A program made the translations under genes and the position numbers. Positions 1 to 64,000 of a stretch of DNA of 64,000 bases are shown in pieces; within the stretch, counting starts at the first letter, position 1; each line of letters starts with the position of its first letter. The stretch comes from Hemiscyllium ocellatum (taxonomy: Eukaryota): contig NC_083411.1 of the NCBI RefSeq assembly GCF_020745735.1, positions 23,395,263 to 23,459,262 of the forward strand, read 5' to 3'. The notes below the pieces were generated by a model. The model was not told the origin of the DNA and searched no databases. It was given only the letters and a program-made list of their open reading frames with translations.

Positions 1-10
1 ATTTTGCAGG

Positions 11-80
11 AGAATCGATTCTCCTGCTCCTCGGATGCTGCCTGACCTACTGTGCTTTTCCAGCACCACACTCTCGACTC
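11..80 (+). repeat. Penelope-like terminal repeat (pLTR) fragment, family A, downstream of the hammerhead
   Basis: tcgattctcctgctcctcggatgctgcctgacctactgtgcttttccagc matches the 3' terminus of the Penelope element at 26572-26640. Confidence 0.8.
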
Positions 81-483
81 ATAACATACAGAGTTGTAAT
101 CTATAGTGCTAATGTCACAGAGCTTACTCTGTTTGGTATCCAGTCAAGTTTGATTTTATTCAAACAAATGAAGTTTAGTGATGTAATTCCATCAGTAATT
201 GCTTGATTCTTTTGGATTCTGTTTTTAAAATATTAACTGTCCTTAACAGTTTCATGATAAAGGAAATTGATGTCTCAATGAGAAACATTAAAAGGGAAGA
301 ACAACCATTAAACTGGTTAGGACACAATGGGGAAACTTTGCAGCAGAAACTATGTAAGATAATTATCAGTTTAAAAATCAACTAGCATAAACTCTAGGAG
401 TAGACCTGCAGATGAGATGTATTCCAAAGTCTGTTTGCAGGATCATCTTTATGCAAGAAAAGGTGAGACATGTAGATAAGAGG

Positions 484-1483
484 ACCAGTGGTGTGCCACA
501 AGGATCGGTGCTGGGTCCACTGTTTTTCGTCATTTATATAAATGATTTGGATGGGAACATAGGAGATATAGTTAGTAAGTTTGCAGATGACACCAAAAAA
601 ATTGGAGGCATAGTGGACAGCAAAGAAGATTACCTCAGAGTACAATGGGATCTTGATCAGATGGGCCAATGGGCTGAGGAGTGACAGATGGAGTTTAATT
701 TAGATAAATGTGAGGTTCTGCATTTTAGAAAGGCAAATCAGAGCAGGACTCATACACTTAATGGTAAGGTGCTGGGGAGTGTTGCTGAACAAAGAGACCT
801 TGGAGTGCAGCTTCATAGTTCCTTGAAAGTCGAGTGGCAGGGAGATAGGATAGTGAAGAAGGCGTTTTGTGTGCTTTCCTTTATTGGTCAGAGCATTGAG
901 TATAGGATTTGGGAGGTCATGTTGCAGCTGTACAGGACATTGGTTAGGCTACTTTTGGAATATTGCATACAATTCTGGCCTCCTTTCTATAGAAAGGATG
1001 TTCTGAAACTTGAAAGGGTTCAGAAAAGATTTACAAGGATGTTGCAGGATTTGAACTATAGGGAGAAGCTAAATAGGCTGAGGCTGTTTTCCCTGGAATG
1101 TCGGAGACTGAGGGGTGATCTTATAGAGGTTTATAAAATCATGAGGGGTATGGATAGGATAAATAGACAAGGTCTTTCCCTTGGGGTGGGGGAGTCCAGA
1201 ACTGGAGGGTATTGATGTAGGCTGAGAGGGGAAAGATATAAAAGGGACCTGAGGGCCAACTTTTTCACGCAGAGGGTGGTGCGCGTATGGAAGCGGTGGA
1301 GGCTGATACAATTACAGCATTTAAAAGGCATCTGGATGAGTGTATGAATGGGAAGGGTTTAGAGTATTATGGGCCAAGAGCTGGCAAATGGGAATAGATT
1401 AGGGTGGGATATCTGGTCGGCATGGACAAGTCAGATTGAAGGGTCTGTTTCCATGCTGTACATCTCTATGACTCTATGACTCT
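484..1483 (+). mobile_element. CR1-clade (HER1-like) LINE, 5'-truncated, RT C-terminus and 3' UTR, pseudogenised
   Basis: [39 protein letters not shown] motifs; in-frame stop at 682-684; tctatgac tail repeats at 1464-1483. Confidence 0.95.
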
Positions 1484-1728
1484 AAGAGGGGAAAGTTGAT
1501 TTTAAAAAAATGATTTTCTTATGTCCTTATGGTGGTTTGGACATTTGTACAATTGGATAAACCTGAAGGGCTGAACCTTTTTTGGCTACATGTCAATTTT
1601 GTCAAGTTTCTTTGAGAGTTTCTCACCATGAGGCCTAGTAAGATCTTCCACTATACCTTACCAAATTCACCCCATTATCTCCCCTAACCCTATCCCTCTT
1701 GTCTGCTCCAATCCTAATCCTAACCCTA

Positions 1729-2220
1729 GAGAGTGGTGAGCCTGTGGAATTATCTGTCACAGAAAACAGTGAATGTTTTCAAGAAAGAGTTGAATATTGG
1801 GTGCCATGTTGGCTCAGTGGTTAGCACTGCTGCCTCACAGTGCCAAGGACCTGGGGTTTGATTCGAGCCTTGGATGACTGTCTGTTGGCGTTTCCACATT
1901 CTCCTTGTGTCTGTGTGGGTTTCCTCTGGTTTCCTCCCACAGTCCAAAGATGAGCAGGCTTGGTGGATTAGCCATGCTAAATGTAGAGTGTAGGGGTGGG
2001 ATGTGCCTGGGTTGGGATGCTCTTTGGAGGATCAGTGTGGATGCGATGGGGCAAATGGCTGCTTCCACACTGTAGGGATTCTATATAGTTCTTAGAACTA
2101 AAGGGATCAAAGATAAAGTAGGAACAGAATACTGAATTGGATCATCCATGATCATATCAAATGGTGGAACACATTCAAAAGGCGGAATTGATACTCCTGC
2201 TCACATTGTATATGTTTCTA
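1729..2220 (+). mobile_element. Old CR1 3' fragment interrupted by an HE1 SINE
   Basis: gagtggtgagcctgtggaatt (RVV.LWN) at 1731-1800 resumes at ~2085 (ttcttagaactaaagggatcaaag...tatgtttcta). Confidence 0.7.
1799..2083 (+). mobile_element. HE1-type tRNA-derived SINE
   Basis: Box A tggctcagtgg, box B-like gtttgattc, conserved core (ttctcc..gtgtctg.gtgggtttcctc), CR1-like tail cactgtagggattcta. Confidence 0.9.
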
Positions 2221-2839
2221 CAACTAACCCATGAGAGAAAGGGTTTAGCTACAATGAACTCTGCCTTTTTCAGAAGTGAACACAACATGAGTGAAGAGAA
2301 GGTCAGAGAAACGGACAATTTTTAGCAGAATCAAATTGTAATTGGGAGCTTGACTTAGTTCAAAAGCTGGCTTTAAAAGGAATCCTGGGGTTTGTAGATT
2401 CAATTACAATGAAATGAAATTGTAAAGATGTTATTATCCAAATAATTGAACTATATCCATAACCTTAATAGCACAATCCAAGTTAAAGTCCATAACAGTC
2501 GTAATTTTAAGTTGATTTATAGATAGTGCTATCATTTTATGAAATAAAAAGCTAAACCTTTTTATATTTTGACATAGGCATAAATGCTGTCATGCATAGT
2601 AACGGAGCTACCATCTTTTAGATTCATAAAAGGCTGAGAAGCCTCTGCACTGCCTTTCTGTAATGAAGGAATATGCCGTCAACATTTCATAATTTAAACA
2701 TGTCAGAGTGTCTCTGAGTTACTTCATAGATAGGATGATATTCAAAATTCATAGTTTTAAACAAATGTATTTAAGAATTAGTACCTGGCTATTGAAGACT
2801 AACTTAATGAAGAGAGTTATATTTGGCTATGATGCCAAT

Positions 2840-3140
2840 GGGGAGCTGTTGGCCAAGTGATATTGTTGCTAGAGTGTTCATCCAGAGATCAGTTAATCTT
2901 GCAGACTCTAGTTCAAATCCTGTATATGACAAATGGTGGAATTTGAATTCAATTTTAAAGTTGCTAATTAGTGTCTACCGATGGCCATGAAACCATGGTT
3001 GTGGGGGAAAAACATCTGCATAACAATGTCCTTTTGGGAAGAAAATACTGTCCTTACCTGGTCTTGTCAATACTGACCCTTAAATACCCTCTGGATTGGG
3101 CAATAAATATGAGCGTGGCTTGTGAATGATTTAAAGAAAA
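2840..3140 (+). mobile_element. Bipartite tRNA-headed SINE (5' end plus 3' tail of the LINE at 14262-18032), degraded
   Basis: Box B agttcaaatcc, ggtggaatttgaattcaat, ccatgaaaccat, gtccttacctggtc, then tail gggcaataaat. Confidence 0.75.
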
Positions 3141-3407
3141 TAAATATTTTTTGATTTATTTTATTCATGTTTGTTTTCTTCTCCTATTTTCATCCCATGG
3201 AAACCTTTTATCTTCCTCACTAAGACATTTTAATAGAATTACCTAGTTCAGGACTTCCTGCCATTCTTTCCACTATGCAACATCCTGTGACATAGGAGAC
3301 TGAGATGTAACTTGATCCCATGTTTCTGGTTGTGCTGATCTTGAGCGGGCTGCTGATACACGAGCAATAATCTAACTTGGTTCCCTACTAATAGGGGCAA
3401 AAGTATT

Positions 3408-3573
3408 GGGGATTCATTTTGACTTTGTATATTAGCATTCTACAGGTGATTGTGAATTGGCAGCCAACCTTTACCATTGACTTCAATAGAAATAAAAACC
3501 AGGAGAAATGTACGATGGGCTGCTAACACTTATCATTCATTTTACATTATCGCACAAAGTTAAAACTTACCTC
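3408..3573. repeat. Ancient palindromic MITE-like element
   Basis: Nested imperfect inverted repeats: ttttgactttgt/acaaagttaaaa and tggcagcc/ggctgcta; internal attgacttcaat palindrome. Confidence 0.5.
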
Positions 3574-4515
3574 ATTACCTGGGATTGTAGTGAGTTCTGG
3601 TAAATCTTCTATTGGTTAGATCCCCTGTGGTGTCCTTCCCTTCGATACAGTCAGCAAAATGGACCTTGCTGATGTCCCTATGATGTGCATTTAAACAACA
3701 GAGTTCCTCCTTTGAACCATTTATTGCTCTGCACTACACTGGACTCCTGCCACCTTGAATGTGAGCATCATGAACATTGTAACAGCTTGATGGCAAACAT
3801 TTGCATATCTATTATTTGTTGCTGTTTAACAAGCCTATAAACCACAAAAAAGAATCATTAATGGTACTCTTTGCATTAACAGACATAGTAAGGATTCACT
3901 GGAAGAATTTTAAGCGCATGGACAATATGAGCAAGTATTATGTCAGTGCTTGTATTTGAAATTACATACTTGAATTAGCTTTAGTATCTGATTTTTTAAA
4001 ATATGATCTTAAACATTTTTAATGCTGGAATTTTAAAGCTTGTTCTTCTCTCATAAAAGTCAGCAAATTACCGATCCATTCTCTGTACCAACAATCAGTA
4101 AAAGTTTTACAGCCGCTTTAAAAATGTTATTCATTCTTGTCCAGATCTCAATGAGTTGGTGATTTGTCTTGAGGTTAAAAAGGCAATTAAATGGATGAAA
4201 TACACATTTGTTTTCATCCCAGTGTAGCATCTGGAAATTAAAATGGAGTTTTTGCCTGCCTTAATCAAGGAAGACTTTGCTGTCCAAATCATAGGGAAAG
4301 AGAAAATAGATGAGACACTTGACAGGTGAACCATTGATAAAAGGGAAGATGCTATACTTAACGTTGGTAAATCACCAGTACTGGTGAATCCAAGAAATAC
4401 AGAAGGAAAGAAGGTGGAAATTGTGGTGGCAATGCATAATCTTTGAATCTTGCTTGGATGCAGGGTGGTGCCAGGGAACCGGTGAATTGAAAATTTTATG
4501 TCATTGTTCAAGAAA

Positions 4516-4728
4516 TGGAGGTGCCGATGTTGGACTGGGGAGTACAAACTTAAAAATCACACAACACCAGGTTATAGTCCAACAGGTTTAATTGGAAGCA
4601 CTAGCTTTTGGAGCACCGCTCCTTCATCAGGTGGTTGGGACAACCACCTGATGAAGGAGCGTCTCTCCGAAAGCTAGTGCTTCCAATTAAACCAGTTGGA
4701 CTATAACCTGGTGTTGTGTGATTTTTAG
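4516..4728. mobile_element. Palindromic non-autonomous Penelope-terminus element (family C) with hammerhead motifs on both strands and a 14-bp TSD
   Basis: 87-nt arms 4551-4637 and 4641-4727 (5 mismatches), 3-nt loop; TSD cattgttcaagaaa 4502-4515 / cattgtttaagaaa 4729-4742. Confidence 0.85.
4645..4679 (+). ncRNA. Minimal type I hammerhead ribozyme (intact core)
   Basis: cac-CTGATGA-a-ggag(cgtct)ctcc-GAA-AGCT-A-gtg: helix I cac/gtg, helix II ggag/ctcc, palindromic AGCT helix III, CUA cleavage triplet. Confidence 0.75.
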
Positions 4729-5359
4729 CATTGTTTAAGAAAGATGTGTAGAAGAGTTTAGCAGCCAGAGGCCAGTCAGTTGAACCTCGATGATGCAAGC
4801 ATAGAATAATTTAGGGAAAAAAATCTATCACTTGGATAAATGTGCATTAATTAAGGAAAGCCAACATGGATTTGTTAACAGCAAGTCTTGTTTAACCACC
4901 TTGATTGAGCTTTTTTAAATGAGGTAACTGAGAGTGTATGTGGCGCACATGATTTCCAAAAAAATTTCATAAAATGGCACAGAGAGATTTGTCAGCAAAA
5001 GTAAGGTCTATGGAATTGACCAACAAAATTAACTGAATGACAGGAAGCAAAGAAAATAGTGGTTAATGTTTTGTTCACAGTCTAAAGAAAGTTATACTGT
5101 GGGGTTCCTTTGTTGTCAGTCTTAAGACCCCTTTCCCTAATACTGCACATATTTTACTGACATAGACCTGAGTGTACAGAGAACAATTGCAAACTGTGAT
5201 GATGACACAAATGGACATTGTGAACACCAAGAGGATGGGTGATAAACCTTAAGAGGAGCACACGGAAAATCTGGAAGAATAGGCAGGTATGCGACATGTG
5301 AAATTAAATGCAGAGAGATAGAAGTGGTTCATTAGGTCAGAAGAATCATAGGAAATTGG

Positions 5360-6306
5360 AATGATATGAAGATCTGGTCGAAGGAACTGAGGGCATTGTT
5401 GCTAAATTTGCAGATGACACAAAGATAGGTGGAGAGACAGCTAGTGTTTGGGAATGGGGAAGCTGAAGAAGAGCTTGGACATGCCAGGCAAGTGTGTAAA
5501 GAGGTGGCAGATGGAATACAATGTGAAAAAGTATGAGATTGTACATTTTGTTAGGTAGAATAGAGGTGTAGACAATTTTCTAAGTGGGGGAAAGATTTTG
5601 GAAATCTGAAATGCAAAGAGACTTGGAAGCCCTAGTTCAGGATTCTCTTAAGATTAGCATGCAGGTTCAGTTGGCAGCTCGGAAAGAACTGCAATGTTGG
5701 TATTTATTTCAAGAGGGAAGGGAGCAAGAGCTGAGATGTACTGCTGAGGCTGTATCAGTCTCTGGTTAGACCACATTGAGAATACCATGATTAGCATAGG
5801 ACTCCGTATCTAAGGAGATGTCCAGTGGAGATTTACAAGGATGATCCAAGTGTTGAAGGGCTTGTCATGTGAGGAGCAGTTGAGGACTCTGAAATTGTAC
5901 TCATTGGAGTTTAGAAGGATGAGGGGGATCTGATTGAGACTTACAGAATACTGAGAGGCTTGGTTGGAGTGCATGCGGAGAAAATGTTTTCACTAGTTAG
6001 GGAGACCAGGACCTGAGGACACAGCCTCAGAGTGAAGGGGCAACTTTGTAGACTGAGATGAGGAGGAATTTCTTCAGCCAGAGTGTTGTGAATCTGATAA
6101 ACCATTTGCTGTAATGGGCTGTGGAGGCCAAATCATTGAATGTATTTAAGACAGAGATAGATAGTTTCTTGATTAGAATGGGGATCAAGGGTGATGGGGA
6201 GAAGGCCAGAAGATGGGGTTGAGAAACACATCAACCATGATCAAATGATGGAGCAGTGTAGATGGGCTGAGTGGCCTAATTCTGCTCTTAGATTTTATGG
6301 TCTTAT
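5360..6306 (+). mobile_element. CR1 LINE 3' fragment nested in the older CR1
   Basis: aaatttgcagatgacacaaag (KFADDTK), aggggggatctgattgag-like (RGDLIE), 3' UTR ending ttttatggtcttat. Confidence 0.85.
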
Positions 6307-6986
6307 TCTGCTACAAAGAGAAGCAATATAAAATGAAGTGCACAAATGTATAAGAGGTGCAACAGCAAAGGAAGCTGGGAGTATATGTGTGTAATTCATC
6401 AAAGATCACAATACAGGGTGAAAAACAATTAATGAAGCATAAGGACCTTGCTTTATGACTAGGGGCATATCAGAGCACAGGAGCAAGAGAGTTATGATAA
6501 ACTTGTATAAACAGTGTTTCAGCCTCAATTTATGCTTTGTGTCCAGTTCTGGGCACCACACGTAAGAAACATGAAAGAGCTGTAGAAAAGAAGTACTGGA
6601 ATGTTCCAGGACTGAGGAACTTCAGTTATACGGATGGATTGGAGAAACTGGAGATTTTCTCTTTGGAGAAAAGAAGATTAAATGGGATTTCATACAGCTT
6701 ATCAAAATAATGAAGAGTCTGGACAGTACAGATAGAGAGAAACCTTTCCAACTGACAGAAGAATTGAGACGCAGAGAACATTGATTGATTGTAATTGGCC
6801 AAAGATGCAAAAGCCTCACAAACAAAAAGAGTTTTATGCACTGGGTAGTTTGGATCTGGTATACACTGCCTGAGAGTCTGGTGCAAGCAGATTCAATTGT
6901 GACTTTCAAATTATGTGAAGAGAATAGAAATTTGCGTGGCAATCTGTGAGGGAAAGGCAGGAGGTGGCTTGGACAGGATGGGACAA

Positions 6987-7371
6987 CATAGAACATAGAA
7001 CAATACAGCGCAGAACAGGCCCTTCGGCCCTCAATGTTGTGCCGACCTTGTGAACTATTCTCAGCTCGTCCCCCTACACTATCCCATCATCAGCCATGTG
7101 CTTATCCAAGGATTGTTTAAATCTTCCTAATATGGCTGTGTTAACTACAGGTAGGGCATTCCACGTCCTTACCACTCTCTGAGTAAAGAACCTGCCTCTG
7201 ATATCTGTCTTAAATCTATCACTCCTCAATTTGTAGTTATGCTCCCTCGTACAAGCTGATGTCATCATCCTAGGAAAAAGACTTTCACTGTCTACCCTAT
7301 CTGATCCTCTGATCATCTTGTATGTCTCTATCAAATCCCCCCTTAGCCTTCTTCTTTGCAATGAGAACAGA
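6987..7371 (-). mobile_element. CR1 LINE 3' end nested in the older CR1
   Basis: ORF 7074-7361 RRLRGDLIETYKMIRG...FFTQRVVRTWNALP; tail catagaacatagaac. Confidence 0.9.
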
Positions 7372-9649
7372 CAAATAGTTCCCTTCTGTGTTGTATCATT
7401 TCCATTGTTCTATATTGAGACTATGTGAGTTATTGTTGCAGAGACTGGACACAGGCATGTGCTGACTGATATTGCTCTGTGCTTTAACCATTCTATGATT
7501 TAATGCATTGAGAAGTGTTTCTGTGAAGACATGAGGGTGGGAAAAGTGATGATTCGAAAGTTATGTTTGAGAGTTTGGTGATTGAGAAGAGCAAGCTGAG
7601 TTAGGAATGATATCTTTATACAAAGCCCTCCTAAGTTTCTTCCATTGAATCAATGACAGTTATTGTTGAACCAAGAGATAATAGATATTTAATCCAGCTG
7701 CTTGATGGAGAATCATTGAGTTCTGGTTATGGCCTTACCCCAAGTTTACCCTGAACCTTAAACTGAGTCTGAGGAAGCTGCTCTTCCATAACTAATAAAT
7801 CAGACATAACTTGAGAGTTGAACTGTTTTCCATTTTCTCAGTTCTTTCATTTCATCATGGACAGTAAGATGTAAATAGGAACATTTCAACCATTGATATT
7901 ACCTGCAGTAAAACGTTGCATGTACTGAAAACATCACATAGGCAGAATTGTCTTCCAATTTCACTTTTGATCTACTGGTGATAATTCTTCCCACGTCCCA
8001 TTTTACCAATACACTAAGCAACAGTTTACACCTTTTTCCATGAAATAAATAAAGCTCCAATTTGTTTGACCTTTCTGTGATTTTTAAGGTTTTAGGTGAA
8101 TTTTCCTCCTATTTTGTGTTATCATTTCTTCTGGGAATGCCAAAGGTGAGGTGATACTAGGCTTCAAGAGGTGGCAATAATGTGTGTAGGCATCCTCTAT
8201 TAAAAGATTAGGTCTCTTATGGCCTCCACTCCTCTCATCTGGCTGCAATCAGACTAGTCTTACAGCCATTAACAGGAGATTAACTCCAATCTTCAGGACA
8301 TGTTTATTCCTGAGCTCCTTTGCTTGTAATTTTTTTCACTGTAGTCATATTCCCACTATCGGTCCAGCAAGCTTGTCCTCTTTTCAGTAGCCGGCTGCTT
8401 TCTAACAGTGAGAAACTGCCAAATATGACAAAGTAACTCGGATATAATAAAATGGATCAGGGTTGGGGTGCATATCAGAATAAGCGCAAATGAGTTCAAA
8501 CCTTTTTTATTTAGTTAATGAGGCTGGGGATGAACTGATATTTAAAAGAAAACCTGATTCATAGGTCAGCATTTTCCTGCGGCCTTCAGATTCCAATGTC
8601 TAGATAAAGGAGTCCTGAAATCCACCACAGCTGTCAGCCAGATGAGGAGGCCTGTTACCCACGAGATGGCTTTCTAAATGACAGTCTCTGAGTTCACCAC
8701 ATAATTAATGATGATGGGAGGCCTTTTGAGGCTGCAGTTCTATCAGAACCCTAGGGGATTGATAGTTCTACTGACAGACTTGGCCACTGTTGGGTCAAGT
8801 CAGAGATTACATGAGCACCTGTTATGGAGGTACAGTTGGAGAAGTAAAAGTCTACACATTTTTTAAAAGGATTCAAGCAGCCTGACTGATTTGATCAAAG
8901 CAGATGCGCCCTTTGATGCCATTATTTGGTACCCCCACCCTCTTAAAGAGAGACTTACTGGTTTTCCTAAACAGTATGGCCCACTCCACCACTGAAAACA
9001 TGCAACGAGCCCTCCAGTAGTTGGGTCACTCCACATTCAGATTTGTTGCCAGTCACCTTACATCATTTAACTGATCTGCATGCCAGTCTGCTCCCTGGAA
9101 ACCTCCCAATGTTGGGAAAGTGTTGGAGAGATTTCCCAACAGGCCTCACCGCCATTTTCTCTCGCCTTAGGGCAGGCAAAATTCTGCTGAAAGATTTTTG
9201 TCAGGCAAACATATTAATGGGTACAGAATTAAAAGTGAACAGATGGAGTTGAATATATATCAACTTTGCTCGAAATGTACAACAGAAGAGCTCAAAAGAA
9301 CAGGTGCCTTCTCCTTTCCTTGTAAAAAGCTTTTATATATAATTAGACCAGTATTTTCCTTTGTCAACCTCATGTTATTGTGAATCACTTATAGAACCAC
9401 TTGGACAAATAAGGCTGAATACTGAGAAATGCAGAGCTATTTTTCTAGTGAAACATTATCTTTCAGCATTTTCTGGTCCAGACCTTTATGATTTATTCAT
9501 AAAAAATCAAACAGTTTTGACTTAACCTCTTACAAGTTTACACTCACTGCTATAAATGTAACTGTCCGGCCTTCTTCAATGCTATATAATGCAGACAGAA
9601 AAGCCACCTGCTCCTTCCAGCAGTCTAATCTAACGGAGCTGAATTAAAC

Positions 9650-9860
9650 AAGAACCAAAATTGCTGCAGAAACTCAGTGGATCTGGCAGCATCCCTGCCA
9701 AGAAAACAGAGTCACCCTGTCAAGTCCAGTGACACTTCTTCAGAACTTGTTAAAACTTTAACTCTGTTTTCCCGCTAGAGATGCATCCAGTCCTGCTGAG
9801 TTTCTCTAGCAATTTCTGTCTTTGTTGGTTTCAGATCTCCAGCATCCACCTTCCTTTGAA
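9650..9860. repeat. Degenerate inverted pair of Penelope pLTR family B
   Basis: gaaactcagtggatctggcagcatc (-) opposite gatgcatccagtcctgctgagtttc (+); CTGAAGA core on - strand at 9737-9743. Confidence 0.7.
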
Positions 9861-11454
9861 CTTCAGAGTTGAATCAACATCAGGCTTTGTTTATATCAAG
9901 CGCTCTCTTTGGATGTTGCTGCCGTACTGTTTTAACAAGATCTATATCAAAATTATTTGAAAAATTAAACTGTCATACTATAGATTTGAAATTTTGTAAA
10001 ATCCTTCCAAAAATGGAGTCAACTTATACACTGAGAGTAAAAGTAAACTGCCAATGTGAGTACTCATTATCTGTCATTCACCACATGGGGTCTGTTCTGT
10101 TTGGACTTACCTTAAACTCCCATTGATCTTCACAACACAGCCAATATCACCTGCTTGATCCTTTGCACCCAGTTGCAAGGTACCAGGAAGTGTAACATTC
10201 AGTTGTGGAGTGAAACATTGAGGCTGACTACAAGTGTGACTGCACTATGTAATGGCTCAAAAAGAGGGGTCTATTTATGCAAAAACATGATTTTTGGGGT
10301 AGAGGAAATAGTATTGTCTGTATGGCCAACATATGCTCTACAATCTATGGTATGTAAAACTATCTACACAGAGCCATATACAGTGAATGGATCAGTATTA
10401 AATCTGACTGTGTTTCTGCAAGGTACGAGGATGCCATTTTGTAGCACACCGTTTACGGTTCCAAAATCTTTATCCCTTTATCTATTGTGAATGTCTTCAC
10501 TACTTTACCACAGGTCAAGTTAAAACTTCTTTTTTTATGGATTATACAACAAATGAGACATTGTGAGATGCCTTAAATCTCTTCAATGTTAGTCCAATTC
10601 TTTGGCAGGCAGTGGTACAGCTGTTTCCTAAAGCACATTGATAAAAGAATAGTTAAGATATTGGCATTTAGAATTGCCTCAAACCTTTCCAACTTGGAAA
10701 ATTGGTCTTATACCCATAGGCGTTTTCATTAACTCTTTAATTCCTTGCTTTAAATTGTGTGTGCAACCTTAAATATATTGTGCCCTTACAGAAAGTGAAG
10801 GAATGTTTACCCATAGATTCAACGTTTTTATGTCTGGTCAGTTGATCCAGGTAGTTAGTGTTTGACTATGTAATCCATATGTATAATATTAAAGGGCGCT
10901 GAGCTAGATGTGCTGAATTTATTGGTGCCATGCCATTTTGTCATGTACCAAGAAACTCTAAGTATGCCACTCATCATATTGATGAAGGCAGAAAAAGAGG
11001 TGTACAAGGCCCAAATTTGAAACAAGTGCTGGCCCTTTACATTTGCAAATAGTAGGCCTCACACTTGTTTGTGGATTATTGAAGAAATTGCTGCTGGGTT
11101 AGTTTGATGAAAACGAGGTCTCCATGTTGAATAACTGGTCCTTAATGTGACCATGCATGACTTCCACCAAAAAGATACATTTCCTTTATCATACCTCCCT
11201 GAATACAGAGCGATGTGATGGCCCAAAATTCGATTCCAGTTCAACATTAAGCTACCTTTAAATGCAAAGCAAGCAAAGCTAGATTGACAGATTCATGGAA
11301 CAAGTTTTGGCTGGTGCTTAGGGTCTACCCATTCAGATGTAAAAATCATTCAACTAGAGAGCTAAACTGAGTCTGTTTCTAAGCAATCACTTCCAAAAGT
11401 GCAGTACACCCTCTGTATTGCAACAAGCCAAAAGTATACACTTAAAACTATACA

Positions 11455-12060
11455 TTTTATTCATTCATAGAATGTGGGCATTGCTGACTCAGCTAGCATT
11501 TATTATCCATCCCTAATTTCCAAGGAGAGATGACGATGAGCTGCCTTCTAAAACTTCTGCAGTCCTTGCGTTGTAGGTTCACCCACATCGTTGTATATAA
11601 TGATAACATGGTTCCAATCTGTACAGAATGGAGGGGAATGTGCAGCTGGTGGTGTTCCCATGCAACTATTGCCCTTTTCCTTCTCGGCAGTAACAGTATG
11701 GGTTCACTTGGAAAGTGATTTGAGGTACATGTGGTGAATTACTGCAGTGAATCTTGTAGATGAAACACACTACTGTCACTGTGCATTTGTGGTAGAGGCA
11801 TAAATTTTGAAGGTGGTGGTTGAGGTGCCACTCAAGTGGATGGTATCAACTCTCTTGTGTGTTTTTAATACAGCACTTTTCTAGGTAAGTGGAGATTATT
11901 CCATCAAAGTCCTGACTCATGCCTTTAGATGGAGGACAAGCATTGGGAAGGTGAGTTAGTTTGCAGAATTCCTAGCCTCTGACCTGCTCTCGTAGCTATA
12001 GTACTTATCTTACTGGTTCAGTTACTAGTTCTGGTTAACACCCAGGATATTGATATTGAT
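11455..12060 (-). mobile_element. 3' fragment of the jockey/CR1-group LINE family of 14262-18032
   Basis: Same 3' terminus (tgtgggcattgctg..cagcatttatt..ccatccctaatt) and colinear body as 14262-14930. Confidence 0.85.
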
Positions 12061-13644
12061 GTTTAAATCCACAACATTTGACCCAGCAATGAGGGCAGTA
12101 TGTATGGAACCAGGCTAACATTCAGCAGTATTTATATTTCTGAAGTTGTTAACACAGCAACGTATCATTTTAGTTGTCATATCCATTATGAATGAAAACT
12201 AATGGAAACAGCTTTCTGCAGTCTTAACACAATTTCCTTTTGGTAAATGAAGGCGGAGTAGAAAGTCATCTTGTGCAACAGAACAGAATATGTGTTGATA
12301 TCCACAACAAGCAGCAGATGCAATACTGCCAAAGATGCATTTGTACCTTTTTGTTTTTCACAAATTAAGAAAAGGATTCCCTGGTATTTGGCGTTATTTC
12401 CAGGCAATTCCCAGAAACTAAACATTATAAATGATGAATTACCTCCCATACTCTTTGCTTAATTCTAACCTGATGGTTTAAAGACTGGTGTTCCTAATTG
12501 TTGTTTTTTGACTTGTGAATAAATTCTCTTCTCAATGTTGGTTGTTAAGACAACAGCAGATTAACATAAACAGCATTAAATAAATTTGTAATTGTACAGA
12601 GCACAGCAACATGTTCCAGGCAAACAGAAATGAATGCTTGTGTTATTAAAGTGAAAACTAGAACCCCTGACTGTAAAAGCCAAAATCAAATTTAAACTAT
12701 GGCACAAATTCAATCAAGAAGAATGTAACATAAAGACTGGTGAAAACTCCAATGGAAGAAAACCCTATAAGCAGTTGGAGTACCAAAGTCTTTCCACAGC
12801 TAAATACATTTTCACAATTTTTCATAATTTGAAGATAACTCAAAGATCTCATGGTAATGATAAGCCATTGACATATCATTTTCACCTGTTAATCATGGCA
12901 ATAATTCATAATTCTGAGGAACACAATGTAAAACATAACAGCTCAGCTGTAAAAGGGTATTTGAAAATTGGCTTTGGTTTGGATTTATCAGAGGTAGCAG
13001 TCCTTGGTGTGAAGATATAACACTGAAGTTAAGAAAATATTTTGAAATCATGAAATTCATGTTAGGTACATAATGCAATAAAATGTAACGTTACGAACAT
13101 GCCATAATGACTGTAAATTAGTAGTTAAACAATGGTTAGTCCAACTTGCACATCTTAATTAACCTGTATATTGTCCAGCAAATTGTGGTGAGAGAATTGT
13201 GTGAATTGCAAATTGTCACAAATTACTGGACAATTTGCTTGTTATAAGAGCTATCATAAACCTCAAGAGTTTCAAGAATTTCTGCATTTGTGTGAATATT
13301 AAATAAACTTGACTATTAGAGCTGGTGTTTAAAAGTGTAAGAACTCTTTCAATGGAAGGATGTGCTTTGGAATCACCATTTGACCTTTTCAGCTCAGAAA
13401 GAAGACAATTGATTTTGCAATGTCTCATTTCTGCAAGTAGTAAATACTTGGTGAATTTTAAAATTTTAAATGTACTTTTAAAAAGTCTCTTTTTGTTCTC
13501 ACTCTAAATGTAATCTTTATTTCCCCTTTTTCTCTCCTTCCTGCTTGGGATAAGTTTAACAAAAGGGGCACACAATGAAATGTCCCCCTCCAGCAAAATC
13601 TGGCCACCACATCTACTTATTTTGTTATTTTAATGGTCAGTATA

Positions 13645-14104
13645 CCTCCCTTGGTATGGAGGGATTGTCTTACAATCAACAATTTAAGCAGTTAGGACTC
13701 AACTCATTGGAAATTAGAAAAATGAGAGATGATCTCATTGACACATATGTGTTCTTAAGGGGCTTGACAGGGTAAATGTTAAGACGATGTTTGTCCTCAT
13801 GGACCAAAGGATATTGTCTCAGAATAAAGGGCTGCCAATTTATAACTGAGATGAGAAGGAATTTCTTCTCTCAGAGTGTTATAAGTCTTTGGAACTCCTT
13901 GTCACAGAGAGCTGTGGGGACAGGCTCCTGTGTATGTTAAAAGCTGAGATAGATAGATTCTTGATTAGAAGGGAATGAAGGGTTCGTAGAAAGGGAAGGG
14001 AAGTGGATGTGAGGAATATCAGATCAGGCATGATTCTATTGAATAGCAGAGCAGGTTTGAAGGGCCAAACAGCCTGCCCCTGCTCCTATTTCTTATGATC
14101 TCAT
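13645..14104 (+). mobile_element. CR1 LINE 3' fragment
   Basis: GMEGLSY..LGLNSLEIRKMRDDLIDTY; gagatgagaaggaatttcttctctcagag; tail tcttatgatctcat. Confidence 0.85.
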
Positions 14105-14261
14105 ATCCTAAAACAGCTTCACTAAGAAGATAATCCTATATTTTTCACACATAAGATCTCAGGGTCAGAGCTGTTGAGTATAAATCAGACCACTTTATTT
14201 TCTTTAAGTCTTTAATCCTGGTCTTTTTTTTTCATCACATCTGGCTTCAGCTGCATTTATT

Positions 14262-17200
14262 TAATTCACTTGTGGGATGTGGGCATTGCTGGCTGGCCAG
14301 CATTTATTGCCCGTTCCTAGTTACCTTTGAGAAAGTGGTGGTGAGCTGTCCCATGAACCACTGCAGTCTGTTGACCCACAATGTCACTGGGGCAGAAGGG
14401 ATTTCCATGATTGTGACCCAGCAGCATTGAAGTGACAGTGATATATTTCCAAGTCAGGATAGTGAGACTTTGGAGGGGAACTTGCAGGTGGTGGTGTTAC
14501 CATGTAAGTCTTGACCTTATCATTCTAGGTGGGAGTGGTTGTGGGTTGGAAGATGCTCTCTAAATATCTTTGACAATTTTATGCAAAGTATCTTGCAGAT
14601 AGTGGACACTGCTACTGCTGAACATTGGTGGTGGAGGGAGTAGCTGTTTCTGGATATGATGCCAGTCAAGCGGGCTGGTAGCTCTTGGATGGCATCAAGC
14701 TTCATGAGTGCTATTGGAACTGCACCCATCCGGGCTAGTGGGCAATATTCTAGCACACTTCTGACTTGTACGTTGTAGATGGAAGACAGGTTTTGGGGAG
14801 TCAGGAGATGAGATGGTTGCCATAGTCATCCTAGCCTTTGACCTATTCTTGTAGCCACAGTGTTTATTTGGTGAATCCACTTGAGTTTCTGGTCAATGGT
14901 AACTGTGCAGGATGTTGGTAGTGGGGGTTCATTGATGGTAACACTATTGAATGTCTAGGCGGTGGTTGGATTGTCTTTTATTGGAGATGGTTGATACCTG
15001 GCATTTCTCTTGTTAGCCCAAGGCTGGATGTTGTCCATTTGAACATGGACTGCTTCAGTATCTGATGAGTTGCGAATGGTGCTGAACATTGTGCAATCAT
15101 TGGTGAACATCACTATGTCTGACCTTATAATGGAGGAAAGGTCATTGATGAAGCAGCTGAAGATGGTTTGCCCTAAGTCACTGCCCTGAGGAACTCGTGC
15201 ATATATATTTTAGAGTTGAGATGACTGATCTCTGACAACTACAACCATCTTTTCGTGTGCCAGGTATGACTCCAACTAGTGGAGAATTTTCCCCCGACAC
15301 CCTTGATTCCAGTGTTGTTAGGGCTCCTTGTTGCCGCGCTCAGAAGAATGCAGCCTTGTTGTCAAGGGCTGTCACTCTCACCTCACCTCTGGAATATAGC
15401 TTTTGTTCATTTTGAACCTAGACTATGATAAGGGCAGGGGCTGAGTGGCCCTGGTGGAATCCAAACTGGGCATCACTGAGCGGGCTATTGCTGAGCAGGT
15501 ATTGCTTGATAGCACGATTGATGAAACTTTCCATCATGATCGACAGTAGACTGATGGGGTGGTAATTAGCAGGATTGGATTTGTCCTGCTTTTTACGTAC
15601 AGGACATGCCTGAATAATTTTCCACATTGTCAGGTCGATGCCAATGTTATAGCTGTATTAGAAGAGCTTGGTGAGTAGAGTGGAAAATTCTGGAGCACAA
15701 GTCCTCAGTACTATTGCTAGAATGTTGTCAAAGCTCACAGCCTTTGCAGTATCCAGTGCCTCCAACTGTTTTTTGATATCATGTGGAGTGAATCAAGTTG
15801 GCTGTAATTCCGTGGACCACTGGAAGAGGCTGAGATGGATCATCATTCAACACTCTTGGCTGAATATTGCATCGAAAGCTGCAGCCTTATCTTTTGCACC
15901 GATATGCTGGGCTTTTCCATCATTAAGGATGATTATATTTGCGAACTTCCTCATCCAGTGAGTTGTTTAATTGTCCATCGCCCTTCACAACTGGATGTGC
16001 AGAACTGCAAAGCTTAGATCTAATCTGTCAGTTGTAGAATCACTTAGCTCTCTCTGTCACTCACAGCATATGCTGTTTATCATGCAAGTAGTCCAGTTTG
16101 GTAGCTTAATCAGGTTGACACCTCATTTTCAGGTAAGCCTGGTGTAAGTCTTGAAATGCGCTCTCCATTGAATCAGGGTTGATCCCCGGCTTGATGGTAG
16201 TCATTGAGTGGGGCCATGGGGTTGCAGATTGTGCTGGAGCATAGTCCTGCTGCTGTTGATGGTCCACAGCACCTCCTGGATTATCAGTCTTCAATTGCTA
16301 GATCTGTTCAAGGTCTATCCCATTTAGCATGGTGAAGCATGGGGTCTTCTGAAGGTGGCACTTTGTCTTCACAAGGATTGTACAGTGATCACTCTTAGCA
16401 ATCCTGACCTGACATCTGCAGCCAGCAAATCATAGCGTCATAGAAATGTACAGCATGGAAACAGACCCTTCGGTCCAACCCATCCATGCCGACCAGATAT
16501 CCCAACCCAATCTAGTCCCACCTGCCAGCACCCGGCCCATATCCCTCCAAACCCTTCCTATTCATATACCCATCCAGATGCCTTTTAAATGTTGTAATTG
16601 TACCAGCGTCCACCACTTCCTCTGGCAACTCATTCCATACACGTACCACCCTCTGCGTGAAAACGTTGCCCCTTAGGTCACTTTGATATCTTTCCCCTCA
16701 CACCCTAAACCTAAGCCCTCTAGTTCTGGACTACTGACGCAAAATACTCATTTAGTATTTCCCCCATTTTCTGCGGCTCCACACAAGGCTGCCTTGCTGA
16801 CCTTTGAGGGACCCTATTCTCTCCCTAGTTATCCTTTTGTCCTTAATGTATTTGTAAAAACCCTTTGGATTATCCTTAATTCTATTTGCCAAAGCTATTT
16901 CATGTCCCCTTTTTGCCCTCCTGATTTCCCTCTTAAGTATACTCCTATTGCCTTTATACTCTTCTAAGGATTCCCTCGATCTATCCTGTCTATACCTTAC
17001 ATATGCTTTCTTCTTTTTCTTTCGTCCTCCAGCATTCCTTGTACCTACCAGCCTTTCCTTTCACCCTAACAGGAATATACTTTCTCTGGATTCTCGTTAT
17101 CTCATTTCTGAAAGCATCCCATTTTCCAGCCCTCCCTTTAGCTGTGAACATCTGCACCCAATCAGCTTTTGAAAGTTCTTGCCGAATACCAGTAAGGATG

Positions 17201-18032
17201 AGATCAAGTTTTTTTTTCTGCCTTGTAGGTTCCCTCATTATTGGCTGCAGATCCAATCTAATAGCTATGGCCTTTAGGACCCAACCATCACGATCATTGA
17301 TACTACTTTTGACCACTCTAGGTTTGGTACATGTAACTCCCCATCCAGAGTACGTTTTGTGCCCTTGTCACCCTCAGTACTTCCCCCACGTTTTGGAGTC
17401 CTGATGCATTAGCTGAGGGAGGACAGTACGTGTTAAACAGTAGAACGTTCCCTTGACTATATTTGACCTGAAATCATGAGACATTGTGGGGTCCACAATT
17501 AATGTTGAGGACTCCCAGGGTAACTCTCTCCCAACTGTAGACAACTGTGCCAGTCTGTTGGTGGCACAGGACATATCCAGGGATGGTGATGCTAGTTTTG
17601 GGACATTGTTTATAAAGCATGACTAAGTCAAGCTGTTGCTTGACGAGTCTATGAGAATAGCTCTCCCAATTTTGACACTTAAATTAGTATGGAGGGCTTT
17701 GCAGGGTCGACAGGGCTATTTCTGCCCTTATCTTTTCTGTGTCCAGGTGATCCAATTGTTTAATTTCTTACTTGAGACTTTGTTGCAATTGATACAACTG
17801 AATGGCTTGCTAAAGCATTTCAGAGGGAAATTATGAGTCAACCACATTGCTGTAGACCAGGTAAGGATGGCAGATTTCCTTCCCCCAATGGCATTAGTGA
17901 ACCAGACAATGGTTTCATAGTCATCAGTGGATTCTTAATTCCAGATACTGTGACGAGATATGAACCTGAGTCTCCAGAACATTAGCTGAGTTTCTGGATT
18001 AATATCTAGTGATAATACCACTCTGCCATTGC
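14262..18032 (-). mobile_element. Near full-length decayed non-LTR retrotransposon (jockey/CR1 group, clade unassigned) with tRNA-like 5' head and APE+RT remnants
   Basis: EN remnants (REPTR..LDLILT), RT NPANYHPISLLS..DAQFGF..GHSA, VPQGS.LG..IFSCFINDL; box A at 18018-18028 and box B at 17956-17966 on -; 3' tail 14262-14325; CR1 insert at 16431-17190. Confidence 0.85.
16431..17190 (-). mobile_element. Internally deleted CR1 inserted into the LINE above
   Basis: 3' UTR/C-terminus 16431-16731 joined directly to the EN-RT linker (RQELSKADW..KWDAFRNEI..YIPVR) 16732-17190; RT core absent. Confidence 0.85.
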
Positions 18033-18899
18033 AACCCCACGATGAAAGGCCCTAAACTCTGGAAATACTCCCCCAAATCGATCTGTTCTCCATCTCTCTA
18101 GTTGCACAACGTTCCTAAAACCTACCTTTAATAACTGGGATTTTGGTTACCACCCCTGATCCCTTCTTGAGGCATGTTTGGCAATGGTCCAGTGAAGCGT
18201 GCTGGGATATTTTCCTATGTCAAAGGTAATCTGCAAATACAAGTTGTTGTTGTGGGTCTCAGCAGGACATAAATATGTAAATACTTTAAATTGCAACCTT
18301 CTTGCTTTGTTTCAGGAGCTCAAAAGTGGTGGTTGTAACAACTTGGCAACTGAACTATACTGGCAGCTGTTGGCTGGATGGTGAGCTATGTTGTGTTTTG
18401 TGGCGGTGTATTTGCATATATATTTCCAGTCAGCTGTTTGCATAAAATTGGACCAATTCCTTGGTGGTCTTCTGGGAGACAATTTCTGGGAAGCTTGGTC
18501 ATTATCTCCGACATTCTTTGCATGTTTGACAGCCTGATGCAATTAGGAGAGATACATATTTAATTTCCATTGTCCCTTGTCGAACTTTGTAGCTACCAGG
18601 AAATATATCTTGTAGAGGCTTATTCCAATTCTTCAATTTTTTTTCTCGTTATGACAGTGAGAGGGAGAGGAAAAGAGAGAACTCCAAGGGAGGTTAGCTG
18701 CAAACTCCCTTCTAAAGTTACAGGTAGGATTCTTGTTCATGTCTAACATTACATTGAATTTGAGGTAATCGTTGGATTCATGTTTTGAAGGGGAGGTTTT
18801 TCTATTCTTCAGAATAACATTGTGAATCTGTCTGCTGTCACAATGGCTTTTTTAACAAAGTTATTTTTAATGCATTTGCTTAACTGTCTGATTTTTCTT

Positions 18900-19045
18900 T
18901 AATCATTCATGGGATGTGGACATTTTTGATTGGGCCAACATTTATCAGCCATCCCTTGTTGTCCTTGAGAAGATGGTTGGAAGCTGCTGTTTGGAATCTC
19001 GCATTCTGTTCAGTGTAGGTAGACCCACTGTGCGGTTACGGAGAC
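18900..19045 (-). mobile_element. Short 3' tail fragment of the jockey/CR1-group LINE
   Basis: attcatgggatgtggaca..ggccaacatttat..ccatccctt..ccttgagaagatggt matches 14265-14350. Confidence 0.75.
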
Positions 19046-19069
19046 AGTTTGATTTCATTTGGTTCGATT

Positions 19070-20400
19070 TGATTTATTCGGTATCTAAGTTTTGTTTTGC
19101 GTGCAGTACAGGCAGATCATGCCATACAAAGTGGATAGGATAATAGAACAGAATGAAGAATACAATGTTACAGCTGAAGAGAAGGTGCACAGAGACCAAG
19201 ATCAACATTAAATTTAATATATGAGAGGTCCATTCAGACATCTAATAACAGAGGGGAAGAAACTGTTCTTGAATATATTTGTATGTGCATACAAGCTTTT
19301 ATATCTTCTACCTGATGGATGAGGGTGCAAGAGAGTATAACCAGAGTGGGAGGGGTCTTTGATTATGCTGGTTGCTTTCCCAAGGCAGGTATAGAAGGAG
19401 TCAATGTGTGTTCATGACTCTCTGTAGTTTCTTGCGGTTTTGGTAACAGCAATTGCCAAACCACACTGTGACACATCCAGATAGGATGCTTTCAATGGTG
19501 TACACTTAAAAATTGGCAAGAGTCTTTAAGGACATGCCAAATTTCCTTAGCCTCATGAGGAAGTTGAGATTTGGTGTGCTTTCTTGATCATTGTATCGAC
19601 ATGATTGGACCGGGACAGATTGTTGATGATCATCACTCCCAACAACGTGATGCTCCAGACCAGCTCCACCTCTTCACCATTGATGCAGATGGGGGCGTGC
19701 CCTCCACATCGTCTCCTGAAGTCAATGATTAGCTCCTTCAGTTTTTTTATGTTGATGGAGAGATTGTTGTCTTTACATCAGGCCACTAAGCACTCAAGCT
19801 CTTCCCTGTATTCTGTCTCGTCATTGTTTCAGATCCGCCCTATGCCCGGTGATGTCATCAGCAAATTTTAAGTGGAGTTGGGATGGAATTTGGCCACACA
19901 AGTGGTGAGTGTATGAGGTTTATAGTAAGGGCTGAGCAAGCAGCCTTTTAGGGCAGCAGTGTTGAGGACTATGGTGGAGAAGTTGTTGCCTATTCTTACT
20001 GACTGAGATCAATAGGTCAGAAAGTCGAGGATCCAAATCCAGAGGGGGGAGCTGAAATCTACGTCTTGGAATTTAGGGATGAGTTTGTTTGGAATTGAAG
20101 GTGAAACTGTAGTCAAAAAGCAGGAGCTTGACATAAATGTCCTTGTTATCCCGATATTCTGGGGATTAGTGTAGAGCTCGGGACAACACATCTGCTGTGG
20201 ATCCATTAGGTCAGTGGGTGAATTGCAAAAGGTCAAGACAATTTGGTAGGCTGGAGTTAATGTCAGCCATGACTAACTTCTTGAAGCACTTCATAATTAT
20301 GGAGGATAGAGCTACCATTGAGGCACAGTGCATGATTTTTCTTTGGCACTGGGATGATGGTGATCTTCTTGAAGCAGGTGGGGACTTCAGATCATAGTAA
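19070..20400 (-). mobile_element. Rex1/Babar-type LINE, 5'-truncated, decayed
   Basis: Minus-strand PNKLIPKFQD..SSPLWIWILDFLT, typical of Rex1 RT; 3' region shared with 31250-31610. Confidence 0.75.
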
Positions 20401-20744
20401 GTTTTAAAGTAGAGTGCAAAAGAAGAGAGATGAAGATCGGGATAACTCTAGGGACATGGGTTACCAAGGAAGCTGAATACACTGACAAGAGCTTTTGTTC
20501 AGCTCCTTGGTCTGCTACCATTACTGAATATTGAGACAACAAAAAATGGATAATTCTTATTTCTATGTGGAAAAAGCACACTTATGAAGGTAATAATTGT
20601 GAAGTGTATTTGGAGACTATCAAAATAAGTCAAAAATTGCAACAGAGCCCATAGAATAGATCTCTTTAGCTGTGGGAAGTAGGAATGATGCATTTTACTC
20701 AGTCAATTGAAACATCTTTTTTAATACAATCAAAGCTGTGCCTT

Positions 20745-21030
20745 CAGCAAAGTACTAAGAGAATGCTGCACTATCTGAATTGACACCTTCTGAATGACAT
20801 TAAATTGAAACTCCATCTGTTTGTTCAATCAATTCCATTGAAGTAAAGCAAAGTATCCACAAGCTGTTCTGGCTAAATTTCAAACTTCAACTAAAACAGA
20901 CTAGTCATTTATTTCATTTCTAAATTGTGAGCTTTTGTGTTATGTAAATTACCTCCCTAGATTTCTGTTTAAGAATGACCACATTTGGAAAGAATTGTAT
21001 TGATTGTAAAGTACTTTGGAACATTCTGCT
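20745..21030 (+). mobile_element. Ancient DeuSINE (SacSINE1/AmnSINE1-like), highly diverged
   Basis: gtactaagagaatgctgcact...ctaaaacagactagtcatt...gtgagctt..gtaaatt...ttgtaaagtactttgg follows the Deu-domain/tail order as recalled. Confidence 0.5.
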
Positions 21031-21194
21031 GTCACCAGTTGTACAATGTAATTCGTTACGGGGAAAAGGAAAGAACTGACATAGTGCTGGGCTAAAGGAG
21101 TCTTCTGTAGCACTGTGCAGAAAGAGTAGGAGGTGTGGTATTTCAAGTAAAAGCAAACCAGCCTCCTTGCACTAACCCAGGCCTTGGAAACGAT

Positions 21195-22400
21195 GATGAC
21201 AAACACAGCCATGTCAAGCCTGAGAGGTTCTACATGCTAACATCTGGAGACTAGTGTCAAAATTGGGAGATCTGTCTCACAGACTAGTCAAGGAACAGTC
21301 TGGCATCATTATATTCATGGAATCATAGACAGACAGGGTAGATCAGAAGGTGTTTAGTACACTTGCCTTCATTGCTCAGACCTTTGGGTATACGAGTTGA
21401 CATGTGATCTTGAGGTTGTACAGGACCAGGGTGAGGCCTCTTCTACAGTACTGTGTGCACTTCTGGTCACCCAGTTAGAAGAAGGATTTAATTAAATTGG
21501 AGAGGGTTCAGAAAAGAGCTATCAGAACTTTGGTGGGAATGGAAGGCCTGAGTTATAAAAATAGGCTGGAAAGACTGGGTCTTTTTTGACTGGAGTGTAG
21601 GAGGTTGAGGTGTGACCTTATAGAGGTTTATAAAATCATGAGGAGTATGGATAAGCTGAATGACAAGAGTTCTTTTTTCCCTATGGTGGGGGACTTCAAA
21701 ACCAGGGGGCATATTTTTCAGGTGAGATGAGAAAGATTTAAAAAGGACACAAGGGACAACCTTTTTATGCAGAGAGTGGTTCATGTGTGGAATGAACTAT
21801 TAGAGAACTTGGTGGATACAGATAAAATTATAACATTTAAAAGACATTTAGATAAGTTCATGATAGGAAACTTTTGGAGGGAGATGGGCCAAGTGCAGGC
21901 AGGCGAGACTACTTTGATTTGGGAACATGGTTGATGTGGACTGGTTGGACTGAAGGATCTGTTCCATGCTGCTTGACTCTGATATATCCCAGACACCACC
22001 ATCACCATCCCTGAATATGTCTTCTCCATCTGGTTGGGGAGAGGGGATGGGACAGTAGTGTACCATTTGGGGGCAACTACCTAGAAGTTCTCAATGTTGA
22101 CACCAGACACATTGAGGTCACATGACATCAGGTCGCACATGGACAAAAGAAAAGTGTTGAATAATGTACTGTGCCCATTTCTCACCTAACATGACCGATG
22201 AATCAGTACTCTTCCATGTTGAACACCTGGAGGAAAGCTAGGTGCAGAATATACTTTGGTTAGGGTCTTCAATGTCCATCACCAAGTGTGGCTTGGCAGT
22301 TGCATGACTGACTGAGTTCATTGATTCTGAAGGACTTGGCCAGTGGGTTTAGGTTTGCGGCAGGTGACGAAGGAACCACCAAGATTGAAAAACATATTTG
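21195..22400 (+). mobile_element. Endonuclease-region fragment of the jockey/CR1-group LINE, split by a CR1
   Basis: gtgtcaaaattgggaga..cacagactagtcaag (21255-21290) and caccatcaccatccctg..aaggaaccaccaag (21995-22385) match 17200-17680 in reverse. Confidence 0.75.
21332..21981 (+). mobile_element. CR1 LINE 3' fragment
   Basis: ggttgaggtgtgaccttatagaggtttataaaatcatg; tail gaaggatctgttccatgctg..gactct. Confidence 0.9.
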
Positions 22401-23292
22401 AAGCTCTTAGTCTAGCATTAATTCTCAGAGGTGAAAGGGCTTTCTTAGTAGCACCAAACATTGCCAATACGATAGTAACGTTGACAAAGCTTTTCTATTG
22501 CATTCATCAGGACAAATGCAAAAATATCAGATTTCAAATTATTGCAATTTGAACTGTAGGAAAAAAGGGTGCTGGTTGGTACAGCAATGTCAAATATGAT
22601 TGGCGAGGGTGTTGCCCTGAAGGCAACAGACCCTAGAGGTTCCCCAAATACCTGAGTAATTAGAAAAGGATGCAAAGCTTGAACATATTATTTTTCCTTA
22701 CAACAAATTGGTCCCTGAATATGAATGGATTGCTTCTAGCGAGTGTAAGTAAGCCAAATTATAAGCTTCAAGAGTGTTGTGCTGAAAAAGCACAGCAGAT
22801 GAGGCAGCATCCAAGGAGCAGGAGAGTTGATGTTTTGGGTATAAACCCTTCATCAGGAATGAGGCTTGTGAGCCAAAGGGGTAAAGAGATAAATGAGAAG
22901 GATGGGGGGTTTGGGAGAGAGGTAGCTGGGAATGTGATAGATAAATGAAGGTGGGAGTAATGGTGATAGTTTGGAGAGAAGAGTGGCGAGGAAAGGAGGG
23001 AAGGAAGATGGAGAGGTAGGATAGGACATGAGGGCGGTGCCAAGTTGGAAGTTTGGATCTGGGATAAGATGGGGTAAGGGGAAATGAGGAAACTGGTAAA
23101 ATCCACATTAATCACGTGTGGTTGGAGGGTCCCAAGGCAGAAGATGAAGCATTCTTTCTCCAGGCATCAGGTGGTTAGGGTTTGGTGATGGAGGAGGCCC
23201 AGGACTTGCATGTCCTTGGAGGAGTGGGAGGGGGAGTTGAAATGTTCGGCCACGGAGTGATGGGGTTTCTTTGTGCATGTTCCAGAGATGTT

Positions 23293-24430
23293 ACATAGAA
23301 CATTACAGTGCAGTACAGGCCCTTCAGCCCTCAATGTTGCGCCAACCTGTGAAATTAATCTGATGCCCATCTAACCTACACCGTTCCATTATTATCCACG
23401 TGTCTGTCCAATGCCCATTTAAATGCCTTTAACGTCGGCAAATCTACTACTGTTGCAGGCAGATTGTTCCACGCCCCACCACTCTCTGAGTAAAGAAACT
23501 ATCCCTGATATCTGTCCTAAATCTATCACCGCTCAATATAAAGGTATGTCCCCTTGTATTAGCCTTCACCATCCGAGAGAAAAGGCTCTCACTCTCCACC
23601 CTATCTAACCCTCTGATCATCTTATACGTCTCGATTATGTCACCTCTCAGCCCTCTTCTCTCCAACGAAAACAGCCTCAGTTCCCTCAGCCTTTCCTCAT
23701 AAGACCTTCCTTCCATACCAGGCAACATCCTAGTAAATCTCCTCTGAACCCTTTTCAAAGCTTCCACGTCCTTCCTATAATGTGATGACCAGAACTGCAT
23801 GCAATACTCCAGGTGCAGCCTTACCAGTGTCTTGTACAGCTGAAGCATGATCTTGTGGCTCCAAAACTCAATCGCCCTACCAATAAACACCAACACACCA
23901 TATGCCTTCTTAACAACCCTATCAACCTGGGTGACAACGTTCAGAGATTTATGTACCTGGGCACCGAGATCTCTCTCTTCATCTGCACTGCTAGGAATTT
24001 TACCATTAGCCCAGTACTCTGCATTCCTGTTATTTCTTTCAAAGTGAACTACCTCACACTTTTCCTCATTAAATTCCATTTGCCACTTCTCAGCCAGCTC
24101 TGCATCTTATCTATGTCCCTCTGTAGCCCACAACATCCTTCAGCACTATCTACAACTTTGCCTATCTTAGCGTCAGCCACAAATTTATTAACCCACCCTT
24201 CTACGCCCACATCCAGATCATTTATAAAAATGACCAACAGCAGTGGCCCCAAAACAGATCCTTGCAGCATACCACTAGTAACTGAGCTCTAGCTTGAACG
24301 TTTCTCATCAACCACCACCCTCTGTCTTCTTTCAGCAAGCCAATTTCTGATCCAATTCACTAAGCCACCTTCAATCCTGAAAGTCCATATTTTGTGCAAT
24401 ACTCTACCATGTGGAACCTTATCAAACCTT
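23293..24430 (-). mobile_element. CR1 LINE 3' 1.1 kb inserted in the inverted Penelope arm
   Basis: [25 protein letters not shown]; 210-aa ORF 23447-24079; atgtt duplicated at both ends. Confidence 0.93.
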
Positions 24431-26540
24431 ATGTTCTGTGAAGCGTTCTGCAAGTAGGCATCCTGACTCCCCAGTGTGGAGGAAATCGCATCAGGAGTGA
24501 TGGATACAATCCATTACCCACCCTCGATCTCTTTATTTCCAACTGCTGCAGGGATATTGACTGCCTCAACCTGTCCACACCCCTCACCTACTCCAACGTC
24601 TCACCCTCACAACGTGTAGCCCTCCACTACCTCTACTCCAACCCCAACCTCACCATCAAAGCAGTGGACAAGGAGGTTGCAGTGGTAGGTTGGCACACTG
24701 TCGTCTACATGGCTGAATCCAGGAGCCAACTCACAGACACCTCCTCCTGCTGCCCCCTTGACCATGACCTCACCCCCCCATCACCAAATAATCATCTCCC
24801 AGACTGTACACAACCTCATCATCTCAGGGGATCTTGCACTCATAGCTTTCAACCTCATAGTTCAGAAACTCCGCACTGTCAGGTTCTACCTCCTTCCCAA
24901 GATTCACAATCCTGACTGCCCCGGACGACCAATTATCTCAGCCTGGTCCTGCCCCACCGAACATATCAACACATACCTTGATGCTGTCCTATTCCACTCA
25001 GTCCAGTAACTTCCCACCTATGTTTAGGACACCACCCACGCGCTCCACCTCCTCCATGACTTCTGCTTCCCCAGCCCCCAATGCCTCATCTTCACCATGG
25101 ATATACAAATGTTCATCTGACATGACAAAGGACCCCCAGCCCTCCGTTTCTTCTTCTCCTGGTGTCCCCACCAATACCCTTCCAGTGACACGCTCATTCA
25201 TTTGGCTGAACTGGTCCTCACCCTCAAAATCTTCTCCTTTGAATCCTCCCACTTCCAGCAGATGAAAGGGGTAGCCATGGGCACCCACATGGGCCCCAGT
25301 TATGCCTGTCTCTTTGTCGGTTATGTGGAACAGTCCATCTACCACAGTTACAGTGGCACCATTCCCTGCCTCTTCCTCTGCTACATTGATGACTGTAGCG
25401 GCACCATCTTGTACTCTCCTGAGGAGGTTGAACAGTTCATCAACTTCACCAACACATTCCACCCCGACCTTAAGTTCACCTGGACCATCTCAGACACCTC
25501 TCTCCCCTTCCTGGACCTCTCCATCTCCAGCTCCATCAACAGTGACTGATCCAACACGGACATCTTCTACAAACCTACTGACTCTCACAGCTACCAGGAC
25601 TTCACCTCCTCCCACCCTACCTCCTGTAAAAACATCCTCCCTTATTCCCAATTCCTCTGTCTCCACCGCATCTGCTTCCAGGAGGATCAATTCCAGCACA
25701 GAACACACCAGATGGCCTTCGTCTTAAAGATCGCAATTGCCCTGCCACATGGTCGATGATGCCCTCCAGCGCATCTTGTCCACTTCTTGCACCTCTGCCC
25801 TTGAACTCCATCTCTCCAACTTCCAGATACATTGCATCATCCTCCGCCATTTCCGTCACCTACAAACAGACCCCACCACCAGAGACATGTTCCCCTCCCC
25901 ACACCTATTTGCATTCCGTAAAGGCAATTCCCTCTGCAACTGTCTTGTCAGGTCAACGCCCCCCCCACCAGCCCACCATCCCCTCCCGGCACCTCCCCCT
26001 GCCAATGCAAGAATTGTAAAGCCTGTGCCGACACCTATCCCACTCACCTCCGTCCAAGTCCCCAAAGAATGCAATCTCCTCTACATTGGAGAGATGGGAC
26101 TCCTACTTGCAGAGTGCTTCAGAGAACATCTCCAGGACACCCACACCAACCAACCCCACCATCCTGTGGCTAAACACTTTAACTACTCCTCCCACTCCGC
26201 AAAGGACATGCAGGTCCTGAGCCTCCTCCATTGCCAAACCCTAACCACTTAATGCCTGGAGGAAGAACACCTCATTTTCTGCCTTGGGACCCTCCAACCA
26301 CACAGGATTAATGTGGATTTCCCCTTCCCCCACCTTATCCCAAAACCAATCTTCCAACTTGGCACTGCCCTCATGACCTGTCTTACCTGTCCATCTTCTT
26401 TCCCACCTATCCGTTTCACCCCCCTCTCTGACCTATCACAATTACCTCCACATTCATCTACCTATTGCATTCTCAACTACCTACCCCCTAGCCCCACCCC
26501 ACTTCCCATTTATCTCTCTACCACCTTGGCTGACAGGCCT

Positions 26541-26578
26541 CATTCTTGATGAAGGGCATATGCCCGAAACGTCGATTC
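26541..26578 (+). ncRNA. Minimal hammerhead ribozyme motif in Penelope pLTR (C3U variant)
   Basis: ttc-TTGATGA-a-gggc(atat)gccc-GAA-ACGT-C-gatt: palindromic ACGT, GUC cleavage triplet. Confidence 0.65.
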
Positions 26579-26959
26579 CCCTGGTCCTTGGATGCTGCCT
26601 GACCTGCTGTGCTTTTCCAGTGCTGCACTCTCAACTCTGATCTCCAGCATCTGCAGTCCTCACTTTCTCCACACTATAAACTTGACTGGTTATTTTAAAT
26701 TGCTGTTAATTTGGCGTTAGCACACTCATGATTGTTCAGTAGGTGCAGTCTCTATTCATGGAATCACATCTATGTGTAAACATTTTATTTTAGGTTTTCA
26801 AAGTGTAGGCTGTGTGAATATGGTCTGTTCTCGTCCTATTATGAAGAAATGAAGAAAAATGCTGCTTGATCAATCTGCCAAACCTTGCAATATAAACCAC
26901 AAAGCCTTCAAAGTTGACTTGCGACTAACCAGCAGCTTTTTCTCTTATAAGATAAATTG

Positions 26960-27055
26960 GGTGATCATTTGAAATTTGGGATTTTTGAATTTGTCCTGAA
27001 GAGTGTAAAGGGAAAAGCTTCAGCAAGGTACATCTTTTCAGCAATATTCAAGTTG
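26960..27055 (+). repeat. Degenerate hammerhead-like terminus, possible fourth Penelope pLTR family
   Basis: ttgtc-CTGAAGA-gtgtaaagg-GAA-AAGCTT-C-agcaa; helix II poorly paired. Confidence 0.4.
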
Positions 27056-28196
27056 TCACCTTGCAGCTATCAAAACAATTCGACCGGAGCAGTTTGCCCA
27101 TGAGTTTCTAGTAATGGATAAAATATCAGAAGCTGCTTTTCCTATGTAGCATTAATATGTTGATTAATCGCACCAATAAAACCTCTCTTCCCCTATTCCC
27201 CCAACCAGTTCCTATTCTGGCTTGGCTTTCTCTGCACAGTTAATTCAATTAAAATCTTCTTCAGCTCTTCACATGTAATTCCATGATTAAACAGAGTAAG
27301 CAATTCTCCTATGCTGTACTATCCTTGCATTAAACAGTAAACAGACTTCCTTTCTCTGTTACACTGAAGCAACTGAGGTAAAGTGAAATCAAACAGTAAC
27401 TGAGTCATAATCTCTGACCACATCTTGTTTCCTTGAAGCCAGCAAGTTTGCCAATTTAGAACCATGTTTTAGGAGCTGATATGTGCTCAGAGGCATGAGT
27501 TGAAATCAAATCTCAGACAGTAACTTTACAGCCAGCGGGCAATGGAGTATCTTTGTAATTATCAACTGCAGGACATAGTCTTCCACGATCACTTGAGACC
27601 CAAATGCGTTGTTACCAATCACTGTACTCCACCAAAGACCAAGTAACACTGAAACAAATCTCTCCCGCTCAGAAGTGAGTTTACTTTAAAATTTCTTTCT
27701 TTCCCCCTCATTCCCCGTGAGTATTGAGTTAATCTTGCCATACGGCTCTTATGGGTATGGGCAGCCCTCTGGGTTTCCTATCTAAAAAGGTCATTTTTCT
27801 TGTCTGAATAGTAGATGGTAAATTATTCAACATTCGGTGTATTATAACCCAAAACAACCTTATTTTCATCCAACACCCACAACCCCACATAAAATCTAAA
27901 GCAAGAAATCAATGTGTAAGAAGTGGGACAGCGATCCTTGGCTGATTACTCCTTCCCCCAGCCCAAAGCTGCTAAGGTAATTTATTGCATTTCCAGTCAC
28001 GGTCAGGTAGTTAACTCAGCTCATGCTGGGATTAAGCCTGGGACAGCCCCCTAGGTGAAAATAGCACATGTGGATATTATAATGCGTCATCAGGACAAAA
28101 GACATTTTGATGTAAAATAAAGTAATTAAGTGTAACAAACACTCTTCCAATTGATAAAAATAGAAAAAAAAGTGATATCTCTTGAACCTGCATGTA

Positions 28197-28600
28197 CATA
28201 ACAACATAAGAACGAGGAGCAGGAGTAGGCCATTTGGCCCTTTGAGCCTGCTATGCCATTCAACAAGATCATGGTTGTTTTGTGGACTCAGCTCCACTTA
28301 CCTACCTGCTCACCATAATCCTTAATTCCTTTACTGTTCAAAAATCTATCTCTCTTTGCCTTAAAAACATTCAACAAGGTAGCATCAACGGCTTCACTGG
28401 ACAGGGAATTCCACAGATTCACAACCCTTTGGGTGAAGGAGTTCCTCCTCAACTCAGTCATAAGTCTGCTCCTCCTTATTTTGTGGTTACTTCCCCTAGT
28501 TCTGGTTTCACCAGCCAGTGGAAACAATCCCCCTGATTCTACCTTATCTATTCTCTTCATAATTTTATATGTTCCTACAACATCCCCCCTCATTCTTCAA
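28197..28600 (-). mobile_element. CR1 LINE 3' end
   Basis: ORF 28288-28593 RGDVVGTYKIMKRIDKV..FTQRVVNLWNSL; tail cataagaac. Confidence 0.9.
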
Positions 28601-28644
28601 AATTGTAGCTTTTTGAAGGGTGATAGGTCAGACAGGAGGGTGGA

Positions 28645-28800
28645 GCTGTGCTCCCCACTTACAAGCCTCATTCCTGATGAAGGGCTTATGCCTGAAACTT
28701 TGATTCTCCTGCTCCTCAGTTGCTGCCTGACCTGCTGTGATTTTCCAGCATCATATTCTCAACTCTGGTCTCCAACATCTGCAATCCTCACTTTCTCCTA
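28645..28800 (+). repeat. Solo Penelope pLTR family A with hammerhead core
   Basis: attcCTGATGAagggcttatgcctGAAActttgattctcctgctcc...cactttctcc; short inverted piece gaagggtgataggtcagac just upstream. Confidence 0.85.
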
Positions 28801-29624
28801 ACTGACTGATCTCTGTGTGACTTCCTAGTGACTTATTGCTAATTCCCATCTGGTTACGCCGGACCCACAGGACTGACCTTGGCCCAGTCCTTGGACTGTA
28901 ATGATGTGGGACACTTGACTCTGAACGTCCCAAGCAGCTGACTAACTGTATCCAAGCCCCTGGATTGTGATCAGATAATATCTTTAACAGCGTCTGGTGG
29001 GACCCCCTGACAGATAACAGTCTTCCTTGCTTTGACTGAAATCAGCTTCCCTTAACCTTTGAGGCATAGCTATTTGGGTAGAAGCACATGCAATGTGATT
29101 AAGCTGTTGTCACATGATGTGGGTATGACATTGACATTGCGTGATGCTGTACAACAATATGGCCACCCCCTTGACTAACCATTGCTGGCAATTATGACAA
29201 GGTGCACTAAGAGGGAGGGTAATATAGAAGTACTGTGAGGCTGTAAATTCTCAATGAAATGACAATGCACAAAAAAACAAGACAAGACAAGGCAAGGCAG
29301 AGATGAGGAATGCTGGTCATGCTGGAGGGCCAGATGAATAAGTGGTGAGCTGGAGCCACCATGGACTTGCTCAGACATTCTTGCCAGGAATTTTCGCCAT
29401 CTGGTTTCTATATTTTGCCTGGAAAAATAGCTGCATTTTAATTTTTTTCCATCTTGCCCTACTTTTTCCAAATGACTTGCCACTGCCTACATTGTTCAGA
29501 GGCTGAGAAGGTTCTGCCAGTGACTTTGTCTAAAGGACAATAAAATCTTCAAGGTGAAATATGGCTCTTCTGAGTAGTGTCTTAAAAATTAAATTTGTTT
29601 TAAATTTTTGCAGAAACAACTCTG

Positions 29625-30020
29625 AATCTAAACATATTTATCTATCAAATAAGTCAAGCAAATAGATAAACAGCAAAGATTTATGATAACTTTGTTTGTG
29701 CTGAGCGATTTCAATTGTGCTGATAGATTATCAAAGCGGGAGTTATTCTTTTGAGGGAAGAGACACGTGAGCGGAGATTTCAGAGAAATGTTCAAAATCA
29801 TGTGCGGTTTCAATCAAATTGATCGAGAAAGAAACTTCCCTGTTGGCGGAATGATCAAGAACCACAGGACACCATTTTAAAGTGATCATCAAAAGAATCA
29901 ATGCAACATGAGGCATTGGGTACTTGGGATCTAGAATATACAAATGGAGATTGTGTTGGAGTCAGTTTCAATTGTGGCTTTCAAAATGCAATTGAGGAAG
30001 TGTCTGAAAGAAAATATCTC
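29625..30020 (+). mobile_element. Highly decayed CR1 3' fragment
   Basis: gagttattctttgag..ggagatttcagagaaatgttcaaaatcatg..agaaagaaacttccc..caagaaccacaggacac. Confidence 0.6.
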
Positions 30021-31249
30021 AGAAGTCTACATGTGCTTTGTCAATGATAATTATGTAATACTTTTATTTAGCAGGTAATTATTTAAAACAGGAAAGCACA
30101 ATACAAATTATGAAGCCAACATTGTTGCAAAACTAACTTTTCTGTGGCTTGCAGCTTGAGAATCTCCAAAGTATTGATGGCCAGGCAAAGTTGTGACATT
30201 GTACACATACAGCGCATGGAGTCCTGAGTGGAGAATTCTCTTCAAGGCAAGGTACACATTCAACAAAGTGAAAAAAACTGGTTGAATGAGACTGGCTGAG
30301 GTTGTTCTTTAGACGACTGGCATGACAACCATCCAAAGTGCCCTTCTGTGCCATAACCATTCCATGATACTATTCTCTAATACTTAATAGGAAGTGCTCA
30401 ACTGAATTGGGGTGAAAATTCATCTTGGATGGTGCCACAAATTAGGCAGATATTAAAGTGGTTGAGTCATGCAGTTAATGAAACTGGATATCAGGCAAAA
30501 TATAACAATGCTGTCATTTGTCCAAGGTGAATTTCTACTCGTGTTTTTCCATTCATGAACGAGATTGACCACAGAGCTTTCTCGTAGGCTAGAAAATACT
30601 AAAAACAAAGATACATTTGTGAACCAAGCACAGTGTGCCATCAAGGGGACTAGGTTTGAAAATTAGTTAGATGATGTTGCACCTTGACTTGACGACTATG
30701 GAAATAACAACCATTTTTCAACAATTTAAACATGTTAGGATTCCGCTCTTTGCTTAATATCACCTCCTTCTACCATCAGATTCACACACAAAATTAAGAA
30801 ATCTGAAAGGCTACTTCTTTTCAAGTTAAAGTTGTGTTAAAAACAGGAATTTCATATGTCAAACTGGATAAGGAAGTTGAAGGCTTCTGCTAAAACAGAT
30901 GCAAATATAGTTTGTGCATACCACCTGAAGGCAGGTCTTTGGTCCGTTGTTTGCAGTTGCTGAATGACAGGAGAACTTTGTTGACAGTTTTTGTTAGTGA
31001 TGGTATGCTATTGCCATCCATCCTCAGGGGCAGAATGAAGAGGCTGTCCCAAGCCTATCTTAATCAGAACAGGAATTATATTCAAACCGTTCTTGTTACT
31101 CTGAGCTGCACATGAGTCATTGAACCAGCAGAGCTAACTATTCCCCATGATTATGTCAAACTAGATGACCCACTGTGGATTCAAAGCAGTTGGAAAATAA
31201 AGCTGAAGATCATTCCCTCTCAAATACTGGGATCCAGCAAGGAAGTGAT

Positions 31250-31612
31250 TAATTGATTTATTATGGTCACATGCTGAGATACAATGCAAAATGTTGTTTT
31301 GCATGTATTACAGTTAGATCGTACCATACAAAGTGCATAAGGACGATAGAACAGAGCGCAGAATACAGTGTTACAGCCACAGAGGAGGTGCAGAGAGAGA
31401 GAGATCAGAATTAACATTTGAGACATTCATTCAAAGGTCTTATGCCAATGGGAAAATTGCTTTTCTTGAATCTATTCATATATGTATTCAAACGTTTATA
31501 TCTTCTGCCTGATGGACTGGTTTGTGTAGTGAACTGGACTTGGTTCATGACTCTCTGTAGTTTCTTGCAGTCATGCTGTGATGCATCCAGATAGGATGTT
31601 TTCAGTGGTGCA
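31250..31612 (-). mobile_element. Short internally deleted Rex1/Babar derivative
   Basis: Colinear with 19070-19500 (atagaacaga..gaatac.gtgttacagc; ttcatgactctctgtagtttcttgc; catccagataggatg). Confidence 0.8.
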
Positions 31613-33225
31613 AGACTACAGAGCTCAGGACTCAGAATGAGTGCATATAAATTTGCAGGAAAATGAGGCATTCGCAGATTTCATCAATTCCCTGCCTGTG
31701 AGTATATTTGGCTGATATTTATATTGTAGGAATCACCAAGAAGGAATTCCTAACAATAGTACTTGTTCTTCATGAATTATACCTTGATATTCATGTCACA
31801 AATGTTGGAATTAATGAAGCTGATTAGTATCCTGTTCAGTTTGAAAGTATTCTTTGATAGGTTGCCCTTTAAATATCCTAACAAACTAGAGTTCTGGGAG
31901 CAATTATTACTTCAGATGTCACTTGTCATTTGACCTTTTTAAAACAGAAATTGTGAAAGGGCAGAAACTTGTATATTTTAAGAAGGAAAAAAAATGGATA
32001 ACTGTCATTGACCATAGAAAAACAAAGACCACACTCTGTTGAAAATCATGGAAGCAATCCGATTCAAGCAGTTTGGCCTTGTGGAAGAAATTAAAAAGTA
32101 TGGCAGTAATTGGAATCAGTGTTACAAGCAGATCAGTTAAAAGCTTTGAATACAATTCCACAACTCCAGATTGTCATATCTATTTGAACAGCATTCACTG
32201 ACCACAAAATAATTGGAGTTTGTCCCACTACTGAAACACAGTATTTGGAATTTTCAAGTTGAGGTATTATAATAGTAGCTACATGCGTTAGGCAGTCATG
32301 TTGATATGTATTCTTCTGGAAATTAAGTACCATTAGTCATCTTGCCCGGTTGGATGATTTTTTTCTGCATGCTGTATTTACTCCATTCCAATTATCCTGT
32401 GTAAAATTGTCATAATAAGTAGGCTGAAATGTCTTTATGCGCAACTCTTGTGAACACAGTATCTTTTTGTAGGTACATTTTTCAAGTTCTATTTTGTTTC
32501 TGTGGTAACTGTGCAGTTTGCATGTATCTCTTTGTGTGAAAACTCCACTTACAAAATAAAATGCTTCCATACAACAGTTGTGTGTCTGTTTGTAAGCAGA
32601 AGAAAAAAGTATGCAAACATCTGCCTTTGCTCTAATTCTGGAATTGTAGAAAGCTTTTCAATGTGCTCACCCCCAATTTACCATTTAACATGAAGCAGGA
32701 ATGATTCCTTTTGTTTATATGCACAGTTGCAAGCAGAAATTCTGATGTTGTTATCAGTAATTTGATGCTTCTCCAAACAGTGAGTTGAGATAGCCCTAGA
32801 TTGCAATGATTTTGAAATTATTGACTTGACAACTTCCGCTTTTATGTTCCATCTCACTGTAAAAACTGTAGAAAACTTGAATAAGGCATTACTGGATTTT
32901 TAATACTGTCTTAAGTTTGTAATTATTTCTACCTACCTCAGCCGAATCTAGTAGTCATTTTATATTTATAGAATGGAAAAATTCTTTTTTATGATAAGAA
33001 ATTCCACATTTAAAAGAAAAGTTTAGTTTTATATTTTAGTTTCTACCCTAACGTCAAGTATGTGTTCCAACATCATACAAACGATTTGTAAAATTATACA
33101 GTAAAGAGTTTCAATAGGTTTTACTTGTTAGGTCGCTATCTGAGAGAATACTTCAACATGATGGACTGCTTACCTTAATCAATGTATCCACTGTTGCTGG
33201 ATACTTGGAGATTCTCTTACATTTA

Positions 33226-33608
33226 GTACAGTTAGTAAATTTGCAGATGGCACCAAAATTGGAGGTGTAGTGGACAGCGAAGAGAGTTACCTCAGATTAT
33301 AACAGGACCTTGACCAGATGGGCCAATGGGCTGAGAAGTGGCAGATGGAATTTAATTCAGATAAATGCGAGGTGCTGCATTTTGGGAAAGCAAATCTTAG
33401 CAGGACTAGAGAGTATTGCTAAGTAAAGAGACCTTGGAGTGCAGGTTCATAGCTCCTTGAAAGTGGAGTCGCAGGATAGTGAAGAAGGCGTTTGGTGTGC
33501 TTTCCTTTATTGGTCAGAGTATTGAGTACAGGAGTTGGGAGGTCATGTTGCGGCTGTACAGGACATTGGTTAGGCCACTTTTGGAATATTGTGTGCAATT
33601 CTGGTCTC
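33226..33608 (+). mobile_element. CR1 internal RT fragment with small deletions
   Basis: Near-identical to 570-980 (gttagtaaatttgcagatg...caattctggtctc). Confidence 0.9.
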
Positions 33609-34189
33609 AATGTTGACTGCAAAATCCAGCCCAATACCTGAGCAGAAATTCATGGATTCAAGGTTAACTCCCAAGTGTTAAACACAGAGACCTATAAATT
33701 AGATTGCAGAGCAGCATTATGAAGCCAACCAAAATTGCTTAAGCATGTAATACAGCAGGTATATTCTTATGTTGCACTTGCCATTTTCATGACAGCCCTC
33801 TCTGAGCCATTCAAATGGGACAACGCACTGAGGTAGTGCACTAGAAATAAAGATCCACTATTCTCACAGTCATCACAAAATTTAAAGATTCCACGATGAT
33901 AAACTTTTCCTGTTTATGAGAAGTAGACTCTAGTTACATATTAGCAGTTATCAACCTTAGCATACAACACTACTAATTAAAACTCCAATCCCCTTAGAAA
34001 CTCTTCCTACATACAGACATAAAAATCAAACAGGATAAAAATATGCAATGGTAGAGAGAAAACTGGTTAAAAAAAAGTACATATGTTGTTAATCCTAGGC
34101 CCTGTTATTGGGATGATTTTTTTGATTCCATGCTGGCCAGCTTGTTGTTTCAGTCGTCTTTTTCTGGACACTTCTACTGGTTAGTAAGT

Positions 34190-34520
34190 AGATGGTCTTA
34201 TGGCATTATTGCTGGACTGTAGACCCCAGGTAATGATCTAGGGACCTGGGTTTGAATCCTACTACAGCAGATGGTAAAATTTGGATTCAATAAAAAAATC
34301 TGGAATTAGAGTCTAATGATAACTATTGCTAACTGTCGGGGAAAAAAACCCATCTGGGTTCACTAATGCTCTTCAGGGAAGACAACTGCTATCCTTATCT
34401 GTGACTCCAGACCCACAGCAATGTAGTTGATTCTTAACTGCCCTCTGGACAATTAGGGATAGGTAATAAATGCTGCCCAGCCAGTGACGCTCTTGTCTTG
34501 GGAATGTATAAAGGAAAAAA
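34190..34520 (+). mobile_element. Bipartite tRNA-headed SINE
   Basis: Box B ggtttgaatcc; body to ..taactgccctctg (34447) then LINE tail gacaattagggataggtaataaatgctg..cagccag. Confidence 0.85.
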
Positions 34521-35395
34521 AACACAAGCTGGCCAGTTTGCTTATAAAAAGCCTTTGATTTATTAGTTAAAAGTCACAGCTTTTAACAACTGCTACAGGA
34601 AAGAGAAACTGACTTTCTTTCAGATTTACAGTGAGTTTTGACTGCAGCGAACAGAGAAATTGCTCCCAATCTGGGGAAGAACTGAACACTTCTCTCTGTC
34701 CATAACTTATTCTAAATTCCAAGCTGTTCAGTTACTTGAGATCCATTCACACGGTTTTGACAGGCGAAAAGGCGTTGTCATTGATAATTGGTCCCGGGCC
34801 CATAGACTAACCAACTCCTTGGTGCCAGCAAAAGCTACATCTGTACATCACCACCCCCACATTAGTTCCAGTGGGTGTGCTACTCATTCTTCAAGTACCA
34901 TTTGTTGAAATAGCTGTTTACATGAAGCTCGCTTTCGGTGTCTTGGTTTCAAAACATATAGCCACACTTTTAAAAAAAAGTTCTTTCTTATTTCAGTCCA
35001 TAGCTTTTCTAAAACAAAAACACAAATGAAAAGACACAGTCCTTACATCGGGTAAATCCCTGAAGCAGATGTTGGTCTATTACTGTATAAATTAAGTATC
35101 TAAAACTGGTTCCAGGTCTTTTAGTGAAATAATTTGCAACTGGCCACATGTACTCCATGCTCAGTTTTCTGAGATGTATACTCTGTAAAGCGAAGCTTTC
35201 ACCTGCGAGGTAAAGTAAGGGTATATGTGAAACTGGGGTGGATTCTTCTGGACCTAAATGCAGGGATCTAGAAGCCGGATATGAACCTGTTTAGACAAGA
35301 TGATGGAAGACTAATCCCTGCCACTTACCCACCTTTTCCTGAAGTCAGTACTTGGTTGGAAGGCCCAGGTTCCACCTTCCTGCCCTGCTGTCAAT

Positions 35396-36445
35396 TGACA
35401 ATAGACAATAGGTGCAGGAGTAGGCCATTCTGCCCTTCGAGCCTGCACCACCATTCAATATGATCACGGCTGATCATCCTTAATCAGTATCCTGTTCCTG
35501 CCTTTTCTCCATAACCCTTGATTCCACTATCCTTGAGAACTCTATCCAACTCTTTCTTAAATGAATCCAGAGACTGGTCCTCCACTGCCCTTTGGGGCAG
35601 AGCATTCCACACAACCACCACTCTCTGGGTGAAGAAGTTTCTCCTCAACTCTGTCCTAAATGGTCTACCCCGTATTTTTAAGCTGTGTCCTTTGGTTCAG
35701 CACTCACCCATCAGCGGAAACATGTTTCCTACCTCCAGAGTGTCCAATCCTTTAATAATCTTACATGTCTCAATGAGATCCCCTCTCAGTCTTCTAAACT
35801 CAAGGGTATACAAGCCCAGTCGCTCCAGTCTTTCAGTGTCAGGTAATCCCGCCATTCCAGGAATTGACCTCGTGAACCTATGCTGCACTCCCTCAATAGC
35901 CAGAATGTATTTCCTCAAATTTGGAGACAATAACTGCACACAGTCCTCCAGGTGTGGTCTCACCAGGGCCCTGTACTGCTGCAGAAGAACCTCTTTCCTT
36001 CTATACTCAATCCCTCTTGTTATGAAGGCCAGCATGCTATTAGCCTTCTTCACTACCTGCTGCACCTGCATGCTTACCTTCATTGACTGGTGTACAAGAA
36101 CACCCAGATCTCTTTGTACTGCCCCTTTACCTAAATTGATTCCATTTAGGTAGTAATCTGCCTTCCTGTTCTTGCCACCAAAGTTGATAAACATACATTC
36201 ATCCACATTAAACTGCATCTGCCATGCATCTGACCACTCACCTAACCTGTCCAGGTCACCCTGTAATCTTCTAACATCCTCCTCACATTTCACCCTGCCA
36301 CCCAGCTTAGTATCATCAGCAAATTTGCTAATGTTATTACTCATACCATCTTCTATATCATTAATACATCTTGTAAAAGGCTGCGGTATCCCACTGGTCA
36401 CTGCCTGCCATTCCGAAATGGAGCCGTTTATCACTACTCTTTGTG
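35396..36445 (-). mobile_element. Relatively young CR1 LINE 3' 1 kb
   Basis: 245-aa ORF 35697-36434 with KFADDTKLGG, RDLGVLV, RGDLIET; tail gacaatagacaatag. Confidence 0.95.
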
Positions 36446-37279
36446 GCCTTTAAGTGGTCACTAAGTGGCCTCTTAAGGGCCTCATCCCAACTGAGCTGTA
36501 ATTATTTCAGCTCCAGGTGGAAGGAGAAAGAGTTGGCCTATCTAATTGTCTAACTGATGAGGGCAGGGTATCAGTTAGTGGGATGTAATGGATAGGTGAT
36601 GGCGATGTGCTGTGATCTGTGCACAACCAAGGGACTGAATCGAGGGCAGAGAAGTGGGCACTGAAAGCCATCTCATTGTTGCTAACCCCTCTGCCTGTTG
36701 TATAAGGGATTGTGTATCTGAAAGTGTTAGCGTTGAGGATTGCATTAAGCATCACCCAATATGATGATATTATACAGAACCGGGTGGAGGAACATACCTT
36801 GATGTAGTCAGACCCCAGCATTGAGGTCTTGTTCATAGTCTTAATAACAATGTCTATTGTGCCAACTTAACACTTTCCAGTTGTTATCATGTAACAAACT
36901 ACATTTTGTTTAGGATGAGCGTGAGTTCTCATTCAATTACTGAATGGTTTTCCTCTATGACACTAGACCGTCAGGTGCTGTGTATCCCTACCAGGAGAGA
37001 GGATGGTGGCAGCAAATTGGTTAGCTGGATGGTTACTGATGAGGTATCATCATACAATATTTCCCTTCTCTCCCCCACAACCCCAAACAACATTTACCTT
37101 TCCCAGGGGTGATTCTTGTCCAGAGAGAACTGGTGAGCATTCTGGAACTGTCAGCCTCTCATTGGCCAACAACTCTTGGTGGTTGGTGCTTCCTTCTCCT
37201 GGGTCCTAATTCCAGCAGGAAGTATCCTGGCACCCAACCAGCTGCCTGATTGTTGTATGGTCCAGGATATAAACTGTTT

Positions 37280-37380
37280 AGGTTCTGAAGAAGGGTCACC
37301 AAACTTAAAATATTAACTCTGCTTTCTCCCAACAGATGCTGCTAGAACTGCTGAATTTCTCTAGCAATTTCCATTTTGTG
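37280..37380 (+). repeat. Solo Penelope pLTR family B, decayed hammerhead
   Basis: ttCTGAAGAagggtcaccaaacttaaaatattaactctg..cagatgctgc..ctgctgaatttc. Confidence 0.7.
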
Positions 37381-37764
37381 CACCTGTATGTTGATCTGTG
37401 GATATGATGTTTGATTCTGACGCAATATTCTGATTTCGACATGTAACTCCAATTCCCACTGGGCAAGCCAATGATGGTAACATGAAAATGGCACTCAAAA
37501 TAAAATGGCTTGAATGAATAAATTACATTAAAACAAAATGATTTTAAGGGGAACAACTTAAAGCAAGAATGTATTGTATGTAAATAATTTGAAATATCAC
37601 AAGTACAGAGACAGTATAGAACAACATGTTACTTCGGAGTTATGGTTTCCAAGCTTTTCCAACATTAAGTTTTTCCCTTCTTAGTCTATATTGGTGCAGG
37701 GTCCTCACCAATTTGTTACACAGCCTATTTTATGCTCGTGTGGAAAAGGAATCAGGCTATGCCA

Positions 37765-38045
37765 TTTCATACAATCATGGAGTGATGGAAGATAAAGTGA
37801 AAATAGAGACCATTCAGCCCACTGAGACTGCACTGATCCTCCCTAGGGCCATAACCATGCATTTAGCATGGCCAATCCAGCGAACCTGTACATTGTTGGA
37901 CTGTGGGAGGAAACTAGAGCACCCAGAGGAAACCTATGCAGACATGGGGAGAATGTGCAAATTCCATACGGGAGTCACCCAAGGACTAGAATCAAACTGG
38001 GGTCCCTGCTTCTGTGAGGCAGCAGTGCTAACCACCAAGTCACCC
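37765..38045 (-). mobile_element. HE1-type SINE, internally deleted
   Basis: gactgtgggaggaaactagagcacccagaggaaacc..gaggcagcagtgctaaccac. Confidence 0.85.
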
Positions 38046-38303
38046 CAAAGATTTGAAATCATTGCTGAGTTTGAGTAGACAGCATTTCGCTGGAACAAGG
38101 GCCTCATCCCATAACGTATGGCATGAATTTTTTTAGAGTGGATGCAAATACCAATAAATGGGGGCATGTTCTATGAAAACTGTCAAGATGTTATTTAAAA
38201 TTCTTTTAAATTTTGTAAAATGCCTGTCTGTGTCTGGGAGCTGAAAGAAATTTCTGCTTACTGATTCAGCAGTTGTTTGGTGGCATAAGCCTTCATGTTA
38301 TTA

Positions 38304-38885
38304 GGATGGCACAGTGTCTCAGTAATTAGCACTGCTGCCTCCCAGCACCAGGGACTGGATTCAACTCCATCCTTGGGTGAATGTCTGTGTGGAGTTTGCA
38401 CATTCTCCCTGTGTCTATGTGGATTTCCTCTGGGTGCTCCAGTTTCCTCCCAGAGTCCAAAGATGAGCAGGTTTAGTGGATTGGCCATGCTACATTGCCC
38501 ATAGTATCTAGGGATGTTCAGTCTAGGTGGATTAATCATGGGAAATACAAGAATGGGGTACTGGGGTAGGTCTGGGCGGGATGCTCTTTAGAGGATCAAT
38601 GTGGACTTGATGGTCTGAATGGCCTGCTTCTAGATTAGAGTGGTGCTGGAAAAGCACAGCAGGTCAGGCAGCATCCGAGGAGCAGAAAAATTGACATTTC
38701 GGGCAAAAGCCCTTTATCAAGAATGGAGCGATGAAGGGCTATTGCCCAAAACATCGATTTTCCTGCTCTTCGGATGCTGCCTGACCTGCTGTGCTTTTCC
38801 AGCACCACTCTAATCCAGACTCTGGTTTCCAGCATCTGCAGTCCTCACATTTGCCTGATTGGTCTGCACATTGTAGGGATTCTAC
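38304..38885 (+). mobile_element. HE1-type SINE interrupted in its tail by a palindromic Penelope pLTR
   Basis: Head ggcacagtg..cagtaattagcactgctgcctc; tail ggcctgcttc (38630) resumes cacattgtagggattcta (38867-38884). Confidence 0.88.
38631..38857. mobile_element. Palindromic Penelope-terminus element (family A), two decayed hammerheads head-to-head
   Basis: Arms ~38633-38718 and ~38730-38815, 11-nt spacer; right arm extends to the pLTR 3' end (cagtcctcacatttgcct). Confidence 0.88.
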
Positions 38886-39754
38886 GATCTAAGATTATAG
38901 TGCCATTCTTGATTGCTCAACAACCTATCATTAGCACAGCAGGGAGTTTTAAGTTCACAGTTTGATTGACAACTCAAAGGGGTTATTAAAGGATTAGCTC
39001 TCTTTGTTGTGTCTTTCTTGTTTTATAAGGGCTTATGCACTTGAGAGTTACTTGTAATCCATGGGCTTTTCTGACTTCTTATGTCATGTTCTGTCATTGA
39101 TACTTATAACATTATCTAATTTCATCTCAGTATAGGTCCTGAAGCCTGCCTATGGTTAATGTTGGATAAGTTGGCATGGAAAGTGTAAGGACGAAGAGTG
39201 ATGAATGGAGGCATGAGTTGGCTTAAATGGGGTACAGGGAATGTTGGATGAGTAAGGGAGTGTGAAGCCCACAGAGTTAGAGATGAAACAATGCAGTTCG
39301 GAAGTCCCAGAGAACTGGATCAGGCCTTTTAACCTCCCACTTTCTGCGCTCAAGAGACCCTATAATTGCCTCCAATTTGTATCTCAGCACATATCCAACA
39401 CCCCTGGAGCAAAGATCCCACCACTGAGTATATAATTTCCCAAGGAAGCCAGTTTTGCAAGCCAGAAAATTTCCTGATTCTCTGCAACCACCTCAGACTG
39501 AGAATCTAGGCCATGGCTGAGTCCCTTGGAGATTAAAGATACATCTTGATTACTGTGATACATAAAAAAAGTCTATTTTGTTGTGTTATGTGATTATCAG
39601 CATGGTAGAGGGTTTTGTTAGTCCAATTGTTCCATGTACTCAGGTGCACATCAAATGAGATGTGTGTTCCCACTGACCACACAGCCCCTTTGTCAAACCT
39701 GCGTTCCATCTCCAGCCTTCTAGTTACTCCTCAAGGCCAGCGGAGGGAATTCTG

Positions 39755-40270
39755 TCTCACTCCTGACTTGTAGATGGTAGACAGCCTTTAGGGAGTCGGG
39801 TGATGTCACAGAATTCCCAGCCTCTGACCTGGTTTTGTACTGATAACTGTTTATATTGCCAGTTTTTGTAAAACTCAAGTTAATGTTAAAATTGATCATG
39901 GAGGATTTAGCAATGGTAATGCCATTCTTTCAGAGAATGTTGGCATTGCTTTCATTGCCAGCATTTGTTGCCTAACCCTAATTGCCTTTGAGTTGGTGAT
40001 GGTCTGCTGGTCTTAAGTTGCTGCTATCAGTCTGGTGTGGAAATGCTTAGATTCTTGGTGGAAATGGACATTAAACGGTACTTATTTGTTCCAAAGGTTC
40101 CCTGCCTGATATCTTCCCATGTTTAAATACTGTCCAGGTTTTTCAGGCATGGATTACATAATTAGGAGGATCAGTGTTTCTTGCCGTGATATGCATGAAA
40201 TGTGATTATTGACTTCCAATTACCGCAACTATCTTCCTTTGAGCTGGGTAGGACCCTAACTAGTGAAGAG
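39755..40270 (-). mobile_element. Scrambled fragments of the jockey/CR1-group LINE
   Basis: tcctgacttgtagatggtagacag..cagaattcccagcctctgacc; 3' tail gccagcatttgttgcctaaccctaattgcc. Confidence 0.6.
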
Positions 40271-41911
40271 TTTATCCTCAATTCTTAGTTCTTTCAGTTG
40301 TACTGGGACTCCTCACTGCCATGTTTGGCAGCGAGATCCAGCAATTTTCTGGCTTAGCCGCAGTGAAACCATAACTAACGGTGTCTTTCAGTACCTGGCT
40401 GCAGGTATCTGAGATTGTAACAACTCTGAATTGAGACAATTTTTAAAATTGTCACAGTTGAGAAGGTGCTGCCATATAATTGACATAATGTATTACAGTA
40501 GTAATGAGGCAGTTCAAAAGAACATTGCTGCACAAGGATATACTTCCCTGATACTCAGGGGTCAGCTCAATGGTGAAGGGAAAATAGTTTCTGCAAAACA
40601 ATACAATAGAGTGATGTAGGTATTGGAAAGACAGCTGGATTGTATTTTCAAAACAAATTCCGATGGATAACATGAAAGCATACTCTACGGAGGAAACGTA
40701 ACCTTCTTAACCTTATCTCTTACATGAAGTAGAATGTAATACCACAGCTTCCTGTGTTGCTTAATCATCCCTTCAGACTTTTGCCATTGAATAATACAGT
40801 AGGCAAAGGCCAAATGCATTAAATTCATTTTGGCTTTCACTGTGTCATTAAATATGCACATCATTACTCTCAAGCATTGAATAGTGTTACATTACATATG
40901 ATCTCTCCATTAATTTCCACATCAGTGAAAACATTCTCTTCTCATAATAGGTGGAAATAATTACTATTCTGCAGCAATGTCAGGATTTTGCAAAATTTTG
41001 TTTTGAAGAGACAAATACTTTGATGCAGCACTATTTATGTCATATTGTAAAATGAGTTTGCCTTGTAATTTATTATAATTCTCTTTTCCAATTACTGCCA
41101 ATCACCGCAGCACTTTGGTGGGCTTATGACCACTGAGGAACTGGATTTAGATCAAACTAATTTTTCTTGGAAAGGCACTCTCTCCCCTTTTTTCACATTT
41201 CAGACTGTTGTTATTTGCTGGTGTTCAATTCCACCAGCAATTCAACAACATGTCTTCTTTTTATGTGAACTCAACCAAGGGAGTCAATTTTGACTTCTGG
41301 TCAATTGACTGGCAGAACTAGATACTCACTTCCATCTTAAGAAGGCCCTGGTAATTTTTGAGCAAGCAGTTTCATTTACATCTGGTTTGGTAAACTGCAG
41401 AAAAGCAACGGATGGCATTGCAAATATCGAATTTGTGTTTCCACATTGGACTGAGCAGCCATTGACATTGGGGTACGGCTCAAGTTATTGGATGAGGTTT
41501 GCCAAGCAATAATACCCTGTTTTTCCAAGGCCCATTAAAAAATTCAACACTTCTTTGGTGGGTCTTGTATTGTAAAGGATTAATTATACTCATTATTAAT
41601 AATTATAGCTACTGACCTTCTGTGAAAGTGGCTCTGTACAGTGACATAAGATCACATGGACTGGAGTCTGACTGCATAAAACTACAGCCCTTCTCTTACC
41701 ATGTCTTGTAAATAGTTCTGTTCAATAAAGCCTGTTCATTTTCACTCACATGAGCATAGTCTTCATACTTCTACATGGCAAGTGGACCTATAAAGCTGGA
41801 GGTAAATGATAGTAGGAGCATTAAGTGAAGCTAAGTGGCAGTACATGGTAAGGGGTAAAACAAGAAACCAGCCCACCAAGCCAACCCCAGCAGTGGGGGA
41901 AATGCCTGAAA

Positions 41912-42212
41912 AGATTAGATTAGATTACTTACAGTGTGGAAACAGGCCCTTCAGCCCAACAAGTCCACACCAACCCGCCGAAGCGCAACCCACCCATACC
42001 CCTACATATACCCCTTAACACTATGGGCAATTTTAGCATGGCCAATTCACCTGGCCCGCACATCTTTGGACTGTGGGAGGAAACTGGAGCACCCGGAGGA
42101 AACCCACGCAGACACGGGGAGAATGTGCAAACTCCACACAGTCAGTTGCCTGAGGCGGGAATTGAACCCAGGTCCCTGGCGCTGTGAGGCAGCAGTGCTA
42201 ACCACTGTGCCC
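41912..42212 (-). mobile_element. Young HE1-type SINE
   Basis: CpG-retaining; box B ggttcaattcc and box A cacagtggtt on -; tail gattagattagatta; highly similar to 61240-61525. Confidence 0.92.
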
Positions 42213-42817
42213 ATGTTTATTGACAACAGGCATTTGTGCTAGATTTCGAAGTCCAATTAAGCATGGAATCGCAGAGAGGGAAAGCCCACATGAAAACTGA
42301 GAAATGTGACAGAAGGTTCACAGCAGAGAACACAGCATGCAACAGGTAACAAGAAAAAAAATCGATCAGCTTTAGAGAGAAAAAAATGCTACATTTAAAC
42401 AAAGGTAGAGGATGGGAACAGATAAACACTCAAAAATTCATCAATATCAGTTACACAAAGAAACAGGATGCAGTCGACCCAATTAGGGAGCCCACCGGCG
42501 GGGCTCACTCCAGACAGTTCCATTGAGGGTTTATTTGCCAAGAGTAAGAGACCAGGTCACAGCTCCTGTGGCAGTGCAGAAAATGTAACACTGACCACTA
42601 CAGTCTGTGGGGATCCCAGCAGCAAGCAATATGCAAGGACAGAATGAACTTTGCTTGGGGGATGTGGCAGGCCGATCACACGTTTTCAACTCTTCTATTT
42701 GCATTAGGATAAATCCACAGGATAAATAATAAATGACAATTAAACTATTTTTAATTTCAATACAAGACAGATGTGGCAATTCCTTTCAATGCTACAGGAC
42801 AGTGAGAGAAAAGGAAC

Positions 42818-43411
42818 ATACAGTCATACGGCACAGAAACTGAATCTTCATTCCAACTTGTCCATGATGAACAAGTTTCCCAAACTAAATCAGTCCCACT
42901 GGCCTATGTTTGACCCATATCCCTCCAAAACCTTTCCTATTCATGTACATGCTGTAACTTTACTTGCATTTACCTCTTCCTCTGACAGTCCATTCCACAA
43001 ATAACCCACTCTCTGTATAAAAAATGTTGTCCCTTTTAAATCTTTCTCCTCTCACCTTAAAATTATGCCCTCTAGTTTTGAACTCCCTATCCTAGAGAAA
43101 AGACCTTTGCTATTCACCCTATCTAAGACTCTCATGATTTTATAAAACTCTGTCAGGTCACCATCAATCATTACACTGTGCTGAAAAAAGTACCAGCCTA
43201 TCCAGACTCTTCTTATAACTCAAACCCTCTTATTCTGGTGACATCCTTTCTGCACCCTCTCCAATTTAATAATATTTTTCCTATAGCAGGGTGACCAGAA
43301 CTGAAAACAGTACTCTGAAAGTGGCATCACCAACATCTTGTACAACCACAACATAATGTCCCAACTCCAATACTCATCGATCTGAGCAATGAAGGGAAGT
43401 GTGCCAAACAT
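42818..43411 (-). mobile_element. CR1 LINE 3' fragment
   Basis: LYKMLVMPLSEYCFQFWSPCYRKNIIKLERVQK. Confidence 0.88.
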
Positions 43412-43523
43412 CTCAGACTATCTTGAACTTGGGACATCTAAGCATATTAGAATCAGAGTGAAAAGGCAGACACATGGTACATTTTGCTACAATGGTTAAT
43501 GGATGAACAAAACCATCATTAAG

Positions 43524-43808
43524 TGGGGCACAGTGGCTAGCACTGCTGCCTCATAGCACCAGGGACTTGGTTTCAATTCCAGCCTTGGGTGACTGACTGT
43601 GTGGAGTTTACACATTCTCCCCTTGCCTGTGTGGATTTCCTCCCACAATCCAAAGATGTGTACGTGTATTGGCCATGCTAAAAGTGCTCATAGTGTTTAG
43701 TTAGGGGTAAAACGTGGAAAATAGATCTGGAAGAGTTACTGTTTGGAGGGTCAGGGTGGACTTGTTGGGTCAAATGGCCTGTTTCCATACTGTAGGGATT
43801 CTATGATT
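43524..43808 (+). mobile_element. HE1-type SINE
   Basis: ggcacagtggctagcactgctgcctc..ggcctgtttccatactgtagggattctatg. Confidence 0.88.
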
Positions 43809-44158
43809 AAAACCCCAATCATTGTGCTTTTTTAAATGAAATGAAACTGCATGTAAAGCTTCAAATATTCCTTGGTGAGCAGATATTAGAGAAACAGAAG
43901 TTGATCCAGTGCACCATGTATCTTTTTTACTGCAGACATTATCTCTGGAAGTGCAAGTACGAAATGTAAGCCTTTTATTTCTTTCAAAGGGGAAACTACT
44001 CATGGCAGAAGGAAAACATGGACCCAAAGGAGGTGACCAGCCAACCAAGAGCATTTCAGACCTTGGTTTGCTCTATCAGAATATAGTCATAGAGATTCAG
44101 GTCATTACCTCATGCATCCTGTCCACTTTCTAAGAGAACGGAGAATGTTCTTGTAGAT

Positions 44159-45283
44159 TGTTACCTCAAGCCAAACAGACTTGTGGTGATGGGGTGTTAC
44201 TGCAGGCAGACAGTCTGCCAATCAAATCAGCCTTTCGACCTCTGTATGCAAACACAATTAAATTAAACCACTGAAGACTCTGGTTTCAACCAGCCTTTTG
44301 AATAATCAATCACTGTGGATAATTCATTCCAAACACAGATTTTCAAAAAGACTTAACAATTTATTAAATACACAATAACTTCAGCAGGCAAAACATTAAA
44401 AAACAAAGTAATATGATTAATCGCTGTCCTTTAAACCTAAAACATTTGTTTTCTGTCTCCATTCACACACAAACAAAAACAGTCATGATTTGGAGATGCT
44501 GGTGTTGGACTGGGGTGTCGCTCCGAAAGCTACTGTGCTTCCAATTAAACCTGTTTGACTATAACCTGGTGTTGTGTGATTTTTTACTTTATAACAAAAA
44601 CAGTGAAGAGATAAATAAAACAGAAAAACTGATCAGATTACTTAAATGGCTTTCACAAAGCATAGCCTCACAGGTATAGATGTGGACTCAGTTGCTTTTC
44701 TTGAATTGTCAATCAGGGTCACCCTCTCAGTTCATTCAGGAAAGAGTAGTGATATCTCTAACTCAACTTTCTATTTCAGGGCTTTCAGAAGCTGATTTGG
44801 AAGATTAGGTGCTATCAGCAGCCAAGTTCATTTCCAGAAAATACAGTTCAGACACAACCCCAATTGAGTTTCCACCCTGATAGACTGAATGTATTTTCCC
44901 AACATCTCAATGGCCATCCAATATCTGCCATCTTCTTGAACACAGGATTTCTTCCAGACTTGCCAGAACCAATGTCCATGCATTGACCTCATTAATACCC
45001 AACTTCTGCTATCTGTTTAAACACAATGATTGTCCCAGGATCACTGTGCCTGATCACTGTGCCTGTAGGAACTCTTTTAATCAAGAATCAGATTGCCATT
45101 AGCCTCCAGGTTTGACTTCACAAATAAACAAAAGCTTGTTCAATCTGTTCTTTCCCTTTTACCATAAGCTGTTTCAGAGTTCACAAGGGATTCGCTGTTC
45201 ACAATTCACAGTTCACAGCTCCAAACAAAAATTTATGGAAGAATAATAATAAAAATAATGAAAAATCAATGAAGATTCTAACA
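44159..45283. mobile_element. Possible solo LTR
   Basis: tgtta...taaca termini, imperfect flank match tagat/tgggt, minus-strand AATAAA near 44361; no family recognised. Confidence 0.25.
44484..44592. mobile_element. Collapsed family C palindromic element with perfect 12-bp TSD
   Basis: tggagatgctggtgttggactggggtg joined to ctccgaaagcta..gtgatttttt (cf. 4516-4727); TSD aacaaaaacagt 44472-44483 / 44593-44604. Confidence 0.85.
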
Positions 45284-45649
45284 TGGGTTGGAGGTGGAAG
45301 AGGCGAACAGTGGGAGGAAAGAATTTAATGTCCACTTTTAAAAGTTCGTGGTTAAATAGAGGACTGAAAGGGGCTTTATTATTGTTACAATCAAATCACA
45401 TGGAACTGAAACTGGAGTTTTTAAGGCTGTTTCAGCATGTCCTCTCTTACCATGCTTTATATAGCTATTTGTAATAAAGTCTATTAATGTTCACTCACAC
45501 GACAGTAAACCTCACATTTCAACAGGCTTCACAAGCTCCATATTCCACAGAACTAAAGGCTTCAACTAATTCTGTCTTAAAATGCCAAATGAGGGATTAT
45601 TTAATCCTCGAAGTCCAAATGCCATGCTAGATATTTTCTAATGAACTTG

Positions 45650-45898
45650 TTTGGAGATGTTATCACACATCTCAGAGCCAGGTGGGACTTTAATTGAGGG
45701 CTCTGGCTCAGATGAAGATGCATGCTGTAATACCAGTGAGCCACAATAGCCCCACAAATGATATGCTTTTTCTCATTAACCTATTTTTCTAATCAACTTT
45801 TCAGGGATGTTATTAGACACCTCTAGAATAGGTGGAACTTGAACTGAGGCCTCTCAGTCTAGGGACAGTGACATTACCACTGCACCACAAGAAGGTCC
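45650..45898 (-). repeat. Tandem dimer of a short tRNA-like SINE head
   Basis: Two units gatgttat.acac..ctc.ga..aggtgg.actt.aa.tgagg.ctct..ccacaa.a at ~45655-45750 and ~45805-45898; second has box A gtggtgcagtgg and box B gttcaagttcc on -. Confidence 0.6.
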
Positions 45899-48364
45899 TA
45901 AATACGATGTTAAAAATGGGCCTGTCATAGGAAGCAGGCGGGCATTTGAACACCCAATGATGGGCCCTTGCCAAAATGGAACTGTCTGAATGGTGTTAAC
46001 AAGGTGTCAAACTTCTCAGCCCCATTGAAAACCAGGCAAAGACCGTGAAAGAGCATGGAAAGAGCATGGCAAGCAATTGCCACCTTGGCACCGCCCAACG
46101 GCCGCCCACACTCTTCAACGGAAGCCGAAACCACTGATGATTTTCTTCTCTTCTCTTGTTGAGTTCCATTGGCATAAATTGTGGCATACATTCTTCTCTG
46201 ACCAGCTAATGCATCAAAAATCTGTCATTTTTCTGACTGAAGACCAGTTCTAGATTTATCTGCTAGGCTGAGGTCATTAGCTGAGTTTCTATGGAGTCTT
46301 TGGAGAAATGCCCACATGATTAGATTTTGAACTTTCTCTAATGAACACAAGTAAAACAACACCTGACTCCCTGCTCAATCACTCATGAGTTTCCAGATGA
46401 AGGAATACATACAACAATCAGCCTGATATATCTGTGCTTTGGAATCCAAGTTCACAGCAGTTTCAAGTAGTCAATAAGTAACATTACTAAAGTTATGTTT
46501 AAATGAATGTTCATGGTATAGATTGTTCCAATTTTCGGATAGTTGGCAGCTCTTGAAATTATAGAACTAGATAATCCACAGTACATTTTTCAGCATCTTA
46601 TAGAATTCCAGTTATTTGGTTATGCGCTGACAATCAAGAAGATCCCACTTAGCGAAGGAAAATGAATACGCAAATTTGTAAACAAGAGTCAAGATTTGAA
46701 AGTAACTTGTTGAACTATTACAGTGGAAAAGGACTAAATCTGTAATAATGATGAGGCAAGGTGTATAAAATGGGATGAAGGAAACTATATTAAGAGGATG
46801 AGGAGTTAGATGGATTAAGGGAAGAGATTTTAATGGGAATATGATAGAAGAGTCAGAGGAACATGAAAAAGTACATTAGAGGGGTTAAAGAAATATGTAT
46901 TAGATGGATGAGTGAAGGTTTGCTCAATAGGATGAGAAAAGATGCAGCATGTGCTGAAAGAAGATTCTTCAGTATTCTGGTCATGATTCTTCGTGCATTT
47001 AATTCAGTACAAAATTGAGTTACAACCCATCCATTATCAAGCTATCTGGAAGGGATCAGGCACTGTCACTTAACAGAAAGAGAACTCCCAACGAAAGTCA
47101 GATTTTCATTTATGTCAAATTGGAAAAGTTCAGTCTTTATCTCTGTCTTTGTACAGAATTTTAAAATAATTAGGCTTAAAATGGAAGCTGTCCTTCCTTA
47201 TCAAATTTCAAAATGGAGTCTGGAAATCTGTGGCAAAATGTGTTGAATAATCTGATCTGGAGTTAGACAGATAAGCAGAAATTATTAGAATACCTCATGT
47301 GCTGAATGTCAGTTGGTGCCTGAACCCCAGTTAAACAGGACTTATACAAATGACCACTGTTCGAACTTTAAAAATGACCACAACCCTTCTCCCTTCCTTG
47401 AGCCCTTTGCCCCGTGTACCCTGTGCCCCCAGCTTTGCATGACTAATGCACAAAGCAACCAGCAGTCCCTTCACTGATATTGGTGCTCAAATCTGTGATA
47501 CCGAAATTCCCAGGACAACATAAGGAACATGTTGGAATTGGTCAAAAGATAGGTGAATGATTGATCTTGCCTCATCCAGTGAGTTCAGATGTCAGTCTGT
47601 AGCTGTGGCATAACATGAGCCCTATGTTATCAAGTTCCTTGTTTCTATTGCAAAACTGCCAATTCTTTATGGCTGCACATACCTACTCATGATAGAGGTG
47701 TCTGTCCTAGAAATGTTCATTCTGTTTCCTTGCTGTACATCTCTGTGACGCTATGACAATTGTCCAGAAATTAACAAACTTAGAAGTTGCCTAACAGCTA
47801 TATTCTCCTCTTGATGTATTAGTATATATTAATTTAATAAATGGGGGGAATATCAAATTCTTCACCCTGATGCCTGAAATGTTTAAAGAAGATTGTCATA
47901 GTAAGACAGGCTTTCAAACACATGATATGAATTTTGGTGTTCTCCCCAGTTGCCCCTGAGTATTAAAATATGTATAGTAAATGTGATAAATCTACAGCTC
48001 AACTTTAAATTTATCTGTAGGTCCAAATCCCAGAGATTAATAATTGGAATTAAAAACATCCAGTTTTTCATTGTCAAGGTTGATATTTCAACTGAACAAC
48101 TGTTTCAACGAAAAAAGACCAAATACCAAACTGCGTAAGAATTAATCAAAAAAGGGAAATATTATCCTCTCTGGGTTAGTCTGATCTTTATTGTATTCAG
48201 ATAAAGGAAGTAAATGTGTCAGGTTAGTTGAGTCTATTATGCTAATCTACCAGAAATAACAATCATCCTTTGGTTGCATGATTTGGTATTGACAGTCTTT
48301 TAAAAAATGCTGAAGAACATGTTGGGCATGCCAGAATATCTTTAATACAATATATGTTTTAAAT

Positions 48365-49625
48365 ATTCTGGAGAGCAAGAACTGATTAGGGATAGTCAGC
48401 AAGGCTTTGTGCATGGGAAAAGCATGTCTCACAAACTTGATTGAGGTTTTTTGAAGAGGTGACAAAGAAGATTGATGAAGGCAGAGCGTTAGACATTGTG
48501 TATGTGGACTTCAGCAAAGCAATTGACAATGTTCTGCATGGTAGACTGGTTAGTAAAGTCAGATTACATGGGATCCGGGGGAGCTAGCTAATTGAGTGCA
48601 AAATTGGCCTGAAGGTAGGTGGTGATAGAGGGTTGTTCTTGGCACTAGAGGCCTGTGACCAGCAGTGTACCACAAGGATCGATGCTGGGTATACTGCTTT
48701 TCATCATTTATATAAATAATTTGGATGTGAATATAGGAGGAATGGTTAGTAAGTTTTCAGATGGTGTACTAGTGTAGTGAACAGTAAAGAAGGTTATCTC
48801 AGAGTACAACAGGACCGTGATCAGATGGGCCAAGGAGTGGCAGATGGCTTTTAATTTAATGTGAGGTGTTACGTTTTGGTAAGGCTAACCAGGCAGGACT
48901 TGTACAGTTAGTGGAGGGCTCTGGGGACTGTTAGCAAACAAAGATACCTGGGGATGCAGGTTCTCATTTCCTTGAAAGTGAGTTGCAGGTAGACAGAGTG
49001 ATGAAGAAGGCATTTGGCATGCTTGTCTTTATTGATCAGTACATTGAGTGTAGGAGTTGGAATGTCATGTTGCAACATTGGTTAGGCCACTTTTGGAATA
49101 TAGCATACAATTCTGGTCACCTTGCTGCAGGAAGGATGTTGTGAAACTTGAAAGGGTTCAGAAAGGATTTACAAGAATGTTGCCAGGATTGGAGAGTTTG
49201 AGTTATAGAGAGAGGCTGAATAGGCTGGGTTTTTTTCCATCAAGTGTCAGAGGCTGCGGGGTGACCTTTTAGAGGTTTATAAAGTCACAAGGAACATGGA
49301 AAGGTGAATAGCCAATGTCTTTTTTTCCAGTGTAGGGGTGTCCAAAATTAGAGGGCATAGGTTTATGATGAGAGGGGAAAGATTTAAAGGGACCTGAAGG
49401 GCAATGTTTTCATGCAGAGGATAGTGCATGTAAGGACTGAGCTCCAGAGGAAGTGGCGGAGGCTGGTACAATTACCACATTTAAAAGACAGCTGTTTGGT
49501 TATATGAATAGGAAGGGTTATAGTGATATGGGCCAAGTTTGGCAAATGGGATTAGATTAATTTAGGATATCGGTTCGGTGCAGGCAAATTGGATGGAAGG
49601 GTCTGTTTCTATGCTGTATGACTCT
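48365..49625 (+). mobile_element. CR1 LINE 3' 1.3 kb, frameshifted
   Basis: SQQGFVHGKACLTNLIE, YVDFSKA, VPQGS, LVRPLLEYSIQFWSP; tail gggtctgtttctatgctgtatgactct. Confidence 0.92.
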
Positions 49626-49744
49626 TCAATTTTCTTTTATTTCTTTGAAATTATGGTAAGGGTGCCAAAGCATGAATGGACTTCATGATTGGATAGCCAG
49701 TGTATGATGTACAGAGAGACATAGACTGTTCCGAGAAAACGTTT

Positions 49745-50322
49745 ATAGAGTCATAGAGATATAAAGCATCGAAACAGACCATTCGGTCCAACCCGTCCAT
49801 GCCGACCAGATATCCCAACCCAATCTAGTCCCACCTGCTAGCACCCAGCCCATATCCATACATGTACCACCCTCTGCGTGAAAAAGTTGCCCCTTAGGTC
49901 TCTTTTATATTTTTCACCTCTCACCCTAAACCCATGCCCTCTAGTTCTGGACTCCCTGACCCCAGGGAAAAGACTTTGTCTATTTATCCTATCCATGCCC
50001 CTCATAATTTTGTAAACCTCTATAAGGTCACCCCTCAGCCTCCGACGCTCCGGGGAAAACAGCCCCAGCTGGTTCAGCCTCTTCCTGTAGCTCAGATCCT
50101 CCAACCCTGGCAACATCCTTGTAAATCTTTTCTGAACCCTTTCAAGTTTCACAACATCATTCCGATAAGAAGAACAATGTCCTGTACTCAATACTCTGAC
50201 CAATAAAGGAAAGCGTACCAAAACCTTCTTCACTATCCTATCTACCTGCGACTCCACTTTCAAGGAGCTATGAAGCTGCACTCCAAGGTCTCTTTGTTCA
50301 TCAAGACTCCCTAGGACCTTAT
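49745..50322 (-). mobile_element. CR1 LINE 3' fragment with internal deletions
   Basis: ORF 49838-50281 LERVQKRFTRMLPGL..RGDLIEVYKIM; tail atagagtcatagag; tail-to-tail with 48365-49625. Confidence 0.92.
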
Positions 50323-52539
50323 TCTTCTATTCTCATTACATTTGATTCTAGAATCCGTATTGCTAATTTTAAGGATTGAATACCAATTGCACTGCAAGTG
50401 CTCTTGAATGTTGTCTGATTGAGAAGACAGTGTTATTTTGTATGACAAGCCTTTATTTCTCTTCCCTTACTTTCTAAAATGGCTCTGAAACATTTTGTAA
50501 AAGACAAGTTTCAATGCATGAATGAAAGAGTTATGCTGAACATGCACGAATGTTTGTGTTCAATATAACTGGCACCATTTCACTATCCAGATGGCCAGAA
50601 CAGAAGGATGCACGCAGCAGCATGAACTAACACTTAATCAAAGAAGTCTTCAGTTTCAAACTCCTCTGAAGACAGTGGAAAGCACTTAACTGAATCTGAA
50701 GCCTCATGCAAGAAAAATGAGATTACCTACAACCGAAATGGAAGATCAGAGACAGTGTGAAGTGCAGTTATGGTTATGTATCTCAGACCATGGAACACCT
50801 CAGGTTGACGCTGTCCACTAAAATTGTTTTCCTGGTCACACCTACTCATTTTTTTCACTGAGCACTTGAGGAGGCCATCACATGGATAATCAAAACTAAA
50901 CATTTGTTTAAGTGCTTTTGTCACCACATGGAAATAGTGGTTGCAGTTTTATTTCATATACTTGATACATGTTATGAATTTGCTGTCTCACTGCTTGGTC
51001 TGAGTTTGCCTCAAACAGAGTATCTTATTTAAAAAACTGGACATGGATATCATGGGTATTGAAGAATCCAACAGATATTTATTACAGCTGACCATGATGT
51101 ACAAACCACTATCTTCACAGGCATTTGAGTGTCTGAGTACGCATTAAACTTAGTTATAATATAGGAGCATGCTTCCAGTGAGACAGTGTATAAGATCTTT
51201 ACATCTTGGTTACACACATTGTTAATTCCATAACTATATAAATCGGTAAAACAGTACCATGGTATCATTTCAAAGTTTGATGTAAAGCTTTGGAGCTTTG
51301 ACAACTTGCCTTGATATGGTGATTGTATACTCACCTTTAGAGGTACATGTTATTCTGTGTTGAATTGGTTGACAACTTGGTTTTCTTGCTGCTGGCTGCT
51401 GTCACTCAACATCACTGCAGAGTTATCAGAGTATCCTTTCTCACTCTCTTTATGCTGATTAGTGTGGCTTCTGATCCTTCACAATGTAGCACCATGATCA
51501 CTTATGACTTCATATGATCACTGCATATTTTGGAAACATTTTCTGGTATCCAAGTATTCATATTTCTAACTTACACTTTCTGTTGCTTTGTTTAATTTTG
51601 TACCTGCTCACTGGCAGTGTATCTCTTTAACTCATTGCCACCTTTGAAGAAAAATGTCTGGTTTCTCAGGATGGTGAGACAATTGGTTGCTGGGAAATAA
51701 TGTTCATAATTACCTTCTGAACGTATTGTACTGGGATACGGTAATCCCTTCAACATTAGTGTTGCACAAAAAAACAACGATGCAATGCACAAGTCTTGTC
51801 TTGTTGCCTGACATTGATTATCATTGATTTGCTATTACAGACCATTCATTCTGCTGAACTGTTTCAGCATGGATAGTGGAGTGGTGATGTGATATGGGTC
51901 ACTCCTCATCTATTACACATCTTTAAGCAGCTTGCCAGTCTGTGGTCTGTTGTCAGATACTATATGAACTCAGACACCAAATAAACTGGAGCTAGCAGTC
52001 ATGCTATCCGCAATAGTCACACTCATTCTGTTGCTAAATCTTCAGATGTGTTATCATAACCCATGTTTCCCTTTGTAATATGGACATGATATCTTGGTGT
52101 AATGCTATAACTATCAGGACTTATTTGTCCTTAAGCATGAGTTGAAGTGAAATAAAAGGTTTGTCTCTATATGAACAAAACTGGGAAAGTTAGAGAAGTA
52201 AGCAACACAATGCTGTAACATTCTCATATACTACAGATAGCTCAGTTGCTGCTTTCATCTAAAGAGTAGATGGAACGTCATATGTAGAGGCTCCTTCTGC
52301 TGTTGGACCTGGTACATTTGGAATGCCTCACATGCAATAGGAATTAATGAACATCCTGATTCATCACTGGTCAAAACACAGGCTCATGGATTATCCATCT
52401 CATAAGTTCAATACCCATGTTCCCTGGAGTAAGTTGGATGTGATATTGTAGTGTAATGTTTTTAGTGTTACAACTTGTTTGTCTTTGAAAAGGCTTCTTG
52501 TGATAAACCAAGTTTGCCTCTCTGTAGGAAAAATGAACA

Positions 52540-52630
52540 AATCATCTGGACTCGAAATGTTAACTCTGCTTTATCTCCACAGATGCTGCCAGACCTGCTG
52601 AGTTTTTCCAGCAGTGTCTGTTTTGCCATC
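52540..52630 (+). repeat. Penelope pLTR family B fragment
   Basis: ggactcGAAAtgttaactctgctttatctccacagatgctgccagacctgctgagtttttccagca. Confidence 0.75.
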
Positions 52631-52924
52631 CCTGGATAATGATCTTTTGCAACACTTCTAGTTGTTCATTTTTGGCAGTTGCCAATTTAAACTGACTCCA
52701 GCTGATGTGTAACAGCTTTAAGACCATCTTGGGCCTTGTAGCCTGGATCATCAACATGTAGATGAGGAGGAATAGCTTAGTCTTTGTGTGGGTTGGGTAA
52801 TCTGCTCAGTGTATCAGATGTCATCATCCTGGTAATTGGTTATATCTCACTTCAAAGCCATATCCTTGGAGATCATTGAATGAATTGACTGTGTATGTGT
52901 GCTCTGTTCCATCACAGTCAGTAT

Positions 52925-53280
52925 GGTTGGTGCTGCATTCAGGCCAGCACGTGGAGAGGGGTATTCTGTCACACTCCAGATATGTGCCTTGTAGATTGTA
53001 GACAGGTTTTGGCGAGTCAGGAAGTGACTTACACACTTCAAGATTCCTACCCCCTGACCTGCTCTTGTAGCCACAGTACTTAAATGGCCAGTCCAGTTCT
53101 GTTTCTGGTCAGTGGTAACCCCCAGGCTGGTGATTCTGGTGCCATTAAATGTTTAGGTGCAATGGTTATGTTCTCTTTGTTTGAGATGCTCACTGCCTGG
53201 TATTATTGTGGCATAAACAATTCTTGCCACTTGTCAACCCAAACCTGCATTTAGGCATGGACTGCATCAGTATTGAAGTC
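52925..53280 (-). mobile_element. Internal fragment of the jockey/CR1-group LINE
   Basis: tgacctgctcttgtagccacagt..agttctgtttctggtcagtggtaacccccagg matches 14700-15060. Confidence 0.75.
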
Positions 53281-53619
53281 GGCAGATACCGTCAAAATTA
53301 AAGCCTTCTGATTGCCTTATTCTGTAAATGTGGCTTGCAAGGTTAACAATATGGAAAGGTAAACAGCCTTTTAAAATTTGCCTTTAGTTTAGTTGACTCT
53401 GAATCCTAGTGTTTTGCATTTGTGTGCCTCCTTAACACTTGCATTGCTGCTAATGTGGTGGTCATGCACTATCATGTTGGTTGTCTGTGTTTTGTTCTCG
53501 ATCTGGCTTCGCCTTTCAAACCTAATTTCCTGCACTTGAATGCCCATTATCTTTGGGTGTCACATGCTTGAAAGCTATCAAGAAAGGCTGACATTGTTGT
53601 TGAATTGCCACTATTGCTT

Positions 53620-56600
53620 CAAATGTGTGTCTTTCTTCAAGTAGACCTCCAAGTAGTGGGGAGAAAGTAGAAGAGAACATTTGTAGGCAGGTTATGGAAA
53701 TCTGCAAGACAAGTAAGTTTGTGATATCTGGTGATTTCCATTACCCTGGGATTGACTGGGAACAAAGTAAAGTGTGGGGCACATAAGGAGAGAATTTCCT
53801 GCAGTATGTGCAGAAGAACTTTCTGGAACAGTACATTTTGGCCATTTAAGGTTCAAAGTTAATTTGGAAAAGGATGAAAATCAGTCAATGAATTAGACTC
53901 CAGATAGGAAAAGGACAAGTTGAATGGGAGGAGGTTGATTAGAAACACATTTGGGTGAATAAAACATTGGATGACAATTGGGAGAATATCAAAAGAGATA
54001 AATAGGATGTAACCTATGAGAAATACTCACAAGCTTTGGCATATCCAAAGCTAGACAACCTGGATCACTAAGGATATTGATAAGAAAATAAGGAAGGATA
54101 TGGAGACATATGATGCACATCAAAATAGCAATAGAAATCAGGAAGAGGATCTCAAATGCAGGAGAGAGGCTAAGGCTAGAATAAGGAAGGCTAAGAGGCA
54201 GCATGAGGAAAGAATGTAGGCTCTGCAGAAATAGTAGCAAGTTCTTCAAACATATTAACAGTAAAAGAATGGTGAAGGATTGAGAGGGGGCCAATAAGGA
54301 ACAAGCAGGGTTAAGCTGCTCACTGAAGCAGAATGGTATGGTGGAGGCACTAAATGCAGACTTTGCTTCTGTCTTTACAAATAAGAAGATGGTGGCAATG
54401 TCCCAGTTGAAAGTATGGGTATTGAGCATCTGAGCAGCATAATGATAGATAAAGAAGAGTTGCTAGCAAGGCTGGCACCACTCCAGATAGAGAGGTTGCC
54501 AGGCCCAATATAGGTTGCATCCTATATTGCTGAGAGAGGTAAGGGAGCAAACCATAGAGCCATTGACAGAAATTTTCCAAGCCTCTCTGTGCACAGGATT
54601 AGTCCCGGAGGACTGGAGAATTGCAAATCTGATGCCATTGCAAAGGATAGTCCAGGAAACTACAAACCTGTTGTCATGGTGGGCTCAAAAAATATATCCT
54701 AAAATCAGACCATTAAGAATTAATAGTTAAGGGTTAACTAGACGTGACAATGAGAAATTGAAATAAAGTGCAAAAGTACTAAAAAACACAGGCCTAATGT
54801 AAAACAGGCTGTTTTGACTGAGATGAAATTGCCTGAGCTTGAAGGGCAGTGAGAACCATCCACGTGTGTAGTCTAAATGGGGCCACCTGGACTTGATTTT
54901 ATTTTAGACTGTAAATGTACTGAAGGTACTATGAAATGGTGATACAGCACATAACCAGAATAGTATTAATAGCAAGGACTCTATTCCACTAAGGGACTTT
55001 CCCAAATAGATCAGGCTGGGAAGACTAGAGCCATGGGCTTTGACCATCTGACTGGGATTTCAGGATGAGTGCTTTGGAAACTGAGATAGAGTTCCATATC
55101 CTAGACGTTCTGCTTCACTCCCTGATGGCCAGAAGGCAATGAGACTTACTCGTTGAATATGTCTAAAGCACTTTAATCTAATAGACTCACTTATTAGTTC
55201 ACATATATGTAAAGTAAATGAAACTAATAAATTTGCTTTATATCAAAGCGCATGTGTCTTCTTACATTCATTTTGATCAGACCTCAAAGAACCTGTTGGG
55301 CACTTCCAACTCAACAACGTAACTGTCAATTTGACGTCAAAATGGGAAAACTGATGGAGGCCATAATACAGGATAAGTATTACACTAATATACACTCAGT
55401 GTACATTAATGTATTACACTGCCCAGCTTGTGCCATTCACCAGCCCTATCCCATAGCCCTCTAAATTCATCACTTTCAAATATATATCCAGTTCGTTTTT
55501 TAAACTATATATGGACTCTGCGTCCACCACTCTCTTAGGCAGCACATTCCAAATCCTAACAATATTCACTTAGAGAAAAATAAGTTAATATCAGGCAGAA
55601 AACATGCATTTGTCAACAGCAGGTCATGTCTGACAAATCTAATTGAGCTCTTTGACACAGGCAATCAATGGGGGTAGTGCTGTGGATGTCATATACTTGG
55701 ACTTTCAGAATGCATCTAATACAGTGTCACATGGCACATTGGTTAATAAATTCAAAATGGGTCCTTGGCAGCATGGATTGGAAGTTGGATAAAAGATGGG
55801 AAACAGATGGGCATTTCTCAGATTGGAGATGAGGTGAAAGTGATGTTCCCCAGGGATCAGTGTTGGGACCATTGCTTTTTCTGATATATATCAATGATTT
55901 GGAGATGAATGTTCATGGAAAAGTCTCTAAATTTGCAGATTTTCTTAGATTTTCCTAAGCTCGGGAAAATAGTGAATTGTGAGGATGACACTGAGAGAGT
56001 GCAGAGGGACATTGACAAGTTGACCAAATGGGCTGATGCCTGGCAGATGAATTTCAGTGCAGAGAAATATGAGGTAATGAATTTTGTAGAAAAAACACAT
56101 CGGGACAATATAGGCTCATTGGTACAACGTTGAATGGAGTGCAGAACAGCGAGACCCTCTGGGTTCCCAGGCATAATTCACCGAAGTTGACCAGGCAAGT
56201 TGAAACAGTTAAGAAGGCATGTAGGATCTAAGGGTTTATAAATAAGGGAGCAAGTACAAAAGCAAGGAATTGATATTGGTCAGATCACATTTGGAGTATT
56301 GTGATTTGTTATGGACACTTTATTTAAGAAAGGACATTAAAGTCCTGGAGAGCATGCAAAGGATATTTACTAGAATTATATCAGGTTTGAAGGGTTTAAA
56401 TACAAGGACAGATTAAAGAAATTAGGTTTTATTCTCATTGAGTAGAGAATATTAAGAGGTGACCTTTTTGAGGAGTTCAAAATTAGGAATAATTTTGACA
56501 AGGTAAAAGAAGTTGGACAAGATAAAGATATTTTCACTAGTTGCCATGTTAGTAGCTAGGATTTCAAAATTGCCAGCAGGAGATTTAGGAGTGAAATGTG

Positions 56601-56836
56601 AAGACACTACTCCAACAGTTATTAGGATTTGGAATGCACTGCTTAGGAGAGGGGTGGAGGCAGAATTCATGTTAAGTTTAAAAATAGAGTTAAATGTATA
56701 TTTGAAAGTGATGAATTTAGAGGGCTATGGAGATAGGGCTGGAGAATGGGACTAGCAAGGGAGTGCTTTCTGGAGCCAGACAGACACAATGGGTCAAATG
56801 GCCTCCCTCTGTACTGTAAAATTCTATGATTCTATG
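53620..56836 (+). mobile_element. Long old CR1 (EN remnant to 3' tail), heavily decayed, with nested inserts
   Basis: ggtgatttccattaccctggg.ttgactgg (GDFHYPGIDW), LVPEDWRIAN, tacttggactttcag (YLDFQ), gttccccagggatcagtgttgggacc, tail attctatgattctatg. Confidence 0.85.
54672..55322 (+). mobile_element. Putative solo LTR inserted in CR1
   Basis: 650-nt non-CR1 insert splitting NY(K)PV|NLTS; starts tgtc; 4-bp duplication ctgt at 54668-54671 / 55323-55326; AATAAA ~95 nt from the end; terminal CA absent. Confidence 0.45.
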
Positions 56837-57189
56837 AAACTCATGGTAATTGTTTTTTTAATAACTCTAGATTTATGAAAACTTGCAACCTATCTCCTTT
56901 CCTGTCTAGTCCTCCTTAATTTACTGAATACTTGTTTATGTATAGATTGAGTAGGAATGTAATTTCCTTGTATTTTGAATGTTTTGTTAATAAAACTCAT
57001 CTTTGATTTCATCTTAAAGTATTTTGTTATAGGTTCATTTCAAAAGTTGGAATATGAAACCAAGTTTGAGAAATACCTTTTGGCAACAGATATTTTACTT
57101 GATGCAATGTTTACATTATCTCCAGTAAATCAACCAACTCCCACAGTCGGCTTGACTATACATCCTCATACTCTGCATCATGTAAATAC

Positions 57190-58368
57190 TCTATTCCATT
57201 CTGCAAGTTCCTCCAGCTTTGTTGCATTGTTCTGGTGATGCCAACTTTGTCAGGCTTTCTTCAAATTGTCCACCTTCTTCCTCAGCTGAGGATTCCAAGC
57301 ACCACAGTGGACATGGGCCTCAGCCAAGTCCAACCCATCTCCTACACTTCGCAACGTCCCCCAACCCTGTCTCTTCCCTCCTACAACAGCCATAGGATTC
57401 CTCTTGTCCTTACCTACCATCCCACCAGATCCAGAGGATCATTTCTGCCACTCCCACCTCCCCTCCCTGGTCAGCCTTCTGTAAGGACTATTCCCTCTGG
57501 GACATGCCGGTCCACTCATCCTTCACACCCAACCTCTCCCTGCAGCCCCCACCCAGCAACCCTCACCCCCACAGCCCTCTGGAATCTTCCTGTACAACCA
57601 CAGAAGGTGTAATACCTGCCCATTTACATCCTCTCTGCTCAGTATCTGAGGGCCCAAACATATCTTCCAGGTGAAGCAGTGCTTTACTTGCACTTCTCAA
57701 ACTCTAATCTACTGCATTCACTGCTCACAATGTGGTCTCCTCTACATTGGGGAAATGAAGAGTAGACTGAGTAACCACTTCAAAAAGCGCCTGTCCTCAA
57801 AAAAGACCATGAGCTTCCAATTGCCTGCACCTCAACACCTGGCCAGCATCTCTGTCTCAAGCTTACTGCAGTGTTCCAGCGAAGCTCATCGCAAGCTGAA
57901 AGAACAGCATCTCATTTTCTGCTTAGGAACTCTATAGCCTTCTAGACTTAATATCAAGTTCAACCATTTTAGGGCTTGAGACATCTTTCTCGTGTGTCCT
58001 TACCCCAATTCCCACACTCCAGGTTTTGGTATCATATGGTCGTTATTAACATAACTCATTGTTAACCACTAATAATCCCCATCAGTGTCTATTCATCCTT
58101 CCAGGCTGACTGTTATCCATTCCTTTGTCTGTCCAACTGTACTCCTCTCTCTTTGGGCTCGATCTCTACCTATTGTTTACTTTTTACCTCCTCCTTATCT
58201 TCTCTATATAAAAAAAAACTCTTCTTCCTAGCTACCATCAGGTCTGAAGAAGGATTACCTGACCCAGAAAGTTGACTCTGACTTCTCTCCATAGATGCTG
58301 CCAGGCTTGGTGCGTTTTCCAACAATTTTTGGCTTTTGATTTCCAGCATCCGCAGTTCTTTTGTTTTT
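57190..58368 (+). mobile_element. Penelope-like element 3' part (GIY-YIG + pLTR family B)
   Basis: RIPLVLTYHP, FTCTSQTLIYCIHCSQCGLLYIGEMKSRLSNHF; pLTR gtCTGAAGAaggattacctgacccaGAAAgttgactctg at 58242-58280. Confidence 0.88.
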
Positions 58369-58649
58369 TTTAGACTTTATCACAGCTGACTGATTTGTTC
58401 AAACATTATTTTAAAAGGTATATAAAGTTCTGAGCTCTTAACATTAAGCTATTAATTATAACAATGGAGTGTGTCATGCTTCAAATGATCCCGTGATAAG
58501 GTGATGTATGAGATCTTTATACTCTCATGTCCTTTTCTATGATACAGTGATAATATTATAAACATGTGTCTTAAAGGCAGTCTGACAAACTGACCGTGAG
58601 ACCAACACAATACTGCTCCTTCCTGTTAGCATTGTTGTTGTTGAATGCA

Positions 58650-59006
58650 AGTTGATTGAGACATACAAGATTATGAAAGGATTGGACACTCTGGCAGCAG
58701 GAAACATGTTTCCGCTGATGGGTGAGTGCCAAACCAGAGGACACAGCTTAAAAATATGGGGTAGACCATTTAGGACAGAGATGAGGAGAAATTTCTTCAC
58801 CCAGAGAGTGGAGGCTGTGTGGAATGCTCTGCCCCAGAGGGCAGTGGATTCATTTAAGAAAGAGTTGGATAGAGCTCTCAAAGATAGTGGAATCAAGGGT
58901 TATGGAGATAAGGCAGGAAGCGGATACTGATTAGGAATGATCAGCCATGATCATATTGAATGGCGGTGCAGGCTCGAAGGGTTGAAAGACCTACTCCTAT
59001 TGTCTA
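58650..59006 (+). mobile_element. CR1 3' end, same subfamily as 35396-36445
   Basis: IETYKIMKGLDTLAAGNMFPLMGECQTRGHSLK; tail ctattgtctatt. Confidence 0.92.
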
Positions 59007-60489
59007 TTACTGAGCAGAGGGAAGGTGCAGTAGCAATCAACAGTATATCTAGGAAGAGGAGAAAAATCCAAAGAAAATATTTATACCAAAAACTTTTTAT
59101 AAGCAATATTAGCAATGACCCTGGGGCAGGTAACTGCCTCCTAACATGGGAGGGTAAGGAAAAGAGTCAAAAATCCAATGAACAAAGTTTTACACCCCTA
59201 AGAAAAAGAAAATGAACAATTTTCCTTACATAACAGCTTTAAAATGTTTTAATCTAATTCCATGCCTCATAATCTGTGGAAATTTCTACTGATGCTAGAG
59301 GCACAGTATCCTGCTGAGACGCCTCTGCAATATCTCTGCTACATTTTCAATACTTTGGCAAGGCCTCACCATCAGCAGCTGACATTTCAGATAGTGGATG
59401 TGCTTGGTTCAGGATTGAAAGACTTTTAAAACAAGCCTTTTAACATTATGGTGTGATCCAGTGACTATAGGTCCAAAATTGGACATTTTAAATTGACTCA
59501 GAGCTGGAGAAATCAGGCATGACAGAAAATTGGCCAAACTAAACTAAACAGCAATCAGCAGTTACTGGCTGGAGAGAACAGCAGAAACCAAGGTCAAAGA
59601 GGTTACAAAAGTTCAAAGGGAATGGGTTACAATCATCACGAGGATTGTGTGTTGAGTCGTGTCCATCAGACATTCTGGCTTCTTGACTACCTGAGTATGT
59701 ACACTTTTACATCTCCCACCAGTGCATCACTGAAGGCTGTCAACATGACTCCATTGGATGATTTGAACCCAGCTCATGACCCATCTGGCCAAAACCCACA
59801 GAACGTTCTGGAAGGTCACGTGCGAGGGGGGATAAAAATATACAACTGGAAACCACCCTCTCATGGCAGGAGACCGTGCGACAACCCAGGAAGACCCAGG
59901 CGAAGATCTGCCTTGACCTGCAAGACCCACCTTTGTGGAAGAGAGCCAATCCTACGTCAGAGAGGCACAAAATTCTAATGGCCTAATTCAAACATGTGGT
60001 TCGTTGCAGGTAATATCCTCTCTCAGGTGGATAGAGCTAGACAGTCATAAAATATTATGGGAATTTAGGAAATGCTCACATAATATTTAATAAGGAAAAG
60101 TTTGGTCAATAAAATGAGTTGAACTGCAATCTGAATTGTGTCCCTTTGTCCACCTCATCAACAAGAGTATTTGGATAAAGCATTTTCAATACATAAACTG
60201 GCTAAAATGTGCAAAGCACAGACAACAATTTGGTAAAATATTTATTAATTTTATCTGAGTTATTCTATTAAGCATTATCTTTTCTTACCAAATTTCACTT
60301 TGCCAGTCTCAAATGTTATGGATCTTTGCTGTGCTACAGGATGTATGACAGATAACCATTACTTAACACCAAAGAAAATGTCACAAAGCCCTACTAAGAG
60401 TCTTCATGTAGATAAAGAAAATGAATTTGTTGCATAGAAGATACACACTGATTGCAACTGATCTTTGACAATATTCAAAACAGGAACCG

Positions 60490-62100
60490 TTATAGAGCCA
60501 TCCAGCATGCTAACAGACCCTTCGGTCCATCTAGTGCACACTAAATTAGTCCCACCTTGGCCTTGGAAATGCGCTTGGTCCATTTCCCTTCAAACTTTTC
60601 TTATTCGTGTACTTATCCAAATGTCCCCTAAATGTTGTGACTGTACCTGCAACCATCACTTCCTCTGGTAATTCATTCCACATACTATCCACTCTCTGTG
60701 TAAAAAAAATTGCCTCCATGTCCTTTTTAAATCTTTCTCCTCTCGCCTTAAAAGTATTACCCCTAGTTTTGAACTCCCCCATCTTAGTGGAATGACCCTT
60801 GCTATTCACCTTACCTATGTCCTTATGATTTTATAAACTTCTATAAGTTTATCCCTCAACCTCCAATGCTCCAGTGAAAAAGGTTCCAGCCTATCAAGCT
60901 TATTTTTATAACTCAACACTCCATTCCCAGCAACGTCCTGGTAAATCTTTTCTGATCCTTCTCCAATTTAAAAATATCCTTCCTATAGCAGGGTGAACAG
61001 AACTGCACACAGTACTCCAGAAGAGACCTCACCAACATCCTGTATAACCTCAACACGACATCCCATCTCCTATACTCAAAGGTTTGCGCAATGAAGGCAA
61101 GCATGCCTTCTTAACCATCCTGTATACATATGATGCAAATTTCGAAGAGTTGGAATACAAAATGGCATTATAGTAGGAGACAGAGGATGATTTTCAGACT
61201 GGAATCTACCACTCCTCAGCCCATTTATCCAGTTGATCAAGATTAGATTACCTACAGTGTGGAAACAGGCCCTTCAATCCAACAAGTCCACACCGACCCA
61301 CCGAAGCGCAATCCACCCAGACCCCTACACCTAACACTATGGGCAATTTAGCATGGCCAATTCACCTGACCTGACCTGGACCGTGGGAGGAATCCGGAGC
61401 ACCCGGAGGAAACCCACGCAGACACGGGGAGAGTGTGCAAACTCCACACAGTCAGTTGCCTGAGGCGGGAATTGAACCCAGGTCTCTGGCACCATGAGGC
61501 AGCAGTGCTAACCACTGTGCCACCTACTAATCTCACTATAATCCTAAACAACCTTCTTCACTGCGCACTATATCACCAATTTTGGTGTCATTTGCAAACT
61601 TACTAACTATGCCTCCTATATTTTCATCCAAATCATTTGGACTCAGTACTGATCCCTGTGGAACACCACTGGTCACAGGCCTCCAGTCTGAAAATCATTC
61701 TCCACCAACATCCTCTGTCTCATATTATAATGCCATTTTGTATCCCCTGTAATCTAAGTTTACTAATTAGTCCATCACGCAGAATCTTGTCAATGGCTTT
61801 ACTAAAGTCCAGGTAAACAATGTCTACTGCTTTGCCCTCAATCTTTTTGGTTACTTGCTCATAAAATGTTAACAAGTTTGTGAGACACGATTTCCCTTGC
61901 ACAAAACTATGCTGATATCCCTAATCGTTTCTTACCTCTCCAAATACATACAAATCCTATCTTTCAGAATCACCTCCAATAACTCACTCATCACTGATGT
62001 CAGGCTCACAGGTCTATAGTTACCAGGCTTCTCCTTACAATCTTTCTTAAAGGCACATTAGCCATCCTCCAGTCCTCTGGCACCTCAGCTGTGGCTATAT
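60490..62100 (-). mobile_element. CR1 LINE 3' part with SINE insertion and an internal inverted templated segment
   Basis: GKSCLTNLL.FYE..VDIVYLDFSKA; LYRMLVRSLLEYCVQF; FFTQRV..WNELP. Confidence 0.9.
61240..61525 (-). mobile_element. Young HE1-type SINE nested in CR1
   Basis: Highly similar to 41912-42212. Confidence 0.92.
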
Positions 62101-62694
62101 TATACACCCCACAAAAATTGCATTGGTCAGGAGGAAAGTCAACAATGACTACTTCCTCACTGGAACTCTGGACATGCAAGAAATGCTGATTTTACTAACA
62201 ATGTCCACATCTCAACAGTGAGAATTTTATTTTAAAATGGGTTCACAAATGAAAATAAAAAGTATAAAAACACACGATTTAATTATAATTTTTCCTGAAT
62301 TGGGTGAAATGACTGCTGTCTCTTAACTGACCCATTTAGATATGAATGCTGTGGTGTGAATGAAATGAGCTGATTCAGAGAGTTATTGGTTCTGCAGGAA
62401 CAGCCCAGGCCTTACAGGTTGATTGGTGTGGACAAGCCTGGCTGTATCACTGCCAAGAAACTGAAATAATTATTTGAGCTGGACAGTTGTTTGGGGGAAC
62501 AGGAAATGAGTTCAAAAGCATGCTGTCGCTCCATTTGCAACTGCCTTGCCACATGACGAGTATTTCCAAATATATGAACAGGGTCACTGAGCATCATTTT
62601 TATTTCAGTTAGATGGAGGACCTACCATCAGTTAAAACATAATTGTTATTTTATTATTATTTGTGTATGCATATGTGGGTAATTTTTCTTTGGT

Positions 62695-63172
62695 ATGCAA
62701 TCAGAATGGTAATGTTTCTGAAATAGAATCCAGACACCTTGGTCAATATTCTGGAGACTGAGTTCAAATTCCACTGTGGGATGGAGATACTTAAATTCAG
62801 TGACTCAGTACATTTGGAATGATCCGAAAATAAAATACCGATCTCATTAATAACAATCCTCGGACCATCACAGTGTCCGACTCTATGATGGTTCCTGTTT
62901 TGAACTATTGTCAAAGATCAGTTGCAATCACAGTGCCTGAAACATCGATTTTCCTGCTTCTCGGATGCTGCCTGACCTACTGTGCATTTCCAGCACCACT
63001 CTAATCTTGACTCTAATCTCCACCATCTGCAGTCCTCACTTTTGTCATGAACACCTGCCTGGTTCAGCAATATCCTTCAGGGCAGGATATCTACCATCCT
63101 CATATAATCTGGCCTATATATGACGCCAGACCGATTGTAACGTGGTTGGTCCTTAATTGCCTTCTGAAATGA
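62695..63172 (+). mobile_element. tRNA-headed SINE or 5' end of its parent LINE, old copy, interrupted by a Penelope pLTR
   Basis: Box B agttcaaattcc; resumes ctggttcagcaatatccttcagggcagg..gtggttggtccttaattgccttctgaaatg. Confidence 0.7.
62933..63046 (+). repeat. Solo Penelope pLTR family A, truncated inside the hammerhead
   Basis: tgcctGAAAcatcgattttcctgcttctcggatgctgcctgacc..cagtcctcacttttgtc. Confidence 0.85.
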
Positions 63173-64000
63173 TGTAGGAAACTATCAAGTACTGGAGGAA
63201 AAAGAAATTGAAGGTGCACTTACACCATGTTGACTTTAGTGATTCAAGAACTTTCACTTTCAGTGATGTGACTTAGAAGAGTTCCAGAAGTGAAAGTCTG
63301 CATCTGTAGTACTTACCCTTGTATTATTGGAGGTTCAGGCTTTGGTAGGCACTACCAACGAAGCCTCGGTTACAACACACAGCACTATACAGAAGAACCT
63401 GTAGCCACAATAATGCATGCTGTGGAAATCCTGATCTGAACTGCTGCTCATTAACAGAAGCTAATATTGTTTTGTGAATACTGTGGCTCAACTCAATACA
63501 CTACTTGCAATCTTAGGATGCTTATGTTAGCTTAACTAAGCTTGTAATTTCAGGCAAATTTATTAAGCTGTAGGGCATGCCCTGACCTCATCCAGATGGA
63601 TGAATAAGAAGGCTGTAAGCAACCTCTGACATTGGTCACAGCAGATGCAGAACATATTTTGAATCTGTTTCCACAAGAAAGCCTCACAAATGTTAAAGCA
63701 TGCTTCATTTATTTCCAGTGGGGTGTTCAGCTTCATTGGTATGTTGATAATCAGCTTGCTGCTACTATACAATGAATAGTTTGCTTGCCCTTAACTGTGT
63801 ATCCCAAGCCACAACATTCTTTTTCTGCATTTCAGTTCACCTTTTTGAACTGAAGCAATGTTCAGGCCTTTTGAAGAAATGTCACTTAAAATAGCTTTAA
63901 ATTGTGACCACTTAGTGACATTAGTAAATAGATTTCTTGAAGGAAATTACCTGATGTCAGGGAATGACTGTCACCAAGAAAGGTGAATGGGAGTTTTGTT

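Follow-up and report, generated by a model that had tools for sequence, protein, structure and literature searches.

A decayed shark LINE whose 5'UTR apparently consists of the head and body of a local tRNA-type SINE

Background

The origin of SINE bodies and the pairing of SINEs with LINEs are long-standing open questions, and according to the accepted models a small-RNA head has been joined either to the tail of a LINE or to a LINE that had already been deleted. The bipartite pairing of Bov-tA and Bov-A with the LINE BovB was reportedly described by Okada and Hamada in 1997. Bipartite SINEs made of the 5' and 3' parts of a LINE are known from RTE and Vingi, and ORF-less bipartite derivatives only from RTE, Ingi, Vingi and R2 (PMC5786205); the LINE described here, from the shark Hemiscyllium ocellatum, instead looks L2-like and would stand outside the list of bipartite makers given by Kojima in 2018 (PMC5786205). 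Bov-tA/Bov-A with BovB and the RTE and Vingi SINEs resemble the shark pair in that the SINE has no coding region and is assembled from the 5' part and the 3' end of the LINE with which it is paired, but in the Bov-tA type a tRNA head has been added that is missing from the autonomous LINE, whereas the long shark element has the head (PMC5786205), so that the pair departs in this respect from the Bov-tA type. Similarly, in the trypanosome pairs RIME/ingi and NARTc/L1Tc the non-autonomous element is made of the two ends of the autonomous LINE and has a 5' promoter segment in common with it. This segment, Pr77, is a Pol II promoter (PMC1874656), whereas the shark head is small-RNA-like with A and B boxes.

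Among L2 elements, the active LINE ZfL2-2 has ORF2 only and depends on a 3' stem-loop (PMC4176376). Like the shark LINE, UnaL2 (with its SINE, UnaSINE1) and ZfL2-2 are single-ORF LINEs of about 3.3-3.6 kb, and a SINE is mobilised via the common 3' stem-loop; their partner SINEs, however, have the tail alone in common with the LINE, the 5'UTR of which is unrelated to the SINE, and here the shark pair differs (PMC4176376). SacSINE1 and LmeSINE1, the tRNA-Deu-L2 SINEs that are paired with L2-2_CM in cartilaginous fishes and the coelacanth, likewise combine a head of the tRNA type with a conserved body and a tail of the L2 type (PMC5499810). SacSINE1 is given as 463 bp (PMC2746220), as against about 330 bp for the shark SINE, and no published report of the SacSINE1 or LmeSINE1 head and body on a LINE was found. 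The LP-SINEs of molluscs likewise have a promoter region in common with a LINE, but they represent the converse case, as the SINE borrows the LINE 5'UTR as its head, whereas the shark LINE bears a head of the small-RNA type (PMC4758252). Full-text literature searches, motif strings included, returned no description of a LINE with the layout of a SINE at its front.

The long element

The window, by which the whole analysed stretch of 64 kb is meant, contains on its minus strand a decayed copy of a single-ORF LINE (18032-14256) that is interrupted at 17188-16430 by a nested fragment of another repeat. It is an ancient, dead, full-length copy of a LINE family, probably of the L2 clade. Its 3' end had been placed at 14262 in the preliminary description, and this boundary shifts to near 14256; no target-site duplication of at least 6 nt flanks the copy. 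It is the one headed long copy that was read as DNA (n=1). In agreement with the L2 clade, for which an ORF1 is optional, an AP-type endonuclease and an RT are encoded in one ORF, and their remnants follow each other in order. The probable assignment to L2 is based on this single-ORF layout, on the predicted stem-loop of the tail and on the tail itself, which we take to be similar to the end of mammalian L2/MIR elements.

An exhaustive profile search for full-length shark ORFs found as the nearest full-length proteins only unnamed ones with 30-35% identity, the close matches being short fragments from the whale shark (Rhincodon typus) and one fragment from Heptranchias perlo, and a word-based protein search also returned whale-shark fragments only. 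The candidates P0009 and P0033 were rejected, as they belong to unrelated LINEs without DNA similarity. Neither of two metagenome scans, one for the start of the endonuclease and one for the junction motif, gave a match. A second copy of the 5' part of the LINE lies on the plus strand at 21148-22400 and has a HER1-type fragment nested inside it (about 21331-21984); as this copy is 5'-truncated about 75 nt past the ATG and begins inside the coding leader, it is uninformative about the head.

The SINE-like front end

The LINE starts with a tRNA-like head (17956-18032, minus strand) in which box A and box B, both of which had been pointed out at the front of the LINE before, can be located 51 nt apart. 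Box A (TGGCAGAGTGG, 18028-18018, minus strand) matches TRGCNNAGTGG perfectly, and the start of the head lies about 4 nt ahead of the expected tRNA +1. There are three perfect box A matches within the 64-kb window where 0.97 are expected, and the remaining ones (1810 and 61512) are also in SINE heads, of an abundant HE1-type family. Box B (GGTTCATATCT, 17966-17956, minus strand) agrees with its consensus at 8 of 11 positions. The two boxes stand at a tRNA-like spacing, as they do in the internal Pol III promoter of tRNA-derived SINEs (SINE2), and they are recognisable in the other copies, including the short SINEs of the window. Five decayed heads and a majority sequence of 114 nt, derived from them for ARAGORN, gave no tRNA call with ARAGORN at default settings or with Rfam, and the calls obtained with relaxed settings were inconsistent. 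It is thus from the promoter boxes and the general layout that the head takes the name tRNA-like, which was used from the beginning, and the decayed heads do not match a tRNA model.

The remainder of the LINE 5'UTR is a SINE-type body (17821-17955, minus strand), delimited by a MAFFT alignment (A2) that comprises the long copy, the window copies at 34190-34520, 2840-3140 and 62695-63190, and a SINE of H. perlo (locus L004). Head and body together measure 212 nt, close to the roughly 210 nt estimated at first, and are collinear with the local tRNA-type SINE up to their end in tttccctctg at 17821, which is the breakpoint of the short SINE. Identity between the long copy and the SINEs amounts to 55-65% in the head and 70-82% in the body, and as the SINE copies compare with each other in the same ranges, the front end of the LINE is an ordinary member of the SINE family. 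Two internal deletions relative to the SINE copies are found in the body of the long copy, and a consensus of loose contig ends at 17906 reveals a piece that is missing from it. The SINE body also has a variable homopolymer after gaattca(a/g)t, which is T8 in H. perlo (L004 21755-21745, minus strand), A7 in the 34-kb copy (34293-34299) and T4 in the 2.8-kb copy; with a T-run at this place, Pol III would terminate after some 110 nt, and the long copy has lost the region.

The coding region

Head, body, leader and endonuclease are contiguous in the long copy, and a SINE tail is absent at the boundary 17821/17820. What follows had been taken for an untranslated leader of about 150 nt, a reading that has to be given up, because in a single frame this stretch is homologous to the N-terminal part of P0163, a gene model from the whale shark whose first residue is methionine (residues 7-60 against 17801-17658, 62% identity), and this frame leads straight into the endonuclease. 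The stretch at 17689-17818 (minus strand) is thus the putative ORF start with an N-terminal coding leader, which now has stops and indels. The homologous ATG (17818-17816) lies 2 nt past the breakpoint of the short SINE and the 5'UTR has about 215 nt, so that there is indeed no room for an ORF1, as had been stated. Another ATG, at 17847 inside the SINE body, was rejected as the start of the ORF, since P0163 and P0160, another whale-shark model, reach the endonuclease frame from the ATG at 17818.

Remnants of the N-terminal part of an AP-type endonuclease are found at 17189-17688 (minus strand; tblastn with P0160, P0163 and P0164, 45-54% identity), and this part is 70.5% identical over 604 nt to the ENA contig L005 (blastn), which begins within the leader. 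Beyond the nested fragment, pieces of the ORF with many stops and frameshifts cover the end of the endonuclease, a linker, the RT (about 15800-14900) and a C-terminal domain (14320-16429, minus strand). The RVT_1 match in this remainder is weak (E 0.02); identity is 55-64% to whale-shark fragments and 73% over 1085 nt to the H. perlo copy. The H. perlo entry XP_067829994.1, annotated as an 'uncharacterized protein' (L004 10001-13906), is built on fragments of the headed LINE family and is not a host gene.

The 3' end and the SINE copies

The LINE ORF closes with TAG at 14319-14317, and the 3'UTR behind it, about 60 nt long, has a predicted stem-loop. Stop codon and 3'UTR together occupy 14256-14319 on the minus strand, and this is the part in common with the SINE: in a second alignment (A3), the final 62 nt or so of the SINE align with four LINE 3' ends. 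The pair thus has the common 3' tail that marks a tRNA-derived SINE and its partner LINE. The consensus tail, in a fold common to the four LINE 3' ends, is predicted to form an outer stem around a GCUGGC/GCCAGC hairpin, with modest folding z-scores (-1.9 for the window copy and -2.05 for H. perlo). The element terminates in tgaa(t/c)gaataaa, which is followed by an A-run in some copies.

Two SINE copies of the window, both on the plus strand, have a short junction (A2, A3). The one at 34190-34520 consists of head and body up to ccctctg and then the last 62 nt or so of the LINE, and the one at 2840-3140 has the same structure in a more advanced state of decay, its tail having suffered a deletion; the jump from ccctctg to the LINE 3' end, on which the preliminary description was built, is thus seen in both. 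The short breakpoint reads ccctctg|ggcaattag, and as the SINE tail starts 6 nt before the stop codon of the LINE, the short SINE amounts to the LINE 5'UTR plus the LINE 3'UTR. A second breakpoint lies 26-34 nt further into the LINE and is found in the H. perlo SINE and in a SINE-like copy with a decayed tail at 62695-63190 (plus strand). The latter had been thought to continue like the long form, and past ccctctg it does so, but for 26 nt only (19 of 26 identical), comprising the ATG and about 8 codons. It was also considered as a 3'-truncated LINE; since the homology ends after these 26 nt, a longer SINE breakpoint fits better. In both variants, homology to the 5' part of the LINE runs up to the very point at which homology to its 3' end sets in, and the SINE is therefore without any sequence that the LINE lacks. 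Its body is the LINE 5' part and its tail the LINE 3' end, which is the composition of bipartite LINE-derived SINEs of the Bov-tA type.

Other repeats in the window

The fragment nested in the long element (16430-17188, minus strand and thus in the same orientation), of which the preliminary description made no mention, is foreign to it, being the 3' part of a CR1/HER1-type LINE with many copies in the window, the tail motif of which matches the tails of HE1-type SINEs. Such 3' fragments are by far the commonest repeat of the window (besides 16430-17188 also 1193-1479, 21331-21984, 49340-49618 and others), and the headed element and the LINE copy at 21148-22400 each contain one as a nested insert. 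Their summed depth in contigs from related species exceeds that of the host LINE by a factor of 100 to 1000, lying in the millions as against 10^4-10^5 for the headed LINE. Two copies of an HE1-like tRNA-type SINE (1800-2090, plus strand, and 61530-61240, minus strand) have a perfect box A and a CR1/HER1-type LINE tail; they represent the ordinary arrangement, in which only the tail is in common with a LINE, in contrast to the headed LINE. The SINE-like copy at 62695 contains an unrelated repeat (about 62881-63044); copies of its stretch 62934-63044 occur also at 26561-26666, 28689-28794 and 38629-38853, the last as an inverted pair.

Evidence from other species

Logan contigs of four related species, which have the locus in common at roughly 3-5% divergence, were placed on the element. 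Joints from head to tail, connecting 14312/14319 with 17831/17854, occur in every run, with 2-10 contigs in each run for each of the three joints. The SINE parts and the tail have a high summed contig depth, and leader and endonuclease one that is 10 to 100 times lower, a pattern expected from 5' truncation. No 5' part of a LINE copy was detectable in the H. perlo locus L004.

In the whale-shark model P0160, the first 14 residues are a translation of the SINE body and are followed by LINE leader and endonuclease. Their equivalent in the window is 17894-17853, and the head lies beyond the reach of this model. The whale-shark models are automatic gene predictions, possibly spliced, and were available as protein only. 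A similar short motif (tccttacctgg/gatcacctgga) occurs in the SINE body (17855-17872) and in the coding leader (17736-17750), and P0160 crosses from the one to the other, by a predicted splice or a real deletion.

Origin of the common front end

It is moderately probable that the LINE family has the head and body of the SINE for its 5'UTR and that it gave rise to the SINE when the ORF was lost. As the homologies abut exactly at both breakpoints, a deletion or a template jump from LINE to SINE is favoured over the capture of a SINE front end by a LINE, which would be less parsimonious. Of the proposal that the SINE is a deletion derivative of the LINE, it is borne out that head and body are continuous with the ORF and that the SINE is made solely of sequence owned by the LINE, whereas the direction of the deletion is favoured only. 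The order could also have been the reverse, with an older SINE onto the RNA of which the RT switched templates and thereby provided a LINE master copy with its front end. Such switching onto small RNAs and SINEs is an accepted origin of chimeric retroelements (PMC5499810; PMC5786205), and the higher conservation of the body (70-82% versus 55-65% for the head) resembles that of old conserved SINE domains, but the switch would have to land exactly on the boundary between SINE body and tail and leave not a single nucleotide to the SINE alone, and there is no reason for a pre-existing SINE to have the LINE ATG and first codons that are present in the longer SINE variant. We therefore regard the reverse order as rather unlikely, though still to be reckoned with.

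The headed copy might also be a one-off chimera of a family whose LINE, like BovB in relation to Bov-tA, has only the body in common with the SINE, the head having been gained by recombination or template switching within the body. A common body of about 140-200 nt would favour such switches, and a single headed long copy has been read at the DNA level; against this stands P0160, which joins the SINE body to the LINE ORF, although it falls short of the head, and we hold a chimera of this kind to be improbable. A chance insertion of a SINE beside a 5'-truncated LINE, which the preliminary description had named as the case that would overturn its reading, is refuted. With about one per 16-20 kb, SINEs are frequent in the window, but the missing SINE tail at 17821/17820 speaks decisively against a SINE that landed there by chance. 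Moreover, the H. perlo SINE and the copy at 62695-63190 continue in the same way past ccctctg, and only 2 nt separate the breakpoint from the start of the ORF, which together reduce the probability of a coincidence to next to nothing.

If the SINE did come from the LINE, it may, by analogy with UnaL2 and ZfL2-2, have lost the whole ORF, either through a deletion inside the element or because the RT jumped on its template, and the LINE protein would then copy the SINE in trans by recognising the common predicted 3' stem-loop, as in these same two systems. The common head would serve as an internal promoter of both elements that is carried along in each new copy.

Transcription of SINE and LINE

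The SINE promoter in the common head is almost certainly a Pol III promoter, and it is possible that Pol III is the putative maker also of the 3.3-kb LINE RNA. Internal T-runs, which had been suggested as a check because they would stop Pol III, are scarce: the sense strand has 2 T4 runs in 5,946 nt of family sequence as against 8.3 +/- 2.9 expected (P = 0.006, which is overstated because the pooled sequences are homologous), and three control LINEs have no depletion of T4. AATAAA motifs in the tail of the LINE would equally suit a Pol II transcript. It is a tentative and rather doubtful idea that the LINE is an autonomous protein-coding retrotransposon made by the polymerase of small RNAs and nearly free of T4 over 3.3 kb, and that SINE and LINE belong to a single Pol III transcription unit and differ in length.

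Significance

An autonomous element that apparently has the head itself, and the SINE of which is the LINE minus its ORF, would represent a third and simpler route to a SINE, and this in an L2-like clade that was previously not known for such derivatives. It also raises the testable question of whether Pol III can yield a translatable LINE RNA of 3.3 kb.
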